Source: Klebsiella phage vB_KpnP_PRA33
Direction: 5' to 3' (one strand)
Sequence record: KY652723.1
Length of the DNA stretch: 40,605 bases
Of this stretch, positions 1 to 40,605 are shown one piece after another; within the stretch, counting starts at the first letter, position 1; the number at the start of each line of letters is the position of its first letter. Both the position numbers and the translations under genes were made by a program. The notes below the pieces were generated by a model that was not told the origin of the DNA, searched no databases, and saw nothing but the letters and a program-made list of their open reading frames with translations.

Positions 1-175
1 TCCAGTTCACTCAAAGTAACCATAGGCCACCCTAAACCTTCGGTTTAACCTTAGGTGGGACTGATGGGAAACCTTGGGTGATACTATATGTTGTGGTGAG
101 GGAGACATTGGGATACTATATGTTGATGTCTCTGTGTCCCTATCTGTTGACCCTCTCTCTAAGTATCCACTGAGT
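1..175. repeat. Distal part of the T7-like direct terminal repeat / left-end repeat region. It continues from window end 40573-40605, so the window is circularly permuted.
   Basis: Joining window end to window start gives TCTCACAGTTTACAC...CCCCCCAGTACC|TCCAG...AACCTTCGGTTTAACCTTAGGTGG...TCTCTGTGTCCCTATCTGTT. This parallels the T7 left terminal repeat (TCTCACAGTGTACGG...CAACCTTCGGTTGACCTTGAGGG...TCTCTGTGTCCCTATCTGTT), recalled from memory. Confidence 0.45.
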
Positions 176-406
176 ACCACCTGAGGTTAGACCTGAGGTA
201 ATGCCGGAGACCATATACCTAAGGTGAGCCGACTGCTCACAAGGTTCACCATGTGACTAACGTTTAGCAGTGACTGTTAGTAGGTCACATTAAGAGAATC
301 ATTAAGTATCTCGTTTAGCAGTCCCTGAGACACTGAGAGCGGGACAAAGGGTATCGGTGAGTCATTACTATAAGGCTATTCAGTGGTCAGTGTCAATACA
401 TTACTC

Positions 407-429
407 AATTAGGTATCACTATAGGGAGA
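407..429 (+). promoter_or_regulatory. Phage RNAP promoter, phiOL-like (AATTAGGTATCACTATAGGGAGA; one mismatch at -8)
   Basis: Matches the 23-bp phage promoter consensus seen 12 more times in the window. Its position upstream of gene 0.3 matches T7 phiOL. Confidence 0.6.
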
Positions 430-504
430 CACTTTAAGTATTACTAAGAGACCATCACCATAAAGATAACTATCACTATAGGTCTACATAAAGTTTAACT
501 TAAG

Positions 505-545
505 GTATTGACACTCAGAATCAGTTATGAGACTATAGCAATCGT
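505..545 (+). promoter_or_regulatory. Putative host sigma70 early promoter (A1-like)
   Basis: TTGACA at 511-516, a spacer of about 17 nt, then a GACTAT/ACTATA -10-like hexamer. The position corresponds to T7 A1 in the non-coding left arm. Confidence 0.3.
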
Positions 546-629
546 TGAGAGACACAACGTCACCAACGACCAGACAATACCACGAGTTATCTGGTTAGAC
601 TGAGGGTCTCAAGTAGCTATCAACCGGCA

Positions 630-705
630 TACGAAAGTGGTTGACTCAACGATGAACAAGTAGTAACGTAGTAAGCAAGCAGTAACATGCAGTACCAAGT
701 AGCAC
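630..705 (+). promoter_or_regulatory. Putative host sigma70 early promoter cluster (A2/A3-like)
   Basis: TTGACT at 637-642 and repeated GTAACATGCAGTA / CAAGTAG motifs resembling T7 A2/A3 (TTGACAACATGAAGTAACATGCAGTAAGATAC). The -10 elements are imperfect. Confidence 0.3.
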
Positions 706-858
706 CGCTCTTTAACAATATGGATTAGCTGACATGTACATCACTCATCACTTAGTGTTTAACTAGTGGTTACATTCGGGTCTCTGGCAAGGTACGTCCT
801 GTCACCCTGAGAGTAGCCACGATGATAACCACTAACCAACTGAAGGGATATACACATC

Positions 859-1326
859 ATGATTTACACCAAAGAGCCAGCTAACAAGGTATTCGTGTTC
901 GTTACCGCTTACCGTGGCCACGAGTCGCTCGAAGTTAACGAGAAGATGCTCAAGGGTCTGGTACGTACCATCCGCACCTATCCGGGAGCATATGGCAACA
1001 TTCGTGATGAGCACGTACAGGGCTGCTTTAAAGAGGCTGGTATGCCGGAGGCAACGCAAGAGCGCACGCTTAAGGTAGAATGCACTGAGAAGCAAGCCGC
1101 AGAGCTGACATGGCTGGCCTGTAAGACCTACTCGCAAGATGCTGTGCTGGTGGTGCACTCACAGACTCACACAGCCTATCTGTGGTCTATCGAGGATGTT
1201 GGCGAGTATCCACAAGTATACCCAACGCTCAAAGAGGTGTCTTTAGGTGGCACGCTGCAACAAGTGGACGCTCCTAAGGGCGAATGCTATTCAATCATCA
1301 ACGGGCAGTACTGGGAGGTTGTATGA
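859..1326 (+). CDS. 0.3: S-adenosyl-L-methionine hydrolase/lyase (T3-type gene 0.3, anti-restriction)
   Basis: 155 aa and the first gene after the about 850-bp non-coding left arm. Size and the motif ...KSQTHTA... resemble T3 SAMase (152 aa). It is not Ocr-like (not acidic, not 117 aa). Confidence 0.7.
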   Translation: MIYTKEPANKVFVFVTAYRGHESLEVNEKMLKGLVRTIRTYPGAYGNIRDEHVQGCFKEAGMPEATQERTLKVECTEKQAAELTWLACKTYSQDAVLVVHSQTHTAYLWSIEDVGEYPQVYPTLKEVSLGGTLQQVDAPKGECYSIINGQYWEVV

Positions 1327-1505
1327 AGCGCTACGGAATCACGCAGCAGGACCTCAAGCTCACTCGCAAGGCCATGAAGGTGGCCCTGATGTATGTCAAC
1401 CAGTCACCTGAAGACATGAACGCATGGCACGGCTACTATATGGCCCAGCTGGCAGAAATTTACCATACTCGTAAGGTAATGTATGATAACCCTGTTAATA
1501 ATTAG
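1323..1505 (+). CDS. Hypothetical early protein (0.4/0.45 position)
   Basis: 60-aa ORF with GGAGG RBS at 1310-1314. Its ATG overlaps the gene 0.3 stop (ATGA), so it is translationally coupled. No recognisable homology. Confidence 0.45.
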   Translation: MKRYGITQQDLKLTRKAMKVALMYVNQSPEDMNAWHGYYMAQLAEIYHTRKVMYDNPVNN

Positions 1506-1680
1506 CGTGTACGCCCTGATTGTCCTGTACTTTGTGCGGGACTTTCGCAAGGGTCTCAAGGTGCACAAAGCATCATTCAGTTACCTGAAGTGGGGCTTCT
1601 TGCCTCGCTTTACTGTACGGCTACCTAATGGCCGCTTTAAGGCGAACAAGGTGGGGATATTCTATGTCGCAACGCATTAA
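1483..1680 (+). CDS. Hypothetical small membrane protein (0.6 position)
   Basis: 65 aa with a hydrophobic N-terminal helix (ITLLIISVYALIVLYFV). Overlaps the previous ORF end. Confidence 0.4.
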   Translation: MITLLIISVYALIVLYFVRDFRKGLKVHKASFSYLKWGFLPRFTVRLPNGRFKANKVGIFYVATH

Positions 1681-1843
1681 CACTATGGTTTATAAGGACG
1701 GACATGGTCACATCATTGTTCACATCATCAAGGATGACACATTCCGCTATGTAGATGACCGTAGCATACTGCCGTACTATCCAAGCGTTAAGACACGCAA
1801 GACGTGGAAGCGCATCGGGACCAACATTAAATTCACTGATTAA
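1664..1843 (+). CDS. Hypothetical early protein (0.65 position)
   Basis: 59 aa from an internal Met of ORF 1628..1843, with a weak GGGGA RBS. Basic C-terminus. Confidence 0.35.
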   Translation: MSQRINTMVYKDGHGHIIVHIIKDDTFRYVDDRSILPYYPSVKTRKTWKRIGTNIKFTD

Positions 1844-1872
1844 CAGCACATACACACATAAGGAATAACCAA

Positions 1873-2886
1873 ATGAACTACACCGATATACAAGCACGCT
1901 TAGACGTCATCCGCAACCTGCCAATCTGTGAACTCGACGAGCGCCAGCCGCTGCTGGTAGCACTCATGGCGGACATTGTGAACTATGAGACGTCCGACGG
2001 TGACGATACGGACAGCGATTGGGGTCTGGAACGTCAGGACTATTGGAAAACCCTGAAGATTAAGGCCAAAGACGCTGGGTTTAACCTGCTGGGCAATGGT
2101 CACTTCAGTGCAGCGTTTAAGCATAAGCTGCTACCGGGTAGGGTCATTAAGGTTGGCTTTAAGAAAGAGGACTCAGGGGCCGCCTATGTGGCTTTCTGCC
2201 GGATGCACCAAGGCCGTGTAGGGATTCCTAACGTCTATCACGTAGCGCGTCACGCTGGCTGCTATACGGTGGTGCTGGATGAACTGGAACCGTACCAGCG
2301 CAAGGAGAACGAGACGCATGAGCATTACGCAGACCTTGCTAACTACTTTGTGGAGAACTCTGGTGCAGAGCTGGGCGATGTTGACGGTGCAGAGAAGGAA
2401 TTACCCTTCGTCGAGACGTGCCAAATGATTAACAAGTTCTTCCACGGGATTGCATCCTTTGACATGCACAGCGGCAACATCATGTTCACCAAAGACGGCA
2501 AGCCAGTGATTACCGACCCGGTGTCATTCTCAGCGGACCGGGACCGTGAGCCTTTCTCACTGGAACCTGAGGAACTGCTCGCAGAGGTTGAGCAGATAGT
2601 GCGCAATAAGATGATTGAACGCTGTAAGCGCAACAAGGCTAAGCGTAATCCTCTGGGGACCTTTCAGAGAGACCGCAAGCACATCAACAAGGCACGCAGA
2701 CAACGCGCCAAGGTCCGAGCACGCCACATGAAGGAGCGCGAGCGGATTGACGCCGGGGTCCTAAAGGTTGACTTTGCGAAAGTCGAGGAGCGCATTCTGG
2801 CGTGGCAAGTGGTATCCGGCCTAGCGATACAACAGGGCAAGCCATTACCTATCGACAACTACCTTCAGGGTAGACTTATGGGCTAA
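1873..2886 (+). CDS. 0.7: Serine/threonine protein kinase / host transcription shut-off protein (T7 gp0.7 homolog)
   Basis: 337 aa. Long collinear similarity to T7 gp0.7: MN.TDI...LPICELD...GNGHFSAA..IKVGFKKEDSGAAY.AFCRM.QGR.GIPNVY...RHAGCYTVVLD...FDMHSGNIMF...ITDPVSFS. Confidence 0.92.
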   Translation: MNYTDIQARLDVIRNLPICELDERQPLLVALMADIVNYETSDGDDTDSDWGLERQDYWKTLKIKAKDAGFNLLGNGHFSAAFKHKLLPGRVIKVGFKKEDSGAAYVAFCRMHQGRVGIPNVYHVARHAGCYTVVLDELEPYQRKENETHEHYADLANYFVENSGAELGDVDGAEKELPFVETCQMINKFFHGIASFDMHSGNIMFTKDGKPVITDPVSFSADRDREPFSLEPEELLAEVEQIVRNKMIERCKRNKAKRNPLGTFQRDRKHINKARRQRAKVRARHMKERERIDAGVLKVDFAKVEERILAWQVVSGLAIQQGKPLPIDNYLQGRLMG

Positions 2887-2940
2887 CAAGGTGTATCTTA
2901 GGTGTCTCCGCACGGTGAGGCACCAATAGATAAACTTTAT
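2887..2940 (+). promoter_or_regulatory. Possible RNase III processing hairpin (R1 position)
   Basis: Imperfect inverted repeat GGTGTCTCCGCACGGTGAGGCACC between genes 0.7 and 1, where T7 has R1. Confidence 0.2.
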
Positions 2941-2974
2941 TAACGCCAGTTCTCTGGCACCAAAGAGGCACACA

Positions 2975-5695
2975 ATGAACGCATTAAACATTGCACGTAA
3001 TGACTTCTCAGAGATTGAACTAGCCGCTATTCCGTACAACATCCTCAGCGAGCACTACGGGGACAAGCTGGCACGTGAGCAGTTAACGCTCGAACATGAA
3101 GCGTACGAGCTGGGCGAGCAGCGTTTCCTGAAGATGCTGGAACGTCAGGTTAAAGCTGGTGAGTTCGCTGACAACGTGGCCGCCAAGCCGCTGGTCTTAA
3201 CGCTGCATCCACAGTTAACCAAACGTATTAACGATTGGAAAGAGGAGCAAGCAACCGCACGTGGTAAGAAGCCTCGCGCATACTATCCGATTAAGCATGG
3301 CGTGGCCTCAGAGTTAGCCCTAAGCATGGGCGCTGAGGTACTCAACGAGAAGCGCGGAGTGTCCAGTGAGGCAATCGCACTGCTGACCATTAAGGTCGTC
3401 TTAGGGACGCTCACAGATGCCTCTAAGGCCACCATCCAGCAGGTATCCTCTCAGTTAGGCAAGGCCCTTGAGGATGAGGCCCGCTTCGGTCGTATCCGTG
3501 AGCAGGAGGCCGCCTACTTCAAGAAGAACGTAGCGGACCAGCTGGACAAGCGCGTAGGCCACGTGTACAAGAAGGCTTTCATGCAGGTAGTCGAGGCCGA
3601 TATGATATCCAAAGGGATGCTTGGTGGGGACAACTGGGCGAGCTGGAAGACCGACGAGCAGATGCACGTAGGGACCAAGCTGTTGGAGCTACTCATTGAG
3701 GGGACTGGTCTGGTGGAGATGACCAAGAACAAGATGGCCGATGGCTCGGACGATGTGACCAGTATGCAAATGGTCCAGCTGGCTCCGGCCTTTGTGGAAC
3801 TCCTGAGTAAACGAGCGGGCGCACTTGCAGGTATCAGTCCTATGTACCAACCGTGCGTAGTCCCTCCGAAACCTTGGGTTGGGACCGTAGGCGGTGGCTA
3901 CTGGTCAGTCGGTCGTCGCCCGCTGGTACTGGTGCGTACCCACTCCAAGAAAGCACTGCGCCGCTATGAAGACGTGCACATGCCTGAGGTATACAAAGCG
4001 GTCAACCTCGCGCAAAACACACCGTGGAAGGTGAACAAGAAGGTGCTGGCGGTAGTCAACGAGATTGTCAACTGGAAGCACTGCCCGGTTGCTGACGTCC
4101 CAGCGATTGAACGCGAAGAGTTACCACCACGCCCAGACGATATCGACACCAACGAGGTGGCACGTAAGGCATGGCGCAAGGAGGCAGCAGCGGTGTACCG
4201 TAAGGACAAGGCCCGACAGTCTCGCCGTTTGTCAATGGAGTTCATGGTCGCACAGGCCAACAAGTTCGCTAACCATAAGGCCATTTGGTTCCCGTACAAC
4301 ATGGACTGGCGCGGACGTGTGTACGCTGTGAGCATGTTCAACCCTCAGGGTAACGACATGACCAAAGGTATGCTGACGCTGGCCAAGGGCAAACCAATCG
4401 GTCTCGATGGGTTCTACTGGCTGAAGATTCATGGTGCAAACTGTGCAGGCGTCGATAAGGTTCCCTTCCCTGAGCGCATCAAGTTCATCGAAGAGAACGA
4501 GGGTAACATTCTGGCGAGCGCAGCCGACCCGCTGAATAACACTTGGTGGACTAAGCAAGATTCACCGTTCTGCTTCTTAGCGTTCTGCTTTGAGTACGCA
4601 GGAGTTAAACATCACGGCCTGAATTACAACTGTTCGCTGCCGCTGGCGTTCGATGGGTCCTGCTCTGGGATTCAACATTTCAGTGCGATGCTCCGCGATT
4701 CTATCGGTGGCCGTGCGGTTAACCTGCTGCCTTCTGATACCGTGCAGGATATCTACAAGATTGTTGCCGACAAGGTTAACGAGGTGCTCAAGCAGCACGT
4801 TGTCAACGGGTCCCAGACGGTGGTCGAGCAGATTGCCGACAAGGATACAGGTGAGTTCCGCGAGAAGGTAACGCTGGGTGAGTCCGTACTGGCTGCGCAG
4901 TGGTTGCAATATGGTGTTACTCGCAAGGTGACTAAGCGTTCAGTCATGACGTTGGCGTATGGTTCCAAAGAGTTCGGCTTCCGCCAGCAAGTTCTTGAGG
5001 ACACCATTCAACCTGCTATTGACAACGGTGAGGGCTTGATGTTCACCCACCCGAACCAAGCGGCTGGCTACATGGCTAAGCTGATTTGGGACGCTGTGAC
5101 CGTGACCGTGGTGGCCGCTGTCGAAGCGATGAACTGGCTGAAGTCTGCCGCTAAGCTACTGGCCGCTGAGGTCAAGGACAAGAAGACCAAAGAGGTACTT
5201 CGTAAGCGCTGCGCAATCCACTGGGTAACACCAGACGGCTTCCCGGTGTGGCAGGAATACCACAAGCGCGACCAAGCGCGCCTGAAGCTAACGTTCTTAG
5301 GTCAGGCCAACGTGTTCATGACGTACAACAAAGGGGACACCAAAGAGATTGACGCGCACAAGCAAGAGTCGGGCATCGCGCCTAACTTTGTGCACTCACA
5401 GGATGGTAGTCACCTGCGCATGACCGTAGTGCACGCTAACGAGGTCTACGGGATTGACTCCTTCGCGCTCATTCACGACTCCTTCGGGACCATTCCGGCA
5501 GACGCTGGGAATCTCTTTAAGGCAGTCCGTGAGACGATGGTCAAGACCTACGAGGACAACGATGTGATTGCAGACTTCTATGACCAGTTCGCTGACCAGC
5601 TGCACGAGTCTCAGCTCGATAAAATGCCAGAAGTTCCGGCCAAAGGCGACCTTAATCTGCGCGATATCTTAGAGTCTGACTTCGCGTTCGCCTAA
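2975..5695 (+). CDS. 1: Single-subunit DNA-directed RNA polymerase (T7 gene 1 homolog)
   Basis: 906 aa with near-complete alignment to T7 RNAP (MN..NIA.NDFS.IELAAIP.N......YG..LAREQL.LEHE.YE.GE.RF.KM.ERQ.KAGE.ADN.AAKPL...; ...HKQESGIAPNFVHSQDGSHLR...; C-terminal ...RDILESDFAFA). Confidence 0.98.
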   Translation: MNALNIARNDFSEIELAAIPYNILSEHYGDKLAREQLTLEHEAYELGEQRFLKMLERQVKAGEFADNVAAKPLVLTLHPQLTKRINDWKEEQATARGKKPRAYYPIKHGVASELALSMGAEVLNEKRGVSSEAIALLTIKVVLGTLTDASKATIQQVSSQLGKALEDEARFGRIREQEAAYFKKNVADQLDKRVGHVYKKAFMQVVEADMISKGMLGGDNWASWKTDEQMHVGTKLLELLIEGTGLVEMTKNKMADGSDDVTSMQMVQLAPAFVELLSKRAGALAGISPMYQPCVVPPKPWVGTVGGGYWSVGRRPLVLVRTHSKKALRRYEDVHMPEVYKAVNLAQNTPWKVNKKVLAVVNEIVNWKHCPVADVPAIEREELPPRPDDIDTNEVARKAWRKEAAAVYRKDKARQSRRLSMEFMVAQANKFANHKAIWFPYNMDWRGRVYAVSMFNPQGNDMTKGMLTLAKGKPIGLDGFYWLKIHGANCAGVDKVPFPERIKFIEENEGNILASAADPLNNTWWTKQDSPFCFLAFCFEYAGVKHHGLNYNCSLPLAFDGSCSGIQHFSAMLRDSIGGRAVNLLPSDTVQDIYKIVADKVNEVLKQHVVNGSQTVVEQIADKDTGEFREKVTLGESVLAAQWLQYGVTRKVTKRSVMTLAYGSKEFGFRQQVLEDTIQPAIDNGEGLMFTHPNQAAGYMAKLIWDAVTVTVVAAVEAMNWLKSAAKLLAAEVKDKKTKEVLRKRCAIHWVTPDGFPVWQEYHKRDQARLKLTFLGQANVFMTYNKGDTKEIDAHKQESGIAPNFVHSQDGSHLRMTVVHANEVYGIDSFALIHDSFGTIPADAGNLFKAVRETMVKTYEDNDVIADFYDQFADQLHESQLDKMPEVPAKGDLNLRDILESDFAFA

Positions 5696-5705
5696 GGCCT
5701 CCAGC

Positions 5706-5728
5706 AATTAGGTAGCACTATAGGGAAC
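5706..5728 (+). promoter_or_regulatory. Phage promoter (phi1.1A-like)
   Basis: AATTAGGTAGCACTATAGGGAAC, followed by the hairpin GGAACCTTCGAATGACAGAGGGTTCC and an AT-rich ACTTAAAG x3 tract. Confidence 0.8.
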
Positions 5729-5793
5729 CTTCGAATGACAGAGGGTTCCATTACTTAAAGTCTTAACTTAAAGAATACTTAAAGAGGCACGCT

Positions 5794-6357
5794 ATGACTT
5801 ACTCAATCGTTGTAACCATCTTGTTAATCATCGTCACAGCACTCTTCATTAGCGCCATACGGGACTCACTACGCAGTGAGGAGCGATTGCAGCGCACGGT
5901 CCGAGAGGCCAACTCCGCGTTCAACAGCGAGTCCTGCAAGGTCCTGCGACTGGCAGACAAAGCTGACTCGCTCAGTAGACAGGTTCGTTACTTAGAGGGC
6001 GAGCTTGAGAGTGAGAAACAGAAGGTGCGCGACGTGAATGAACTCCGAGCGCACCAACGGGACCGCATGAAGTTCCTGCGCAAGCAGCTGAAGGAAGCAC
6101 AAGACGAGCTGATGATGGTCTCCGACCTGATTCACGTTAAGTTCACCGCAGTGTTGCCAGACGGTACCCACTCCAAGACGCTCTTTAAGTTAGGACTTGG
6201 CCCGTGTGGTCTCCACGTTAAGTCCCTCCGCTGGACAGAGCTGGATGACCGCTACCTGATAGACCAGCTGTGCACCAACGGTGAGCGCAAGCAGTTCGTC
6301 TACTACAAGAGCGAAGTAGTAGGACGCATCGAATTCCGCCACGGTAAGTCTGAATAA
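5794..6357 (+). CDS. Hypothetical membrane-anchored coiled-coil protein (no T7 counterpart; 1.05-like position)
   Basis: 187 aa with an N-terminal TM helix (IVVTILLIIVTALFISAI), then a heptad-rich charged segment (about 30-110) and a C-terminal globular part. Sits between two phage promoters. RBS AAAGAGG. Confidence 0.6.
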   Translation: MTYSIVVTILLIIVTALFISAIRDSLRSEERLQRTVREANSAFNSESCKVLRLADKADSLSRQVRYLEGELESEKQKVRDVNELRAHQRDRMKFLRKQLKEAQDELMMVSDLIHVKFTAVLPDGTHSKTLFKLGLGPCGLHVKSLRWTELDDRYLIDQLCTNGERKQFVYYKSEVVGRIEFRHGKSE

Positions 6358-6376
6358 GGTAGCACTATAGGAACAT
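6354..6376 (+). promoter_or_regulatory. Phage promoter (phi1.1B-like, class II, imperfect)
   Basis: AATAAGGTAGCACTATAGGAACA. Confidence 0.65.
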
Positions 6377-6416
6377 ACTCAAGGTCATCACGTTTGGTGG
6401 CCTTCATGAATGTCCC
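6376..6416 (+). promoter_or_regulatory. RNase III-type processing hairpin (R1.1-like)
   Basis: ACTCAAGGTCATC...GGTGGCCTTCATGAATG. Member of a 5-copy family sharing ACTCAAGGT...GGCCTTTATGATT. Confidence 0.5.
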
Positions 6417-6442
6417 TTACTATCGCAATCAGGAGCAACATC

Positions 6443-6619
6443 ATGTACCAGAACACAATCAACTTTGAGCGCAACCGTGAACGCCAGCAGACTGAAGGCT
6501 ATATCCCTAAAGGCCGCAAGCTGAACAAGACAAAGCGTGGTGGCGGCGTTAAGGGTTCCTTCCGTAACGCCAAGGGTGACAGCGTTGTTAACCAAGAGAA
6601 ATATTTCGTAGGAGCGTAA
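6443..6619 (+). CDS. 1.1: gp1.1-like small basic protein
   Basis: Internal Met with AGGAG RBS. KGRKLNKTKR matches T7 gp1.1 (…TKGRKLNKTKRDRS…). Confidence 0.6.
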   Translation: MYQNTINFERNRERQQTEGYIPKGRKLNKTKRGGGVKGSFRNAKGDSVVNQEKYFVGA

Positions 6620-6622
6620 CAA

Positions 6623-6889
6623 ATGGCTGAGCAAACTAAATGGCTGTTCGATGGCAGCACTTCACAGTGGTCAAGGCTGGGTCACACAGAGCGCAGGTTG
6701 ATGGACGAGACGGGACTACGTGTAATCATGACGTACCGCCCATTCAACCGCACAGTGCTATTCTCTGTGTATGAACCTCGACCGGACTACGACGAGGTGC
6801 TCGTGGAGAAGTCCTTCAGCCGCTGGTCGATTGACTCAGCGTCAGATTGGCTGGCAAAACTAACAGCCGACTACTCAAGTTGGAAATGA
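6623..6889 (+). CDS. 1.2: gp1.2-like protein (T7 gp1.2 inhibits host dGTPase Dgt)
   Basis: 88 aa (T7 85 aa). C-terminal DWL...L.D..WK resemblance and syntenic position. Confidence 0.5.
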   Translation: MAEQTKWLFDGSTSQWSRLGHTERRLMDETGLRVIMTYRPFNRTVLFSVYEPRPDYDEVLVEKSFSRWSIDSASDWLAKLTADYSSWK

Positions 6890-6911
6890 TTAGGTAGCAC
6901 TATAGGCAGAC
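6889..6911 (+). promoter_or_regulatory. Phage promoter (phi1.3-like)
   Basis: GATTAGGTAGCACTATAGGCAGA. Confidence 0.7.
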
Positions 6912-6955
6912 TCAAGGTCATCGGATTCCGGTGGCCTTTATGATTGCTTATTGCA
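6909..6955 (+). promoter_or_regulatory. RNase III-type processing hairpin (R1.3-like)
   Basis: ACTCAAGGTCATCGGATTCCGGTGGCCTTTATGATT. Confidence 0.5.
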
Positions 6956-6989
6956 CACTAAATGAACACTACACTTCGGAGACATCACC

Positions 6990-8015
6990 ATGATGAACAT
7001 TAAGACCAACCCCTTTAAGGCCGTATCGTTCGTTCGCTCTGCTATCGAGAAGGCGCTGGAGACTTCCGGTTATCTCATCGCAGACACTAAGCACGATGGC
7101 GTACGCGGGAACATCTGCGTAGACAACACGGCAAACGTAGCGTGGCTCAGCCGGGTCTCCAAGACCATTCCGGCCCTTGAGCACCTCAATGGTTTCGGCG
7201 CTCGTTGGCAGAAGTTACTGAAGGACGACCGTTGGATTTTCCCGGATGGCTTTATGCTGGATGGTGAACTCATGGTCAAGGGTGTGGACTTCAACACTGG
7301 GTCCGGCCTGCTGCGCACTAAGTGGCTGAAAGCTAAGAACTATGAGTTCTCAACATACGCCATTGAGAAAGAGTGGGATAACCCTAAGGGTAAAGTACCG
7401 TTCCACCTCAATAGTGCCGACCTCAAAGTTGTCCTCTACGATATCATTCCGCTTGACATTATCGAGTCCGGTGATGACTACAACGTGATGACCCTGCTGC
7501 GCCTTGAGCACGTCAAGATAGCTTTACCAGTCCTGCAAGACCACTTCCCTGAAGTCGAGTGGTGCCTCTCAGAGTCCCATGAAGTTTACGACATGGACGA
7601 ACTCGATGCGCTGTACCGACAGAAACGCGAAGAAGGTCACGAAGGCCTCGTGGTTAAGGACCCTCGGGGCATCTACAAGCGCGGTAAGAAGTCCGGCTGG
7701 TTCAAGTGCAAGCCGAACGATGAAGCCGATGGAATCATTCAGGGAGTCAATTGGGGCACTCCCGGTCTTGCAAACGAGGGCAAAGTCATCGGGTTCTCTG
7801 TGCTTCTTGAGACAGGTCGTTTAGTAGACGCCAACAACATCTCTCGCGCACTGATGGATGAATTTACTGCCAACGTTAAGGAACACGGCGAGGAATACTA
7901 TAATGGCTGGTCTTGCCAGATTGGCTATATGGAGGAGACGAAAGATGGTTCATTGCGGCATCCCTCATTCACCTGCTTCAGGGGAACTGAGGACAACCCA
8001 AGCGAGAAAATATAA
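6990..8015 (+). CDS. 1.3: ATP-dependent DNA ligase
   Basis: 341 aa. MMNIKTNPFKAVSFV..AI.KAL...GYLIA..K.DGVRGNICVDNTAN..WLSRVSKTIPALEHLNGF...is near-identical in pattern to the T7 ligase N-terminus, with adenylation Lys in K.DG. The C-terminus ...YMEETKDGSLRHPSF..FRGTEDNP also matches T7. Confidence 0.96.
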   Translation: MMNIKTNPFKAVSFVRSAIEKALETSGYLIADTKHDGVRGNICVDNTANVAWLSRVSKTIPALEHLNGFGARWQKLLKDDRWIFPDGFMLDGELMVKGVDFNTGSGLLRTKWLKAKNYEFSTYAIEKEWDNPKGKVPFHLNSADLKVVLYDIIPLDIIESGDDYNVMTLLRLEHVKIALPVLQDHFPEVEWCLSESHEVYDMDELDALYRQKREEGHEGLVVKDPRGIYKRGKKSGWFKCKPNDEADGIIQGVNWGTPGLANEGKVIGFSVLLETGRLVDANNISRALMDEFTANVKEHGEEYYNGWSCQIGYMEETKDGSLRHPSFTCFRGTEDNPSEKI

Positions 8016-8024
8016 GTATAGCAA

Positions 8025-8052
8025 AGTGGCTCCTTCGGGAGTCGTTTCAGCT
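8025..8052 (+). terminator. Putative early (host RNAP) terminator TE
   Basis: GC-rich stem with UUCG tetraloop (GGCTCCTTCGGGAGTC) followed by GTTTC, immediately after the ligase, where T7 TE lies. Confidence 0.4.
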
Positions 8053-8113
8053 ACAATCGTATGGAACCTATGGAACCATTGCGGAAGCCATAGCTGTACG
8101 AGACGCAGTTATT

Positions 8114-8136
8114 AATTAGGTAGCACTATAGGAGAC
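8114..8136 (+). promoter_or_regulatory. Phage promoter (phi1.5-like)
   Basis: AATTAGGTAGCACTATAGGAGAC. Confidence 0.7.
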
Positions 8137-8143
8137 AACAACA

Positions 8144-8230
8144 TGTCCATCAATCTGATTCTAATCATCGTGTTCATCCTCGCGGCTATCGTGTGGTCAA
8201 TGAACGACGAGCCACCTAAAGGAGCATAAC
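8144..8230 (+). CDS. Small hydrophobic protein (1.5 position)
   Basis: 28-aa [31 protein letters not shown], directly downstream of the promoter. Confidence 0.35.
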
Positions 8231-8231
8231 C

Positions 8232-8495
8232 ATGCGCTTACACTTCAACAAATCAAACGGTATCTTCTCGGTTCGCCGGGAAGACCGCAGCACTGTAGCA
8301 GCCTCTGAGCGCCACGGTAAGATTCCGTTCATAGGTGATACCTTCGAGCTGGCACCAAGCGTGCACATCTTGGTTACTCGCGGTCTCTACGAATTGGCTC
8401 AGACTAAGAGCCGTCCTTTCGTACCCGTTGTGGTAACCAAGTGGCCTCGTATTCGTCTGTTCTGGGAGCGTATCAAGGAGGTCGTAAATGACTGA
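8232..8495 (+). CDS. Hypothetical protein (1.6 position)
   Basis: 87 aa, AAAGGAG RBS, syntenic with T7 gene 1.6. Confidence 0.5.
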
Positions 8496-8934
8496 CCAAA
8501 AGATGCTCGCTGTCTACAAAATTGTGGACAAGAACAAGGGACTCGATGGCTCCACTATGGAGTGCGCTGTGGCCTGCCTTGGCGTGGCCTGCGAGGACTG
8601 CCCGATGCAGGAAGTGAGCACTCTCGGAGAGGTGCGCGCTATGGACGACCGCAACGTTCCTAAGGCCAAAGAACCAGCAGAGCCTAAGGAAGACGATGGT
8701 GTGAAACAGCCAAGTCACTACCAGCTGTTCGAAGACGTTGAGGCTATCGAGGTGATTGCTCGAAGCATGACCCAAGAGATGTTTAAGGGGTACTGCCTCG
8801 GGAACATCCTAAAGTATCGCCTTCGGGCCGGTAAGAAGTCCGAGCTGGCAACCTTAGAGAAAGACATGGCGAAGGCCACTTTCTATCTGGAGCTGTACAC
8901 CAAGCACAAGGGTCTATGCTATGACGCCAAGTGA
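8488..8934 (+). CDS. gp1.7-like protein (DUF3310-like motif; T7 gp1.7 is a nucleotide kinase)
   Basis: 148 aa. The motif HYQ...IEVI......[18 protein letters not shown]....DL.KA.FYL is reminiscent of the DUF3310/gp1.7 family. It is shorter than T7 gp1.7 (196 aa). Confidence 0.45.
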
Positions 8935-8946
8935 CTGGTGCCGAGC

Positions 8947-9045
8947 AATGTACGAGAAGACGCTCGACCCTGCGTACATCACCCTGTATAACATGTGGAA
9001 GGAGCGAGAAGATGCAAAAGTTCGTCGTAACGGTCGAGACAGCTA
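8947..9045 (+). CDS. Possible gene 1.8-like small ORF
   Basis: 32-aa ORF overlapping the gene 2 start in another frame. Only the T7-syntenic position supports it. Confidence 0.2.
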
Positions 9046-9161
9046 ACGCATCGTACGAACTCCCGGTACACGCTGGGTCTCTTGAGGAGGCCCTCGAAGT
9101 TGCCGAGGCGGAGTATGAAGAGTTAGGCCAAGTGACTCGGGTACGCCCAGATAGTCATTAG
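9012..9161 (+). CDS. 2: Gp2-like inhibitor of host RNA polymerase
   Basis: MQKFVVTVETANASYELPVHAGSLEEALEVAEAEYEELGQVTRVRP aligns with T7 Gp2 [34 protein letters not shown]...EVTRVRP. GGAG RBS lies 8 nt upstream. Confidence 0.75.
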   Translation: MQKFVVTVETANASYELPVHAGSLEEALEVAEAEYEELGQVTRVRPDSH

Positions 9162-9179
9162 GTAGCACTATAGGGACAC
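9157..9179 (+). promoter_or_regulatory. Phage promoter (phi2.5-like)
   Basis: CATTAGGTAGCACTATAGGGACA. Confidence 0.75.
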
Positions 9180-9220
9180 ATGCTGTCCCTCTTACTGTTT
9201 AAACTTAAAGGAGATTCATC

Positions 9221-9916
9221 ATGGCATTCGCTAAGAAGAAGATTTATACCACCAAGATTGGTACCTGTGAGCCGTACGCTTACTTCAACAAGCCGGACTA
9301 TGGCGGTGAGGGTTTTGAGAACCCACGCGGTACCTACAAGGGTTCCGTAACGTTCAAGAACGAAGACTGTCAGGAGCTGGTAGACCTCATCGTTAAGACC
9401 CATGAGGAAAACTACGCGGCCCGTCTGGAAGCGCACGAAGCGAACCCGCCGAAGGTTCAGAAGGGCAAGAAACCCCTGAAGCCGTACGAAGGCGACATGC
9501 CGTTCTTCGACAACGGTGATGGTACCACCACGTTCAACTTCAAGTGCTACGGTTCGTACGAGGACAAGAAGACTGGCGAGACCAAGAAGATTGTTCTGGG
9601 TGTAGTAGACGCTAAAGGCAAGCGCATCCAAGACGTTCCGATCATCGGCGGTGGTTCCAAAGTGAAGATTCGCTTCTCACTGGTACCTTACGGCTGGTCT
9701 GCGGTAGCTGGTGCTTCCGTTAAGTTGCAGCTGGAAGGCGTGATGCTGGTCGAACTAGCTACCTTTGGTGGTGGCGAAGACGACTGGGCTGACGAAGCCG
9801 TAGAAGGCGGTTACGAAGCTGACGAACCTCGCAGCCGTAAACCTCAGGAAGACCCGGAAGACTGGTCTGGTGAGGAAGCTGACGAGGGTGAAGCCGAAGA
9901 AGAAGATGACTTCTAA
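9221..9916 (+). CDS. 2.5: Single-stranded DNA-binding protein
   Basis: 231 aa. ...TAEPYAY..KPDYG......NPRG.YK....F......CQ..VD.IVK.HEE.YAA..E..EANPP.V.KGKKPLKPYEGDMPFFDNGDGTTTF.FKCY.S..DKKT.ETK.I.L.VVD.KGK...DVPIIGGGSK.K...SLVPY.W....GASVKLQLE.VMLVELATFGGGEDDWADE, with the acidic C-terminal tail ending in F as in T7 gp2.5. Confidence 0.96.
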   Translation: MAFAKKKIYTTKIGTCEPYAYFNKPDYGGEGFENPRGTYKGSVTFKNEDCQELVDLIVKTHEENYAARLEAHEANPPKVQKGKKPLKPYEGDMPFFDNGDGTTTFNFKCYGSYEDKKTGETKKIVLGVVDAKGKRIQDVPIIGGGSKVKIRFSLVPYGWSAVAGASVKLQLEGVMLVELATFGGGEDDWADEAVEGGYEADEPRSRKPQEDPEDWSGEEADEGEAEEEDDF

Positions 9917-10368
9917 TGGCGGGCTATGGGGCCAAAGGGATTCGGAAGGTGGGTGCCTTCCGGTCTGGCCTTGAGGACAAGGTGTCCAAGCAGTTAGAAG
10001 CAAAGGGCGTCACGTTCGATTACGAATTGTGGCGCATCCCTTACGTTATTCCTGCGAGTGACCACCTTTACACTCCAGACTTCTTGTTACCCAATGGTAT
10101 CTTCGTGGAGACTAAGGGTCTCTGGGAAGCCGAGGACCGCAAGAAGCACCAATTGATTCGTGAGCAGTACCCGGAGTTAGACATCCGGTTAGTATTCTCT
10201 TCGAGTCGCACTAAGATTTACAAAGGGTCACCAACCAGTTACGCTGAGTGGTGCGAGAAGCATAACATCTTGTTTGCCGACAAATTGATTCCCGTAGACT
10301 GGCTGAAGGAGCCGAAGCGTGATGTACCGTTCGGCAAGTTCAAGCAGAAGAAAGGAGCAAAGCAATGA
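9916..10368 (+). CDS. 3: Endonuclease I (Holliday junction resolvase)
   Basis: 150 aa. MAGYGAKGIRKVGAFRSGLEDKVSKQLE.KG..F.YE.W..PYVIPAS.H.YTPDFLLPNGIFVETKGLWE..DRKKH.LIREQ.PELDIR.VFSSSRTK.YKGSPTSY.E.CEKH....ADKLIP is near-identical to T7 gp3. Confidence 0.96.
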   Translation: MAGYGAKGIRKVGAFRSGLEDKVSKQLEAKGVTFDYELWRIPYVIPASDHLYTPDFLLPNGIFVETKGLWEAEDRKKHQLIREQYPELDIRLVFSSSRTKIYKGSPTSYAEWCEKHNILFADKLIPVDWLKEPKRDVPFGKFKQKKGAKQ

Positions 10369-10802
10369 TTCACCCCAAACTTGAGATAGTGCCTACCGAT
10401 TCCTGCATCGAATGGACAGGAGCGCACCACAAGAATGGATACGGAGTCATCTCCCTTAACCGCAAGGTTGCCCACGAGCTGGGCGTGTCGCGTGTACAGT
10501 TCGTCCACCGAGCGTCATACATGCAGCACAAGGGACCCATTCCGAGTGGGCTTGTAGTCCGCCATACGTGCGACAATAAGCGCTGCTATAACCCTGAGCA
10601 TTTGCTACTTGGGACACAGAAAGATAATGCAGACGACGCTGTGGAGCGTGGACTGTCTAAACGAAAACTAACCGATGCAGATGTGGAGGTAATACGCTCA
10701 TCCAGTGAATCTAACAGGAAGTTAGGTAAATACTATGGAGTCAGTGCGACAACTATCTATCACATTAAGCACGGCACTAAATGGAGACACGTAAATGCCT
10801 AA
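10365..10802 (+). CDS. HNH-family homing endonuclease (free-standing), inserted between genes 3 and 3.5
   Basis: 145 aa. HNH core ...VVRHTCDNKRCYNPEHLLLGTQKDNADD... with an upstream Cys/His (CIEWTGAHHKNGYG) and a C-terminal IYHIKHG..W DNA-binding-like tail. Overlaps the gene 3 stop (ATGA) and the gene 3.5 start by 8 nt. T7 has nothing at this position. Confidence 0.8.
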   Translation: MIHPKLEIVPTDSCIEWTGAHHKNGYGVISLNRKVAHELGVSRVQFVHRASYMQHKGPIPSGLVVRHTCDNKRCYNPEHLLLGTQKDNADDAVERGLSKRKLTDADVEVIRSSSESNRKLGKYYGVSATTIYHIKHGTKWRHVNA

Positions 10803-11241
10803 GGTACAATTCACTAAACGAAAGGAGACCTCTCAGATTTTCGTACACTGCTCCGCAACCAAGCCGTCTATGGACATTGGTGTCCGGGAGATTGCTCAGT
10901 GGCACAAGGAGCAGGGATGGTTAGCAATTGGATACCACTTCATCATCCGTCGTGACGGTACCATTGAGGCTGGCCGCGACCAAGATGCTGTGGGTTCACA
11001 CGTCAAGGGATACAACTCGACTTCTGTAGGTGTGTGTCTGGTAGGTGGTATCGACGCCAAGGGTAACCCAGAGGCAAACTTCACGCCAGCCCAGATGCAG
11101 TCTCTTCGCTCACTGCTGGTAGAACTGAAGGTGCAATACGCTGGGGCTGTGCTGATGGCACACCACGACGTAGCACCTAAAGCCTGCCCGAGCTTCGACC
11201 TGAAGCGCTGGTGGGAGAAGAACGAACTGGTCACTTCCGAC

Positions 11242-11250
<9 letters not shown>
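10795..11250 (+). CDS. 3.5: N-acetylmuramoyl-L-alanine amidase (T7 lysozyme; also inhibits the phage RNAP)
   Basis: 151 aa. ...VQF..R..T..IFVHCSATKPS...GVREI.QWHKEQGWL..GYHFII.RDGT.EAGRD..AVGSH.KGYN..S.GVCLVGGID.KG...ANFTPAQMQSLRSLLV.L......AVL.AHH.VAPKACPSFDLKRWWEKNELVTSDRG is identical in pattern to T7 gp3.5. Confidence 0.96.
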
Positions 11251-13236
<1,986 letters not shown>

Positions 13237-13284
13237 CCCACACTATTGGGAACACATCCCGAAACCACTTAAAGGAGATTCATC

Positions 13285-13494
13285 ATGTTTAAACTCATCG
13301 AAACTTTAGGCCGTCTGGTCATCGCACTGTACATCCGTGAAGCCAAGGCACTGGACAAAGCGTCCAAGGTGGAAGCAGAGGCTGCCGCTAAGCTGGCTAA
13401 AGCCGCCGACAAGGCACGTCAAGCGTCTCTGGACGCAACCGCAGAGGCAGCTAAGGTTGCCGCTAAAGCTCAGAAACTTAAGGAGTTCTTCTAA
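13285..13494 (+). CDS. 4.3: gp4.3-like protein
   Basis: 69 aa. MFKLIETLGRLVIALYIREAK.L......EA......A.............K.AE.A.V...AQKL..FF resembles T7 gp4.3 (MFKLIKKLGQLLVRMY.VEAKRL...). Confidence 0.65.
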   Translation: MFKLIETLGRLVIALYIREAKALDKASKVEAEAAAKLAKAADKARQASLDATAEAAKVAAKAQKLKEFF

Positions 13495-13805
13495 TGACTA
13501 CCAAAGCTAAATTCCCCGGTAATACCATTCAGCTGTCCGACACCGCTGACCAGTGGGGCCGTAAGGTTCACATCAACGTCCGCAACGACAAGGTAACTCT
13601 GGTCTACCGCTGGAAGGCAAAGAGCGATAACCGTGCGCACACTCAGCGCGTTACCCTCGACGATGTTCAGGCAGCTCGACTGCTGGCATCCGTGGCCGTA
13701 GCCGCTACTGTAGCTGTTGGTGAGGACAAGGTCCGTGAGGTTATCCTGAGTAAAGAGGTAGGCTCAACGGCAACCCGACTGGCAGAAGCGTCAGAAGCTA
13801 AGTGA
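13494..13805 (+). CDS. Hypothetical protein (4.5 position)
   Basis: 103 aa. Start overlaps the 4.3 stop (TAATG). Confidence 0.5.
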   Translation: MTTKAKFPGNTIQLSDTADQWGRKVHINVRNDKVTLVYRWKAKSDNRAHTQRVTLDDVQAARLLASVAVAATVAVGEDKVREVILSKEVGSTATRLAEASEAK

Positions 13806-13852
13806 TAAACTCAAGGTCATTACTATATGTAGTGGCCTTTATGATTATCACA
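13806..13852 (+). promoter_or_regulatory. RNase III-type processing hairpin (R4.7-like)
   Basis: AACTCAAGGTCATTACTATATGTAGTGGCCTTTATGATTATC. Confidence 0.5.
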
Positions 13853-13877
13853 CACAACATATTGAGAGGACATAACC

Positions 13878-14264
13878 ATGCGTAAACCTGAAGAAATCCG
13901 TGCAGACATCGAGAAGCTAACCAAAGAGCTGGAAGCTGTTAAGGTTCATGAGTCCAGACAGGTTGCTGCTGTTAACATCTTGTATAACTTAGGGTGGACA
14001 CACGACCCTCACAAGGGCTGGCAGAAGCCTGCGCTAAAGTGGAGCGACTATAAGGCTCCCCTGAAGGCTGGCGACTTTGCGACTTGGGAGGATGGGACCA
14101 TTGGCGGTACAGTATACATCCGCAGTGTCGGCGACAAGTATGCTCAGGTGTCTCAAGTTCGTGCTATTACCGGGCTGGGTGCTGACGTAGCTAACGGTAG
14201 CTTTGCCGTCGAAAAGAGTAAGTTAACCGTGCGTCCGCGTGAGTATTTCATCGGGCGTCGTTAA
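13878..14264 (+). CDS. Hypothetical protein (4.7 position)
   Basis: 128 aa, GAGAGGA RBS. Confidence 0.5.
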   Translation: MRKPEEIRADIEKLTKELEAVKVHESRQVAAVNILYNLGWTHDPHKGWQKPALKWSDYKAPLKAGDFATWEDGTIGGTVYIRSVGDKYAQVSQVRAITGLGADVANGSFAVEKSKLTVRPREYFIGRR

Positions 14265-14280
14265 GTAACAGGAGACCACT

Positions 14281-16398
14281 ATGTTAGTAACCGATATCGA
14301 GGCTAACAACCTCTTAGAGAAAGTCACTCAGTTCCACTGTGGGGTCATCTATGACTACAGCACGGACGAGTACGTATCGTATCGACCTTGGGACTTCTCA
14401 GCGTATCTCGATGCGTTAGAAGCTGAGGTGGCTCGTGGTGGTCTCATCGTATTCCACAACGGTCACAAGTACGATGCCCCAGTGTTGACCAAGCTGGCCA
14501 AGCTCCAGTTAAACCGAGAGTTCCACCTGCCGCGTGAGAACGTAGTGGACACGTTGGTACTTAGTCGTTTGCTTTTTGCGAACATTAAGGACTCAGATAT
14601 GGCCCTGCTGCGTTCCGGTAAGTTACCCGGTAAGCGCTTCGGGTCTCACGCTCTGGAGGCGTGGGGTTACCGCTTAGGTGAGATGAAGGGTGAGTACAAG
14701 GACGACTTCAAGAAGCTCCTTGAGGAACAGGGAGAGGACTATGTGGACGGTGCTGAGTGGATTAGCTTCAACGAGCCGATGATGGCCTATAACGTTCAGG
14801 ACGTTGTGGTGACTAAGGTGCTCTTAGAGAAACTGCTGAGCGACAAGCACTACTTCCCGGATGGTGATATCCACTGGTGGGCACACGATGCCGTGTCGTT
14901 CTGGGACAACTCGTGTGAGGCCGTCTGGCTGGAACACCGAGCCGCTTGGTTACTCGCTAAGCAGGAGCGCAACGGATTCCCGTTCAACACCAAGGCCATC
15001 GAGGAACTCTACGTTGAACTCGCTGGTCGTCGTTCTGAACTCCTTCAGACACTTACCGACACTTTCGGAACTTGGTACCAACCTAAGGGCGGCACCGAGT
15101 TATTCCTCCACCCGCGCACCGGGAAGCCTCTGGGTAAATACCCGCGAGTGAAGTATCCGAAACAGGGTGGTATCTACAAGAAACCCAAGAACAAAGCTCA
15201 ACGAGAGGGTCGTGAACCTTGTGAGCTGGACACGCGGGATTACGTAGAGGGCGCTCCGTACACACCAGTAGAGCATGTTGTGTTCAACCCAAGTAGCCGA
15301 GACCACATTGCGCTCAAGTTGAAGGAAGCCGGATGGGTACCTACAGAGTTCACTGATAAGGGTGCACCTAAGGTAGACGACGAGGTCCTTGAGCATGTGC
15401 GTGTGGATGACCCTGAGAAGCAGCGCTGTATCGACCTCATCAAAGAATACTTGATGATACAGAAGCGTATCGGTCAGGCGGCTGAGGGTGACAAGGCGTG
15501 GCTACGTTACGTTCAAGAGGATGGTAAAATTCATGGGTCCGTTAATCCCAATGGGGCCGTTACTGGCCGAGCAACACACAGTTTTCCTAACCTTGGCCAA
15601 GTTCCGGGCGTTCGTTCGCCGTATGGTGAACCTTGTCGAGCAGCGTTCGGCGCAGAGCATCACTTGGACGGACTTACCGGAAAGCCTTGGGTTCAAGCGG
15701 GCATTGACGCCAGTGGACTCGAACTTCGTTGTCTGGCACACTTCATGTCTAAGTACGACGGAGGGGCATATTCGGATGTTATTCTCAACGGTGATATCCA
15801 CACAGTCAACCAAACGGCGGCTGAGTTGCCAACACGTGATAACGCCAAGACATTCATCTACGGTTTCCTCTATGGTGCTGGAGACGAAAAGATTGGACAG
15901 ATTGTGGGAGCAGGTAAGGAACGCGGAAAGGAACTCAAGAAGAAATTCCTTGAGAACACCCCAGCAATCGCAGCGTTGCGAGAAGGAATCCAGCAGACCC
16001 TCGTCGAGTCATCCCGATGGGTTGCCGGAGAGCAGAAGGTCAAATGGAAACGACGCTGGATTAAGGGACTGGATGGAAGAAAGGTACACGTACGGTCACC
16101 ACATGCCGCGCTCAACACGTTGCTTCAGTCAGCGGGTGCGCTCATTTGTAAGCTGTGGATTGTCGAGACTGAAGAGTTACTTCTGTCAGCTGGCTTAAAG
16201 CATGGCTGGGGTGGTGACTTTGCGTACATGGCATGGGTACATGACGAAATCCAAGTAGCGTGCCGGACCCCAGAGATTGCACAGCAGGTGATTGACACTG
16301 CGCAACAAGCTATGCGCAACGTTGGGGAACACTTTAAGTTCCGTTGCCGTCTGGATACAGAAGGTAAGATGGGTCCGAACTGGGCCGTATGTCACTAA
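14281..16398 (+). CDS. 5: DNA polymerase (family A, T7 gp5 homolog) with 3'-5' exonuclease domain
   Basis: 705 aa. ML.TDIEAN.LLE.VT.FHCGVIYDYST.EYVSYRP.DF.AYLDALEAEVARGGLIVFHNGHKYD.P.LTKLAKLQLNREFHLPREN...; thioredoxin-binding region ...KKPKNKAQREGREPCELDTR.YV.GAPYTPVEHVVFNPSSRDHI...; motif A/B/C regions (...TFIYGFLYGAGDEKIGQIVGAGKERGKELKKKFLENTPAIAALRE.IQQTLVESS.WVAGEQ.VKWKRRWIKGLDGRKVHVRSPHAALNTLLQSAGALICKLW...YMAWVHDEIQV.CRT.EIAQ). Confidence 0.98.
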   Translation: MLVTDIEANNLLEKVTQFHCGVIYDYSTDEYVSYRPWDFSAYLDALEAEVARGGLIVFHNGHKYDAPVLTKLAKLQLNREFHLPRENVVDTLVLSRLLFANIKDSDMALLRSGKLPGKRFGSHALEAWGYRLGEMKGEYKDDFKKLLEEQGEDYVDGAEWISFNEPMMAYNVQDVVVTKVLLEKLLSDKHYFPDGDIHWWAHDAVSFWDNSCEAVWLEHRAAWLLAKQERNGFPFNTKAIEELYVELAGRRSELLQTLTDTFGTWYQPKGGTELFLHPRTGKPLGKYPRVKYPKQGGIYKKPKNKAQREGREPCELDTRDYVEGAPYTPVEHVVFNPSSRDHIALKLKEAGWVPTEFTDKGAPKVDDEVLEHVRVDDPEKQRCIDLIKEYLMIQKRIGQAAEGDKAWLRYVQEDGKIHGSVNPNGAVTGRATHSFPNLGQVPGVRSPYGEPCRAAFGAEHHLDGLTGKPWVQAGIDASGLELRCLAHFMSKYDGGAYSDVILNGDIHTVNQTAAELPTRDNAKTFIYGFLYGAGDEKIGQIVGAGKERGKELKKKFLENTPAIAALREGIQQTLVESSRWVAGEQKVKWKRRWIKGLDGRKVHVRSPHAALNTLLQSAGALICKLWIVETEELLLSAGLKHGWGGDFAYMAWVHDEIQVACRTPEIAQQVIDTAQQAMRNVGEHFKFRCRLDTEGKMGPNWAVCH

Positions 16399-16416
16399 TA
16401 ATACAGGAGATTTATC

Positions 16417-16719
16417 ATGGCTATTACCAAGCGTTTCAAGGTTACTTTCGAGGTGACCAGCGTTATTGATAGTGAGTCCGAGAAGAACCTCGGAGAGACC
16501 GTTCTGCGTGTTGCACGGATGGTTGCCAATGGCGAGAAGGTGGACAACTTCAAACTGGGCTTCCTTGAGGCAGCGCTCAGTGGTGGCCCTGACGCAGCGG
16601 CTGCATATTGTATCCGACACGGTCTGCGCTCAATGGTCAAAGAGGCACATGACGACCTTTCGTTTAACGAGAAGAAACGTATGCGCTTCTCTCCGGCAAT
16701 CGTGAGGGTAACCAAGTGA
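16417..16719 (+). CDS. 5.5: gp5.5-like protein (T7 gp5.5 binds host H-NS)
   Basis: 100 aa. MA.TK.FKV.F.VT.......E......L.......G......K.........G.......C.R...R....K..H.......F..SPA.VR aligns with T7 gp5.5 (99 aa). Confidence 0.7.
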   Translation: MAITKRFKVTFEVTSVIDSESEKNLGETVLRVARMVANGEKVDNFKLGFLEAALSGGPDAAAAYCIRHGLRSMVKEAHDDLSFNEKKRMRFSPAIVRVTK

Positions 16720-16925
16720 GCGAGTACCTCAAAGTTCTGGCGGCCCTCAAGGGCTGCCCAAAGTCCTTCCAATCGAACTACGTACGGAACAACGCTGCGT
16801 TAGTCGCTGAGGCTGCGAGCCGTGGTCACATTTCGTGTCTGACCATGAGTGGTCGTAATGGTGGTGCTTGGGAAATTACCAGTGCCGGAGTGAGATTCCT
16901 TAAGAAACACGGAGGTTGCCTGTGA
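16716..16925 (+). CDS. 5.7: gp5.7-like protein
   Basis: 69 aa. MS.YLKVL.A.K.CPK.FQSNYVRNNA.LVAEAASRGHISCLT.SGRNGGAWEIT..G.RFLK..GGC is near-identical in pattern to T7 gp5.7. Confidence 0.8.
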   Translation: MSEYLKVLAALKGCPKSFQSNYVRNNAALVAEAASRGHISCLTMSGRNGGAWEITSAGVRFLKKHGGCL

Positions 16926-17098
16926 GAAAGCGAATGGTGTTTGTGCACCCGTTGGAACCTAAATCACACTGGGAAACAACTGGTGGTATCGTTTGGTTTT
17001 ATAAGGATGGCTACATGCTGCGACAGTCCCACGTCACCCACAAAGACCTTCACGACCCAGAGATGGGCTTTAAGTTCAAGGAGTTAAAGAATGAGTAA
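16922..17098 (+). CDS. Hypothetical protein at the gene 5.9 position (no similarity to T7 gp5.9 RecBCD inhibitor)
   Basis: About 58 aa (GTG start 6 nt after GGAGG; alternative TTG 16916 or ATG 16934). Overlaps the 5.7 stop and gene 6 start. Sequence VRKRMVFVHPLEPKSHWETTGGIVWFYKDGYMLRQSHVTHKDLHDPEMGFKFKELKNE. Confidence 0.45.
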   Translation: MRKRMVFVHPLEPKSHWETTGGIVWFYKDGYMLRQSHVTHKDLHDPEMGFKFKELKNE

Positions 17099-17996
17099 GC
17101 ACACATTGTTATCCTTCAGTGACTACCAGGCAACCCAGAAGATTGCCAAGGGTGTCCTTGTGATGGATGGTGATTGGTTGGTGTTCCAAGCTATGAGCGC
17201 CGCTGAGTTCGATGCCTCATGGGAGGTTCGATGCCTCATGGGAGGAGGTGACCACGCTAAGGCCCGAGAGATTCTGGAAAACTCCATCGAGTCCTACAAG
17301 GGCCGCAAGAAGGCGTGGAAGAATGCTGACGTTGTCCTAGCGTTCACCGACCGCGTCAACTGGCGTAAGCTGCTGGTGGACCCAACGTACAAAGAGAACC
17401 GAGCTGTCACTAAGAAGCCTGTCGGTTACTTCGAGTTCCTTGAGTACGTCTTCGAGACCTACACGTGCGTCCTTGAGCCTCAGCTTGAAGGCGATGACGT
17501 GATGGGTATCATTGGGTCTAACCCTCTCGTGTACAACTACGAGAAGGCCGTGCTGGTCTCCTGTGACAAGGACTTTAAGACCATCCCGGATTGTGACTTC
17601 CTGTGGTGTACGACTGGTAATATCCTCGTGCAGACTCAGGAGACAGCAGACTACTGGCATCTCTTCCAGACTATCAAGGGTGACTTCACCGATGGTTACG
17701 GTGGGATTCCCGGATGGGGCGATACCGCTGAGGACTTCCTCAAGGAACCCTTCATTGTGGAGCCTGTAACGTCCGTGCTGAAGTCCGGTAAGAACAAGGG
17801 CCAAGAGGTAACCAAGTGGGTGAAACGCGCTCCTGAGCCGGGAGAGACTCTCTGGGACTGCATTAAGTCCATTGGTGCCAAAGCAGGGATGACCGAAGCG
17901 GAAGTAATCAAGCAGGGCCAGATGGCTCGCATCCTCCGTTCTGATGAGTACAACATCGAGACTGGGGAGATTACTCTATGGCAACCGGGCAGCTGA
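17091..17996 (+). CDS. 6: 5'-3' exonuclease (T7 gp6 homolog)
   Basis: 301 aa. ...VLVMDGDWLVFQAMSAAEFDASWE......DHAKAR.ILE.SI.SY..RKKAW.....VLAFTD.VNWRK.LVDP.YK.NR...KKPVGYFEFL......E...C..EP.LEGDDVMG.I.SNP.......AV..SCDKDFKTIP.CDFLWCTTGNIL.QT.E.AD.WHLFQTIKGD.TDGY.GI.GWGDTAEDFL..PFI.EP.TSVLKSGKNKGQEVTKWVKR.PEP.ETLWDCIKSIGAKAGMTE...IKQGQMARILR..EYN. Confidence 0.96.
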   Translation: MSKHTLLSFSDYQATQKIAKGVLVMDGDWLVFQAMSAAEFDASWEVRCLMGGGDHAKAREILENSIESYKGRKKAWKNADVVLAFTDRVNWRKLLVDPTYKENRAVTKKPVGYFEFLEYVFETYTCVLEPQLEGDDVMGIIGSNPLVYNYEKAVLVSCDKDFKTIPDCDFLWCTTGNILVQTQETADYWHLFQTIKGDFTDGYGGIPGWGDTAEDFLKEPFIVEPVTSVLKSGKNKGQEVTKWVKRAPEPGETLWDCIKSIGAKAGMTEAEVIKQGQMARILRSDEYNIETGEITLWQPGS

Positions 17997-18088
17997 TTCT
18001 CATCGTCCTGACCATGGGCTTAGTAGCTCGTGGTCTCTGGATGTTGGCCTTGATTATCAAGCAGATAGTCGAGCACAAAGCAGAGTGA
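17978..18088 (+). CDS. Small hydrophobic protein (6.3 position)
   Basis: 36 aa MATGQLILIVLTMGLVARGLWMLALIIKQIVEHKAE. Overlaps the gene 6 3' end in another frame. Confidence 0.35.
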   Translation: MATGQLILIVLTMGLVARGLWMLALIIKQIVEHKAE

Positions 18089-18146
18089 TAAACTCATGGG
18101 CACTAATTAGGTAGCACTATAGGGAAGTGCCCATTATGATTATTAC
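18086..18146 (+). promoter_or_regulatory. RNase III-type hairpin (R6.5-like) enclosing a phage promoter
   Basis: AAACTCATGGGCACT...AGTGCCCATTATGATTATTAC. The stem flanks the promoter, as at T7 R6.5/phi6.5. Confidence 0.45.
18102..18124 (+). promoter_or_regulatory. Phage promoter (phi6.5-like)
   Basis: AATTAGGTAGCACTATAGGGAAG. Confidence 0.75.
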
Positions 18147-18174
18147 TTAAAGATTACTTAAAGAGGAGACTCAA

Positions 18175-18420
18175 ATGTTAAAACCTATAGAGCACATCCT
18201 TAACAATCCTAATGACCTTCCTGACGTACCGCGAGCTGTCAAGGAGTACCTACAGTCTCGCTACAATGCTGACTTCCTGTATCAGTCAGAGGTCCGTAAG
18301 CTGCGTGAGGCTGGCCATAGCGAGGAGTTCATCTCCGGGGTACTGTACGGCCACCACATGGCTTCGCGTGTCCTTGATGAGATGGAGGGCCGTCAGCGTG
18401 CACTCAAAGAAGGAGATTGA
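18175..18420 (+). CDS. 6.5: gp6.5-like protein
   Basis: 81 aa. MLKPIE..LNN.......P.....YLQSRY.A.F..Q.........G.S.E.I......GHHMAS..LDE.EGRQ pattern as in T7 gp6.5. Confidence 0.6.
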   Translation: MLKPIEHILNNPNDLPDVPRAVKEYLQSRYNADFLYQSEVRKLREAGHSEEFISGVLYGHHMASRVLDEMEGRQRALKEGD

Positions 18421-18644
18421 TTATGTGTTTCTCACCTAAGATGAAAGCACCTAAGGTTGACACAACGACTGTCCCTGAGCCAGCGCCACTGACGGAGGAA
18501 CCTAAGGGTATCCAGTATGGTGGTGAAGAGGATTCAAACAGCACCACTCCTGAGGTGTCAGGGCGTAAGTCACTCAAGGTGGCCAAGACGACCGAGCCTA
18601 CAGGGTCCGTCAGTAAAATCCGTAAGTCAGCTTTAGGAGGCTAA
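18417..18644 (+). CDS. 6.7: gp6.7-like virion protein
   Basis: 75 aa. MCFSPK.K.PK.DT......EPAPLT.E......GG..D.......EVSGRK.LKV......V.K...IRKSA.GG matches T7 gp6.7. Confidence 0.75.
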   Translation: MIMCFSPKMKAPKVDTTTVPEPAPLTEEPKGIQYGGEEDSNSTTPEVSGRKSLKVAKTTEPTGSVSKIRKSALGG

Positions 18645-18645
18645 C

Positions 18646-18906
18646 ATGGGACTGTTCAAGAAAATCAAGAAGGCTATCTCCAAGGTAGTCAAGGCACCAC
18701 TCAAGGCCGTTGGTCTGGCAGCAGATGCACCTAACGTGCAGACCGCAGCTGAGACACCTGTGGCCGCACCTCAGGAAGCACCGAAAGAGGTCGTGGAGGA
18801 CGTTGAGTCTTCGGCAGACACTGAGTCCGGTAAGAAGAAAACTCGTGCCTCCGGTAAGAAGTCCCTCTCAGTTTCCCGCAGCTCAGGCGGTGGGATTAAC
18901 CTGTAA
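18646..18906 (+). CDS. 7.3: gp7.3-like tail/host-range protein
   Basis: 86 aa. C-terminal ...TESG.KK.RA.GKKSLSV.RSSGGGIN matches T7 gp7.3. There is no gene 7 or 7.7 equivalent between 6.7 and 8. Confidence 0.75.
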   Translation: MGLFKKIKKAISKVVKAPLKAVGLAADAPNVQTAAETPVAAPQEAPKEVVEDVESSADTESGKKKTRASGKKSLSVSRSSGGGINL

Positions 18907-18917
18907 GGAGGTGACCC

Positions 18918-20525
18918 GTGGCAGAAGTTAAACTCGAAGGCTTCGCAGAGGAGGGAGCCAAGGCGGTATATGACCGTCTGAAGAACGACAGACAGCCTTA
19001 CGAGACACGAGCAGAGTCCTGTGCGCAGTACACGATTCCCTCGCTGTTCCCTAAGGATTCCGATAACGCATCAACCGATTACACGACTCCGTGGCAATCA
19101 GTGGGTGCTCGCGGTCTGAACAACCTAGCGTCCAAGCTGATGCTGGCACTGTTCCCGATGCAGTCATGGATGAAGTTGACCATTAGTGAATACGAAGCGA
19201 AGAACCTTCTTGGTGACGCTGAGGGTCTCGCTAAGGTCGATGAGGGACTCTCAATGGTAGAGCGTATCATCATGAACTACATCGAGTCCAACAGTTACCG
19301 AGTGACTCTCTTTGAGTGCTTGAAGCAACTGTGTGTGGCTGGTAACGCGCTGCTGTACTTACCGGAGCCTGAGGGTTATACCCCGATGAAGCTCTATCGA
19401 CTGAACTCGTATGTGGTACAGCGAGACGCTTTCGGTAACGTACTCCAGATTGTCACCCTAGACAAGATTGCGTTTAACGCTCTCCCTGAGGATGTCCGCA
19501 GCCAAGTGGAAGCAGCCCAAGGTGAGCAGAAGGAAGACGCTGAGATTGACATCTACACCCACGTGTATCTGAACGAAGCCGGGGATGGTTACTCGAAGTA
19601 CGAAGAGGTTGCCGAAGAGGTAGTACCGGGCAGCGAAGCTGAGTACCCTCTCGAAGAGTGTCCATACATTCCGGTCCGTATGGTCCGCATCGACGGTGAA
19701 TCCTACGGGCGTTCCTACGTGGAAGAGTATCTGGGAGACCTCAAGTCCCTAGAGAACCTCCAAGAGTCTATCGTGAAGATGGCCATGATTACCGCCAAGG
19801 TTATCGGTCTGGTAGACCCAGCAGGTATCACTCAGGTCCGCCGACTCACGGCAGCACAGTCTGGTGCGTTCGTACCGGGCCGTAAGCAGGACATCGAGTT
19901 CCTCCAACTGGAGAAGTCCGGTGACTTTACCGTAGCGAAGAACGTAAGCGACACCATTGAGGCTCGACTCTCGTATGCCTTTATGCTCAACAGTGCGGTA
20001 CAACGTACAGGCGAGCGAGTCACAGCCGAAGAGATTCGGTACGTGGCGTCAGAGCTGGAAGATACCCTTGGCGGTGTCTACTCGATTCTCTCGCAGGAAC
20101 TCCAGCTGCCTCTGGTAAGAGTGCTTTTGAAGCAACTACAAGCCACGCAGCAGATACCGGAGTTACCTAAAGAGGCCGTCGAGCCAACTATCAGCACTGG
20201 CCTTGAGGCTATCGGACGTGGTCAGGACCTTGACAAGCTGGAGCGGTGCATTAACGCATGGTCTGCCCTTAAGGCTCTCGAAGGTGATGACGACCTCAAC
20301 TTGGCTAACCTCAAGTTGCGAATTGCTAACGCTATCGGACTCGACACAGCTGGTATGCTGCTCACTCAGGAAGAGAAGAACGCCCTTATGGCACAGCAAG
20401 GTGCTCAGATTGCTACACAGCAAGGGGCCGCTGCGTTGGGTCAAGGGATGGCCGCTCAGGCTACTGCAAGTCCTGAAGCGATGGCCGCAGCGGCTGATTC
20501 AGTCGGTATGCAACCGGGCATGTAA
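18918..20525 (+). CDS. 8: Head-to-tail connector (portal) protein
   Basis: 535 aa (T7 536). Long identical stretches, e.g. ...NCAQYTIPSLFPKDSDNASTDY.TPWQ.VGARGLNNLASKLMLALFPMQ.WM.LTISEYEAK.LL....GLAKVDEGLSMVERIIMNYIESNSYRVTLFE.LKQL.VAGN.LLYLPEPEG... and the C-terminus ...AQATASPEAMAAAADSVG.QPG. Confidence 0.98.
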   Translation: MAEVKLEGFAEEGAKAVYDRLKNDRQPYETRAESCAQYTIPSLFPKDSDNASTDYTTPWQSVGARGLNNLASKLMLALFPMQSWMKLTISEYEAKNLLGDAEGLAKVDEGLSMVERIIMNYIESNSYRVTLFECLKQLCVAGNALLYLPEPEGYTPMKLYRLNSYVVQRDAFGNVLQIVTLDKIAFNALPEDVRSQVEAAQGEQKEDAEIDIYTHVYLNEAGDGYSKYEEVAEEVVPGSEAEYPLEECPYIPVRMVRIDGESYGRSYVEEYLGDLKSLENLQESIVKMAMITAKVIGLVDPAGITQVRRLTAAQSGAFVPGRKQDIEFLQLEKSGDFTVAKNVSDTIEARLSYAFMLNSAVQRTGERVTAEEIRYVASELEDTLGGVYSILSQELQLPLVRVLLKQLQATQQIPELPKEAVEPTISTGLEAIGRGQDLDKLERCINAWSALKALEGDDDLNLANLKLRIANAIGLDTAGMLLTQEEKNALMAQQGAQIATQQGAAALGQGMAAQATASPEAMAAAADSVGMQPGM

Positions 20526-20546
20526 TTAGGTAGCACTATAGGGAGA
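20524..20546 (+). promoter_or_regulatory. Phage promoter (phi9-like, class III consensus)
   Basis: AATTAGGTAGCACTATAGGGAGA. The transcript start GGGAGACCGAUUGGUUUCCCU can form a 5' hairpin. Confidence 0.85.
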
Positions 20547-20588
20547 CCGATTGGTTTCCCTCTTAGTCTTAACTTTAAGGAGATTGAA

Positions 20589-21542
20589 ATGGCTGGCGAA
20601 TCTAACGCAGACGTATACGCATCCTTCGGTGTCAACAGTGCTGTACTGACTGGTAGTACACCGGAGGAGCACCAAGAAAACATGTTGGCTCTTGATGTTG
20701 CTGCCCGTGATGGCGATGATGCAATCGAGCTTAACACAAACAGTGATGACCCGTATGGTTCCGATGTGGACCCGTTCGGTGAGCAAGACGAAGGTCGTAT
20801 GCAGGTACGCATCTCGGCTGACGGTTCGGATGATACTGAAGGCGATGAGCCTGACAGTGAAGAACAGCAGGGCGACGAAGAGAGTCAGTCGGAGGAAGTA
20901 ACCACAGAGGGTGAAGACGAAGAGTTCAAACCTATCGGTGAAACTCCGGCTGATATCAACGAGGCGTCTCAACAGCTGGAAGAACACGAAGCTGGCTTTA
21001 ACGACATGGTTGCTACTGCAATCGAACGTGGTCTCTCACAGGATGCTGTGACCCGCATTCAGCAGGAGTACCAGAACGAAGACAGTTTGTCCGAGGAGTC
21101 TTACCGAGAGTTGGCCGAGGCTGGCTACAGTAAGGCGTTCGTTGATGCGTACATTCGTGGTCAGGAAGCTCTGGTCAACCAGTACGTCGAGAAAGTGATG
21201 GACTTCGTGGGTGGCCGCGAGCGCTTCCAGCAGGTCTACGGTCACATGAAGACCAATAACCCTGAAGGTGCTGAGGCACTTATCAAGGCTTTTGAATCCC
21301 GTGACGTAGCCACCATGAAGACGATTCTGAACCTAGCGGGACAGTCTCGTGATAAAACCTTTGGTAAGAAAGCTGAACGCTCTATTGCCAAGCGTGCTAC
21401 CCCAGCGAAACCTGTGGCCCGTAAAGCTGAAGGCTTCGAGTCTCAGGCTGAGATGATTAAAGCTATGTCAGACCCACGTTACCGCACCGACTCCAAGTAC
21501 CGTCGTGAAGTGGAACAGAAGGTTATCGACTCTAAGTTTTAA
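20589..21542 (+). CDS. 9: Capsid assembly (scaffolding) protein
   Basis: 317 aa, highly acidic. MA.ESNADVYASFGVNSAV..G...EH..NMLALDVAARDGDDAIEL...; C-terminus ...EMIKAMSDPRYRTD..YRR.VEQKVIDS.F as in T7 gp9. Confidence 0.95.
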   Translation: MAGESNADVYASFGVNSAVLTGSTPEEHQENMLALDVAARDGDDAIELNTNSDDPYGSDVDPFGEQDEGRMQVRISADGSDDTEGDEPDSEEQQGDEESQSEEVTTEGEDEEFKPIGETPADINEASQQLEEHEAGFNDMVATAIERGLSQDAVTRIQQEYQNEDSLSEESYRELAEAGYSKAFVDAYIRGQEALVNQYVEKVMDFVGGRERFQQVYGHMKTNNPEGAEALIKAFESRDVATMKTILNLAGQSRDKTFGKKAERSIAKRATPAKPVARKAEGFESQAEMIKAMSDPRYRTDSKYRREVEQKVIDSKF

Positions 21543-21563
21543 TTAGGTAGCACTATAGGGAGA
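21541..21563 (+). promoter_or_regulatory. Phage promoter (phi10-like, class III consensus)
   Basis: AATTAGGTAGCACTATAGGGAGA, followed by a 5' stem-loop (GGGAGACCCCAGC...GGGACUUCUCCC) and a long leader before gene 10. Confidence 0.85.
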
Positions 21564-21675
21564 CCCCAGCGCCGCTGTAAGGTTGGGACTTCTCCCTTCG
21601 AGTTACACAATGAGTATCACCTCGTTTCAAGTAGTACCTCAAACATTTCGTATAAACAACATAAGGAGATTCAAC

Positions 21676-22713
21676 ATGGCTAACATGCAAGGTGGACAGC
21701 AGCTCGGTACTAACCAAGGTAAAGGTCAATCCGCAGCAGACAAGCTGGCGCTATTCCTGAAAGTATTCGGCGGCGAAGTCCTGACCGCATTCGCTCGTAC
21801 CTCTGTGACCACCAATCGTCACATGCAGCGTCAAATCAGCTCCGGTAAGTCCGCACAGTTCCCTGTGATTGGTCGCACCAAGGCTGCTTACCTGCAACCG
21901 GGCGAGTCTCTGGATGACAAACGTAAAGACATCAAGCACACAGAAAAGACCATTAACATTGATGGCCTGCTGACCGCTGACGTGCTGATTTACGACATCG
22001 AAGACGCGATGAACCACTATGACGTGCGCTCCGAGTACACCTCTCAGATTGGTGAATCTCTGGCTATGGCAGCCGATGGTGCGGTACTAGCTGAGCTGGC
22101 TGGTCTGGTTAACCTCGCTGATTCCGTCAACGAGAACATCGCTGGTCTGGGCAAACCGTCCCTGCTGGAAGTTGGCGCTAAGGCTGACCTGACCGACCCT
22201 GTCAAGCTGGGTCAAGCGGTTATCGCGCAGCTGACCATTGCTCGTGCGGCTCTGACCAAGAACTACGTCCCGGCTAACGACCGTACGTTCTACACCACTC
22301 CAGACGTGTACTCTGCGATTCTGGCTGCTCTGATGCCTAACGCTGCGAACTATGCGGCTCTGATCGACCCTGAGCGTGGTTCTATCCGTAACGTGATGGG
22401 CTTCGAAGTCGTCGAGGTTCCGCACCTGACCTCTGGTGGTGCTGGTGATGACCGCCCAGACGAAGGCGCAGAAGCGACCAACCAGAAGCACGCCTTCCCG
22501 GCAACTGGTGGTAAAGTCAACAAGGAGAACGTTGTGGGCCTGTTCCAGCACCGTTCCGCTGTTGGTACCGTCAAGCTGAAAGACCTCGCTCTGGAACGTG
22601 CTCGCCGCGCTGAGTATCAGGCTGACCAGATTATCGCTAAGTACGCGATGGGTCACGGCGGCCTGCGTCCAGAATCTGCTGGTGCGCTGGTTTTCACAGC
22701 GGCCCAAGCGTAA
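21676..22713 (+). CDS. 10A: Major capsid protein 10A
   Basis: 345 aa from the ATG at 21676 (RBS AAGGAGA). MA.M.GGQQ.GTNQGKG..AA.DKLALFLKVFGGEVLTAFARTSVTT.RHM.R.ISSGKSAQFPV.GRT.AAYL.PGE.LDDKRKDIKHTEK.I.IDGLLTADVLIYDIEDAMNHYDVRSEYTSQ.GESLAMAADGAVLAE.AGL...; same length as T7 gp10A. Confidence 0.97.
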   Translation: MANMQGGQQLGTNQGKGQSAADKLALFLKVFGGEVLTAFARTSVTTNRHMQRQISSGKSAQFPVIGRTKAAYLQPGESLDDKRKDIKHTEKTINIDGLLTADVLIYDIEDAMNHYDVRSEYTSQIGESLAMAADGAVLAELAGLVNLADSVNENIAGLGKPSLLEVGAKADLTDPVKLGQAVIAQLTIARAALTKNYVPANDRTFYTTPDVYSAILAALMPNAANYAALIDPERGSIRNVMGFEVVEVPHLTSGGAGDDRPDEGAEATNQKHAFPATGGKVNKENVVGLFQHRSAVGTVKLKDLALERARRAEYQADQIIAKYAMGHGGLRPESAGALVFTAAQA

Positions 22714-22985
22714 ATACCTTTAGTTCTCGGACGGTAACTCCGTCTGAGTATGAGGTACAGACCGTGGCCATTGCTGGTGATTCACTTAAGGTGCCACTTG
22801 ATGGGCTGGAGGGAGTAACGGACTGGTCAACACTTGAGGTAACTTATGGTACTTCTGGGATTGCCAGCCACACTCGACGGACCAACACGCTGTACTTCAA
22901 AGGAATCGCTGTGGGCGAAACTCTAGTGACTGTCAGCTTCGACGGCTCTGAAAGGAAGTCCTTTAAGCTGATCGTGACTAATTAA
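21676..22985 (+). CDS. 10B: Minor capsid protein 10B via programmed -1 ribosomal frameshift (predicted)
   Basis: Slippery heptamer G GTT TTC at 22689-22695 sits 6 codons before the 10A stop. The -1 frame is open from there through to the stop at 22983-22985 (the annotated 73-aa ORF 22764..22985 is its tail). The extension is about 97 aa with an Ig-like tail (...LVTVSFDGSERKSFKLIVTN). Confidence 0.55.
22689..22695 (+). other. -1 frameshift slippery site GGUUUUC (gene 10A to 10B)
   Basis: X XXY YYZ heptamer in the 10A zero frame, homologous in position to the T7 gene 10 frameshift site. Confidence 0.5.
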
Positions 22986-22994
22986 AACTAAGCC

Positions 22995-23038
22995 AAACCC
23001 CTTGGGGACCACTCATGGTCTCTGAGGGGTTTTTTCGT
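22995..23038 (+). terminator. Tphi-like phage RNAP terminator
   Basis: AAACCCCTTGGGGACCACTCATGGTCTCTGAGGGGTTTTTTCG is a GC stem-loop with a U6 tract, homologous to T7 Tphi (AACCCCTTGGGGCCTCTAAACGGGTCTTGAGGGGTTTTTTG). Confidence 0.85.
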
Positions 23039-23052
23039 TAGGAGCTTACAAT

Positions 23053-23631
23053 ATGAACATGCAAGATGCTTACTTTGGGTCTGCCGCTGAGCTGGATGCT
23101 ATAAACGAGATGCTCGCAGCCATCGGTGAATCCCCGGTTACAACCCTTGACGAAGATGGTAGCGCAGACGTAGCGAACGCTCGACGTATCCTCAACAGGA
23201 TTAACCGCCAGATTCAGTCTAAAGGCTGGGCCTTCAATATCAACGAATCGGCCACACTGACCCCTGATGTCAGCACTGGGCTCATCCCATTCCGCCCTGC
23301 CTACCTGTCCATCCTTGGTGGCCAGTACATTAACCGTGGTGGCTGGGTGTACGATAAGTCCACAGGGACAGACACCTTCTCAGGACCAATCACCGTGACC
23401 CTGATTACCCTTCAGGATTACGACGAGATGCCTGAGTGTTTCCGCCAGTGGATTGTCACCAAGGCCAGCCGCCAGTTCAACTCTCGGTTCTTCGGAGCTG
23501 AGGACGTAGAGAACTCGCTGGCACAGGAAGAGATGGAAGCGCGTATGGCGTGCAACGAGTACGAGATGGACTTCGGGCAGTACAACATGCTTGACGGTGA
23601 CGCATACGTGCAGGGTCTCATCGGTCGTTAA
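23053..23631 (+). CDS. 11: Tail tubular protein A (gp11)
   Basis: 192 aa. ...AAEL.A.N..LA.IGE.PV.TL.....[28 protein letters not shown]......; ...[48 protein letters not shown] as in T7 gp11. Confidence 0.95.
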
Positions 23632-23653
23632 TCAGAAACTTAAGGAGGACCAA

Positions 23654-26029
23654 ATGGCTCTCGTATCACAGTCAATCAAAAATCTTAAGGGAGGCATTAG
23701 CCAACAGCCTGAAATCCTACGGTACCCAGAGCAGGGTACACTTCAGGTCAACGGTTGGTCCTCCGAGACTGAGGGTCTCCAGAAGCGACCACCCATGGTG
23801 TTCATCAAGTCCTTAGGAGGCCGTGGGTATCTTGGGGAAGACCCATACATCCACCTAATCAACCGCGATGAATACGAGCAGTATTACGCTGTGTTCACAG
23901 GGAATGACGTTCGGGTATTCGACCTATCCGGCTATGAGTATCAGGTCCGTGGCGACCGCTCTTATGTGACCGTCAACAATCCTAAGGATAACTTGCGGAT
24001 GGTCACCGTGGCCGACTACACGTTCATTGTGAACCGTACCAGACAGGTCCGAGAAAGTCAGAACTTGACCAACGGTGGTACCTTCAGAGATAACGTGGAT
24101 GCCCTCATTAACGTTCGCGGTGGTCAGTATGGACGTAAGCTCGAAGTAAACATTAACGGCGTGTGGGTCAGTCACCAGCTCCCTCCGGGCGACAACGCTA
24201 AGGATGACCCGCCGAAGGTGGACGCACAGGCCATCGCTGAGGCCATCGCGGTTCTTCTACGCGCAGCGCACCCTACGTGGACGTTCAATGTCGGAACAGG
24301 GTTCATCCACTGCATCACTCCAGCAGGTACCACCATTGACATACTGGAGACTAAGGATGGATACGCTGACCAGTTAATCAATCCGGTTACTCACTACGTC
24401 CAGAGCTTCTCTAAGTTACCTCTGAACGCACCAGATGGGTACATGGTGAAGATTGTCGGGGACACATCCAAGACCGCCGACCAGTATTACGTTAAGTATG
24501 ACAAGAGTCAGAAGGTCTGGAAGGAAACTGTTGGATGGAACATCTCGATAGGGCTGGATTACACCACTATGCCTTGGACACTGGTTCGCGCAGCAGACGG
24601 TAACTTCGACCTCGGGTATCATGATTGGAAGGACCGACGTGCTGGTGACGAGGATACCAACCCTCAACCTTCATTTGTGAACTCAACGATAACTGACGTG
24701 TTCTTCTTCAGGAACCGATTAGGGTTCATCTCTGGGGAGAACATTGTGATGTCTCGTACCAGCAAATACTTCGAGTTCTACCCGCCGTCAGTGGCCAACT
24801 ACACGGACGATGACCCGCTGGATGTTGCTGTAAGTCATAACCGAGTGTCTGTCCTGAAGTACGCTGTGAGCTTCGCTGAGGAGCTTCTACTGTGGTCTGA
24901 TGAGGCACAGTTCGTCCTGTCTGCCAACGGTGTGTTATCCGCTAAGACCGCACAGCTGGACCTGACCACTCAATTCGACGTGTCAGACCGTGCCCGCCCT
25001 TATGGCATCGGCAGGAACATCTACTATGCGTCTCCTCGCAGCTCCTTTACGTCAATTATGCGCTACTACGCGGTACAGGATGTAAGCTCTGTGAAGAACG
25101 CAGAGGACATGACGGCTCACGTACCGAACTACATCCCGAACGGTGTATATAGCATCAATGGGTCTGGTACGGAGAACTTCGCGTGTGTACTGACCAAGGG
25201 TGCTCCCAGCAAGGTGTTCATCTACAAGTTCCTCTACATGGATGAGAACATCCGGCAGCAGTCATGGTCGCATTGGGACTTCGGTGATGATACTGAGGTT
25301 ATGGCCGCAAACTGTATCAACTCGACGATGTACATGTTGATGCGTAACGCCTACAACGTGTGGATAGCTGCGGTTGACTTTAAGAAGAACTCTACGGACT
25401 TTCCGTTCGAGCCTTACCGATTCCACGTGGACGCCAAGCGGTCATACCACATCTCAGAGACTGCGTATGACATTGAGACGAACCAGACGGTAGTGAACGT
25501 CAAGGACATCTACAGTGCGTCGTTCTCTAAGGGTACCGTGGCAATCTGCGAGAGTGACGGTAAAATCACCGAGTACGAGCCTACGGGTTCCTCTTGGGAT
25601 TCAACCCCGGACATCCGCATTAGCGGTGACATCTCAGGTAATGATATCGTCATCGGGTTCCTGTACGACTTCCAGTATGTGTTCAGTCGGTTCCTCATCA
25701 AGCAGGAGCAGAACGCCGGCACAACGTCCACTGAGGACTCTGGTCGCCTACAGCTGCGTAGAGCGTGGGTGAACTATCAGGACACTGGTGCGTTCACTGT
25801 GAGCGTAGATAACGGTAGCAGGGAGTTCAACTATCTGGTCAACGCCCGAGTTGGTTCTACTGGTCTACGTCTGGGCCAGAAGGCCACGACCACTGGTCAG
25901 TATCGTTTCCCAGTGACAGGTAACGCACTGTATCAGAAGGTGTCCTTGAGTTCCTTCAACTCTTCCCCAGTGTCAATCATTGGGTGCGGCTGGGAGGGTA
26001 ACTATATGAGACGCGCTAACGGTATTTAA
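23654..26029 (+). CDS. 12: Tail tubular protein B (gp12)
   Basis: 791 aa from the ATG at 23654 (RBS AAGGAGG). The N-terminus MALVSQSIKNLKGGISQQP.ILRYP.QG matches T7 gp12. Confidence 0.95.
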   Translation: MALVSQSIKNLKGGISQQPEILRYPEQGTLQVNGWSSETEGLQKRPPMVFIKSLGGRGYLGEDPYIHLINRDEYEQYYAVFTGNDVRVFDLSGYEYQVRGDRSYVTVNNPKDNLRMVTVADYTFIVNRTRQVRESQNLTNGGTFRDNVDALINVRGGQYGRKLEVNINGVWVSHQLPPGDNAKDDPPKVDAQAIAEAIAVLLRAAHPTWTFNVGTGFIHCITPAGTTIDILETKDGYADQLINPVTHYVQSFSKLPLNAPDGYMVKIVGDTSKTADQYYVKYDKSQKVWKETVGWNISIGLDYTTMPWTLVRAADGNFDLGYHDWKDRRAGDEDTNPQPSFVNSTITDVFFFRNRLGFISGENIVMSRTSKYFEFYPPSVANYTDDDPLDVAVSHNRVSVLKYAVSFAEELLLWSDEAQFVLSANGVLSAKTAQLDLTTQFDVSDRARPYGIGRNIYYASPRSSFTSIMRYYAVQDVSSVKNAEDMTAHVPNYIPNGVYSINGSGTENFACVLTKGAPSKVFIYKFLYMDENIRQQSWSHWDFGDDTEVMAANCINSTMYMLMRNAYNVWIAAVDFKKNSTDFPFEPYRFHVDAKRSYHISETAYDIETNQTVVNVKDIYSASFSKGTVAICESDGKITEYEPTGSSWDSTPDIRISGDISGNDIVIGFLYDFQYVFSRFLIKQEQNAGTTSTEDSGRLQLRRAWVNYQDTGAFTVSVDNGSREFNYLVNARVGSTGLRLGQKATTTGQYRFPVTGNALYQKVSLSSFNSSPVSIIGCGWEGNYMRRANGI

Positions 26030-26055
26030 CTGAACGTCTCCCTGTGGTGTTGCTC

Positions 26056-26078
26056 AATTAGGTAGCACTATAGGGAGA
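26056..26078 (+). promoter_or_regulatory. Phage promoter (phi13-like, class III consensus)
   Basis: AATTAGGTAGCACTATAGGGAGA. Confidence 0.85.
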
Positions 26079-26102
26079 CCACACTAAGAGGGGACTTAAA
26101 GC

Positions 26103-26510
26103 ATGTACATAAGAAACACTGTAAGTAATGACTTCGAGTTATTCATCCCGGCCTACCATGACGTACTTGAGGCGCAGGCCATGGGTATAGAACCATCGTT
26201 CCCAGCGGTTACTGAGTGTGTCACGTTAGACCACGATGGTTTTCCTTTGGCTATAGGTGGACATTGCGGAGACCAGTGCTGGTTCGTCACGAGTGACCAA
26301 GTGTGGAGACTCGACAGGGCTGATAAGCTGGAGTTCCGTGAGAGAATCATGGAGTACAGGGACATGTTATTAAATGTTTATCCATCCCTGTGGAACTTCG
26401 TGTGGGTCGGTAATGGTCCCCACAAGCGGTTCCTTAAGTCCATCGGTGCTGTATTCCACGAGGAGTACACTCAGGATGGGAAGTTCCAACTGTTCACCAT
26501 AAGGAGGTAA
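26103..26510 (+). CDS. 13: Internal virion protein A (gp13)
   Basis: 135 aa (T7 138 aa), in the syntenic position immediately before gene 14. Confidence 0.6.
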   Translation: MYIRNTVSNDFELFIPAYHDVLEAQAMGIEPSFPAVTECVTLDHDGFPLAIGGHCGDQCWFVTSDQVWRLDRADKLEFRERIMEYRDMLLNVYPSLWNFVWVGNGPHKRFLKSIGAVFHEEYTQDGKFQLFTIRR

Positions 26511-26512
26511 TT

Positions 26513-27103
26513 ATGTGCTGGGTAGCAGCTATTCCAATCGCCATGATGGCGGTACAGTCTGTGAGCAGCTCCCGTAATGCTGCACAAGCCACGGGCCTAC
26601 AGAATGACCAAATGCGCAGACAGTCCGCCCAAATGATTAAAGAGTCAAACATTCAGAACGCTAACGCCAGCCTTGAGCAGAAGCAGAAGCTGGAAGAAGC
26701 CAGTGCGGACCTGACCGCAAAGAATCTCGATAAGGTTAAAGCTATGGGTACCATCCGTGCAGCAATCGGAGAGGGGAACCTTGAGGGAGCCAGCATGGAC
26801 CGCATTGGCCGGATAGAGGAAGGTAAGTTCATCCGTGAGGCTAACGCCGTGACCGATAACTACCGCCGAGATTATGCGTCACTGTTCGCCCAGCAGCTGG
26901 GTAACTCTGAGTCCACTATTGACCAAGTTAAATCCATGCAGAAGGCTGAAGGTAAAGGTAAGTCCAAGCTGGAGCAGGTACTCGACCCGCTGGCACTGAT
27001 GGGTTCACAGGCAGCATCCGCATACGCCTCCGGTGCGTTCGACAGCAAGTCCACCAAGGCCCCAATCAGTCAGGCCAAAGGTACTAAGGTAGGAGGTAAG
27101 TAA
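26513..27103 (+). CDS. 14: Internal virion protein B (gp14)
   Basis: 196 aa. MCW.AAIPIA...Q......NA.......A....RQ.....ES.IQNA..SL...QKLEEASA.LT..N..KV.A.G.IRAAIGE..LEG.SMDRI.R.....FIREAN.VT.NYRRDY...FAQQLG... equals T7 gp14 in length and pattern. Confidence 0.9.
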   Translation: MCWVAAIPIAMMAVQSVSSSRNAAQATGLQNDQMRRQSAQMIKESNIQNANASLEQKQKLEEASADLTAKNLDKVKAMGTIRAAIGEGNLEGASMDRIGRIEEGKFIREANAVTDNYRRDYASLFAQQLGNSESTIDQVKSMQKAEGKGKSKLEQVLDPLALMGSQAASAYASGAFDSKSTKAPISQAKGTKVGGK

Positions 27104-29358
27104 TGGCTAGTAAATTAGAACAAGCGTTGGGCCAACTACCGCAGGCCGGGTCTACCCGCATCCGAGGTGGCTCAGCGTCCATGCAGTATCGTCCAGTAAC
27201 CATTCAACAGGAAGGTGTCAGGCAGTCCAATCTAGTGCAGTCCTTGGCGAAGTTTGGGACAGCTATGGGCGAAGCAGCGGACGCATACGACAAGCGCCAG
27301 CGAGACAAGGCTGACGAGCGGTCCGATGAGATTATCCGTAAGTTGACCCCAGAGCAGCGCCGAGAGGCAATCAAGAACGGGACCCTGCTGTATCAGGACG
27401 ACCCGTACGCTATGGAGGCCCTGCGGTTCAAGACTGGCCGTAACGCTGCGTTCCTCATAGACGACGAAGTGGCACAGAAGGTTCAGAACGGTGAGTTCCG
27501 CACTCGTACCGAGATGGAAGAGTACAGACACAAGCGGTTGACCGAAGGTGCCAACGAGTTTGCTGAGCAGTTCATGGTTAACCCTGAGGACGCTGAGTTC
27601 CAGAGAGGGTTCAACGCGAACATCACCGAGCGCAACATCTCGCTGTACGGTAAGCACGATACGTTCCTGAGCGAGCAAGCCCAGAAGGGTGCCATACTGG
27701 CCTCGAAGGTGGAGCTGTCCGGTGTACTCAAAGACCCTGCCGTTCTGGCTCGACCGGAGTCAGGTGAGTTCTTCCAGCGCTACATCGACAACGCGATTAA
27801 GACCGGGAGTATCCCTAGCGATGCTCAAGCCCAGCAGGTCATCATCGGGTCACTCAACGACGTCATCCAGCGTCCGGGTGCTACCAACTTCTTGCAGAGC
27901 CTTGAGGGCCGTCCAGTCACCCTTAACGGGAAGACCACGACCTATAAGGAACTTATGGGAGAGGAGCAGTGGAACGCCCTGATGGTCAAGGCCCAGTCAA
28001 CCCAGTTCGACAATGACGCTAAGTTGTCCGAAGGTTTCCGCCTTGGGATTACCAGCGCGTTGAACCAAGACGACACCAGCAAGGGCTGGGAGATGCTTCA
28101 GGGTGCCAAGGCAGAACTGGACCGTCTGCAACCCGGTGAACAGATGACACCCGAGCGTGAGCGCCTGATTCAAGCTGAGGAACAGATGCAGGCCCGTTTC
28201 CGTCAGGAGGCCCAAGCGGCAGCCAAGGAGATGGACAAGCGTCAAAAGACCATTAACAAGAATCAGGTCATCGACCAGCAGTTCACCAAACGCATCAACG
28301 GGCAGTACGTGTCCACCAGCTACAAGGACATGCCGACCAACGAGAATACCGGAGAGTTCACTCACAGTGACATGGTGAACTACGCTAACGGTAAGCTGGC
28401 TGAGATTGACCAGATGCAGCTCACGGAGCAACAGAAGGACCGCATGAAGCTGAGCTACCTACGGGCAGACTCAGAGGGTGGAGCCTTCCGTACCGTTGTG
28501 GGCCAGATGGTGACCGATGCAGGGTCTGAGTGGTCTGCCGCTGTGATTAACGGTAAGTTACCAGAGGACACCACAGCGTTGAACAAGCTGCGCACCATGC
28601 GTAACACCGACCCGGACCTCTTCGCTGCACTGTACCCAGACAAGGCCGACTTGTTCCTGACGATGGACATGATGGACAAGCAGGGTATTGACCCGCAGAT
28701 TCTCATCGACGCTGACCGTTCTCGCCGCAGTCTCACCAAAGAGATGCAGTACGAGGATGATAAAGCGTGGGCGTCCCTGAAGAACAACTCAGAGTCCCCA
28801 GAGCTGTCCCGTATCCCAGCAAGTCTGGATGGTATGGCCCGTAAGATTTACGACAGCTTCAAGTACCGCACAGGTAACAGTGATGGTGCCATGCAGCAGG
28901 TTGACAAGTTTCTTAAGGAATCCACTGTGACCTTCAAAGGTGATGACATGGACGGTGATACCATTGGTATTATCCCTAAGAACGCCCTACAGGTCAGTGA
29001 TGACCCTAAGAGCTGGGAGCAGGGCCGAGACATCCTAGAAGAAGCCCGTAAGGGAATCATCGCGGCTAACCCTTGGGTTACCAACAAGCAGCTGACGATG
29101 TACCAGCAGGGTGATTCTATCTACATGATGGACACCACTGGGACCGTCCGCATCCGCTACGACAAGGAGCTACTGACTCGAACCTATCAGGAACAGCAGC
29201 AGCGTCTGGCCAAGGAAGCCGAAGAGAAGGCACTTAAGGAAGCAACCAAGCGTGCACCTATCTCCGCAGCCACTCAGGCTCGTAAGGCAGCAGGTGAGCG
29301 TGTCCGTGCGAAACGTAGGGCCACTCCTAAGTTCATTTATGGAGGTGGCGATGAGTAA
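27103..29358 (+). CDS. 15: Internal virion protein C (gp15)
   Basis: 751 aa (T7 747). ...ADERS.EIIRKLTPEQRREA..NGTLLYQDDPYAMEALR.KTGRNAA.L.DD.V.QK...G.FRTR.EMEEYRH.RL.EGA......; C-terminus ...PKFIYG. Confidence 0.95.
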   Translation: MASKLEQALGQLPQAGSTRIRGGSASMQYRPVTIQQEGVRQSNLVQSLAKFGTAMGEAADAYDKRQRDKADERSDEIIRKLTPEQRREAIKNGTLLYQDDPYAMEALRFKTGRNAAFLIDDEVAQKVQNGEFRTRTEMEEYRHKRLTEGANEFAEQFMVNPEDAEFQRGFNANITERNISLYGKHDTFLSEQAQKGAILASKVELSGVLKDPAVLARPESGEFFQRYIDNAIKTGSIPSDAQAQQVIIGSLNDVIQRPGATNFLQSLEGRPVTLNGKTTTYKELMGEEQWNALMVKAQSTQFDNDAKLSEGFRLGITSALNQDDTSKGWEMLQGAKAELDRLQPGEQMTPERERLIQAEEQMQARFRQEAQAAAKEMDKRQKTINKNQVIDQQFTKRINGQYVSTSYKDMPTNENTGEFTHSDMVNYANGKLAEIDQMQLTEQQKDRMKLSYLRADSEGGAFRTVVGQMVTDAGSEWSAAVINGKLPEDTTALNKLRTMRNTDPDLFAALYPDKADLFLTMDMMDKQGIDPQILIDADRSRRSLTKEMQYEDDKAWASLKNNSESPELSRIPASLDGMARKIYDSFKYRTGNSDGAMQQVDKFLKESTVTFKGDDMDGDTIGIIPKNALQVSDDPKSWEQGRDILEEARKGIIAANPWVTNKQLTMYQQGDSIYMMDTTGTVRIRYDKELLTRTYQEQQQRLAKEAEEKALKEATKRAPISAATQARKAAGERVRAKRRATPKFIYGGGDE

Positions 29359-29374
29359 ACAATAAGGAGACAAC

Positions 29375-32300
29375 ATGAGCTACGACAAGTCCAAACCTAG
29401 TGACTACGACGGTATGTTCCAGAAGGCAGCAGATGCGCACGGTGTTAGTTATGACCTACTGCGTAAACTGTCCTTCAACGAATCATCCTTCAACCCTAAG
29501 GCCGTCTCTAAGACTGGCCCGAAGGGAATCATGCAGTTCACCAAAGCGACGGCCCAGAGCATGGGCCTTAACGTAACAGATGGTGATGATGATGGGCGAT
29601 ATAATCCAGAGTTAGCTATTGATGCTGGGGCTAAGTTACTCAGCAGCCTCGTTAAGAAGTACAACGGGGATGAGCTGAAAGCTGCCCTAGCGTACAACCA
29701 AGGGGAAGGCCCAGCAGGTGCTCCGCAGCTTCAGGCATACGACAAGGGAGACTTCGGGTCTATCTCCGAGGAAGGTCGTAACTATATGCGGAAGCTGATT
29801 GACGTGGCCCAGAGTCCACACTCAGGCGCTCTTGAAGCGTTCGGTGGTATCACCCCAAAGGGTAAAGGGATTCCCGCAGAGGATGCCTTCAAGGGCATCT
29901 CCAAGGCTGGCAAGGTAGGTACCGAACTGCCGGAGTCCCATGGGTTCGACGTTGAAGGTGTAGCGCAGGAAGCACCCAACACACCATACGCTAAGGACTT
30001 CTGGGAGAAGACCGGGACGACTCTCGACGAGTATAACGCTCGGTCAACCTTCTTCGGGTTCGGGGATGCTGCCGATGCTCAGATTCAGAACTCCACATTA
30101 GGTGTGGCCTTCCGCGCTGCGCGAGCCGACGATGGGTACGATGTGTTCAAGGACACGATGACCCCGACTCGCTGGAACTCCTATGTTCCCTCCAAGGAAG
30201 ACCTACAGAAGCTGCGCGACTCTGGGCTACCTCCGAGTTACTACGGTGTGGTGACTGGTGGTTACGGTGAGAACTGGGATGCGCTCATCAAGCTGGCCAA
30301 GGATAACTTTGAGGCTGACCAACGGGCCGCTGAGGCTGGTACTGGGGCGAAACTCGCTGCTGGTATCGTTGGTGCTGGTGTAGACCCACTCAGTTATGTG
30401 CCTCTGGTCGGTGTGGCCGGGAAGGGATTAAAGGTGGTCAATAAGGCCCTGCGAGTAGGTGCACAGGCTGGGGCACTCAGTGTTGCCTCTGAGGGAATCC
30501 GTACGTCAGTAGCTGGTGGTGAAGCTCACTACGCTGATGCAGCACTTGGTGGGTTACTGTTCGGTGCTGGTATGTCGTCCCTCAGTGATGCTGTGGCGGC
30601 TGGTATCCGTAAGGCACGTGGTGTTGAATCCGTGAATGAGTTCGCTGGTCCAGCTCTCCGTATGGAAGCCCGAGAGACTGCCATCAACACTGGTGGTCAC
30701 GACACCTCGACACTGCCTCCAGAGAACTTCTCGTTCGAGCAGAGCCACGGAGGTGTTCCGTTCGCCAACCACCCAACCGAAGAGGGCGCAGTGGTTCTTG
30801 CCAATGGTTCCATCCTGAGTGATACCAACCCGCTCAATCCAAGGACCCAGCGTGACTTCGCAGAGATTGACCCAGAGCGTGCAGCTCCCGGTATCAGACT
30901 CGGTGGATTCACTGAGATTGGCCTGAAGACATTAGGGTCCAAGGATGCTGGCGTCCGTGCAATAGCTCAGGACCTCGTTCGTTCTCCTACAGGGATGCAA
31001 TCAGGGTCTAGCGGTAAGTTCGGTGCGACGGCTTCGGACATACATGGGCGGCTCCATGCGACTGACCAGCGGATGTATAACCAACTGTATGACGCTGTTG
31101 ACCGCGCCATGAAGGACCCAGAGTTCTCCGTGGGCGAGCAGAAGATGTCGCGTAGAGCCATCCGTCAGGAAGTCTACAAGCGTGCAGCCTTGGCGATTGA
31201 GCGCCCAGAGTTACAGGCCGATTTGACCAAAGGTGAACGTGAGGTGATGGACCTGCTGAAAGAGCATTTCGACACCAAGCGTGAACTGATGGAACAGCCG
31301 GGTATTTTCGGTAACGCTACTGCCGTGAGCATCTTCCCCGGGAGTCGGCACAAGGGTACCTACGTGCCTAACGTGTACGACAGGGGTGCTAAGGAACTGA
31401 TGGCGCAGAAGCTGGGCGGACCTGAGGGACTCCAGCAGGCAATCGCTCAGAGCTGGCTTACTAGTTACCGAGTGCGGCCTGAGGTCAAGGCGCGTGTCGA
31501 TGAGTACCTGATGGAACTCAACGGCTACAAGTCGGTTGACCAAGTGACACCTGAGGTGGTCCAGAAGCACGCCATGGACAAGGCCTACGGTATCAGTCAC
31601 ACTGAGGACTTCACATCGTCCAGCGTCATTGATGACAACATCACAGGGCTGGTAGGTATCGAGAACAACTCGTTCCTTGAGGCCCGTAACATGTTCGACA
31701 GTGACCTCCCGGTTACCCTACCGGACGGGTCAACCTTCAGTGTAAACGACCTGAGGGACTTCGACATGGCACGGATTATACCAGCGTACGACCGTCGAGT
31801 TAACGGTGATATCTCCATCATGGGCGGTAGCGGTAAGACCACGCAGCAGCTCAAGGACGAAATCATGGCGTTAGACAAGCGGGCTGAGCGCAAGGGACAG
31901 CTGAAGGGTGAAGTGGAAGCACTGAAGGACACCGTTAAGATTCTCACTGGGCGTGCTCGCCGTAACAACGATACAGCCTTTGAGACTGCTATGCGCTCCC
32001 TGAATGACCTAGCGTTCTTCGCTAAGAACTTCTACATGGGTCCGCAGAACCTCACAGAGATTGCTGGGATGTTGGCTAAGGGTAACGTCAAAGCAATGTT
32101 ACACGGTATCCCGACGTTGCGGGACCTCGCCACCAGAACCTCTCCGGTGTCCGGTAGTGAACTCCGTGAGCTCCATGGGGCACTGTTCGGTAAGGAACTC
32201 GACCAGTTAATCCGTCCGGGGCGTGAGGACATCGTGCAGCGAATCCGTGAGGCTTCCGATACCAGCGGGGCCATGGCGTCAGTCATTGGTACCATTAAGT

Positions 32301-33340
32301 TCGGTACTCAGGAGTTGTCGGCCCGTTCTCCTTGGACCAAGATGCTGAACGGTACGGCCAACTACATTCTGGACACTGCCCGTCAGGGTGTGCTCGGGGA
32401 TGTGGCTGGTGCTGCCCTCGGTGGTAAGGGTTCCAAGTTTGGTAAAGAGAACTTCCTAAAAGCTGCCTCTATCAGTCCTGAGCAGTGGAAGGGCATCAAG
32501 CAACTCTTTGTTGACCATGCGACTCGTGACGCTAACGGCCAGTTCACCATCAAGGACAAGAAGGCTTTCAGTCAGGACCCGAGAGCGATGGACCTGTGGC
32601 GTCTTGCCGATAAGGTTGCCGACGAGGCCATGCTGCGGCCCCACAAGGTATCTCAGCAGGATTCCAAGGCGTACGGTGCTGGTGTCAAGATGGCTATGCA
32701 GTTCAAGAACTTCACCATCAAGTCACTCAACGCCAAGTTCATTCGGTCCTTCTACGAGGGCTACAAGAACAACCGCGCAATCGACATGGCGTTGACCCAC
32801 GTGTTGTCTCTGGGTATCGCCGGGACTTACTTTGCGATGCAGGCCCACGTGAAGGCTTACGGTCTCCAAGAGTCTAAACGTAAGGACTACCTGAAGAAAG
32901 CTCTGAACCCGGCCATGCTGGGCTACGCAGCGTTGACTCGAAGTTCCCACACTGGTGCTCCGCTGTCCATCGTCTCGATGATGGCAGGTGCCGCTGGGTT
33001 CCAAGACGCTAACATGCTGCGTTCCACCATCTTACCTAAGGAGGAACAGTTCCAGAAGAAAGACGGGGCGTCAAAAGGTCGGGCCGAGTCGAGCAACCTT
33101 GCAGGTAACTTGGGGTCTCAGATTCCAGCTCTGGGTTACGTAGGGAACGTCATCGCTACCGCTAAGAACGCCTACGGTGTTGCTACAGCACCCAACAAGC
33201 CGACTGAGCGAGACTACATGACTGGCCTGATGAACTCCACCAAGGAGCTTGTGCCTAACGACCCGCTGACCCAACAGCTCATCATGAAAATCTATGAGGC
33301 TAACGGAGTAACCATCAAACAGCAGCCTAAACCCAACTAA
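29375..33340 (+). CDS. 16: Internal virion protein D (gp16) with N-terminal lytic transglycosylase domain
   Basis: 1321 aa (T7 1318). The N-terminal SLT-like motif ...VSYDLLRK......SF.P.A.SKTGP.G.MQFTKATA...GL.VTDG.DD.R.NPELAI.A.AK.L..LV.K..GDELKAALAYNQGEG... is collinear with T7 gp16 to the C-terminus ...LMNSTKELVPNDPLTQQL..KIYEANGV. Confidence 0.96.
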   Translation: MSYDKSKPSDYDGMFQKAADAHGVSYDLLRKLSFNESSFNPKAVSKTGPKGIMQFTKATAQSMGLNVTDGDDDGRYNPELAIDAGAKLLSSLVKKYNGDELKAALAYNQGEGPAGAPQLQAYDKGDFGSISEEGRNYMRKLIDVAQSPHSGALEAFGGITPKGKGIPAEDAFKGISKAGKVGTELPESHGFDVEGVAQEAPNTPYAKDFWEKTGTTLDEYNARSTFFGFGDAADAQIQNSTLGVAFRAARADDGYDVFKDTMTPTRWNSYVPSKEDLQKLRDSGLPPSYYGVVTGGYGENWDALIKLAKDNFEADQRAAEAGTGAKLAAGIVGAGVDPLSYVPLVGVAGKGLKVVNKALRVGAQAGALSVASEGIRTSVAGGEAHYADAALGGLLFGAGMSSLSDAVAAGIRKARGVESVNEFAGPALRMEARETAINTGGHDTSTLPPENFSFEQSHGGVPFANHPTEEGAVVLANGSILSDTNPLNPRTQRDFAEIDPERAAPGIRLGGFTEIGLKTLGSKDAGVRAIAQDLVRSPTGMQSGSSGKFGATASDIHGRLHATDQRMYNQLYDAVDRAMKDPEFSVGEQKMSRRAIRQEVYKRAALAIERPELQADLTKGEREVMDLLKEHFDTKRELMEQPGIFGNATAVSIFPGSRHKGTYVPNVYDRGAKELMAQKLGGPEGLQQAIAQSWLTSYRVRPEVKARVDEYLMELNGYKSVDQVTPEVVQKHAMDKAYGISHTEDFTSSSVIDDNITGLVGIENNSFLEARNMFDSDLPVTLPDGSTFSVNDLRDFDMARIIPAYDRRVNGDISIMGGSGKTTQQLKDEIMALDKRAERKGQLKGEVEALKDTVKILTGRARRNNDTAFETAMRSLNDLAFFAKNFYMGPQNLTEIAGMLAKGNVKAMLHGIPTLRDLATRTSPVSGSELRELHGALFGKELDQLIRPGREDIVQRIREASDTSGAMASVIGTIKFGTQELSARSPWTKMLNGTANYILDTARQGVLGDVAGAALGGKGSKFGKENFLKAASISPEQWKGIKQLFVDHATRDANGQFTIKDKKAFSQDPRAMDLWRLADKVADEAMLRPHKVSQQDSKAYGAGVKMAMQFKNFTIKSLNAKFIRSFYEGYKNNRAIDMALTHVLSLGIAGTYFAMQAHVKAYGLQESKRKDYLKKALNPAMLGYAALTRSSHTGAPLSIVSMMAGAAGFQDANMLRSTILPKEEQFQKKDGASKGRAESSNLAGNLGSQIPALGYVGNVIATAKNAYGVATAPNKPTERDYMTGLMNSTKELVPNDPLTQQLIMKIYEANGVTIKQQPKPN

Positions 33341-33362
33341 TTAGGTAGCACTATAGGGAGAC
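33340..33362 (+). promoter_or_regulatory. Phage promoter (phi17-like, class III consensus)
   Basis: AATTAGGTAGCACTATAGGGAGA. Confidence 0.85.
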
Positions 33363-33400
33363 CCAAGCGGTTTCCCCTTCACATTCAACTTAAGGAGGTC

Positions 33401-36400
33401 ATGATGGACCAAGACATTAAAACAGTCATTCAGTACCCAGTGGGGGCCACTGAGTTCGACATCCCGTTCGACTACCTTTCCCGCAAGTTCGTCAGAGTGT
33501 CACTAGTAGCTGGCGACAACCGCAGACTGCTGAGTAATATCACTGAGTACCGCTACGTGTCTAAGACCAGAGTGAAACTCCTTGTGGAAACTACCGGGTT
33601 CGACCGTGTGGAAATTCGCAGATTCACCTCAGCTTCAGAGCGTGTAGTAGACTTCAGTGATGGCTCGGTTCTCCGTGCAGCCGACCTTAACGTATCTCAA
33701 ATACAGTCGGCACATATCGCAGAGGAAGCACGTGACGGTCAGTATTACAGCCTCAATCTTAACGACCTCGGACAGTTTGACGCTAAGGGTACTAAGATTA
33801 TTAACCTAGGTGCGCCAACGTCCCCACAAGATGCCACAACGAAACTGTATGTGGACACTAAGGACCAAGTCCTTAGCCAGAGAATCCTCGATGAAATCAA
33901 AGCGAGAGCCGATGGGGACATCGAGATGCTCCGTCAGGCAAAAATGTATTCCGACTCCCATATTCCTGGAATTTTGCCGGAGGGGGCCACGTCTGTCGGT
34001 TACTGGTTACCATCTGCAACAGCACTGATGAATGATGACTCTGGACACCCTGTGGTTAGGGTCCGTGGGTTCTACACTGCCGATGATGGTGGCGAGGGTA
34101 GTTGGGTGTGGACCAACGAGGTAGATGCTCAAAAGGCTGGGACACACGACATTTTAACGGCCTCGGTGTATGATAAGGTAGGTCGCCGCTACCGTATCGA
34201 TATCACCATTGGGGCTGTAAACGCGGCACAGAACGGTGCCCGCAGATTAACCTACGCACAAGCTACCGACAGGACCACAGACGACTTCGTGTGCCTAGGT
34301 CAGGTAATCTCTGGTATCACCTCACTGATGCCCCTCCCAGTATCAACTAACAACAGTGAGAGTGGATACATTGGCGATTATCGAATCAACCTAACGATAT
34401 CTCCGGGCCGCTACCGTATCGGTAAAGAGTCTGGTGGAATTGACTCGGGCATGGTAATCAACGCGTGGGGAGCACGAGTGCACGTTGTTGCTGGTAAGTC
34501 TTACACCAGAGCAATTACTGGTAAGTGGATTCACGGTCTGGTGCACGGATACGACCAGATTAAACGTAAGTGGGAGGCTGTTGGTAAACAAGCGTTCTGG
34601 GGCAGTGTTTCCCTGAAGGATGTGGTAATCAACGGCGGCTTCTGGATTGGTGACCACGACCTGCGGACTCCGGCTTCCGAGTGCTCTGCTGGCGTTGGTA
34701 CGCTCCTACTGAACCCTGAAGGCGTAATCCTGAACGGTGTGCACCAGCGCAACTTCAACTGGGTCCATGTCGCTATGGGAGCAATGATTGGGGAGACTTG
34801 GTACCGCACTTCGAAAGGTCGTCACTTTGATGATAACGAACTTGACTACCCTTACGTTATGGACTTTATGACCTCTAACGTTCCGCCAGTTACTCGCCGC
34901 TTCGGTAACTTCAACCGCGTGGCGTATCACGGGTGTAAATTCGAAAGTGGACGTCGTGGCGTGTTCCGCAATGGCGTTGACTGGTCTGGGTGCTACAACA
35001 CCGAAATCATCAACAACATCGCATGGAGAAACCCGGCTAACGCGGACGGAAGTCTTCCAGAGTTCATCGCCGTACTTACGGGTACTGCGTTCCACATGAG
35101 CGCTGGTTACATGGGTCCTGCGGCAGCTAAGGACTTCAACGCAGGAGTTGCCTCTGTCTACAGTTCTACCCAGAACATTAAGTTCGACGCTACGTACACC
35201 GAGTGGACTTATGCTTTCATGATGATTTCCTCATGGGGCTTTGTGGATTCAGCAAGTCGCCTTCAAGGCCTCTCTCTGGACCTTGTGTCTGTGTACAAGG
35301 ATAACTTTGCGGATTACGGTCAGATTATCTTTGAGGAGGGGTGTTTCCCGACTATGTCCGAAGATGGCTCAGCTACTTACCCTGCTGGCTTTAAACACTT
35401 CGACACGCCTCAAGGGCAGTCTCCGTATGTTATTGGCAAGCCTGTACGAGATGTTGGTGCGTTTCGTAACCAAGGGTTCGACTTTAAGTACGCAACCAAC
35501 AACGTGTACCTGACAACTGGAACCGATTGGGAATCGTGGCGAGACCGTCCGTATGCCCGCGAGATGTTCAATGCGTTTGGCTTACAGATTAACTCTGGTA
35601 CTGCCTTCCTACCGTTGCAGAACCCAGCAGATAAGTCTATGACCTGCATCTGGTATAAGGACTTCACTGGGAACTTCGATACCAGAAAGGTTATCCAGTT
35701 CATCACTGCTGCCGCACAAGAGGGGCCTAATGCCGACGAGGCTCTTTACAAGTCATACGCAGAGCGTGTTGTTGACTTTGGTAATGGCTACAAGATGATG
35801 ATGATTCCAAACAAGAGACTGACGGCATGGGATGGTATCTACACCTACGCACGCAACGCAAGCATCACGGTGGAGGTGTCAGCAGATACTCCTATCGCAC
35901 TGATTGCTGTCGAAGCGTACACTGGTGGTGTACCACTGTTCCCTAACGGTGTCCCTAACTACGTTCCGGAATCTTCATGTGCCAGCGTGGTACCAACAGC
36001 GCCTCAGGTTGGGTTCGACTCTAACCTTGGCGGCGGTCTCTTCTTTAACGGTGACGTTGTAGGCCCTTGGGTTCACGTTCGTCGTAACAAGGTTGGCCGC
36101 AGGATTACCCCTCAGGTTACTGCTGGTTCCGTATTGTCCACACGTAGAGTGAGTGGTCAGGGTGTCACCTTAGAGTCTGCCCTGAAGACAACGTTCACAG
36201 CGACGATTATTAGCTCTAATGCTGATACTACGACAATCTCCATCCCAACTGCGTCCCTCCCATCGGTGGCAGTAGGCATCCCGCTGTATGTGCAGTCAGG
36301 TTCATCCACTGGATTCACTGGGCTTGCCCACCTGCACCTCAGGGTGATGCTGGCTAACGGTAAGGCGGACAACAAGTACGTTGTTAACGGTAAGCTTGGG

Positions 36401-37132
36401 GAGGCTGGTGATAACCTCACTATTGACCAGTCTCAGATTGCCGCTTATACGCTTCTTGCTGACTTTACACAGACTACCATCACAGCCGAGACCATGACTC
36501 TCTCCGGTGTTGCGCGTGCGTCTGCGTTCAGGGCCTCTGTAGGTGTGGACGTTGGGTATGGTGGTAGCTCTGAGCCTAAGGTTGTGGCTTTTTACTTTAA
36601 CGGCGGAACCACTTCAACTCACGCCATCACAGCAACTTCCCTTAACGGAATGAGTGTTAACGCCAACGGTAACCTCTCAATCAACGGTCACACGTTCTCT
36701 ACGCAGGACGGTACGCACACACTGGGTACTGCGCAGAACAGGTGGGCGGCTGTATGGTCCGCTAACGGAACGCTCCAGACGTCCGATGAGCGCTTTAAGA
36801 TTCTCGATGGGGATATCCCCGAAGAGCTTCTTGATGCCTGGGAGAAGTACGTGAAGGTTAAAGTGTACCGTATGAAATCTGCGGTCTCCCTGAAGGGTCC
36901 TGATGCTCGTAAGCACGTTGGGTATATTGCCCAGCATGTGATTGAGGCATTGACTCAGGCAGGACTCGATTGGACGAAATACGGTGTGGTTGGTTTCGAT
37001 GAGTGGGATGCTAACGAGTTTGGTCCGGCAGGTGACCGCTACAGCCTTCGCTATGACCAGTGTGCTGCCATTGAGAACGCTGTGCTGGACCGCAGGATTC
37101 GCCGTCTTGAGGAGCTTCTGCTAAACAAATAG
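33401..37132 (+). CDS. 17: Tailspike/tail fibre: gp17 N-terminal adaptor domain, large central beta-helix-like (putative depolymerase) module and C-terminal intramolecular chaperone (peptidase S74) domain
   Basis: 1243 aa. Residues 1-about 150 align with the T7 gp17/K1F gp17 N-terminal domain (...[13 protein letters not shown]......L......YR............G.D.VEIRR.TS...[25 protein letters not shown]). The last about 116 aa (from S1128, nt 36782) match the endosialidase/T5 pb1-type C-terminal chaperone: S-D-E-R-F-K Ser/Lys dyad, ...[11 protein letters not shown]...GLD...[10 protein letters not shown]....YSLRYDQ...RRIRRLEE. Confidence 0.88.
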
Positions 37133-37145
37133 ATAAGGAGGTAAC

Positions 37146-37349
37146 ATGTTGTCCCTAGACTTCAACAATGAAGTTATCAAGGCGGCCCCCATCGCGGGGG
37201 TCGCTGGGGCTGACGGTGTAGCGAGGCTCTTTTGGGGCCTCTCACTCAACGAGTGGTTCTACGTCGCGGCAATCGCCTACACAGTGGTTCAGATTGGTGC
37301 CAAGGTAGTCGATAAAATCATTGACTGGAAGAAAGCTAATAAGGAGTAA
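37146..37349 (+). CDS. 17.5: Holin (class II, gp17.5)
   Basis: 67 aa. MLSLDFNNE.IKAAPI.G....D...RLF.GLSLNEWFYVAAIAYTVVQI..KVVDK.IDWKKANKE is near-identical to T7 gp17.5 (67 aa). Confidence 0.9.
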   Translation: MLSLDFNNEVIKAAPIAGVAGADGVARLFWGLSLNEWFYVAAIAYTVVQIGAKVVDKIIDWKKANKE

Positions 37350-37352
37350 CGT

Positions 37353-37607
37353 ATGGACCTGATTAAGTTCCTCGAAATGTTAGACACTGAGATGGCGCAG
37401 CAGATGCTCATGGACCTGAAGAATCCAGATAAGCGGACCCCTCAGCTGTACAACGCCATTGGTAAACTACTGGAGCGCCACAAGTTCCAAATCTCTAAGC
37501 TGACCCCTGACGTTAACATCTTGGGCGGACTGGCTGAGGGTCTGGAGGCTTACAACTCCAAGGTGGGCGCTGATGGTCTGACAGAAGACGATAAATACAC
37601 TCACTGA
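37353..37607 (+). CDS. 18: Terminase small subunit (gp18)
   Basis: 84 aa. ...FLEMLDT.MAQ.ML.DL.......PQLYNAI.KLL.RHKFQI.KL.PDV.ILGGLA..LE.Y...VG..GLT.DD.YT matches T7 gp18. Confidence 0.85.
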   Translation: MDLIKFLEMLDTEMAQQMLMDLKNPDKRTPQLYNAIGKLLERHKFQISKLTPDVNILGGLAEGLEAYNSKVGADGLTEDDKYTH

Positions 37608-37608
37608 T

Positions 37609-37650
37609 GGTAATACTCAAGGTTCCTGAGGGAGCCTTTATGGATTATCA
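37609..37650 (+). promoter_or_regulatory. RNase III-type processing hairpin (R18.5-like)
   Basis: ACTCAAGGTTCCTGAGGGAGCCTTTATGGATTATC. Confidence 0.45.
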
Positions 37651-37666
37651 ATAGTAGGAGAACAAA

Positions 37667-37780
37667 ATGAACTGGATGTTATTCTGGATTATCGTAGACG
37701 TGGTGTTTGCGGTAGGTCTACTCGTCACCATAACTAGTAGCAGCCCTAGGGCTAGTCACTATGAAGACGGTGCAGGTTAG
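37667..37780 (+). CDS. Hypothetical small membrane protein between genes 18 and 18.5
   Basis: 37 aa MNWMLFWIIVDVVFAVGLLVTITSSSPRASHYEDGAG. T7 has no gene here. Confidence 0.3.
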   Translation: MNWMLFWIIVDVVFAVGLLVTITSSSPRASHYEDGAG

Positions 37781-37788
37781 GAGGCATT

Positions 37789-38235
37789 ATGCTGGAAATT
37801 ACAAAGAGAATAGTACCGTATCTTGTGGTTATCATGGTGTTCGCCTTCGGGTGGCACTTCGGTTCACAATCTATGGACACCAAGTGGAAGGAGGTAGTAC
37901 AGAATGAGTACGTTAAGAAGCAAACGGCTAGAGCTGAAACTCAGAAAGCGATTGACGCAGTATCGGCTAAGTACCAAGCAGACCTTGAAGGGCTGGAAGG
38001 CAGCACTGATAGGATTATTGCTGATTTGCGTAGCGACAATAAGCGGTTGCGCGTCAAAGTCAAACCTACCAGTGTCCCCGCAGGACCAGACGGTCGATGC
38101 CTCGTTGATGGTTCCGTCGAACTACACGAAGCAACTGCTCGAAGTCTTATCGCAATAACTAAGAAGGCCGACCTCAAAGAGAAGGCCCTACAGGACACTA
38201 TTCGTAAGCTACAGCGGAAAGGAGGTGAACATTGA
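37789..38235 (+). CDS. 18.5: i-spanin (Rz-like, gp18.5)
   Basis: 148 aa with an N-terminal TM. ML.....I.P......VFAFGWH.GS.SMD.KWK..V.NEYVK.......[37 protein letters not shown]... Confidence 0.85.
37985..38158 (+). CDS. 18.7: o-spanin (Rz1-like lipoprotein, gp18.7) embedded in the +1 frame of Rz
   Basis: TTG-initiated [22 protein letters not shown] has a lipobox (ISGC) followed by a Pro-rich mature part. The frame is open from 37904 if an upstream ATG is used instead. Confidence 0.6.
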   Translation: MKGWKAALIGLLLICVATISGCASKSNLPVSPQDQTVDASLMVPSNYTKQLLEVLSQ

Positions 38236-39989
38236 GTAACTCTCAGCAAGCCAAGAACGCCTTAATCATTGCGCAACTGAAGGGTGACTTTGTTGCCTTT
38301 CTCTTTGTGCTCTGGAAGGCCCTGAACCTACCGGAACCAACCAAGTGTCAAATCGACATGGCCAAGTGTCTGGCTAACCCAAAGAACAAGAAGTTTATCC
38401 TTCAGGCTTTCCGTGGTATCGGGAAGTCGTTCATCACGTGTGCGTTCGTAGTGTGGACCCTGTGGCGTGACCCTCAGTTAAAGATACTGATTGTCTCAGC
38501 CTCAAAGGAACGTGCGGACGCTAACTCCATCTTCATCAAGAACATCATCGACTTGTTGCCTTTCCTGAGTGAGCTTAAGCCTCGCCCCGGTCAGCGTGAC
38601 TCCGTGATTAGCTTTGATGTAGGCCCTGCCAAGCCAGACCACAGCCCGTCAGTTAAGTCTGTGGGTATTACGGGTCAGCTTACTGGTAGCCGTGCTGATA
38701 TCATCATTGCGGATGACGTTGAGATTCCCGGTAACTCTGCAACACAGGGTGCTCGTGAGAAACTCTGGACGTTGGTTCAGGAGTTCGCTGCACTGTTGAA
38801 ACCGCTGCCGACTAGCCGTGTTATCTATCTGGGCACCCCTCAGACCGAGATGACGCTCTACAAGGAACTTGAGGACAACCGCGGGTACTCCACCATCATC
38901 TGGCCTGCGCAGTATCCTCGCTCCAAAGAGGAAGACTTGTACTATGGTGACCGACTGGCTCCTATGCTACGTAGCGAGTACGATGAGGACAAAGAGGGTC
39001 TCAGTAGCCAACCTACCGACCCGGTTCGGTTCGACTCTATGGACCTTCAGGAGCGTGAGGTGGAATACGGCAAGGCTGGCTATACGCTTCAGTTCATGCT
39101 CAACCCGAACCTCAGTGACGCCGAGAAGTACCCTCTACGCCTCCGTGACGCCATCGTGTGCGGTCTACAGGCGGACAAGGCCCCAATGCACTACCAGTGG
39201 CTACCGAACCGTCAGAACCGCAATGAGGAGCTTCCTAACGTGGGCATGAAGGGTGATGAGATTTACTCCTTCCATACAGCCTCCAGTAACACTGGTGCGT
39301 ATCAGGGTAAGATTCTGGTCATTGACCCTAGTGGTCGCGGTAAGGATGAGACTGGCTGGTGCGTGCTGTACACCCTCAACGGTTACATCTACTTGATGGA
39401 CGCTGGTGGTACTCGTGGTTACGAAGAGAAGTCCCTTGAGTTCCTCGCTAAGAAAGCCAAACAGTGGCAGGTACAGACTGTGGTCTTCGAGAGTAACTTC
39501 GGTGACGGTATGTTCGGTAACGTATTCCAGCCTGTGCTCCTGAAGCATCACCCAGCGCAACTCGAAGAGATTCGTGCTCGTGGTATGAAAGAGGTCCGCA
39601 TCTGCGATACTCTTGAGCCTGTACTGGCAAGTCACCGCTTGGTCATCCGTGACGAGGTTATCCGACAGGACTACCAGACGGCACGTGATGCAGACGGTAA
39701 GCACGCTCTGAAGTACAGCCTGTTCTACCAGATGACCCGTATGAGTCGTGAGAAGGGCGCTGTGGCACACGACGACCGACTTGATGCGTTAGCATTAGGT
39801 GTCGAGTTCCTACGCTCTACGATGCAGCAGGACGCTGTGAAGATAGAGGCTGAGGTACTTCAGGAGTTCTTAGAGCACCACATGGAGAAACCCCTGAGTA
39901 ACATCTCACAGTTCCGAGCCACCAGCAGCAACGGTGTGGACATCCGGTGGGAAGACGATGGGGACGACTCTATGTTCATCGCGTGGTGA
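38232..39989 (+). CDS. 19: Terminase large subunit (gp19)
   Basis: 585 aa, apparent TTG start 11 nt after GGAGGTG. ...[197 protein letters not shown] is nearly identical to T7 gp19. Confidence 0.97.
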
Positions 39990-40069
39990 TTATGCAGGGA
40001 TTGTGCATAAGGATTCATTAGGCCACGGAAGGCCGCTTTAGGAAAACTCTAAGTATAACAGACACTTGG

Positions 40070-40092
40070 AATTAGGTAGCACTATAGGGAGA
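40070..40092 (+). promoter_or_regulatory. Phage promoter (phiOR-like, class III consensus)
   Basis: AATTAGGTAGCACTATAGGGAGA. Confidence 0.8.
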
Positions 40093-40233
40093 GACCCAAG
40101 GTTACATACTATAAGACTACTTAAAGTTTCATTCATATAGATATGCACTTTAAGTCTCCTCTATGAGAGAGGGTAGTGATGATAATATCACCCTCTAACT
40201 ATAAGACACTAAGAGCCAACATGAGGAGGACCT

Positions 40234-40383
40234 ATGCGCTTATTGTTAACCTTACTGCGCCATAGGACTACTTGGCGATTTCTGCTGGTACTTGCTGGTG
40301 CCCTTGGGGCTTCACTGGTTACTCAGCAACAACTCGGTGGACTGGAGACTCTCGTGTGCTCTCTATTCACTTGTAGCGATTAG
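40234..40383 (+). CDS. 19.5: gp19.5-like small hydrophobic protein
   Basis: 49 aa MRLLLTLLRHRTTWRFLLVLAGALGASLVTQQQLGGLETLVCSLFTCSD, RBS GAGGAGG. Same size and character as T7 gp19.5 (...LLRHR..YRFL.VL...LG...L........E..VCS..TCSD). Confidence 0.6.
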   Translation: MRLLLTLLRHRTTWRFLLVLAGALGASLVTQQQLGGLETLVCSLFTCSD

Positions 40384-40572
40384 GGTCTTCCTGACGCGCT
40401 AGGGATTCCGTAGTGATGCTTATCAGCATACACCACTCCATCCCTCTACAGTCAATACTTAAAGTTAACCTTAGGTGGCTCATTGGGTCTACCTACGGGT
40501 CTATGCACTTACCTGAGGAATACCTGAGGTTACCTTTAAGAATTTGACATAAAGTTCTGAGTGTACATCTCA

Positions 40573-40605
40573 CAGTTTACACTTTTGGCTATCCCCCCCA
40601 GTACC
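40573..40605. repeat. Start of the direct terminal repeat / physical left terminus of the genome (TCTCACAG...)
   Basis: ATCTCACAGTTTACACTTTTGGCTATCCCCCCAGTACC resembles the T7 genome terminus TCTCACAGTGTACGGACCTAAAGTTCCCCCATAGGGGGTACC. The repeat continues into window positions 1 to about 175. Confidence 0.45.

What the first reader, a model, noticed from the sequence alone, without database searches (positions are those of the whole stretch)
5794..6357. 187-aa membrane-anchored coiled-coil protein inserted between the two phi1.1 promoters at the presumed primary replication origin
In T7 the phi1.1A and phi1.1B promoters are about 75 bp apart, with the primary origin just downstream. Here the two promoter copies (5706-5728 and 6354-6376) are separated by a well-formed gene: RBS AAAGAGG, an N-terminal TM helix, an about 80-residue charged heptad region and a C-terminal domain. 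A hairpin and an AT-rich ACTTAAAG x3 tract precede it. It has no T7 counterpart. A membrane-tethered coiled-coil protein expressed from a class II promoter is a good candidate for superinfection exclusion, host-defence interference or replication-complex anchoring.
Basis: partly seen in the sequence, partly recalled or inferred. Interest (0 to 1): 0.6.

Follow-up and report, generated by a model that had tools for sequence, protein, structure and literature searches.

The report
Gene 1.05 of a K11-like phage
The ORF is real, but it is the already annotated, dispensable gene 1.05 of K11-like Klebsiella phages: a membrane-anchored stalk carrying a small conserved domain whose function is still unknown.

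Summary
ORF 5794-6357 (187 aa) lies between two phage promoters (5706-5728 and 6353-6375). A 9-bp hairpin and three ACTTAAAG copies precede it.

It is not new. The window is a K11-like Klebsiella phage (Przondovirus). The K11 GenBank record annotates the same gene as "gp1.05 fusion protein" between promoters phi1.05 and phi1.1. Residues 112-182 match Pfam PF25755 (T3 gene 1.05 protein, E 1e-26).

Across 88 family representatives, the long form (membrane helix, helical stalk, beta domain) is the commonest. T3's 90-aa form is a minority. Flanking charges predict that the stalk and domain face the cytoplasm.

AlphaFold (pLDDT 96) gives one helix (2-108) and a six-stranded beta domain. No solved structure matches it. 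The beta domain is under strong purifying selection (dN/dS about 0.03-0.05). The stalk is variable and mosaic.

The gene is dispensable. Roughly one in five K11-like genomes lack this version of the domain. Four laboratory-evolved phage isolates lost exactly the 647-bp promoter-to-promoter segment.

Relative to T7 this is not a simple insertion, because the two promoter modules are in swapped order.

Function is unknown. My best guess is a conditionally useful, membrane-tethered binding module. Interest is low.

The parts
5706..5728 (+). Phage RNA polymerase promoter phi1.05 (AATTAGGTAGCACTATAGGGAAC). It is a class II-type variant of the window's late-gene consensus, which ends GGGAGA.
   Evidence: The homologous site is annotated 'promoter phi1.05' in K11, T3 and Kvp1.
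5724..5749 (+). 9-bp hairpin at the 5' end of the phi1.05 transcript (GGAACCUUC ... GAGGGUUCC).
   Evidence: -18.9 kcal/mol for 5723-5800, z = -2.8. T3, Kvp1, JSS2 and T7 (after phi1.1B) have a hairpin at the same place.
5750..5787 (+). AT-rich tract with three ACTTAAAG copies (5753, 5766, 5777). The last copy overlaps the Shine-Dalgarno sequence AAAGAGG (5781-5787). By homology it is the counterpart of the T3 and T7 primary-origin AT-rich region. It is also the translation leader of gene 1.05.
   Evidence: It aligns with the T3 stretch annotated rep_origin and with the T7 AT-rich region after phi1.1B. It is the least variable piece of the locus in 46 relatives (nucleotide diversity 0.03-0.11). 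The motif also recurs behind other promoters.
5794..6357 (+). Gene 1.05 CDS, 187 aa, of the long 'fusion' form.
   Evidence: PHROG 6440 matches full length, E 1.3e-97. The region 5650-6450 is 93% identical in DNA to a K11-species genome record (CAVLHH020000002.1). The K11 record EU734173 annotates the gene as 'gp1.05 fusion protein'. dN/dS is below 1 along the whole gene.
5803..5859 (+). N-terminal membrane helix, residues 4-22. Predicted topology is N-terminus outside and C-terminus in the cytoplasm.
   Evidence: Hydropathy. In 52 family representatives with a membrane helix, K+R averages 0.04 before the helix and 3.35 in the 15 residues after it.
5860..6117 (+). Charged alpha-helical stalk, residues 23-108, heptad-compatible. 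Residues 14-85 are variable and mosaic among relatives.
   Evidence: (helix 2-108, pLDDT 96). There are at least 3 deeply diverged allelic types. dN/dS is 0.2-0.6.
6127..6342 (+). C-terminal beta domain, residues 112-183, Pfam PF25755 (Phage_T3_1_05). It has six strands. G134, C138, G139, Q158 and G177 are invariant.
   Evidence: dN/dS is 0.03-0.05. No PDB structural match at E <= 1e-3.
6353..6375 (+). Promoter phi1.1 (AATAAGGTAGCACTATAGGAACA), overlapping the gene 1.05 stop codon. It forms a direct repeat with phi1.05, and recombination between the two deletes the gene.
   Evidence: Deletion junctions in phages 175025 and K74_evo5 lie within the shared promoter core.
6381..6404 (+). 10-bp hairpin homologous to the R1.1 RNase III site of T3 and to the T7 hairpin that follows phi1.1A.
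   Evidence: T3 annotates the aligned stem-loop as RNase III site R1.1.
6443..6619 (+). Gene 1.1 (58 aa), the next gene downstream. It gives the context that defines the 1.05 slot.
   Evidence: It matches the length and position of K11 gp1.1.

Best explanation
**Shown**
- ORF 5794-6357 is gene 1.05 of a K11-like Klebsiella phage (Przondovirus).
- It is the first gene behind promoter phi1.05, and its leader is the origin-like AT-rich tract.
- The product is a long-form member of the PF25755 (T3 gp1.05) family: an N-terminal membrane helix, an alpha-helical stalk of about 85 residues, and a 70-residue six-stranded beta domain.
- The beta domain is the strongly conserved unit. The stalk is variable.
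- The gene is accessory. It sits between two 23-bp promoter repeats and is lost by recombination between them, in nature and in the laboratory.

**Inferred**
- The protein spans the inner membrane once, with a few N-terminal residues outside. The stalk and beta domain lie in the cytoplasm, probably as an oligomer.
- The beta domain binds a cytoplasmic partner, either a host protein or a nucleic acid. The anchor holds that partner at the membrane.
- The benefit is conditional, depending on host or competition. That fits the host-takeover and counter-defence genes around it (0.7, 1.2). It is not a core replication function.
For: **Identity**
- Pfam PF25755 scores 92.8 bits against a cut-off of 27. 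PHROG 6440 matches full length.
- K11, T3 and Kvp1 annotate gene 1.05 in the same slot between gene 1 and gene 1.1, with phi1.05 and phi1.1 on either side.

**Architecture**
- The AlphaFold2 model built on 89 family sequences has mean pLDDT 96.1. It shows helix 2-108 and strands 112-183.
- Of 88 representatives, 45 have membrane helix + long linker + domain. Seven have membrane helix + short linker. Sixteen have no membrane helix but an N-terminal extension. Twenty are domain only.

**Topology**
- K+R is 0.04 before the helix and 3.35 after it across 52 representatives.
- Family members without a membrane helix must be cytoplasmic.
- The window's true i-spanin (37789-38235) has the opposite charge pattern.

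**Selection**
- dN/dS is 0.03-0.05 in the beta domain and 0.2-0.6 in the stalk.

**Dispensability**
- Exact promoter-to-promoter deletions occur in phage 175025 and in K74_evo1/2/3/5. The K74 ancestor has the 187-aa ORF.
- Other deletion forms occur in SH-Kp 152410 and Kpn16-P3.
- The published evolution experiment reports parallel deletions in these variants, associated with faster amplification (PMC12654880).
- About 309 records have the K11-type domain, against about 384 with the K11-type RNA polymerase 3' end.
Against: - No partner, activity or phenotype is known.
- The beta domain has no detectable relative of known function. Foldseek against the PDB finds nothing at E <= 1e-3. The PDB sequence profile gives only coiled-coil noise. 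BFVD returns only uncharacterised phage proteins.
- Topology rests on the positive-inside rule only.
- Oligomerisation was not modelled.
- The enhanced-amplification phenotype in the evolved phages cannot be assigned to loss of 1.05, because other segments were deleted too.
- I found no sign of positive selection, which an arms-race role would often leave. dN/dS is below 1 everywhere.
Confidence: 0.5

Rival explanations
1. Replication organiser. Like phi29 p16.7, gp1.05 would tether replicating phage DNA or the origin region to the inner membrane. Both have a membrane helix, a coiled coil and a C-terminal binding domain.
For: - The overall architecture is the same (the p16.7 architecture is from my own knowledge).
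- The gene starts at the end of the origin-like AT tract. In T3 the annotated primary origin overlaps the start of gene 1.05.
- The AT tract and the first 35 nt of the ORF are the most conserved DNA of the locus.
Against: - Phages that lost both the gene and the AT tract are viable and were picked up in an evolution experiment.
- T7 replicates without any 1.05 gene.
- About 20 of 88 family representatives are the bare domain, with no anchor.
- The domain is near neutral (12 K/R, 10 D/E).
- It has no significant match to DNA-binding folds.
- The C-terminal domain is beta-rich, unlike the helical one of p16.7.
Confidence: 0.12
2. Envelope-acting protein. It would work either in superinfection exclusion or as a lysis accessory. 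In that case the coiled coil and beta domain would lie in the periplasm, in a spanin-like or Sie-like arrangement.
For: - A membrane helix plus coiled coil resembles i-spanins and several exclusion proteins. There are weak generic hits to DivIC, LapA and DUF948-type membrane-helix coiled-coil families.
- Most long forms carry two cysteines in the domain (C138, C160) that could form a disulfide outside the cytoplasm.
Against: - The charge distribution predicts the opposite topology.
- C160 is replaced by H or T in many members, including T3.
- Forms without a membrane helix or signal peptide must be cytoplasmic.
- There is no embedded lipoprotein ORF.
- The window has its own holin and spanin pair at 37146-38235.
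- The gene is in the early/middle region, not the lysis cassette.
Confidence: 0.12
3. The ORF matters mainly as DNA, not through its protein. It would serve as a spacer or cis-acting extension of the origin and promoter region.
For: - The first 13 codons have unusually low synonymous divergence (pS 0.11 against 0.29-0.58 elsewhere).
- The gene is flanked by regulatory elements on both sides.
Against: - dN/dS is 0.03-0.05 over 75 codons of the beta domain while synonymous sites diverge 0.25-0.29.
- The protein domain is conserved at 30-55% identity across genera whose DNA is unalignable.
- The AlphaFold model is very confident.
Confidence: 0.03

Closest known systems
Klebsiella phage K11 gp1.05 'fusion protein' (ACF15838.1, EU734173) and the KP32 'fusion protein' (D1L2T8)
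   Same: It is the same gene. It has the same slot between phi1.05 and phi1.1, the same length (186-187 aa) and the same three-part architecture. The region 5650-6450 is 93% identical in DNA to a K11-species genome record (CAVLHH020000002.1). PHROG 6440 matches full length.
   Different: Only allelic differences, concentrated in the variable stalk (residues 14-85). KP32 carries a different stalk type: 68% overall identity, but 97% in the beta domain.
Phage T3 / phiYeO3-12 gene 1.05 protein (Pfam PF25755)
   Same: It has a homologous beta domain with the FKLGLGPCG ... GRIE motifs, 41% identity. The genome position is the same, behind phi1.05 and the annotated primary origin and before phi1.1 and R1.1.
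   Different: T3 gp1.05 is 90 aa, with no membrane helix and no stalk. It has only a 17-residue basic amphipathic N-terminus. The long form seen here is the commoner one in the family.
T7 phi1.1A / phi1.1B primary-origin region
   Same: It has the same building blocks: a promoter with a hairpin and AT-rich ACTTTAAG-type tract, and a promoter with the R1.1 hairpin, followed by gene 1.1.
   Different: T7 has no gene 1.05, and the two modules are in the opposite order. In T7, promoter + R1.1 comes first and promoter + AT tract directly precedes gene 1.1. Natural variant SH-Kp 152410 joins the AT leader directly to gene 1.1, as in the promoter-proximal part of the T7 layout.
Bacillus phage phi29 p16.7 (membrane organiser of phage DNA replication)
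   Same: It works like a possible analogue. It is an early, dispensable protein with an N-terminal membrane helix, a coiled coil and a cytoplasmic C-terminal binding domain. The p16.7 properties are from my own knowledge, not tested here.
   Different: There is no sequence or fold relationship. The p16.7 C-terminal domain is helical and binds DNA. Here it is a six-stranded beta domain with no evidence of DNA binding.
i-spanins (lambda Rz, T7 gp18.5)
   Same: An N-terminal membrane helix followed by a long coiled coil.
   Different: The predicted topology is opposite. There is no embedded or adjacent o-spanin gene. The gene is early/middle rather than in the lysis cassette. The window has its own spanin pair.

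Membership tests
PF25755 Phage_T3_1_05 (T3 gene 1.05 protein family) | Match to the family HMM above Pfam's gathering score | tested here: met
   92.8 bits against a cut-off of 27, E 1.3e-26, residues 112-182 covering profile positions 2-72 of 73. All 89 aligned relatives also match.
PF25755 Phage_T3_1_05 (T3 gene 1.05 protein family) | Conserved core motifs (F-K-L-G-x-G-P-C-G, Q-x-C/H-x-D-G, G-R-I-E) | tested here: met
   G134, C138, G139, Q158 and G177 are invariant. F131, G136, K166, F168, Y170 and R178 are conserved in at least 90% of 89 sequences.
PF25755 Phage_T3_1_05 (T3 gene 1.05 protein family) | Position between gene 1 (RNA polymerase) and gene 1.1, flanked by promoters phi1.05 and phi1.1 | tested here: met
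   Window layout. K11, T3 and Kvp1 records are annotated the same way.
PF25755 Phage_T3_1_05 (T3 gene 1.05 protein family) | T3-like short, soluble architecture (about 90 aa) | tested here: not met
   The protein is 187 aa with a membrane helix and a stalk. This is not a family requirement: 52 of 88 representatives have a membrane helix.
K11-type gp1.05 'fusion protein' (PHROG 6440) | Full-length homology and the same three-part architecture | tested here: met
   PHROG 6440 E 1.3e-97 over residues 1-185. 120 listed homologues at 67-96% identity, nearly all 186-187 aa. Foldseek BFVD top hit is the KP32 fusion protein, TM 0.75.
i-spanin (Rz / T7 gp18.5) | Type II topology (N-terminus in, C-terminus out), with positive charges before the membrane helix | tested here: not met
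   There is no K/R before the helix, and the K/R-rich flank lies after it, both in the window protein and across the family. The window's gp18.5-like protein has K6 and R7 before its helix.
i-spanin (Rz / T7 gp18.5) | Partner o-spanin lipoprotein gene embedded or adjacent, and location in the lysis cassette | tested here: not met
   No lipobox ORF lies inside or next to 5794-6357. The real pair is at 37789-38235 and 37904-38158.
phi29 p16.7-like membrane replication organiser | Membrane helix + coiled coil + cytoplasmic C-terminal domain | tested here: met
   This is architecture only.
phi29 p16.7-like membrane replication organiser | Homologous, DNA-binding C-terminal domain | tested here: inconclusive
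   No DNA-binding fold or family was detected. The domain is beta-rich and near neutral. p16.7 itself was not compared directly, and DNA binding cannot be tested with these tools.
Superinfection exclusion proteins | Blocks entry of a second phage. This is a functional definition with no shared sequence signature. | not testable with these tools
   It needs an exclusion assay with cells expressing gp1.05.

The most novel reading that the evidence does not exclude
The PF25755 beta domain is a so-far unrecognised small fold with an invariant cysteine loop (G-x-G-P-C-G). It would capture a specific cytoplasmic host factor, for example a defence or stress-response protein. The membrane-anchored long form would inactivate that factor by sequestering it at the inner membrane. 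This would be a widespread, conditionally beneficial counter-defence or host-takeover module of T7-like phages. Its variable stalk alleles would reflect host-specific tuning.
Probability: 0.2. Interest if true: 0.5.

Novelty: already known. Interest (0 to 1): 0.22.

Why it matters
K11-like phages are among the commonest candidates for phage therapy against Klebsiella. Gene 1.05 is one of their conserved genes of unknown function.

Two practical points follow from this analysis:
- The gene is a promoter-flanked cassette that is dispensable and readily lost. That makes the slot a natural place for payload insertion. It is also a known source of genome instability during phage production.
- The conserved unit is the 70-residue beta domain, which narrows any functional study to a small target.

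The finding does not open a long-standing question. It mainly confirms and refines an existing annotation.

Tried and rejected
- **Function by homology.** Pfam, PHROGs, NCBIfam and PADLOC gave only PF25755, PHROGs of unknown function, and generic coiled-coil noise.
- **Literature.** No paper in the library characterises gp1.05. It appears only in genome tables. The T3 and phiYeO3-12 genome and essentiality papers were not held.
- **Positive selection in the variable stalk.** Rejected. dN/dS is 0.2-0.45 within allelic types.
- **Alternative membrane targeting in non-anchored forms.** I asked whether all family members without a membrane helix carry an amphipathic N-terminal helix instead. Support is weak: T3 and 3 others, 4 of 37. 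Basic C-terminal tails are enriched in forms without a membrane helix (13 of 36 against 6 of 51), but their role is unclear.
- **Spanin reading.** Rejected on topology, absence of an o-spanin partner, and the presence of the true lysis cassette elsewhere.
- **ACTTAAAG as an origin-specific repeat.** Rejected as unique to the origin, because the motif recurs in leaders behind other promoters.

Full report
**What the window is**

The region 5650-6450 matches 382 phage records at 80-99% DNA identity. Almost all are Klebsiella phages of the genus Przondovirus, the K11-like T7 relatives. Upstream of the ORF lies a 906-aa T7-type RNA polymerase gene (2975-5695). Downstream lie gene 1.1, gene 1.2 and the DNA ligase gene.

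**Check of the observation**

- The ORF 5794-6357 (+) encodes 187 aa. AAAGAGG sits 6 nt upstream of the ATG.
- The 23-mer at 5706-5728 is one of ten sites matching the window's promoter consensus, against none expected by chance.
It overlaps the stop codon.
- The transcript from the first promoter begins with a 9-bp hairpin (5724-5749; z = -2.8).
- That hairpin is followed by three exact ACTTAAAG copies in a tract of 33% GC.
- Residues 4-22 are strongly hydrophobic and uncharged. Residues 23-110 are 42% charged and heptad-compatible.

So the description is accurate.

**Identity**

- Residues 112-182 match Pfam PF25755, 'Enterobacteria phage T3 gene 1.05 protein', at 92.8 bits against a cut-off of 27.
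- The whole protein matches PHROG 6440, E 1.3e-97.
- The GenBank record of phage K11 annotates the homologous ORF as gene 1.05, 'gp1.05 fusion protein'. It also annotates the flanking promoters phi1.05 and phi1.1.
- KP32 and other records use 'fusion protein' too.
- T3 and Kvp1 have gene 1.05 in the same slot.

The gene is already known as an annotated gene of unknown function.

**Relation to T7 and the origin**

- The T3 record annotates the primary origin of replication as the 77 bp just downstream of phi1.05, overlapping the start of gene 1.05.
- In a six-way alignment, the hairpin and ACTTAAAG tract behind the window's first promoter align with that T3 stretch. They also align with the AT-rich region that follows T7 phi1.1B.
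- The window's second promoter and its 10-bp hairpin (6381-6404) align with T3 phi1.1 plus the annotated RNase III site R1.1. They also align with T7 phi1.1A and the hairpin behind it.
- The layouts therefore differ in order:
  - T7: promoter + R1.1, then promoter + AT tract, then gene 1.1.
  - This phage: promoter + AT tract, then gene 1.05, then promoter + R1.1, then gene 1.1.
- So this is not a gene dropped between two otherwise T7-like promoters. That the tract is an origin here is inference from homology.
- The tract is also an ordinary leader element. ACTTAAAG occurs 16 times in the window against 1.2 expected, mostly 25-50 nt behind other phage promoters and often abutting the ribosome-binding site.

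**The family**

- An exhaustive HMMER search of 1.84 billion representative proteins found only 98 clusters.
- After removing fragments, all 88, together with the window protein (89 sequences in all), match PF25755.
- They sort into four architectures:

| Architecture | Representatives |
|---|---|
| Membrane helix + long linker + domain | 45 |
| Membrane helix + short linker + domain | 7 |
| No membrane helix, N-terminal extension of at least 40 residues | 16 |
| Domain only | 20 |

- The long form is the commonest. 'Fusion' is a T3-centred name.
- The invariant residues are G134, C138, G139, Q158 and G177.
- In the phage collection the domain turns up in 526 records. Foldseek against predicted viral structures finds the same fold only in uncharacterised proteins, the significant hits being phages of the T7 group (Klebsiella, Salmonella, Pectobacterium, Pseudomonas, Ralstonia, Delftia and others).

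**Structure and topology**

- AlphaFold2 with the 89-sequence alignment gives mean pLDDT 96.1. The model is one continuous helix (2-108) and a six-stranded antiparallel beta domain (112-183).
- No solved structure matches at E <= 1e-3. The best weak hits are miscellaneous small beta-barrels.
- In the 52 representatives with a membrane helix, the stretch before the helix has almost no K/R (mean 0.04). The 15 residues after it have 3.35.
- By the positive-inside rule, the stalk and domain are cytoplasmic. This fits the existence of family members with no membrane helix or signal peptide.
- The window's real i-spanin (37789-38235, with an embedded lipoprotein ORF at 37904-38158) shows the opposite charge pattern.

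**Selection**

I compared 46 Przondovirus copies.

| Region (residues) | dN/dS |
|---|---|
| Beta domain (111-185) | 0.03-0.05 |
| 86-110 | 0.16-0.21 |
| 49-85 | 0.21-0.26 |
| 14-48 | 0.39-0.59 |

- Residues 14-85 fall into at least three deeply diverged allelic types, with mosaics between them. Nucleotide diversity there is 0.4-0.55.
- The AT tract and the first 35 nt of the ORF are the least variable DNA of the locus (0.03-0.13).
- The protein is therefore real and selected. The beta domain is the constrained part and the stalk is loosely constrained.
- There is no sign of positive selection.

**Dispensability**

Several close relatives lack the gene.

- Phage 175025 and four laboratory-evolved isolates (K74_evo1, 2, 3 and 5) carry an exact deletion from promoter to promoter. 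It leaves one hybrid promoter followed by R1.1 and gene 1.1.
- The ancestor, K74PH129C2, has the 187-aa ORF and is 647 bp longer here. That equals the promoter spacing in the window.
- The paper describing that experiment reports parallel deletions in these variants, associated with enhanced amplification. Other segments were deleted as well, so the effect cannot be assigned to 1.05 (PMC12654880).
- SH-Kp 152410 joins the AT leader directly to the gene 1.1 start codon, which resembles the promoter-proximal part of the T7 layout.
- Kpn16-P3 has an in-frame deletion that leaves 37 codons.
- Metagenomic fragments show similar events (P0164 and P0203).
- About 309 records have the K11-type domain at 80% amino-acid identity or more. 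About 384 have the K11-type polymerase 3' end. So roughly one genome in five lacks this version of the domain; the verified cases are losses, but not all were inspected.

**How it most likely works**

Shown:
- It is a class II-region gene behind its own promoter.
- It has a membrane helix, a long helix and a conserved autonomous beta domain.
- It is accessory, and it is flanked by repeats that delete it.

Inferred:
- The protein is anchored in the inner membrane, with the stalk and domain in the cytoplasm.
- The domain binds a partner, and the anchor localises or sequesters that partner.
- The benefit is conditional. That would explain both the strong purifying selection in nature and the easy loss in culture.

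I put about 0.5 on this general model. I give about 0.12 each to a phi29 p16.7-like replication-anchoring role and to an envelope or exclusion role. I give about 0.03 to a purely DNA-level role. The remaining probability covers roles I have not named.

**Verdict**

The additions from this analysis are:
- the swapped module order relative to T7;
- the finding that the long form is the family norm;
- the predicted topology and fold;
- the selection profile along the gene;
- the documented cassette-like loss.

None of these is surprising to a specialist. Interest is low.

Noticed in passing
window 5753, 5766, 5777, 9203, 13267, 18145, 18156, 26094, 40119, 40457 (+); 432, 6183, 16332, 17068, 35482, 40148 (-): ACTTAAAG occurs 16 times against 1.2 expected. 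Most plus-strand copies lie 25-50 nt downstream of phage promoters and often abut the ribosome-binding site. The motif resembles the TTAACTTTAAG leader of T7-group genes. The promoters carrying it include those at the positions where T7 has origin-associated promoters (that correspondence is from my own knowledge).
   Followed up: partly
window 8114-8229: The promoter at 8114-8136 is followed almost at once by a 28-aa, strongly hydrophobic micro-ORF (8143-8229, [28 protein letters not shown]). It could be a small membrane peptide.
   Followed up: no
window 407-429 and 464-486: Two tandem promoter-like sites (TCACTATAGG cores at 416 and 473) lie near the left end. AT-rich sequence follows, with an inverted ACTTAAAG copy at 432-439.
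   Followed up: no
L053 (phage 175025) 535-655; L054 (K74_evo5) 535-660; L056 (SH-Kp 152410) 1235-1355; L055 (Kpn16-P3) 530-850: There are three independent ways of losing gene 1.05 in close relatives. One is recombination between the two promoter repeats. One is fusion of the AT leader to the gene 1.1 start codon, giving a T7-like layout. One is an in-frame internal deletion that leaves 37 codons.
   Followed up: yes
window 5833-6048 (codons 14-85) and loci L007-L051: The stalk-coding part exists as at least three deeply diverged allelic types with mosaic recombinants. It is bounded by near-invariant DNA on both sides. Synonymous divergence in the stalk (0.53-0.58) is about twice that of the flanks.
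   Followed up: partly
family representatives P0121-P0218: Family members without a membrane helix often carry a basic C-terminal tail of 20 residues or more, ending in aromatic or hydrophobic residues (13 of 36, against 6 of 51 in membrane-helix forms). T3 gp1.05 has a basic amphipathic N-terminus. These may be alternative membrane- or nucleic-acid-binding segments.
   Followed up: partly
window 37146-38235: This is an ordinary lysis cassette. It has a holin-like ORF at 37146-37349 and an i-spanin at 37789-38235. An embedded o-spanin at 37904-38158 carries the lipobox ISGC.
   Followed up: partly
window 6888-6990: A third promoter (6888-6910) is followed by a hairpin, AAGGTCATCGGATTCCGGTGGCCTT, that closely resembles the R1.1-like hairpin at 6381-6404. 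It is probably the R1.3 RNase III site ahead of the ligase gene.
   Followed up: no

Follow-up and report, generated by a model that had tools for sequence, protein, structure and literature searches.

The question raised by this locus is where gene 2, which encodes the Gp2-type host RNA polymerase inhibitor, begins. The window, that is the whole stretch of DNA that was analysed, is the 40,605-nt genome of the Klebsiella phage vB_KpnP_PRA33 (KY652723.1), and in it a GTG-started open reading frame (ORF) of 76 aa runs from 8931 to 9161, just as an earlier sequence-only reading of this DNA had described. The same reading had proposed that this frame hides the true gene 2, a 49-aa protein starting at the internal ATG 9012, and the protein family, the fold, the Shine-Dalgarno sequence, the codons, the natural variants, the annotation of relatives and the Gp2 of phage K11 all bear this proposal out. 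We consider it very probable that gene 2 is translated from ATG 9012 to give the 49-aa Gp2, and that the 27 codons lying upstream are the +1 frame of a gp1.8 homologue and form no part of the protein.

The genome is that of a complete T7-like phage of the genus Przondovirus (Autographiviridae, Studiervirinae), as megablast of the intervals 8400-9300 and 1-25000 returned hundreds of Klebsiella phage matches, the best over the whole genome being those to vB_KpnP_IL33 and KpV766 (about 93-95% identical). The order of the T7 genes is kept locally (1.6, 1.7, 1.8, 2, a phi2.5-type promoter and 2.5; Table 1), and Gp2 sits in the slot that it occupies in the T7 annotation, in which the kinase, the gp1.8 homologue, Gp2, the phage promoter and the single-stranded DNA-binding protein follow one another. 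The records of relatives likewise name the product of gene 1.7 a nucleotide kinase. Two observations can be added on the surroundings. The gene 1.6-like ORF also matches the Pfam family PF06726, 'Bladder cancer-related protein BC10' (E 4e-16), an odd name for a family that is common to phages and eukaryotes. Further downstream, after gene 3, a 145-aa ORF (10365-10802) has a sequence that resembles an HNH-type homing endonuclease (...HTCDNKRCYNPEHL...).

Table 1. Features of the gene 1.6 to gene 2.5 region and copies of the phage promoter core, in positions of the window
Feature	Position	Strand	Product	Evidence or remark
Gene 1.6-like ORF	8232..8495		87 aa	phrog_1777
Gene 1.7-type nucleotide kinase	8488..8934	+	148 aa	Pfam DUF3310, E 3.3e-23; phrog_2585 (nucleotide kinase), E 6.6e-69
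gp1.8 homologue	8921..9046	+	41 aa	phrog_1312, E 2.4e-15
Upstream extension of the 76-aa ORF	8931..9011	+	GTG + 26 codons	+1 frame of gp1.8; judged untranslated in the gene 2 frame
Shine-Dalgarno sequence of gene 2, AAGGAG	8999..9004	+		inside the K-E codons of gp1.8
Gene 2, Gp2 host RNA polymerase inhibitor	9012..9161	+	49 aa, pI 4.4	PF16857, E 4.7e-17
Phage RNA polymerase promoter, phi2.5 equivalent, ATTAGGTAGCACTATAGGGA...	9154..9176	+		contains the gene 2 stop codon
Gene 2.5, single-stranded DNA-binding protein	9221..9916	+		synteny marker; named Gp2.5-like ssDNA-binding protein in relatives, also in T7
Promoter core copies	416, 5715, 6362, 6897, 9165, 11261, 18114, 20533, 21550, 26065, 33348, 40079	+		

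The 49-aa protein read from ATG 9012, MQKFVVTVETANASYELPVHAGSLEEALEVAEAEYEELGQVTRVRPDSH, contains the Gp2 motif quoted in the sequence-only reading. Its match to PF16857 (RNA_pol_inhib) reaches 62.1 bits (cutoff 27) and aligns profile positions 1-47 of 47, over a span that corresponds to 29-74 in the residue numbering of the 76-aa ORF and to 2-47 in that of the 49-aa form. The protein also matches phrog_1307 (E 1.3e-21), and a sequence search of the PDB retrieves the T7 Gp2 structures 2wnm, 4lk0, 4llg and 2lmc, with an E value of 2.9e-8 for 2wnm/4lk0. BLASTP aligns its residues 2-46 with residues 14-59 of T7 Gp2 at 52% identity, with one 1-residue gap. This segment of T7 Gp2 was found by experiment to be the minimal functional region, shorter truncations being inactive (PMC3541766); the Gp2 encoded here thus holds the equivalent of the minimal functional region. 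The structural comparison agrees with the alignment of the sequences. A single-sequence AlphaFold (AF2) model of the 76-aa ORF gives residues 29-73 the strand-strand-helix-strand fold of T7 Gp2, with a pLDDT of 88-90 (strands 29-36, 41-48 and 67-73, helix 51-61, in the numbering of the 76-aa form), and residues 1-27 have no secondary structure in the model and are predicted to be disordered (pLDDT 43-57). The best PDB fold match found by Foldseek is 4lk0_M, the Gp2 chain of a complex with the E. coli holoenzyme (rmsd 1.0 Å, TM 0.87), and 2wnm and 4llg are among the further top matches.

The residues through which T7 Gp2 meets its target are largely kept. In T7, R56 and R58 of strand beta3 are invariant arginines that are essential for binding to the beta-prime jaw (PMC3541766), and they align with R43 and R45 of the Klebsiella phage protein. 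The T7 interface residues L36, L40, T55 and V57 (PMC3778932) are identical here, as L24, L28, T42 and V44. The negative strip of T7 Gp2 (E21, E34, D37, E38, E41, E44 and E53), which is required for inhibition and dispensable for binding (PMC3778932), is acidic at five of its seven positions (E9, E25, E26, E29 and E32), the two others being the non-acidic G22 and Q40 in place of E34 and E53; additional acidic residues (E34, E36 and E37) are found near the strip positions, and the acidic character as a whole is common to both proteins. An alignment with the members of the Gp2 family had been suggested as a check by the sequence-only reading, and it comes out in favour of Gp2 on the profile match, on the identity with T7 and on the two essential arginines. 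The differences from T7 Gp2 include F27 to Y and E24 to N, and above all the length, since the Klebsiella phage form lacks 13 N-terminal and 5 C-terminal residues and counts 49 aa against 64 aa. There is essentially no difference from the Gp2 of K11 (YP_002003801.1) and from the Przondovirus proteins named 'RNA polymerase inhibitor', which have the same 49 aa and fall in the same 90% identity cluster.

Seven independent lines of evidence (ribosome binding, codons, variants, conservation of the GTG, the wider family, selection and annotation) agree on the start of gene 2, and we infer from these that initiation takes place at ATG 9012. The in-frame ATG is preceded, with a spacer of 7 nt, by a perfect Shine-Dalgarno sequence, whose predicted duplex with the 3' end of the 16S rRNA (-8.0 kcal/mol) ranks within the strongest 5.3% when all start triplets of the window are compared and equals in strength those of the neighbouring genes 1.6 and 2.5. 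The GTG at 8931, in contrast, has no Shine-Dalgarno sequence, its pairing reaching just -2.2 kcal/mol. A codon model was trained on 22 long ORFs of the genome and expressed as a log-likelihood against the shifted frames. Over 8935-9011, the gene 2 frame obtains -13.5 nats, so that it looks like a shifted frame and scores as non-coding, while the frame of gp1.8 obtains +10.2 nats and looks coding; beyond 9047, it is the gene 2 frame that wins. That the extension is open at all is not beyond chance, because stops have a frequency of 0.042 in the +1 frame of the coding regions of this phage and an open run of 27-29 codons is therefore expected with p ~0.3. The peptide that it would add is moreover basic (pI 9.8), as opposed to the acidic Gp2 (Table 1). 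No RNA structure beyond chance was found around the gene 2 start, the local folding being no stabler than that of shuffled sequences (z 0.06).

The wider family points to the same start. The 76-aa ORF was searched against a library of 1.84 billion representative proteins, in which no homologue other than close ones aligns before residue 22; the alignments start between query residues 22 and 30, apart from those of a hybrid (P0031) and of two very long proteins of low identity (P0036 and P0040). Several members of the Gp2 family begin with M-K-F or M-Q-K-F right at the core. The profile phrog_1307 gives 11 more bits to the 76-aa form, and this gain was considered as a sign of a conserved extension and rejected, given that in the library search good coverage of the extension is limited to the hybrid, whose source is near-identical DNA. 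Such extra bits are expected if the members of the profile include long-form calls made on near-identical DNA.

We then turn to natural variation, for which the set comprises 51 sequences, namely this genome and 50 related loci. ATG 9012 and its AAGGAG are invariant in all 51, whereas the extension is not kept in all of them. Indeed, in one relative (L036) the extension is interrupted by two TAG codons in frame, at -48 and -6 relative to the gene 2 start; this relative has an intact Gp2, and one of the two changes that create these stops is silent in the frame that starts at 8921. Another (L021) has lost the GTG through an AGT to AGC change that is again silent in the 8921 frame; it has no other upstream start, and its Gp2 is intact. 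In a third (L006), a 1-nt insertion shifts the frame of the extension. The extension is otherwise open in the gene 2 frame, with GTG at -81, in 46 of the 50 related loci, and the conservation of this GTG can be explained by its position, since it is embedded in the Ser-Asp/Glu-Trp codons, which are conserved in gp1.8, and overlaps the TGA of the upstream gene.

The substitutions tell the same story from 9012 onward. In the part that is unique to gene 2 (9047-9158), the gene 2 frame shows 27 synonymous against 10 nonsynonymous alleles. In the overlap (9012-9046), it shows 4 synonymous and 3 conservative changes, against 0 synonymous and 6 nonsynonymous changes and 1 stop allele in the gp1.8 frame, a pattern which indicates that Gp2 dominates the selection from 9012 onward. 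Upstream (8948-9011, among Przondovirus sequences), the counts fail to separate the two frames, the substitutions among the 51 sequences being too few: each frame has 5 synonymous alleles, with a further 4 nonsynonymous alleles and 2 stops for gene 2, and 5 nonsynonymous alleles and 1 stop for gp1.8. In this interval, the variants with stops or a lost start and the codon model are more informative than the substitution counts. The near-invariance of 8948-9011 was also considered as a signal of dual coding and was dropped, as the whole block 8945-9500 is uniformly very conserved.

Two further observations concern individual sequences of this set. At position 8947, the present genome has an A where all 50 related loci have a G; the difference is silent in gp1.8 (GCA/GCG) and replaces R by Q in the gene 2 frame, and it is the reason why the protein collection has no exact copy of the 76-aa sequence. 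In another locus (L049:1656-1806, IMGVR_UViG_2974603841_000001), the A-run that directly follows the ATG of gene 2 has lost 1 nt, which brings the gp1.8 frame in line with the body of Gp2, so that a gp1.8-Gp2 fusion is predicted (MNPSDWCREMYEKTLDPAYITLYNMWKEWEDAKFVVTVE...). The fusion may be natural, or else the product of a sequencing error in the homopolymer. The hybrid protein P0031 of the library search (79 aa, 95% identical, from near-identical DNA) is a call similar to this fusion.

The frame that shares these codons deserves its own examination. Judged by its sequence, 8921..9046 is a real gene and the homologue of T7 gp1.8. It shares its first 14 nt with the end of gene 1.7 and its last 35 nt, in a different frame, with gene 2. 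In a comparison with T7 gp1.8 (NP_041968.1), 16 of 26 residues are identical (62%) over T7 residues 21-46 (SEWCRKMWEETFDDAYIKLYELWKSR in the alignment), and the two proteins have in common the core S-[DE]-W-C-R-x-M-[YW]-E-x-T-x-D-x-A-Y-I-x-L-Y-x-x-W-K as well as a start within the end of gene 1.7. They differ at both ends: only 3 residues precede the core here, against 20 in T7, and the Klebsiella phage protein carries a lineage-specific tail of 12 residues, with which it extends across the start of gene 2. With tblastn, residues 1-29 are matched in phages of Escherichia, Salmonella, Yersinia, Serratia and Pectobacterium at 40-79% identity. The homology sets in at residues 1-4, before the internal Met at 8948 is reached, and the ATG directly before P-S-[DE]-W is kept in three different upstream contexts; for these reasons we prefer the start at 8921 to a 32-aa version. 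The predicted Shine-Dalgarno sequence of the 8921 start is weak (-4.3 kcal/mol). The sequence-only reading had noticed a 1.8-like overlapping frame, and what it said of the homology stands, the frame being a true gp1.8 homologue by both the T7 identity and its PHROG profile. The coordinates and the start that it gave have to be corrected: the 32-aa ORF that it placed at 8947..9045 has its ATG at 8948 and a stop ending at 9046, a shift of one base, and is the inner part of the 41-aa gene.

Nor is the overlap with gene 2 a feature of T7 gene 1.8, as this reading had it, because in T7 the two genes do not overlap and lie 2 nt apart. The overlap seen here arises from the absence, in this lineage, of the 13 N-terminal residues of T7 Gp2. 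With this loss, the ATG of gene 2 comes to lie directly behind the conserved W-K-E-R of gp1.8, and gp1.8 itself runs on for 12 unconstrained residues. On the other side of the gene, three unrelated upstream genes have in common a TGA stop that lies within the S-D/E-W codons of gp1.8 (8921-8934; L032, L018 and L036): the kinase, an ORF ending in LEFIEEILSHEPE, and an ORF ending in NGKSK after an inserted segment. This suggests that the start of gene 1.8 is a recurrent junction of mosaic recombination.

Other accounts of these 27 codons have to be weighed against a gene 2 that starts at ATG 9012. The most direct one is that the 76-aa protein from GTG 8931 is the sole product of gene 2, made by translational coupling to gene 1.7, the stop of which (TGA, 8932-8934) overlaps the GTG as GTGA, a geometry that can allow termination-reinitiation without any Shine-Dalgarno sequence. 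The open frame and GTG of most relatives go in this direction, as do the score of the long form with phrog_1307 (88.4 bits, against 77.3 for the short one) and its annotation in the KP32 isolate 192. The proposal is, however, already contradicted by the two relatives in which Gp2 stays intact behind two stops or a lost start. The codon model rejects the frame, the extension would put a basic and, in the model, unstructured segment on an acidic protein, no divergent homologue covers it, and the GTG itself is accounted for by the codons of gp1.8 and the upstream stop; we give this account next to no chance. It is also very improbable, to our mind, that both forms are made, the 49-aa protein being the major one and the 76-aa protein a minor isoform produced by reinitiation at the GTGA junction. 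This junction and the usually open frame would permit it, and an extended form could still work, as T7 Gp2 has a natural N-terminal extension of 13 residues and a tagged construct of 84 residues still forms a complex with the jaw (2lmc). Yet the ATG of gp1.8 at 8921, 11 nt upstream of the same stop, is a likelier beneficiary of any coupling, and the extension bears no signature of selection and has been lost in some relatives without consequence.

One may also ask whether the gp1.8-like frame is itself unexpressed, 8935-9011 being then an untranslated leader that holds the ribosome-binding site of gene 2. The upstream substitution counts of this frame among Przondovirus sequences, with their stop allele, the frameshift of L006 in it, and its weak Shine-Dalgarno sequence could be read in this way, and gp1.8 is annotated as non-essential in T7. 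They have to be set against the conservation of residues 1-29 across distant T7-like phages, the identity with T7 gp1.8 and the phrog_1312 match, the codon statistics in favour of the frame, and an ATG that persists whatever lies upstream, which make an untranslated leader very unlikely. Finally, the overlap between genes 1.8 and 2 may be more than a by-product of the loss of the Gp2 N-terminus and have a regulatory role, and a minor 76-aa isoform could also arise by GTGA reinitiation, a reading that is suggested by the location of the gene 2 Shine-Dalgarno sequence and ATG inside the translated gp1.8 frame. We find it very unlikely. If it were true, the ribosomes that translate gp1.8 or terminate on it could tune the synthesis of a toxic RNA polymerase inhibitor.

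Coming back to the 49-aa Gp2 initiated at ATG 9012, its mode of action may be sketched by homology to T7 Gp2, whose effect on the sigma-70 holoenzyme has been described (PMC3778932, PMC3541766). The protein would be translated from ATG 9012 by means of the AAGGAG that lies within the last conserved codons of gene 1.8. It would then dock on the beta-prime jaw of the host polymerase, in the downstream DNA channel, through R43 and R45 together with L24, L28, T42 and V44, and its acidic surface would, with region 1.1 of sigma-70, block this channel so that no open promoter complexes could form. Transcription by the host polymerase would in this way be shut off in the middle and late stages of infection, once the phage polymerase has taken over. 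Jaw binding and inhibition of the host polymerase by the 49-aa protein are thus presumed by analogy with T7.

The start of gene 2, Gp2 and gp1.8 are already known, having been annotated since phage K11, and there is no new biology in them. The exact 49-aa protein is found on 544 public contigs, where it is called RNA polymerase inhibitor or the like, the K11 Gp2 being in the same cluster, and at 99% identity or more it is present in at least 179 phage records. The start equivalent to 9012 is annotated in all four of the relatives K26PH128C1, Emom, vB_Kp1 (RefSeq) and 066032, three of which also have the 41-aa ORF, and gp1.8 is annotated in K11 and on 193 contigs. The statement of the sequence-only reading that Gp2 is annotated as no more than the end part of a longer ORF does not extend to the public records, which usually carry the short form; it describes a mechanical longest-ORF call. 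A minority of records have the long form, as in the KP32 isolate 192 (MH172261.1, 8986..9216, 231 nt, 76 aa). The 76-aa ORF is an artefact of mechanical ORF calling, its frame crossing gene 1.8: longest-ORF calling over-extends the very small gene 2 and swallows its neighbour. This matters in practice, as the 49-aa sequence is the correct form for expression, for structural work and for the engineering of therapeutic Klebsiella phages. T7 Gp2 itself occurs in public collections as an 86-aa over-call with 22 extra N-terminal residues (P0039), an artefact of the same class.

The other end of the gene is bound to the phage transcription signals. The stop codon of gene 2 (TAG, 9159-9161) sits within the promoter of the phage polymerase, and in T7 phi2.5 likewise begins at the stop of gene 2, in the slot between genes 1.8 and 2.5. 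The promoter core, GCACTATAGGGA, has 12 copies in the genome when at most 1 mismatch is allowed, all of them on the + strand, against 0.09 expected. A search for promoters and terminators found no sigma-70-promoter-like sites in 8400-9300. The only notable hairpin of this interval, of 7 bp (9172-9190), stands at the 5' end of the transcript that starts from the promoter at 9165. It is also next to this promoter that the length of Gp2 varies: a 22-nt indel before the stop (9151-9161, against L003:1053-1077) gives a protein of 54 aa ending in PDTNFG.DL in some Przondovirus relatives, against 49 aa ending in PDSH here, and it touches only the variable tail that follows R-V-R-P.

What the first reader, a model, noticed from the sequence alone, without database searches (positions are those of the whole stretch)
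10365..10802. Free-standing HNH homing endonuclease wedged between endonuclease I (gene 3) and the amidase (gene 3.5)
This 145-aa ORF has a clear HNH core (RHTCDNKRCYNPEHLLLGTQKDN) plus an N-terminal Cys/His cluster and a C-terminal IYHIKHG.KW tail. It sits where T7 has no gene, overlapping the gene 3 stop by 4 nt and the gene 3.5 start by 8 nt. Such tight insertion between two essential genes is typical of selfish homing endonucleases that spread between co-infecting T7-like phages. It marks a probable recent mobile insertion and a possible marker-exclusion locus.
Basis: partly seen in the sequence, partly recalled or inferred. Interest (0 to 1): 0.6.

Follow-up and report, generated by a model that had tools for sequence, protein, structure and literature searches.

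The report
Mobile HNH homing endonuclease gene
This is an ordinary, already-annotated selfish nuclease gene found in about 9% of KP32-like Klebsiella phages; it always travels with a diverged first ~140 bases of the neighbouring lysozyme gene, which probably marks where the enzyme cuts phages that lack it.

Summary
The 145-aa ORF at 10365..10802 (+) overlaps the gene 3 stop by 4 nt and the gene 3.5 start by 8 nt. It scores above the Pfam HNH_3 cut-off and has a C-terminal helix-turn-helix. Its confident AlphaFold model is closest to the homing nickase I-HmuI.

The window is a KP32-like Klebsiella phage (Przondovirus). In GenBank only 37 of about 410 such phages carry the gene. The rest have gene 3 TAA-GT-ATG gene 3.5, so 429 nt replace a 2-nt spacer.

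Among carriers the gene is 98-100% identical while their backbones differ as much as random phage pairs. Every carrier also has a distinct allele of gene 3.5 nt 1-~140, only ~81% identical to non-carriers. No such linkage exists upstream. The same pattern recurs in phiA1122 (gene 3.3) versus T7, and in coliphage P151 versus Shigella phage A7.

Best reading: a free-standing ("intronless") homing endonuclease. It probably cuts or nicks the common gene 3.5 allele 120-150 bp downstream of its own gene. Cleavage itself is untested.

Novelty is low. Identical proteins are already deposited as HNH (homing) endonuclease, and the phiA1122 homologue is annotated as protein 3.3.

The parts
9916..10368 (+). 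Gene 3 (endonuclease I, Holliday-junction resolvase), the upstream neighbour. Here its stop is TGA because the usual TAA has become CAA, adding one codon (Q).
   Evidence: Pfam PF05367, E=5e-81, full length. Relatives end AAG TAA. No site in 1,847 nt upstream of the insertion is associated with HNH presence.
10354..10357 (+). GGAG Shine-Dalgarno. In empty-site phages it serves gene 3.5; here it is taken over by the HNH ORF (7 nt before the ATG at 10365).
   Evidence: Direct reading of the sequence and of the empty-site junctions AAAGGAG(T/C)AAAGTAAGTATG. Function is inferred.
10365..10802 (+). HNH homing endonuclease gene (145 aa), homologue of phiA1122 protein 3.3.
10366..10794 (+). Inserted segment relative to empty-site relatives: 429 nt in place of the 2-nt spacer GT (net +427 nt).
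   Evidence: Alignment with phi1_146022 (empty) and P3a (occupied). Junctions of six empty-site phages. Gaps of 432 versus 4-5 nt across 53 loci.
10500..10631 (+). HNH / His-Me finger core (residues 46-89). Predicted general base H67 (10563-10565) and metal-binding N88 (10626-10628). C69, C74 and H79, with C14, form the predicted structural zinc site.
   Evidence: Pfam HNH_3 covers residues 46-89. C14, H67, C69, C74, P77, H79, L80, G83, N88 and D91 are invariant in 58 homologues. Residues 64-88 align to I-PpoI residues 95-119, which contain H98 and N119. Roles of residues are inferred by homology.
10662..10775 (+). C-terminal three-helix helix-turn-helix DNA-binding module (residues ~100-137).
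   Evidence: Sub-threshold Pfam HTH_50, HTH_38 and HTH_psq hits. AlphaFold helices 104-112, 117-124 and 128-135 at pLDDT 85-94. Full-length Foldseek match to I-HmuI.
10783..10786 (+). Replacement Shine-Dalgarno GGAG for gene 3.5, lying inside the HNH codons for K-W-R, 8 nt before the gene 3.5 ATG.
   Evidence: Direct reading. The KWR codons (AAGTGGAGG / AAATGGAGA) are conserved in phiA1122 and P151. Function is inferred.
10795..10940 (+). HNH-linked allele of the first ~140 nt of gene 3.5: the co-conversion / presumed self-immunity tract and candidate target region. Codon 2 (CCT AAG instead of GCC AAG) also creates the HNH stop codon.
   Evidence: 25 sites with allele-frequency difference >=0.8 between carriers and non-carriers all fall at gene 3.5 nt 4-150. 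Haplotypes are shown. Carrier pairs are 97.9-100% identical; carrier versus non-carrier averages 81%. The GenBank identity distribution is bimodal, with 40 records >=92.5% and the next at 89%. The window switches to the non-carrier type at nt 147, so its tract ends at about 10932-10941.
10795..11250 (+). Gene 3.5 (T7 lysozyme-type N-acetylmuramoyl-L-alanine amidase), the downstream neighbour.
   Evidence: Pfam Amidase_2, E=1.6e-15.

Best explanation
[quoted passage not shown] It sits in the 2-nt spacer between gene 3 and gene 3.5 and is transcribed and translated with the class II genes. It uses the old gene 3.5 ribosome-binding site and supplies a new one for gene 3.5 within its last codons. 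Proposed mechanism (inferred, not shown): when a carrier and a non-carrier phage co-infect a cell, the enzyme nicks or cuts the non-carrier genome within the first ~150 bp of gene 3.5. The best guess is around nt 120-150, the DNA encoding the conserved ...KEQGWLDVGYHF... segment. T7-type recombination then repairs the break from the carrier genome. That copies the resistant gene 3.5 5' allele and, with it, the endonuclease gene ('intronless homing', as for T4 SegF, SegG and MobE). The carrier is protected because its own gene 3.5 5' region is a diverged allele. Shown here: domain content and predicted fold, presence/absence at a precise site, near-identity of gene plus tract on diverse backbones, one-sided linkage, recurrence in three genera, and purifying selection. 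Inferred: nuclease activity, position of the cut, immunity of the tract, and super-Mendelian inheritance.
For: Protein: HNH_3 at 50.9 bits versus a cut-off of 24.8. All HNH/zinc residues are invariant in 58 homologues. AlphaFold pLDDT is 90. The top Foldseek PDB match is I-HmuI 1u3e over all 145 residues (prob 0.99), and the core matches I-PpoI. PADLOC's 'homing endonuclease' model hits at E=9e-8.

Mobility: only 37 of about 410 Klebsiella records carry the gene. The empty site is clean. The window's closest genome, IL33, lacks it. Among main-lineage carriers HNH identity is 98.1-99.8% and tract identity 97.9-100%. Their gene 2.5, gene 3, rest of gene 3.5 and gene 4 are no more alike (95.5, 97.2, 85.9, 93.5%) than those of non-carrier pairs (95.3, 97.3, 84.9, 94.3%).

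One-sided linked tract: 25 associated sites lie at gene 3.5 nt 4-150 and none elsewhere in about 3.7 kb. In GenBank, 37 of the 40 records with the tract allele carry the HNH, and none of about 370 with the other allele does.

Recurrence: phiA1122 (3.3+) versus T7 is 95.7% identical in gene 2.5 and 98.6% in gene 3.8, but 57-83% in the first 180 nt of gene 3.5. P151 (+) versus A7 (-) is 98.4% in gene 2.5 and 99.3% in gene 3, then 67-90% for 180 nt, then 93-100%. No 3.3 carrier (0 of 15, four genera) has the canonical gp3.5 motif REIRQWHKEQGWLDVGYHF, which 52 of the 63 other loci have.

Functional maintenance: dN/dS is 0.07-0.12.

Precedent: free-standing phage endonucleases cut hundreds of bp from their own gene and drag flanking markers along (review PMC2988022).
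Against: No cleavage, nicking or inheritance experiment exists for this protein or for any 3.3-type homologue that I could find.

The tract could be passive hitch-hiking. At ~81% identity it offers few stretches long enough for crossovers, so linkage alone does not prove it holds the target.

The tract allele is not exclusive to carriers. phi1_146022 has it with no HNH. Kp_Pokalde_002 and TUN1 have it together with a T7 gp2.8-type HNH on the other side of gene 3. The 'LAI' protein variant also occurs in other genera without a 3.3 gene.

Tract dS of about 0.9-1.0 shows an old allele rather than a few immunity mutations. Carrier counts are phylogenetically non-independent. One carrier (vB_Kpn15-P3) has a frameshift after residue 100.
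Confidence: 0.7

Rival explanations
1. Classical homing: the enzyme cuts at or next to its own insertion point (the gene 3 stop / gene 3.5 start junction of empty-site phages), and the insertion itself destroys the site. The gene 3.5 tract is then only a passively co-converted flank.
For: The insertion is precise and replaces only 2 nt, as with intron- or intein-type homing sites. Low identity within the tract may suppress crossovers and preserve linkage without selection.
Against: Co-conversion from a cut at the insertion point should extend on both sides with variable ends. Here there is no linked site in 1,847 nt upstream. All 36 main-lineage GenBank carriers keep the whole 146-nt tract at 97.9-100% identity. 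The junction sequence is not conserved between genera that hold 70%-identical enzymes at the same place. Known free-standing phage endonucleases cut away from their genes (PMC2988022).
Confidence: 0.17
2. The protein mainly benefits the phage rather than itself, for example by attenuating a host defence that senses DNA breaks or by interference competition against related phages. Homing would be secondary or lost.
For: A 2025 preprint reports that phage HNH homing endonucleases blunt GAPS4 immunity without needing catalysis. A T7 mutant lacking genes 2.8, 3.8 and 7.7 is outcompeted only when GAPS4 is present (bioRxiv 10.1101/2025.09.07.674715). T7 gp2.8 is the closest T7 homologue of this protein (40% identity, same architecture). 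Strong purifying selection fits a useful protein.
Against: The gene is present in only ~9% of Przondovirus genomes and is always tied to one flanking allele. That is the signature of a site-specific selfish element, not of a generally useful gene. The catalytic residues are invariant. This protein was not tested in the preprint. The two roles are not exclusive.
Confidence: 0.1
3. An ancestral, non-mobile gene of T7-like phages that most lineages have lost (differential loss, no horizontal movement).
For: Homologues sit at the same junction in Przondovirus, Teseptimavirus, Berlinvirus and Teetrevirus. Sub-lineages are old (dS up to 0.5).
Against: Hundreds of empty sites share the same clean 2-nt spacer. 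Carriers are scattered over backbones as diverged as random pairs yet share a 98-100% identical gene plus tract. The nearest relative of the window lacks the gene.
Confidence: 0.03

Closest known systems
Yersinia phage phiA1122 protein 3.3 and same-position homologues in Escherichia phages P151 and JacobBurckhardt, Serratia phage SALSA, Klebsiella phage mtp8 and Aeromonas phage KFSA9
   Same: Same family (63-75% aa identity). Same position between gene 3 and gene 3.5, same size and domain order. In phiA1122 and P151 there is the same diverged first ~180 nt of gene 3.5 relative to an HNH-less relative.
   Different: Different phage genera and hosts. The stop lies at different places in gene 3.5 (29-nt overlap in phiA1122, 1 nt in P151, 8 nt here). 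The linked gene 3.5 alleles are not the same sequence across genera (window versus P151 tract 69% identity). None has been characterised biochemically as far as my searches show.
T7 gene 2.8 protein (HNH between genes 2.5 and 3)
   Same: 40% identical. Same CxW...HxCDNxxCxNPxHL...N core plus C-terminal HTH. Free-standing, and patchily distributed next to gene 3.
   Different: It is inserted on the other side of gene 3. In Kp_Pokalde_002 and TUN1 it is linked to a foreign gene 3 allele (63% nt identity). Target unknown.
T4 free-standing endonucleases SegF, SegG and MobE ('intronless homing')
   Same: What it appears to work like: an intergenic endonuclease gene, a cleavage site in a neighbouring conserved gene at a distance, co-conversion of the flank, and localised marker exclusion (PMC2988022, PMC2790892). 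MobE is also HNH.
   Different: SegF and SegG are GIY-YIG enzymes. The phage family and recombination machinery differ. Here the distance would be only ~120-150 bp, and nothing has been shown experimentally.
I-HmuI (SPO1 intron HNH nickase, PDB 1u3e)
   Same: Best structural match over the full length. Same order of nuclease and C-terminal HTH. Monomeric single active site, suggesting nicking.
   Different: Only 20% identity and TM 0.43. I-HmuI is intron-encoded and lacks the Cys/His zinc site, which here resembles the I-PpoI His-Cys box.

Membership tests
HNH / His-Me finger nucleases (Pfam HNH_3, PF13392) | Profile match above the curated gathering score | tested here: met
   50.9 bits against a cut-off of 24.8, E=1.2e-13, residues 46-89.
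HNH / His-Me finger nucleases (Pfam HNH_3, PF13392) | Catalytic His (general base) and metal-binding Asn in a beta-beta-alpha fold | tested here: met
   H67 and N88 are invariant in 58 homologues. Strands 64-67 and 80-83 plus helix 85-94 are modelled at pLDDT 90-95. The core superposes on I-PpoI at 2.9-3.5 A.
HNH / His-Me finger nucleases (Pfam HNH_3, PF13392) | Metal-dependent DNA cleavage | not testable with these tools
   Needs purified protein.
Homing endonuclease genes (functional class) | Presence/absence polymorphism at one precise site among close relatives | tested here: met
   37 of about 410 Klebsiella records and 6 of 53 IMG/VR loci carry it. The empty site is TAA-GT-ATG.
Homing endonuclease genes (functional class) | Gene transferred together with flanking markers (co-conversion), discordant with the backbone | tested here: met
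   HNH is 98-99.8% and the tract 98-100% identical on backbones as diverged as random pairs. The linked sites are one-sided. This is population evidence, not an observed cross.
Homing endonuclease genes (functional class) | Site-specific cleavage of the gene-less allele, resistance of the carrier allele, and super-Mendelian inheritance | not testable with these tools
   No published test found.
His-Cys box endonucleases (I-PpoI type; Pfam zf-His_Me_endon, PF05551) | Profile match above cut-off and two zinc sites | tested here: not met
   23.3 bits against a cut-off of 27. The PDB sequence match to I-PpoI has E=0.7-1 over 25 residues only. Only one Cys/His cluster is conserved (C14, C69, C74, H79).
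Terminase-associated HNH (cos-cutting helper) | Gene adjacent to terminase / portal genes in a cos phage | tested here: not met
   It lies among class II DNA-metabolism genes, about 27 kb from the large ORF at 38232..39989 near the right end. The genome is T7-like.

The most novel reading that the evidence does not exclude
The DNA encoding the conserved N-terminal third of the T7-type lysozyme (gp3.5 residues ~30-50) may be a shared battleground for two paralogous HNH families that flank gene 3. These are the 2.8-type upstream and the 3.3-type downstream; they never co-occur in the 15 carriers examined. Both can be linked to the same resistant gene 3.5 allele. If so, selfish nucleases, and not host or RNA-polymerase interactions, would maintain two ancient allele classes of an important phage gene across several genera. 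The nuclease might in addition serve as a catalysis-independent anti-defence factor.
Probability: 0.15. Interest if true: 0.5.

Novelty: already known. Interest (0 to 1): 0.25.

Why it matters
For annotation, the call 'HNH homing endonuclease' is right and nothing unusual needs flagging.

The added value is a concrete, testable prediction for an uncharacterised family found across four Studiervirinae genera: the cut site lies in the first ~150 bp of gene 3.5, and the carrier allele is immune.

This matters in practice. Przondovirus phages are used in Klebsiella therapy cocktails and as engineering scaffolds. A carrier phage in a cocktail could convert or exclude the gene 3.5 region of its partners, and the gene is a natural hot spot for recombination.

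It also gives a clean natural data set (about 410 genomes, about 9% carriers) for studying homing-endonuclease population dynamics in lytic phages.

Tried and rejected
1. PDB sequence search gave only weak I-PpoI matches (E~1). NCBIfam gave no hit.

2. Idea: the HNH and its tract move between genera as one cassette. Rejected. The window tract is 69% identical to the P151 tract but 83-85% identical to non-carrier tracts of its own genus. The linkage is re-created within each genus.

3. Search for single nucleotides that differ from the non-carrier consensus in all 15 carriers. Only nt 12 qualified. The consensus is dominated by Przondovirus, so this does not locate the target. A 24-nt sliding window was most consistently altered at nt 111-134, which is suggestive only.

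4. The gp3.5 'LAI' variant as a unique marker of carriers. Rejected, because it also occurs with 2.8-type HNHs and in some phages with no HNH.

5. phi1_146022 as a simple deletion derivative. Unlikely. Deletion between the GTAA repeats would leave TAAATG, whereas it has the TAAGTATG spacer of ordinary empty sites. It more likely represents the HNH-free form of the resistant allele.

6. Left-flank linkage was looked for and not found.

7. Other homing endonuclease genes in the window: none found, using an HNH_3 profile and phmmer with T7 2.8 and 3.8 against all six-frame ORFs and PHROGs on ten small ORFs.

8. Terminase-helper role rejected on position.

9. The first MAFFT run timed out and was repeated with faster settings.

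Full report
**Observation**

The ORF exists as described: 10365..10802 on the + strand, 145 aa, ATG start. It overlaps the TGA of gene 3 (9916..10368) in an ATGA arrangement. It ends 8 nt inside gene 3.5 (10795..11250).
- Gene 3 matches Phage_endo_I over its full length (E=5e-81).
- Gene 3.5 matches Amidase_2 (E=1.6e-15).

The quoted motifs are all present. The ORF is a real gene:
- Pfam HNH_3 scores 50.9 bits against a cut-off of 24.8.
- PHROG 59 'HNH endonuclease' gives E=1.9e-36.
- There are 185 homologues at E<=1e-5.
- dN/dS is 0.07-0.12 between three sub-lineages whose synonymous divergence reaches 0.5.

**The protein**

Besides the HNH_3 core (residues 46-89) there are sub-threshold hits to the I-PpoI zinc-loop family and to several HTH families at residues 100-137. 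In an alignment of 58 homologues, C14, H67, C69, C74, P77, H79, L80, G83, N88 and D91 are invariant.

The AlphaFold model is confident (mean pLDDT 90). It shows two beta hairpins, the beta-beta-alpha core and three C-terminal helices.

Foldseek against the PDB puts the SPO1 homing nickase I-HmuI (1u3e) first, over all 145 residues (prob 0.99, TM 0.43). I-PpoI follows for the core. By sequence, the only PDB similarity is the I-PpoI stretch containing H98 and N119.

By homology I infer that H67 is the general base and N88 the metal ligand, and that C14/C69/C74/H79 form a structural zinc site. A single active site in a small monomeric protein suggests a nickase, but this is not shown.

**Genomic setting**

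The window is a KP32-like Klebsiella phage (Przondovirus). Its best match over 25 kb is IL33 at 94.7%.

With gene 3 through gene 3.5 as query, 635 phage records match but only 39 cover the ORF. A search with the ORF alone finds it in 37 Przondovirus records, out of 413 Klebsiella records that match the adjacent gene 3.5 segment.

In IMG/VR, 6 of 53 Przondovirus-like loci carry it. IL33, the nearest relative, does not (L014).

Empty sites read ...AAAG TAA GT ATG..., so 429 nt (10366-10794) replace a 2-nt spacer. The element takes over the GGAG that serves gene 3.5 in empty genomes (10354-10357). It provides a new GGAG (10783-10786) inside its own K-W-R codons, 8 nt before the gene 3.5 ATG. Those codons are conserved in the phiA1122 and P151 homologues.

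**Evidence for mobility**

Among seven main-lineage carriers, the HNH gene is 98.1-99.8% identical. The table gives mean pairwise identity of the flanking genes.

| Region | Carrier pairs | Non-carrier pairs |
|---|---|---|
| Gene 2.5 | 95.5% | 95.3% |
| Gene 3 | 97.2% | 97.3% |
| Rest of gene 3.5 | 85.9% | 84.9% |
| Gene 4 | 93.5% | 94.3% |

Carrier backbones are therefore no more alike than those of random pairs. In each flanking segment the window's nearest neighbour is usually a non-carrier.

**A linked tract in gene 3.5**

The first ~140-150 nt of gene 3.5 is 97.9-100% identical among carriers. It is on average 81% (at most 84.9%) identical between carriers and non-carriers.

I scored every polymorphic site in 1,847 nt upstream and 1,900 nt downstream. 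25 sites have an allele-frequency difference of at least 0.8. All lie at gene 3.5 nt 4-150 (window 10798-10944), and none lies anywhere else.

GenBank shows the same split. Identity to window 10795-10940 is bimodal: 40 records at >=92.5%, the next at 89%, and the bulk at 80-85%. 37 of the 40 are the HNH carriers.

The window itself reverts to the non-carrier type at nt 147, whereas most carriers keep carrier-specific bases to nt 153. So the window has the shortest tract seen.

One tract difference is functional for the element: CCT AAG instead of GCC AAG at codons 2-3 creates the HNH stop codon.

**Recurrence in other genera**

Homologues of 63-75% identity occupy the same junction in these phages:
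- phiA1122 (protein 3.3) and JacobBurckhardt (Teseptimavirus)
- P151 (Berlinvirus)
- SALSA and mtp8 (Teetrevirus)
- Aeromonas phage KFSA9 (Teseptimavirus)

phiA1122 versus T7 is 95.7% identical in gene 2.5, 98.6% in gene 3.8 and 96% in gene 4. It is only 57-83% identical in the first 180 nt of gene 3.5, and 97-100% after that.

P151 versus the HNH-less A7 is 98.4% in gene 2.5 and 99.3% in gene 3. It drops to 67-90% for the first 180 nt of gene 3.5, then returns to 93-100%. The two HNH-less Berlinviruses are 87-100% identical there.

At protein level, the segment REIRQWHKEQGWLDVGYHF (gp3.5 residues 31-49) is identical in 52 loci from three genera, none of which has a 3.3-type gene. All 15 carriers differ from it at one to four positions.

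**Interpretation**

This is the pattern expected of a free-standing homing endonuclease that cuts at a distance from its own gene. Everything between the cut and the gene is necessarily co-converted. The carrier must also hold a non-cleavable allele at the cut site. This is the 'intronless homing' described for T4 SegF, SegG and MobE (PMC2988022; PMC2790892).

The one-sided block that ends sharply at nt ~140-153 suggests a cut near its distal end. The clustered fixed differences at nt 119-133 recur in all three genus pairs. I therefore place the likely target around gene 3.5 nt 120-150. I rate the general mechanism at about 0.7, and the specific location at roughly even odds.

**Caveats**

- The tract is an old allele (dS about 0.9-1.0, dN ten times that of the rest of the gene), not a handful of immunity mutations.
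- Its low identity would itself suppress crossovers.
- It is not exclusive to carriers. phi1_146022 has it with no HNH. Kp_Pokalde_002 and TUN1 have it with a T7 gp2.8-type HNH upstream of a foreign gene 3 allele.
- These HNH-free tract genomes keep the ordinary TAA-GT-ATG spacer. They look like the resistant, never-invaded (or pre-invasion) form rather than deletion derivatives.
- One carrier, vB_Kpn15-P3, has a 1-nt deletion that truncates the protein after residue 100. This is decay or a sequencing error.

**Rival explanations**

1. A cut at the insertion point with passive hitch-hiking of the tract is possible. It fits poorly with the complete absence of upstream linkage and the uniform tract length.
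2. A beneficial, catalysis-independent anti-defence role has been reported for other phage HNH homing endonucleases, and for a T7 mutant lacking genes 2.8, 3.8 and 7.7 (bioRxiv 10.1101/2025.09.07.674715). It may coexist with homing. It does not explain the 9% frequency or the allele linkage.
3. Differential loss of an ancestral gene is contradicted by near-identical cassettes on diverged backbones.
4. A terminase-helper role is excluded by position.

**Comparison with what is known**

The protein is a member of HNH_3: the profile and fold features are met, while activity is untested. It fails the cut-off for the I-PpoI His-Cys box family. Functionally it meets the two population-level criteria of a homing endonuclease gene. 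The biochemical and genetic criteria cannot be tested here.

The gene is already in the databases:
- KpV766 encodes a 100% identical protein.
- p9676 annotates it as 'HNH homing endonuclease'.
- The phiA1122 record AY247822 annotates its homologue as 'protein 3.3'.
- A 2025 paper notes HNH presence/absence between Przondovirus phages KP192 and KP195 (PMC12295037).

I found no experimental work on the 3.3-type family.

**Verdict**

The finding is correct and ordinary. The new element is a specific, testable prediction of where the enzyme cuts.

Noticed in passing
L093 652-1071 (Kp_Pokalde_002), L094 652-1071 (TUN1), L095 650-1069 (PMBT12), L092 1058-1477 (T7 gene 2.8): A paralogous HNH (T7 gp2.8-type; 39-40% identical to the window protein, same architecture) sits between gene 2.5 and gene 3. 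In Pokalde_002 the whole of gene 3 is a foreign allele (63% nt identity to the window), yet gene 3.5 nt 1-120 is 100% identical to the window's HNH-linked tract. No locus examined has both a 2.8-type and a 3.3-type gene.
   Followed up: partly
L063 ~2590-3010 (KP32 isolate 195): Another HNH (46% identical) lies at the gene 2.5/3 junction. The first ~90 nt of the downstream gene 3 is diverged (73-87% versus 93-100% for the rest, compared with IL33). This is the same 'HNH plus diverged 5' end of the next gene' layout as in the window.
   Followed up: partly
L001 130-519 (phi1_146022); also L030, L035, L043 and L054 at ~1750-2007: A third HNH type (36-40% identical over residues 64-137) lies between the nucleotide kinase gene (1.7) and the RNA polymerase inhibitor gene (2) in some Przondovirus genomes. 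It is absent from the window.
   Followed up: no
L066, L070, L076 (between gene 3 and gene 3.5, ~3420-3685): Three more distant T7-like contigs have a 230-270 nt insert with no similarity to this HNH at the same gene 3/3.5 junction. Its content was not examined.
   Followed up: no
L102 697-1125 (vB_Kpn15-P3, PP848840): This carrier has a 1-nt deletion in the HNH gene that truncates the protein after residue 100, removing the HTH. It is either decay of the element or a sequencing error.
   Followed up: partly
window 10363-10368: The usual gene 3 stop TAA is CAA in the window, so gene 3 reads one codon further (Q) to TGA. In other carriers such as P3a, gene 3 stops at TAA and overlaps the HNH ATG by 1 nt rather than 4.
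   Followed up: yes
window 11251-11300: The sequence ATTAGGTAGCACTACAGGGAGACA just downstream of gene 3.5 looks like a phage-RNA-polymerase promoter (the position of T7 phi3.8). No such sequence lies inside the HNH insert, so the HNH appears to have no promoter of its own. This was judged by eye only.
   Followed up: no
window 33401-37132: A very long ORF (1,243 aa) follows the 1,321-aa internal-core-protein-sized ORF. It is presumably the tail fibre / capsule depolymerase that sets host capsular type. Not analysed.
   Followed up: no

What the first reader, a model, noticed from the sequence alone, without database searches (positions are those of the whole stretch)
33401..37132. Modular 1243-aa tailspike: T7 gp17 adaptor, about 950-aa beta-helix-like enzymatic module and a self-cleaving C-terminal chaperone
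T7 gp17 is 553 aa, whereas this gene 17 encodes 1243 aa. Only the first about 150 residues are gp17-like (the tail-attachment domain). The C-terminal 116 residues carry the hallmarks of the peptidase S74 intramolecular chaperone of endosialidases, K5 lyase and T5 pb1: a Ser-x4-Lys dyad in QTS|DERFK (Ser at nt 36782-36784, residue about 1128) and HVGYIAQHV...[10 protein letters not shown]...YSLRYDQ...RRIRRLEE. The about 950 residues in between are Gly/Asn/Thr/Ser-rich with repetitive beta-strand-like segments, typical of right-handed beta-helix glycanases and lyases. They lack sialidase Asp-boxes, so the substrate (capsule or O-antigen) is unknown. This protein is the host-range determinant and a candidate polysaccharide depolymerase.
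Basis: partly seen in the sequence, partly recalled or inferred. Interest (0 to 1): 0.7.

Follow-up and report, generated by a model that had tools for sequence, protein, structure and literature searches.

The report
Known K27 capsule-degrading phage tailspike

Summary
The ORF is real and sits where stated: 33401..37132, + strand, 1243 aa. The start is more likely the second ATG at 33404, giving 1242 aa. That 1242-aa product is letter-for-letter ARB12406.1/YP_009787439.1, the tail fibre of Klebsiella phage vB_KpnP_PRA33, and the window has the length of that genome (40,605 bp).

- **Modules confirmed:** Pfam finds the T7 gp17 adaptor (residues 4-153) and Peptidase_S74 (1128-1189). Ser1128 and Lys1133 in SDERFK are invariant in 38 homologues. 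The modelled C-terminal domain matches solved intramolecular chaperones (3GUD, 3GW6, 4UW8).
- **Prior work:** Latka 2019 described the architecture. Pelka 2026 showed that recombinant PRA33gp45 specifically degrades the K27 capsule.
- **New here:** The published K27dep of Taipeivirus vB_KpnM-20 is 52% identical over residues 199-1206.
- **Still open:** autocleavage, catalytic residues, and hydrolase versus lyase chemistry.

Verdict: already known, low interest.

The parts
33338..33361 (+). Phage RNA-polymerase promoter (K11 type, TAATTAGGTAGCACTATAGGGAGA) directly upstream of gene 17
   Evidence: The core CACTATAGGGAGA occurs 9 times in the window against 0.01 expected by chance, always on the + strand, and one copy lies at 33349-33361. 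The extended repeat family D1 includes 33338-33397.
33392..33399 (+). Shine-Dalgarno sequence AAGGAGGT
   Evidence: Read directly from the sequence. It lies 1 nt before ATG 33401 and 4 nt before ATG 33404, which favours 33404 as the start.
33401..37132 (+). Gene 17 / PRA33gp45: tailspike, K27 capsule depolymerase (1243 aa from the first ATG, 1242 aa from 33404)
   Evidence: ORF list. The product from 33404 is an exact match to ARB12406.1/YP_009787439.1. PHROG 15695 matches along the full length.
33401..33859 (+). N-terminal T7 gp17-type tail-attachment adaptor (aa 1-153)
   Evidence: Pfam PF03906 covers 4-153, E 3.7e-37. PDB sequence matches: 7xy1 E 8e-66, T7 gp17 7boz E 1.5e-32. DNA similarity to more than 200 other Przondovirus genomes ends at query nt 326-337, about aa 112.
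33863..33952 (+). Neck alpha-helices (aa about 155-184), probably a trimeric coiled coil linking adaptor and enzyme
   Evidence: DSSP on the AlphaFold model shows helices at model residues 5-21 and 24-34, which are protein residues 155-171 and 174-184. Confidence is low here because the model is a monomer.
33995..36439 (+). Central catalytic module (aa 199-1013): irregular right-handed beta-helix with inserted helices and loops, followed by beta-sandwich subdomain(s)
36440..36781 (+). Fibre-like stalk (aa 1014-1127), presumed intertwined triple beta-helix preceding the cleavage site
   Evidence: A profile of the family matches the pre-cleavage stalks of T5 pb1 (4uw8, 260-377) and endoNF (3gw6, 78-275). 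The segment is Thr/Ala/Gly-rich. The monomer model has low confidence here, as expected for a strand-swapped trimer. The published boundaries are the same (PMC13063336).
36782..36799 (+). Ser1128 to Lys1133 (SDERFK): proposed autoproteolytic dyad, with the scissile bond after Ser1128
   Evidence: Position. Both residues are invariant in 38 S74-bearing homologues. The motif aligns to SDERHK at residue 1 of the released phi29 gp12 chaperone, 3GUD.
36782..37129 (+). C-terminal intramolecular chaperone domain, Peptidase S74 (aa 1128-1243)
   Evidence: Pfam PF13884 covers 1128-1189. phmmer against 3GUD gives E 3.4e-18. The model has pLDDT 80-92, and Foldseek finds 3gud at 6e-9 (target TM-score 0.72-0.75), 3gw6, 4uw8 and MyRF 7dc3.

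Best explanation
Gene 17 encodes the only receptor-binding protein of the T7-like Klebsiella phage vB_KpnP_PRA33 (genus Przondovirus). It is a homotrimeric tailspike that recognises and degrades the K27 capsular polysaccharide.

Proposed mechanism, with each step marked as shown or inferred:
1. The gp17-type N-terminal domain (aa 1 to about 153) plugs the trimer into the adaptor-nozzle junction of the tail. This is inferred from homology to T7 gp17 and to solved Klebsiella phage fibres.
2. A helical neck leads to an 815-aa module (aa 199-1013). Its irregular beta-helix core, decorated with helices and loops, carries the glycan-cleaving site, and its beta-sandwich part probably adds glycan binding. 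The fold is predicted here. The activity and K27 specificity of the whole protein were shown experimentally by Pelka et al. 2026.
3. A fibre-like stalk (aa 1014-1127) ends at Ser1128. The C-terminal S74 chaperone domains of three chains associate, nucleate folding of the stalk and spike, and then each chain cuts itself after Ser1128 using Lys1133 as the general base. This would release a 13-kDa fragment and leave a kinetically trapped 123-kDa mature subunit. The step is inferred from conserved residues and fold. It has not been tested for this protein.
4. By stripping the capsule, the spike lets the virion reach the outer membrane, so this module sets host range. The module from aa 199 to the C-terminus is a transferable cassette, found on different N-terminal adaptors in podoviruses, Ackermannviridae, jumbo phages and prophages.
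For: **Identity.** Exact sequence match to ARB12406.1. The window length equals the PRA33 genome.

**Context.** The gene sits in a T7-type layout: gp16 with an SLT domain upstream, then a T7-type holin 13 nt downstream, then small terminase, Rz and large terminase. It has its own phage promoter. There is no second receptor-binding ORF, which matches 'KP32viruses group B' of Latka 2019.

**Domains.**

**Beta-helix fold.**

**Chaperone fold and dyad.**

**Activity.** The recombinant protein makes halos down to 7 nM, gives a zymogram band on K27 capsular polysaccharide, and is active only on K27 in a serotype panel (PMC13063336).

**Independent support for the module-to-K27 link.**
- K27dep of Taipeivirus vB_KpnM-20, itself experimentally K27-specific (PMC10199534), is 52% identical over aa 199-1206.
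- Phages with a gene 17 at least 97% identical include isolates on K27 hosts: KpV768 and K27PH129C1.

**Hint of cleavage in the homologue.** K27dep ran about 24 kDa lighter than expected, against a predicted C-terminal domain of 19.6 kDa.
Against: - Autocleavage is not shown. The 2026 paper never mentions cleavage. It reports the zymogram band at about 140 kDa, 'corresponding to' the full-length mass, which would fit an uncleaved chain if taken literally. Gel resolution and the tag make 136 and 123 kDa hard to tell apart.
- The catalytic residues and the chemistry are unknown. The closest folds include both hydrolases (6c72) and lyases (9ozd RbmB, 7chu).
- The model is a monomer with mean pLDDT 71 and is poor for aa 850-925 and 1001-1127.
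- TM-scores to known depolymerases are only 0.3-0.4.
Confidence: 0.9

Rival explanations
1. The protein is an endosialidase (endo-N-acetylneuraminidase), as several database names and the in-silico part of the 2026 paper suggest.
For: Homologues are named 'putative endo-N-acetylneuraminidase' (P0004; Henu1). Some homologues give weak Pfam End_tail_spike hits. PMC13063336 cites 'predicted endo-N-acetyl neuraminidase activity'.
Against: - The End_tail_spike hits cover only profile positions about 112-160 of 160. That is the stalk just before the cleavage serine. They fall below the curated cut-off (18.6-22 bits against 25).
- The window protein itself has no such hit and no Asp-box.
- The modelled core is a beta-helix, not a sialidase propeller.
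- The demonstrated substrate is the K27 capsule. Klebsiella K antigens are built from Man, Glc, Gal, Fuc, Rha and uronic acids (PMC6856556).
- The label is best explained as annotation carried over from the shared stalk and chaperone.
Confidence: 0.02
2. The C-terminal S74-like domain is retained in the mature spike, acting as a distal knob or stabiliser, and is not cleaved off.
For: The zymogram band is reported at about 140 kDa, equal to the full-length mass. Cleavage is never mentioned in the paper.
Against: - Ser1128 and Lys1133 are invariant in 38 homologues down to 31% identity in this region.
- The domain starts exactly where the released phi29 gp12 chaperone (3GUD) starts, with the same SDER-x-K motif.
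- The homologous K27dep lost about 24 kDa on SDS-PAGE.
- A 13-kDa difference at 136 kDa is hard to see on a zymogram.
Confidence: 0.12
3. The enzyme is a polysaccharide lyase (beta-elimination at a uronic acid), not a glycoside hydrolase as the 2026 paper words it.
Against: - The best hit, 6c72, and many others (polygalacturonases, GH110, GH55, GH87, Depo32 and K2-2 TSP) are hydrolases.
- The invariant acidic residues D418, E601, D694, D709, D754 and D885 would suit a carboxylate-pair hydrolase.
- Fold alone cannot decide between the two.
Confidence: 0.3

Closest known systems
PRA33gp45 itself (Pelka et al. 2026, Emerg Microbes Infect, PMC13063336) and its group in Latka et al. 2019 (PMC6872550, 'KP32viruses group B')
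   Same: It is the identical protein. The published domain map is anchor, alpha-helix-supplemented beta-helix 297-1013, tail-fibre-like 1014-1126 and chaperone 1126-1242, and it agrees with what was found here. K27 specificity has been shown experimentally.
   Different: Nothing differs in the sequence. This analysis places the start of the transferable module at aa 199, where the paper ends the anchor at 296. It also shows that K27dep is a 52%-identical homologue, whereas the paper calls K27dep 'phylogenetically distant'.
K27dep (ORF91, UCR74083.1) of Taipeivirus vB_KpnM-20 (PMC10199534)
   Same: 52% identity over aa 199-1206. It has the same central module, stalk, Ser-x4-Lys site (SNRDKK, Ser1125) and S74 domain, and the same K27 specificity.
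   Different: It has a different N-terminal attachment region (aa 1-195), suited to the branched Ackermannviridae spike complex. Its C-terminal domain is longer (169 aa against 115 aa).
Endosialidase endoNF of coliphage K1F, phi29 gp12 and T5 pb1: carriers of the C-terminal intramolecular chaperone domain (Peptidase S74; PDB 3GW6, 3GUD, 4UW8)
   Same: The Ser/Lys dyad at the domain boundary, the conserved RxHxGxIAQ core, the helical chaperone fold and a preceding fibre-like stalk. Like K1F, the carrier is a T7-like podovirus whose gp17 adaptor is fused to an enzyme.
   Different: The catalytic part is unrelated to the endoNF sialidase beta-propeller. Cleavage is not shown here.
Beta-helix capsule depolymerase tailspikes: Acinetobacter phage Fri1 gp49 (6C72), Klebsiella Depo32 (7VZ3) and K2-2 TSP (8IQE)
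   Different: Identity is only about 10%. TM-scores are 0.3-0.4. The module is much larger and more irregular (815 aa). It matches no Pfam family or PDB sequence.

Membership tests
Phage T7 gp17-type tail-fibre adaptor (Pfam PF03906) | N-terminal domain matches the family HMM above the curated cut-off | tested here: met
   127.9 bits against a cut-off of 25.2, residues 4-153. phmmer to T7 gp17 7boz gives E 1.5e-32.
Phage T7 gp17-type tail-fibre adaptor (Pfam PF03906) | Gene lies in the gene-17 position of a T7-like genome, after gp16 and before the holin and terminase genes | tested here: met
   gp16 (SLT domain) ends at 33340. The T7-family holin starts at 37146. Small terminase, Rz and large terminase follow. 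RNAP, gp11 and gp12 are present.
Peptidase S74 / C-terminal intramolecular chaperone domain | HMM match above the curated cut-off at the extreme C-terminus | tested here: met
   PF13884, 35.9 bits against a cut-off of 22, residues 1128-1189.
Peptidase S74 / C-terminal intramolecular chaperone domain | Catalytic Ser and Lys five residues apart at the domain's N-terminal boundary | tested here: met
   S1128 and K1133 in SDERFK. Both are invariant in 38 homologues. The motif aligns to SDERHK at residue 1 of 3GUD.
Peptidase S74 / C-terminal intramolecular chaperone domain | Fold of the solved chaperone domains | tested here: met
   The model has pLDDT 80-92 over 1140-1243. Foldseek: 3gud E 5.9e-9 with target TM-score 0.72-0.75, 3gw6 E 9e-9, 4uw8 E 1.5e-7, MyRF 7dc3 E 6e-3.
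Peptidase S74 / C-terminal intramolecular chaperone domain | Autoproteolytic release of the domain after trimer assembly | not testable with these tools
   Not addressed in PMC13063336. The only indirect hint is a loss of about 24 kDa in the homologue K27dep.
Right-handed parallel beta-helix tailspike depolymerases (pectin-lyase-like fold) | Beta-helix core fold | tested here: met
Right-handed parallel beta-helix tailspike depolymerases (pectin-lyase-like fold) | Sequence membership in a described beta-helix, pectate-lyase or glycosidase family | tested here: not met
   No Pfam family matches residues 154-1127. Neither the sequence nor the family profile matches any PDB chain in that range.
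Right-handed parallel beta-helix tailspike depolymerases (pectin-lyase-like fold) | Capsule-degrading activity | not testable with these tools
   Reported experimentally for this protein: halos, zymogram, K27-only activity (PMC13063336).
Endosialidase (GH58) | Sialidase beta-propeller with Asp-boxes, or a match to the catalytic part of PF12219 | tested here: not met
   No Asp-box. No PF12219 hit in this protein. In homologues only the last roughly 45 profile positions match, below the cut-off. The core is a beta-helix.
DepoCatalog class 4B (alpha-helix-containing central domain + tail-fibre part + chaperone) | Beta-helix supplemented with helices and loops, followed by a fibre-like segment and an S74 chaperone | tested here: met
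   DSSP shows about ten short helices interspersed among the strands of the core. Stalk and S74 domain. The class assignment is stated in PMC13063336, and the class definition comes from the bioRxiv preprint 10.1101/2025.09.09.675204.
DepoCatalog class 4B (alpha-helix-containing central domain + tail-fibre part + chaperone) | Central domain resembles a mirror-image duplication of the class 4A core | tested here: inconclusive
   Profile-profile comparison of aa 199-620 with 621-1010 shows no sequence repeat (probability 0.2%). The second half of the model is too uncertain to judge by structure.
Single-RBP 'KP32viruses group B' system (Latka 2019) | One anchor-bearing receptor-binding protein and no second receptor-binding gene | tested here: met
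   Only 13 nt separate gene 17 from the holin gene, with no further ORF. PRA33 is listed in group B.

The most novel reading that the evidence does not exclude
The 815-aa central module (aa 199-1013) may be the founding member of a polysaccharide-degrading enzyme family that is not yet described biochemically or structurally.

What supports this:
- It is a rare, irregular and possibly doubled beta-helix with no Pfam or PDB relative by sequence.
- Only about 43 clusters at 50% identity exist among 1.84 billion protein representatives.
- It moves as one block, together with its stalk and chaperone, between podoviruses, Ackermannviridae, jumbo phages and prophages.
- It keeps K27 specificity across 48% sequence divergence.

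Its catalytic residues and its hydrolase or lyase chemistry would then be new. Candidates from conservation are D418, E601, D694, D709, D754 and D885.
Probability: 0.35. Interest if true: 0.35.

Novelty: already known. Interest (0 to 1): 0.13.

Why it matters
The protein matters in practice. It sets the host range of a therapeutic-candidate phage and is itself an anti-virulence enzyme against K27 Klebsiella pneumoniae. That has already been recognised and published.

Three gaps are narrower but real:
- whether the chaperone is actually cut off;
- which residues catalyse cleavage, and by what chemistry;
- the true trimeric structure of this atypical (class 4B) core.

Two experimentally K27-specific enzymes share this module at 52% identity. 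The pair is a useful starting point for mapping specificity-determining residues.

Tried and rejected
1. **PDB sequence search for the middle region.** The whole protein and a 42-sequence family profile both matched only the N- and C-terminal modules. The middle region can be placed by fold only.
2. **Internal duplication in the central domain.** hhalign of the two halves gave probability 0.2%. There is no sequence support for the 'mirror-image duplication' described in DepoCatalog, although a structural duplication is not excluded.
3. **Endosialidase reading.** Rejected: no Asp-box, no propeller, and only sub-threshold stalk matches.
4. **Retrieving KY652723 from the annotated collections.** The record is not held. 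Identity was established by exact protein look-up instead.
5. **Finding the K27 repeat-unit structure, to weigh lyase against hydrolase.** The review table could not be decoded from plain text. The question was left open.
6. **Base composition as a sign of recent transfer.** Gene 17 has GC 52.0% against 52.5% for the genome. Its GC3 is somewhat lower than its neighbours' (55.5% against 62.6-64.2%). This is suggestive only.
7. **Sigma-70 promoters and intrinsic terminators around the gene.** Counts were no higher than chance.
Full report
**Observation.** The window contains a 1243-codon ORF at 33401..37132 on the + strand. It opens with ATGATG. The Shine-Dalgarno AAGGAGGT ends 1 nt before the first ATG and 4 nt before the second. 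The protein read from the second ATG (1242 aa) is an exact match to ARB12406.1/YP_009787439.1, 'tail fibers protein' of Klebsiella phage vB_KpnP_PRA33, found on a 40,605-bp contig. The window is also 40,605 bases, the published PRA33 genome size.
- SDERFK at residues 1128-1133, with the Ser codon at 36782-36784;
- the [26 protein letters not shown] and RRIRRLEE strings;
- no Asp-box.

**Context.** The window is a complete T7-like (Przondovirus) genome. It encodes:
- a single-subunit RNA polymerase (2975-5695);
- tail tube gp11 and nozzle gp12;
- gp16 with an SLT domain, ending at 33340;
- gene 17;
- 13 nt later, a T7-family holin, then small terminase, Rz and large terminase.

A K11-type phage promoter, one of nine in the window against 0.01 expected, lies at 33338-33361, just upstream of gene 17. 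No second receptor-binding gene follows. This is the single-spike arrangement that Latka et al. 2019 named 'KP32viruses group B', and they list PRA33 in it explicitly.

**N-terminal module.** Pfam Phage_T7_tail covers residues 4-153 (E 3.7e-37). PDB chains of Klebsiella phage fibres (7xy1, 9m4c, 8x8m) and of T7 gp17 (7boz, 553 aa) match the same part. At the DNA level, more than 200 other Przondovirus genomes match only nt 1 to about 337 of the gene, about aa 112, ending just after the AHIAEEARD motif. Only seven records carry the whole gene, at 96.8-98.3% identity. They represent five phages: BIS33, IL33, KpV768, K27PH129C1 and MUC100. So the gene is a mosaic with a conserved attachment head and a swapped remainder.

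**C-terminal module.**
- Pfam Peptidase_S74 covers 1128-1189.
- Ser1128 and Lys1133 are invariant in an alignment of 38 S74-bearing homologues. So are G1166, A1169, R1170, H1172, G1174 and Q1178, the [10 protein letters not shown] core.
- The region aligns at 38-45% identity to the released chaperone of phi29 gp12 (3GUD), whose first residues are SDERHK. It also aligns to the uncleaved T5 pb1 mutant (4UW8) and to endoNF (3GW6).
- An AlphaFold model of residues 1001-1243 has pLDDT 80-92 over the chaperone. Foldseek retrieves 3gud (E 5.9e-9, target TM-score 0.72-0.75), 3gw6, 4uw8 and the eukaryotic MyRF ICA domain.
- The 114 residues before the serine are Thr/Ala/Gly-rich. As a family profile they match the pre-cleavage stalks of pb1 and endoNF. 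The monomer model is poor there, as expected for an intertwined trimer.

Membership in the S74 chaperone family is therefore met on every feature that can be computed. The cleavage itself remains an inference.

**Middle region.** No Pfam family and no PDB sequence matches residues about 170-1070, even with a 42-sequence profile. An AlphaFold model of residues 151-1030 has mean pLDDT 71. It is above 90 for most of aa 200-500 and weak for aa 850-925. The model shows, in order:
1. two neck helices;
2. a long run of short beta-strands interspersed with about ten short helices;
3. further beta-rich parts.

Only 280-420 residues are aligned in these matches, at about 10% identity. Foldseek agrees (K2-2 TSP 9e-11, Depo32, DpK2), with low TM-scores of 0.3-0.4. 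It also finds CBM16/CBM22-like beta-sandwich matches of about 170 columns. The 950 residues are, however, a composite of neck, irregular beta-helix core, beta-sandwich part(s) and fibre-like stalk. No sequence repeat links the two halves of the core.

**What is already published.** Pelka et al. 2026 (PMC13063336) expressed this exact protein as PRA33gp45. They report:
- halos on the host down to 7 nM;
- a zymogram band on purified capsular polysaccharide;
- activity restricted to serotype K27 in a panel;
- anti-biofilm and anti-virulence effects.

Their AlphaFold domain map is anchor 1-296, alpha-helix-supplemented beta-helix 297-1013, tail-fibre-like 1014-1126 and chaperone 1126-1242. They assign it to DepoCatalog class 4B. 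The paper does not mention cleavage of the chaperone. It reports the active band at about 140 kDa.

**What this analysis adds.**
1. The paper calls the only other K27 enzyme 'phylogenetically distant'. That enzyme is K27dep of Taipeivirus vB_KpnM-20 (PMC10199534). In fact it is 52% identical over residues 199-1206, with a different N-terminus. Two independently verified K27 enzymes thus share this module, which ties K27 specificity to residues 199 onward. K27dep ran about 24 kDa lighter than expected, and its predicted C-terminal domain is 19.6 kDa. That is consistent with autocleavage in the family.
2. The central module is rare. Only 43 clusters at 50% identity exist among 1.84 billion representatives, and full-length relatives always align end to end. 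It occurs behind T7-type adaptors, Ackermannviridae Tail_spike_N domains and other heads, in phages and in Klebsiella prophages.
3. Across 25 sequences down to 29% identity, the invariant acidic residues are D229, D418 (in a G-D-H motif), E601 (Y-T-E-W), D694, D709, D754 and D885. These are candidates for catalysis, not assignments.
4. The recurring 'endo-N-acetylneuraminidase' label is explained by sub-threshold matches to the last roughly 45 positions of the endosialidase profile, which is the stalk, plus the shared chaperone. It does not reflect a sialidase domain.

**Mechanism and rivals.** The best explanation (confidence about 0.9 for the overall function) is a trimeric, virion-anchored K27 capsule depolymerase whose folding is driven by a self-removing C-terminal chaperone. 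Three rivals were weighed:
- an endosialidase (about 0.02);
- a retained, uncleaved C-terminal domain (about 0.12);
- lyase rather than hydrolase chemistry (about 0.3, genuinely undecided, since the structural neighbours include both).

**Verdict.** The feature is already known: an architecture model in 2019, and experimental characterisation of this very protein in 2026. Interest is low. The remaining questions are incremental: cleavage, catalytic residues and chemistry, and the trimer structure of the atypical core.

Noticed in passing
window 1-40605: The window is the complete genome of Klebsiella phage vB_KpnP_PRA33 (KY652723). Its length equals the published 40,605 bp, and the gene-17 product is an exact match to ARB12406.1. 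No long terminal direct repeat is present in the sequence as given.
   Followed up: yes
window 2975-5695 (+): A 906-aa single-subunit RNA polymerase (Pfam RNA_pol E 1e-111, RPOL_N E 5e-20). The 2017 genome announcement credits only BIS33 and IL33 with their own RNA polymerase and omits PRA33, which clearly has one too.
   Followed up: partly
window 417, 6898, 9166, 11262, 20534, 21551, 26066, 33349, 40080 (+): Nine copies of the K11-type phage promoter core CACTATAGGGAGA (at most 1 mismatch), all on the + strand, against 0.01 expected by chance. Three of them share an extended 60-nt context that includes the downstream ribosome-binding site region.
   Followed up: partly
window 33401-33737 versus 33738 onward: There is a sharp mosaic boundary inside the adaptor domain. 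DNA similarity to more than 200 Przondovirus genomes stops at gene nt 326-337 (about aa 112, after AHIAEEARD). That is about 40 residues before the Pfam adaptor domain ends and about 87 residues before the homology to K27dep begins at aa 199. Residues 113-198 seem to have a third history.
   Followed up: partly
window 37789-38235 and 37904-38158 (+): The Rz-like spanin gene (Pfam Phage_lysis) contains an 84-codon ORF in another frame, the usual embedded Rz1 arrangement of T7-like phages. The large terminase ORF (38232-39989) is listed with a TTG start that overlaps the end of the Rz gene.
   Followed up: no
L001:5437-9321 (MZ826764.1 112008-115892): K27dep of Taipeivirus vB_KpnM-20 carries the same central module, stalk and S74 domain at 52% identity, with the cleavage motif SNRDKK at Ser1125. 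The 2026 PRA33gp45 paper describes the two enzymes as phylogenetically distant.
   Followed up: yes
window 33401-37132 versus neighbouring genes: Third-position GC of gene 17 is 55.5%, lower than in gp16 (62.6%) and gp12 (64.2%). This would fit a more recent acquisition of most of the gene.
   Followed up: no
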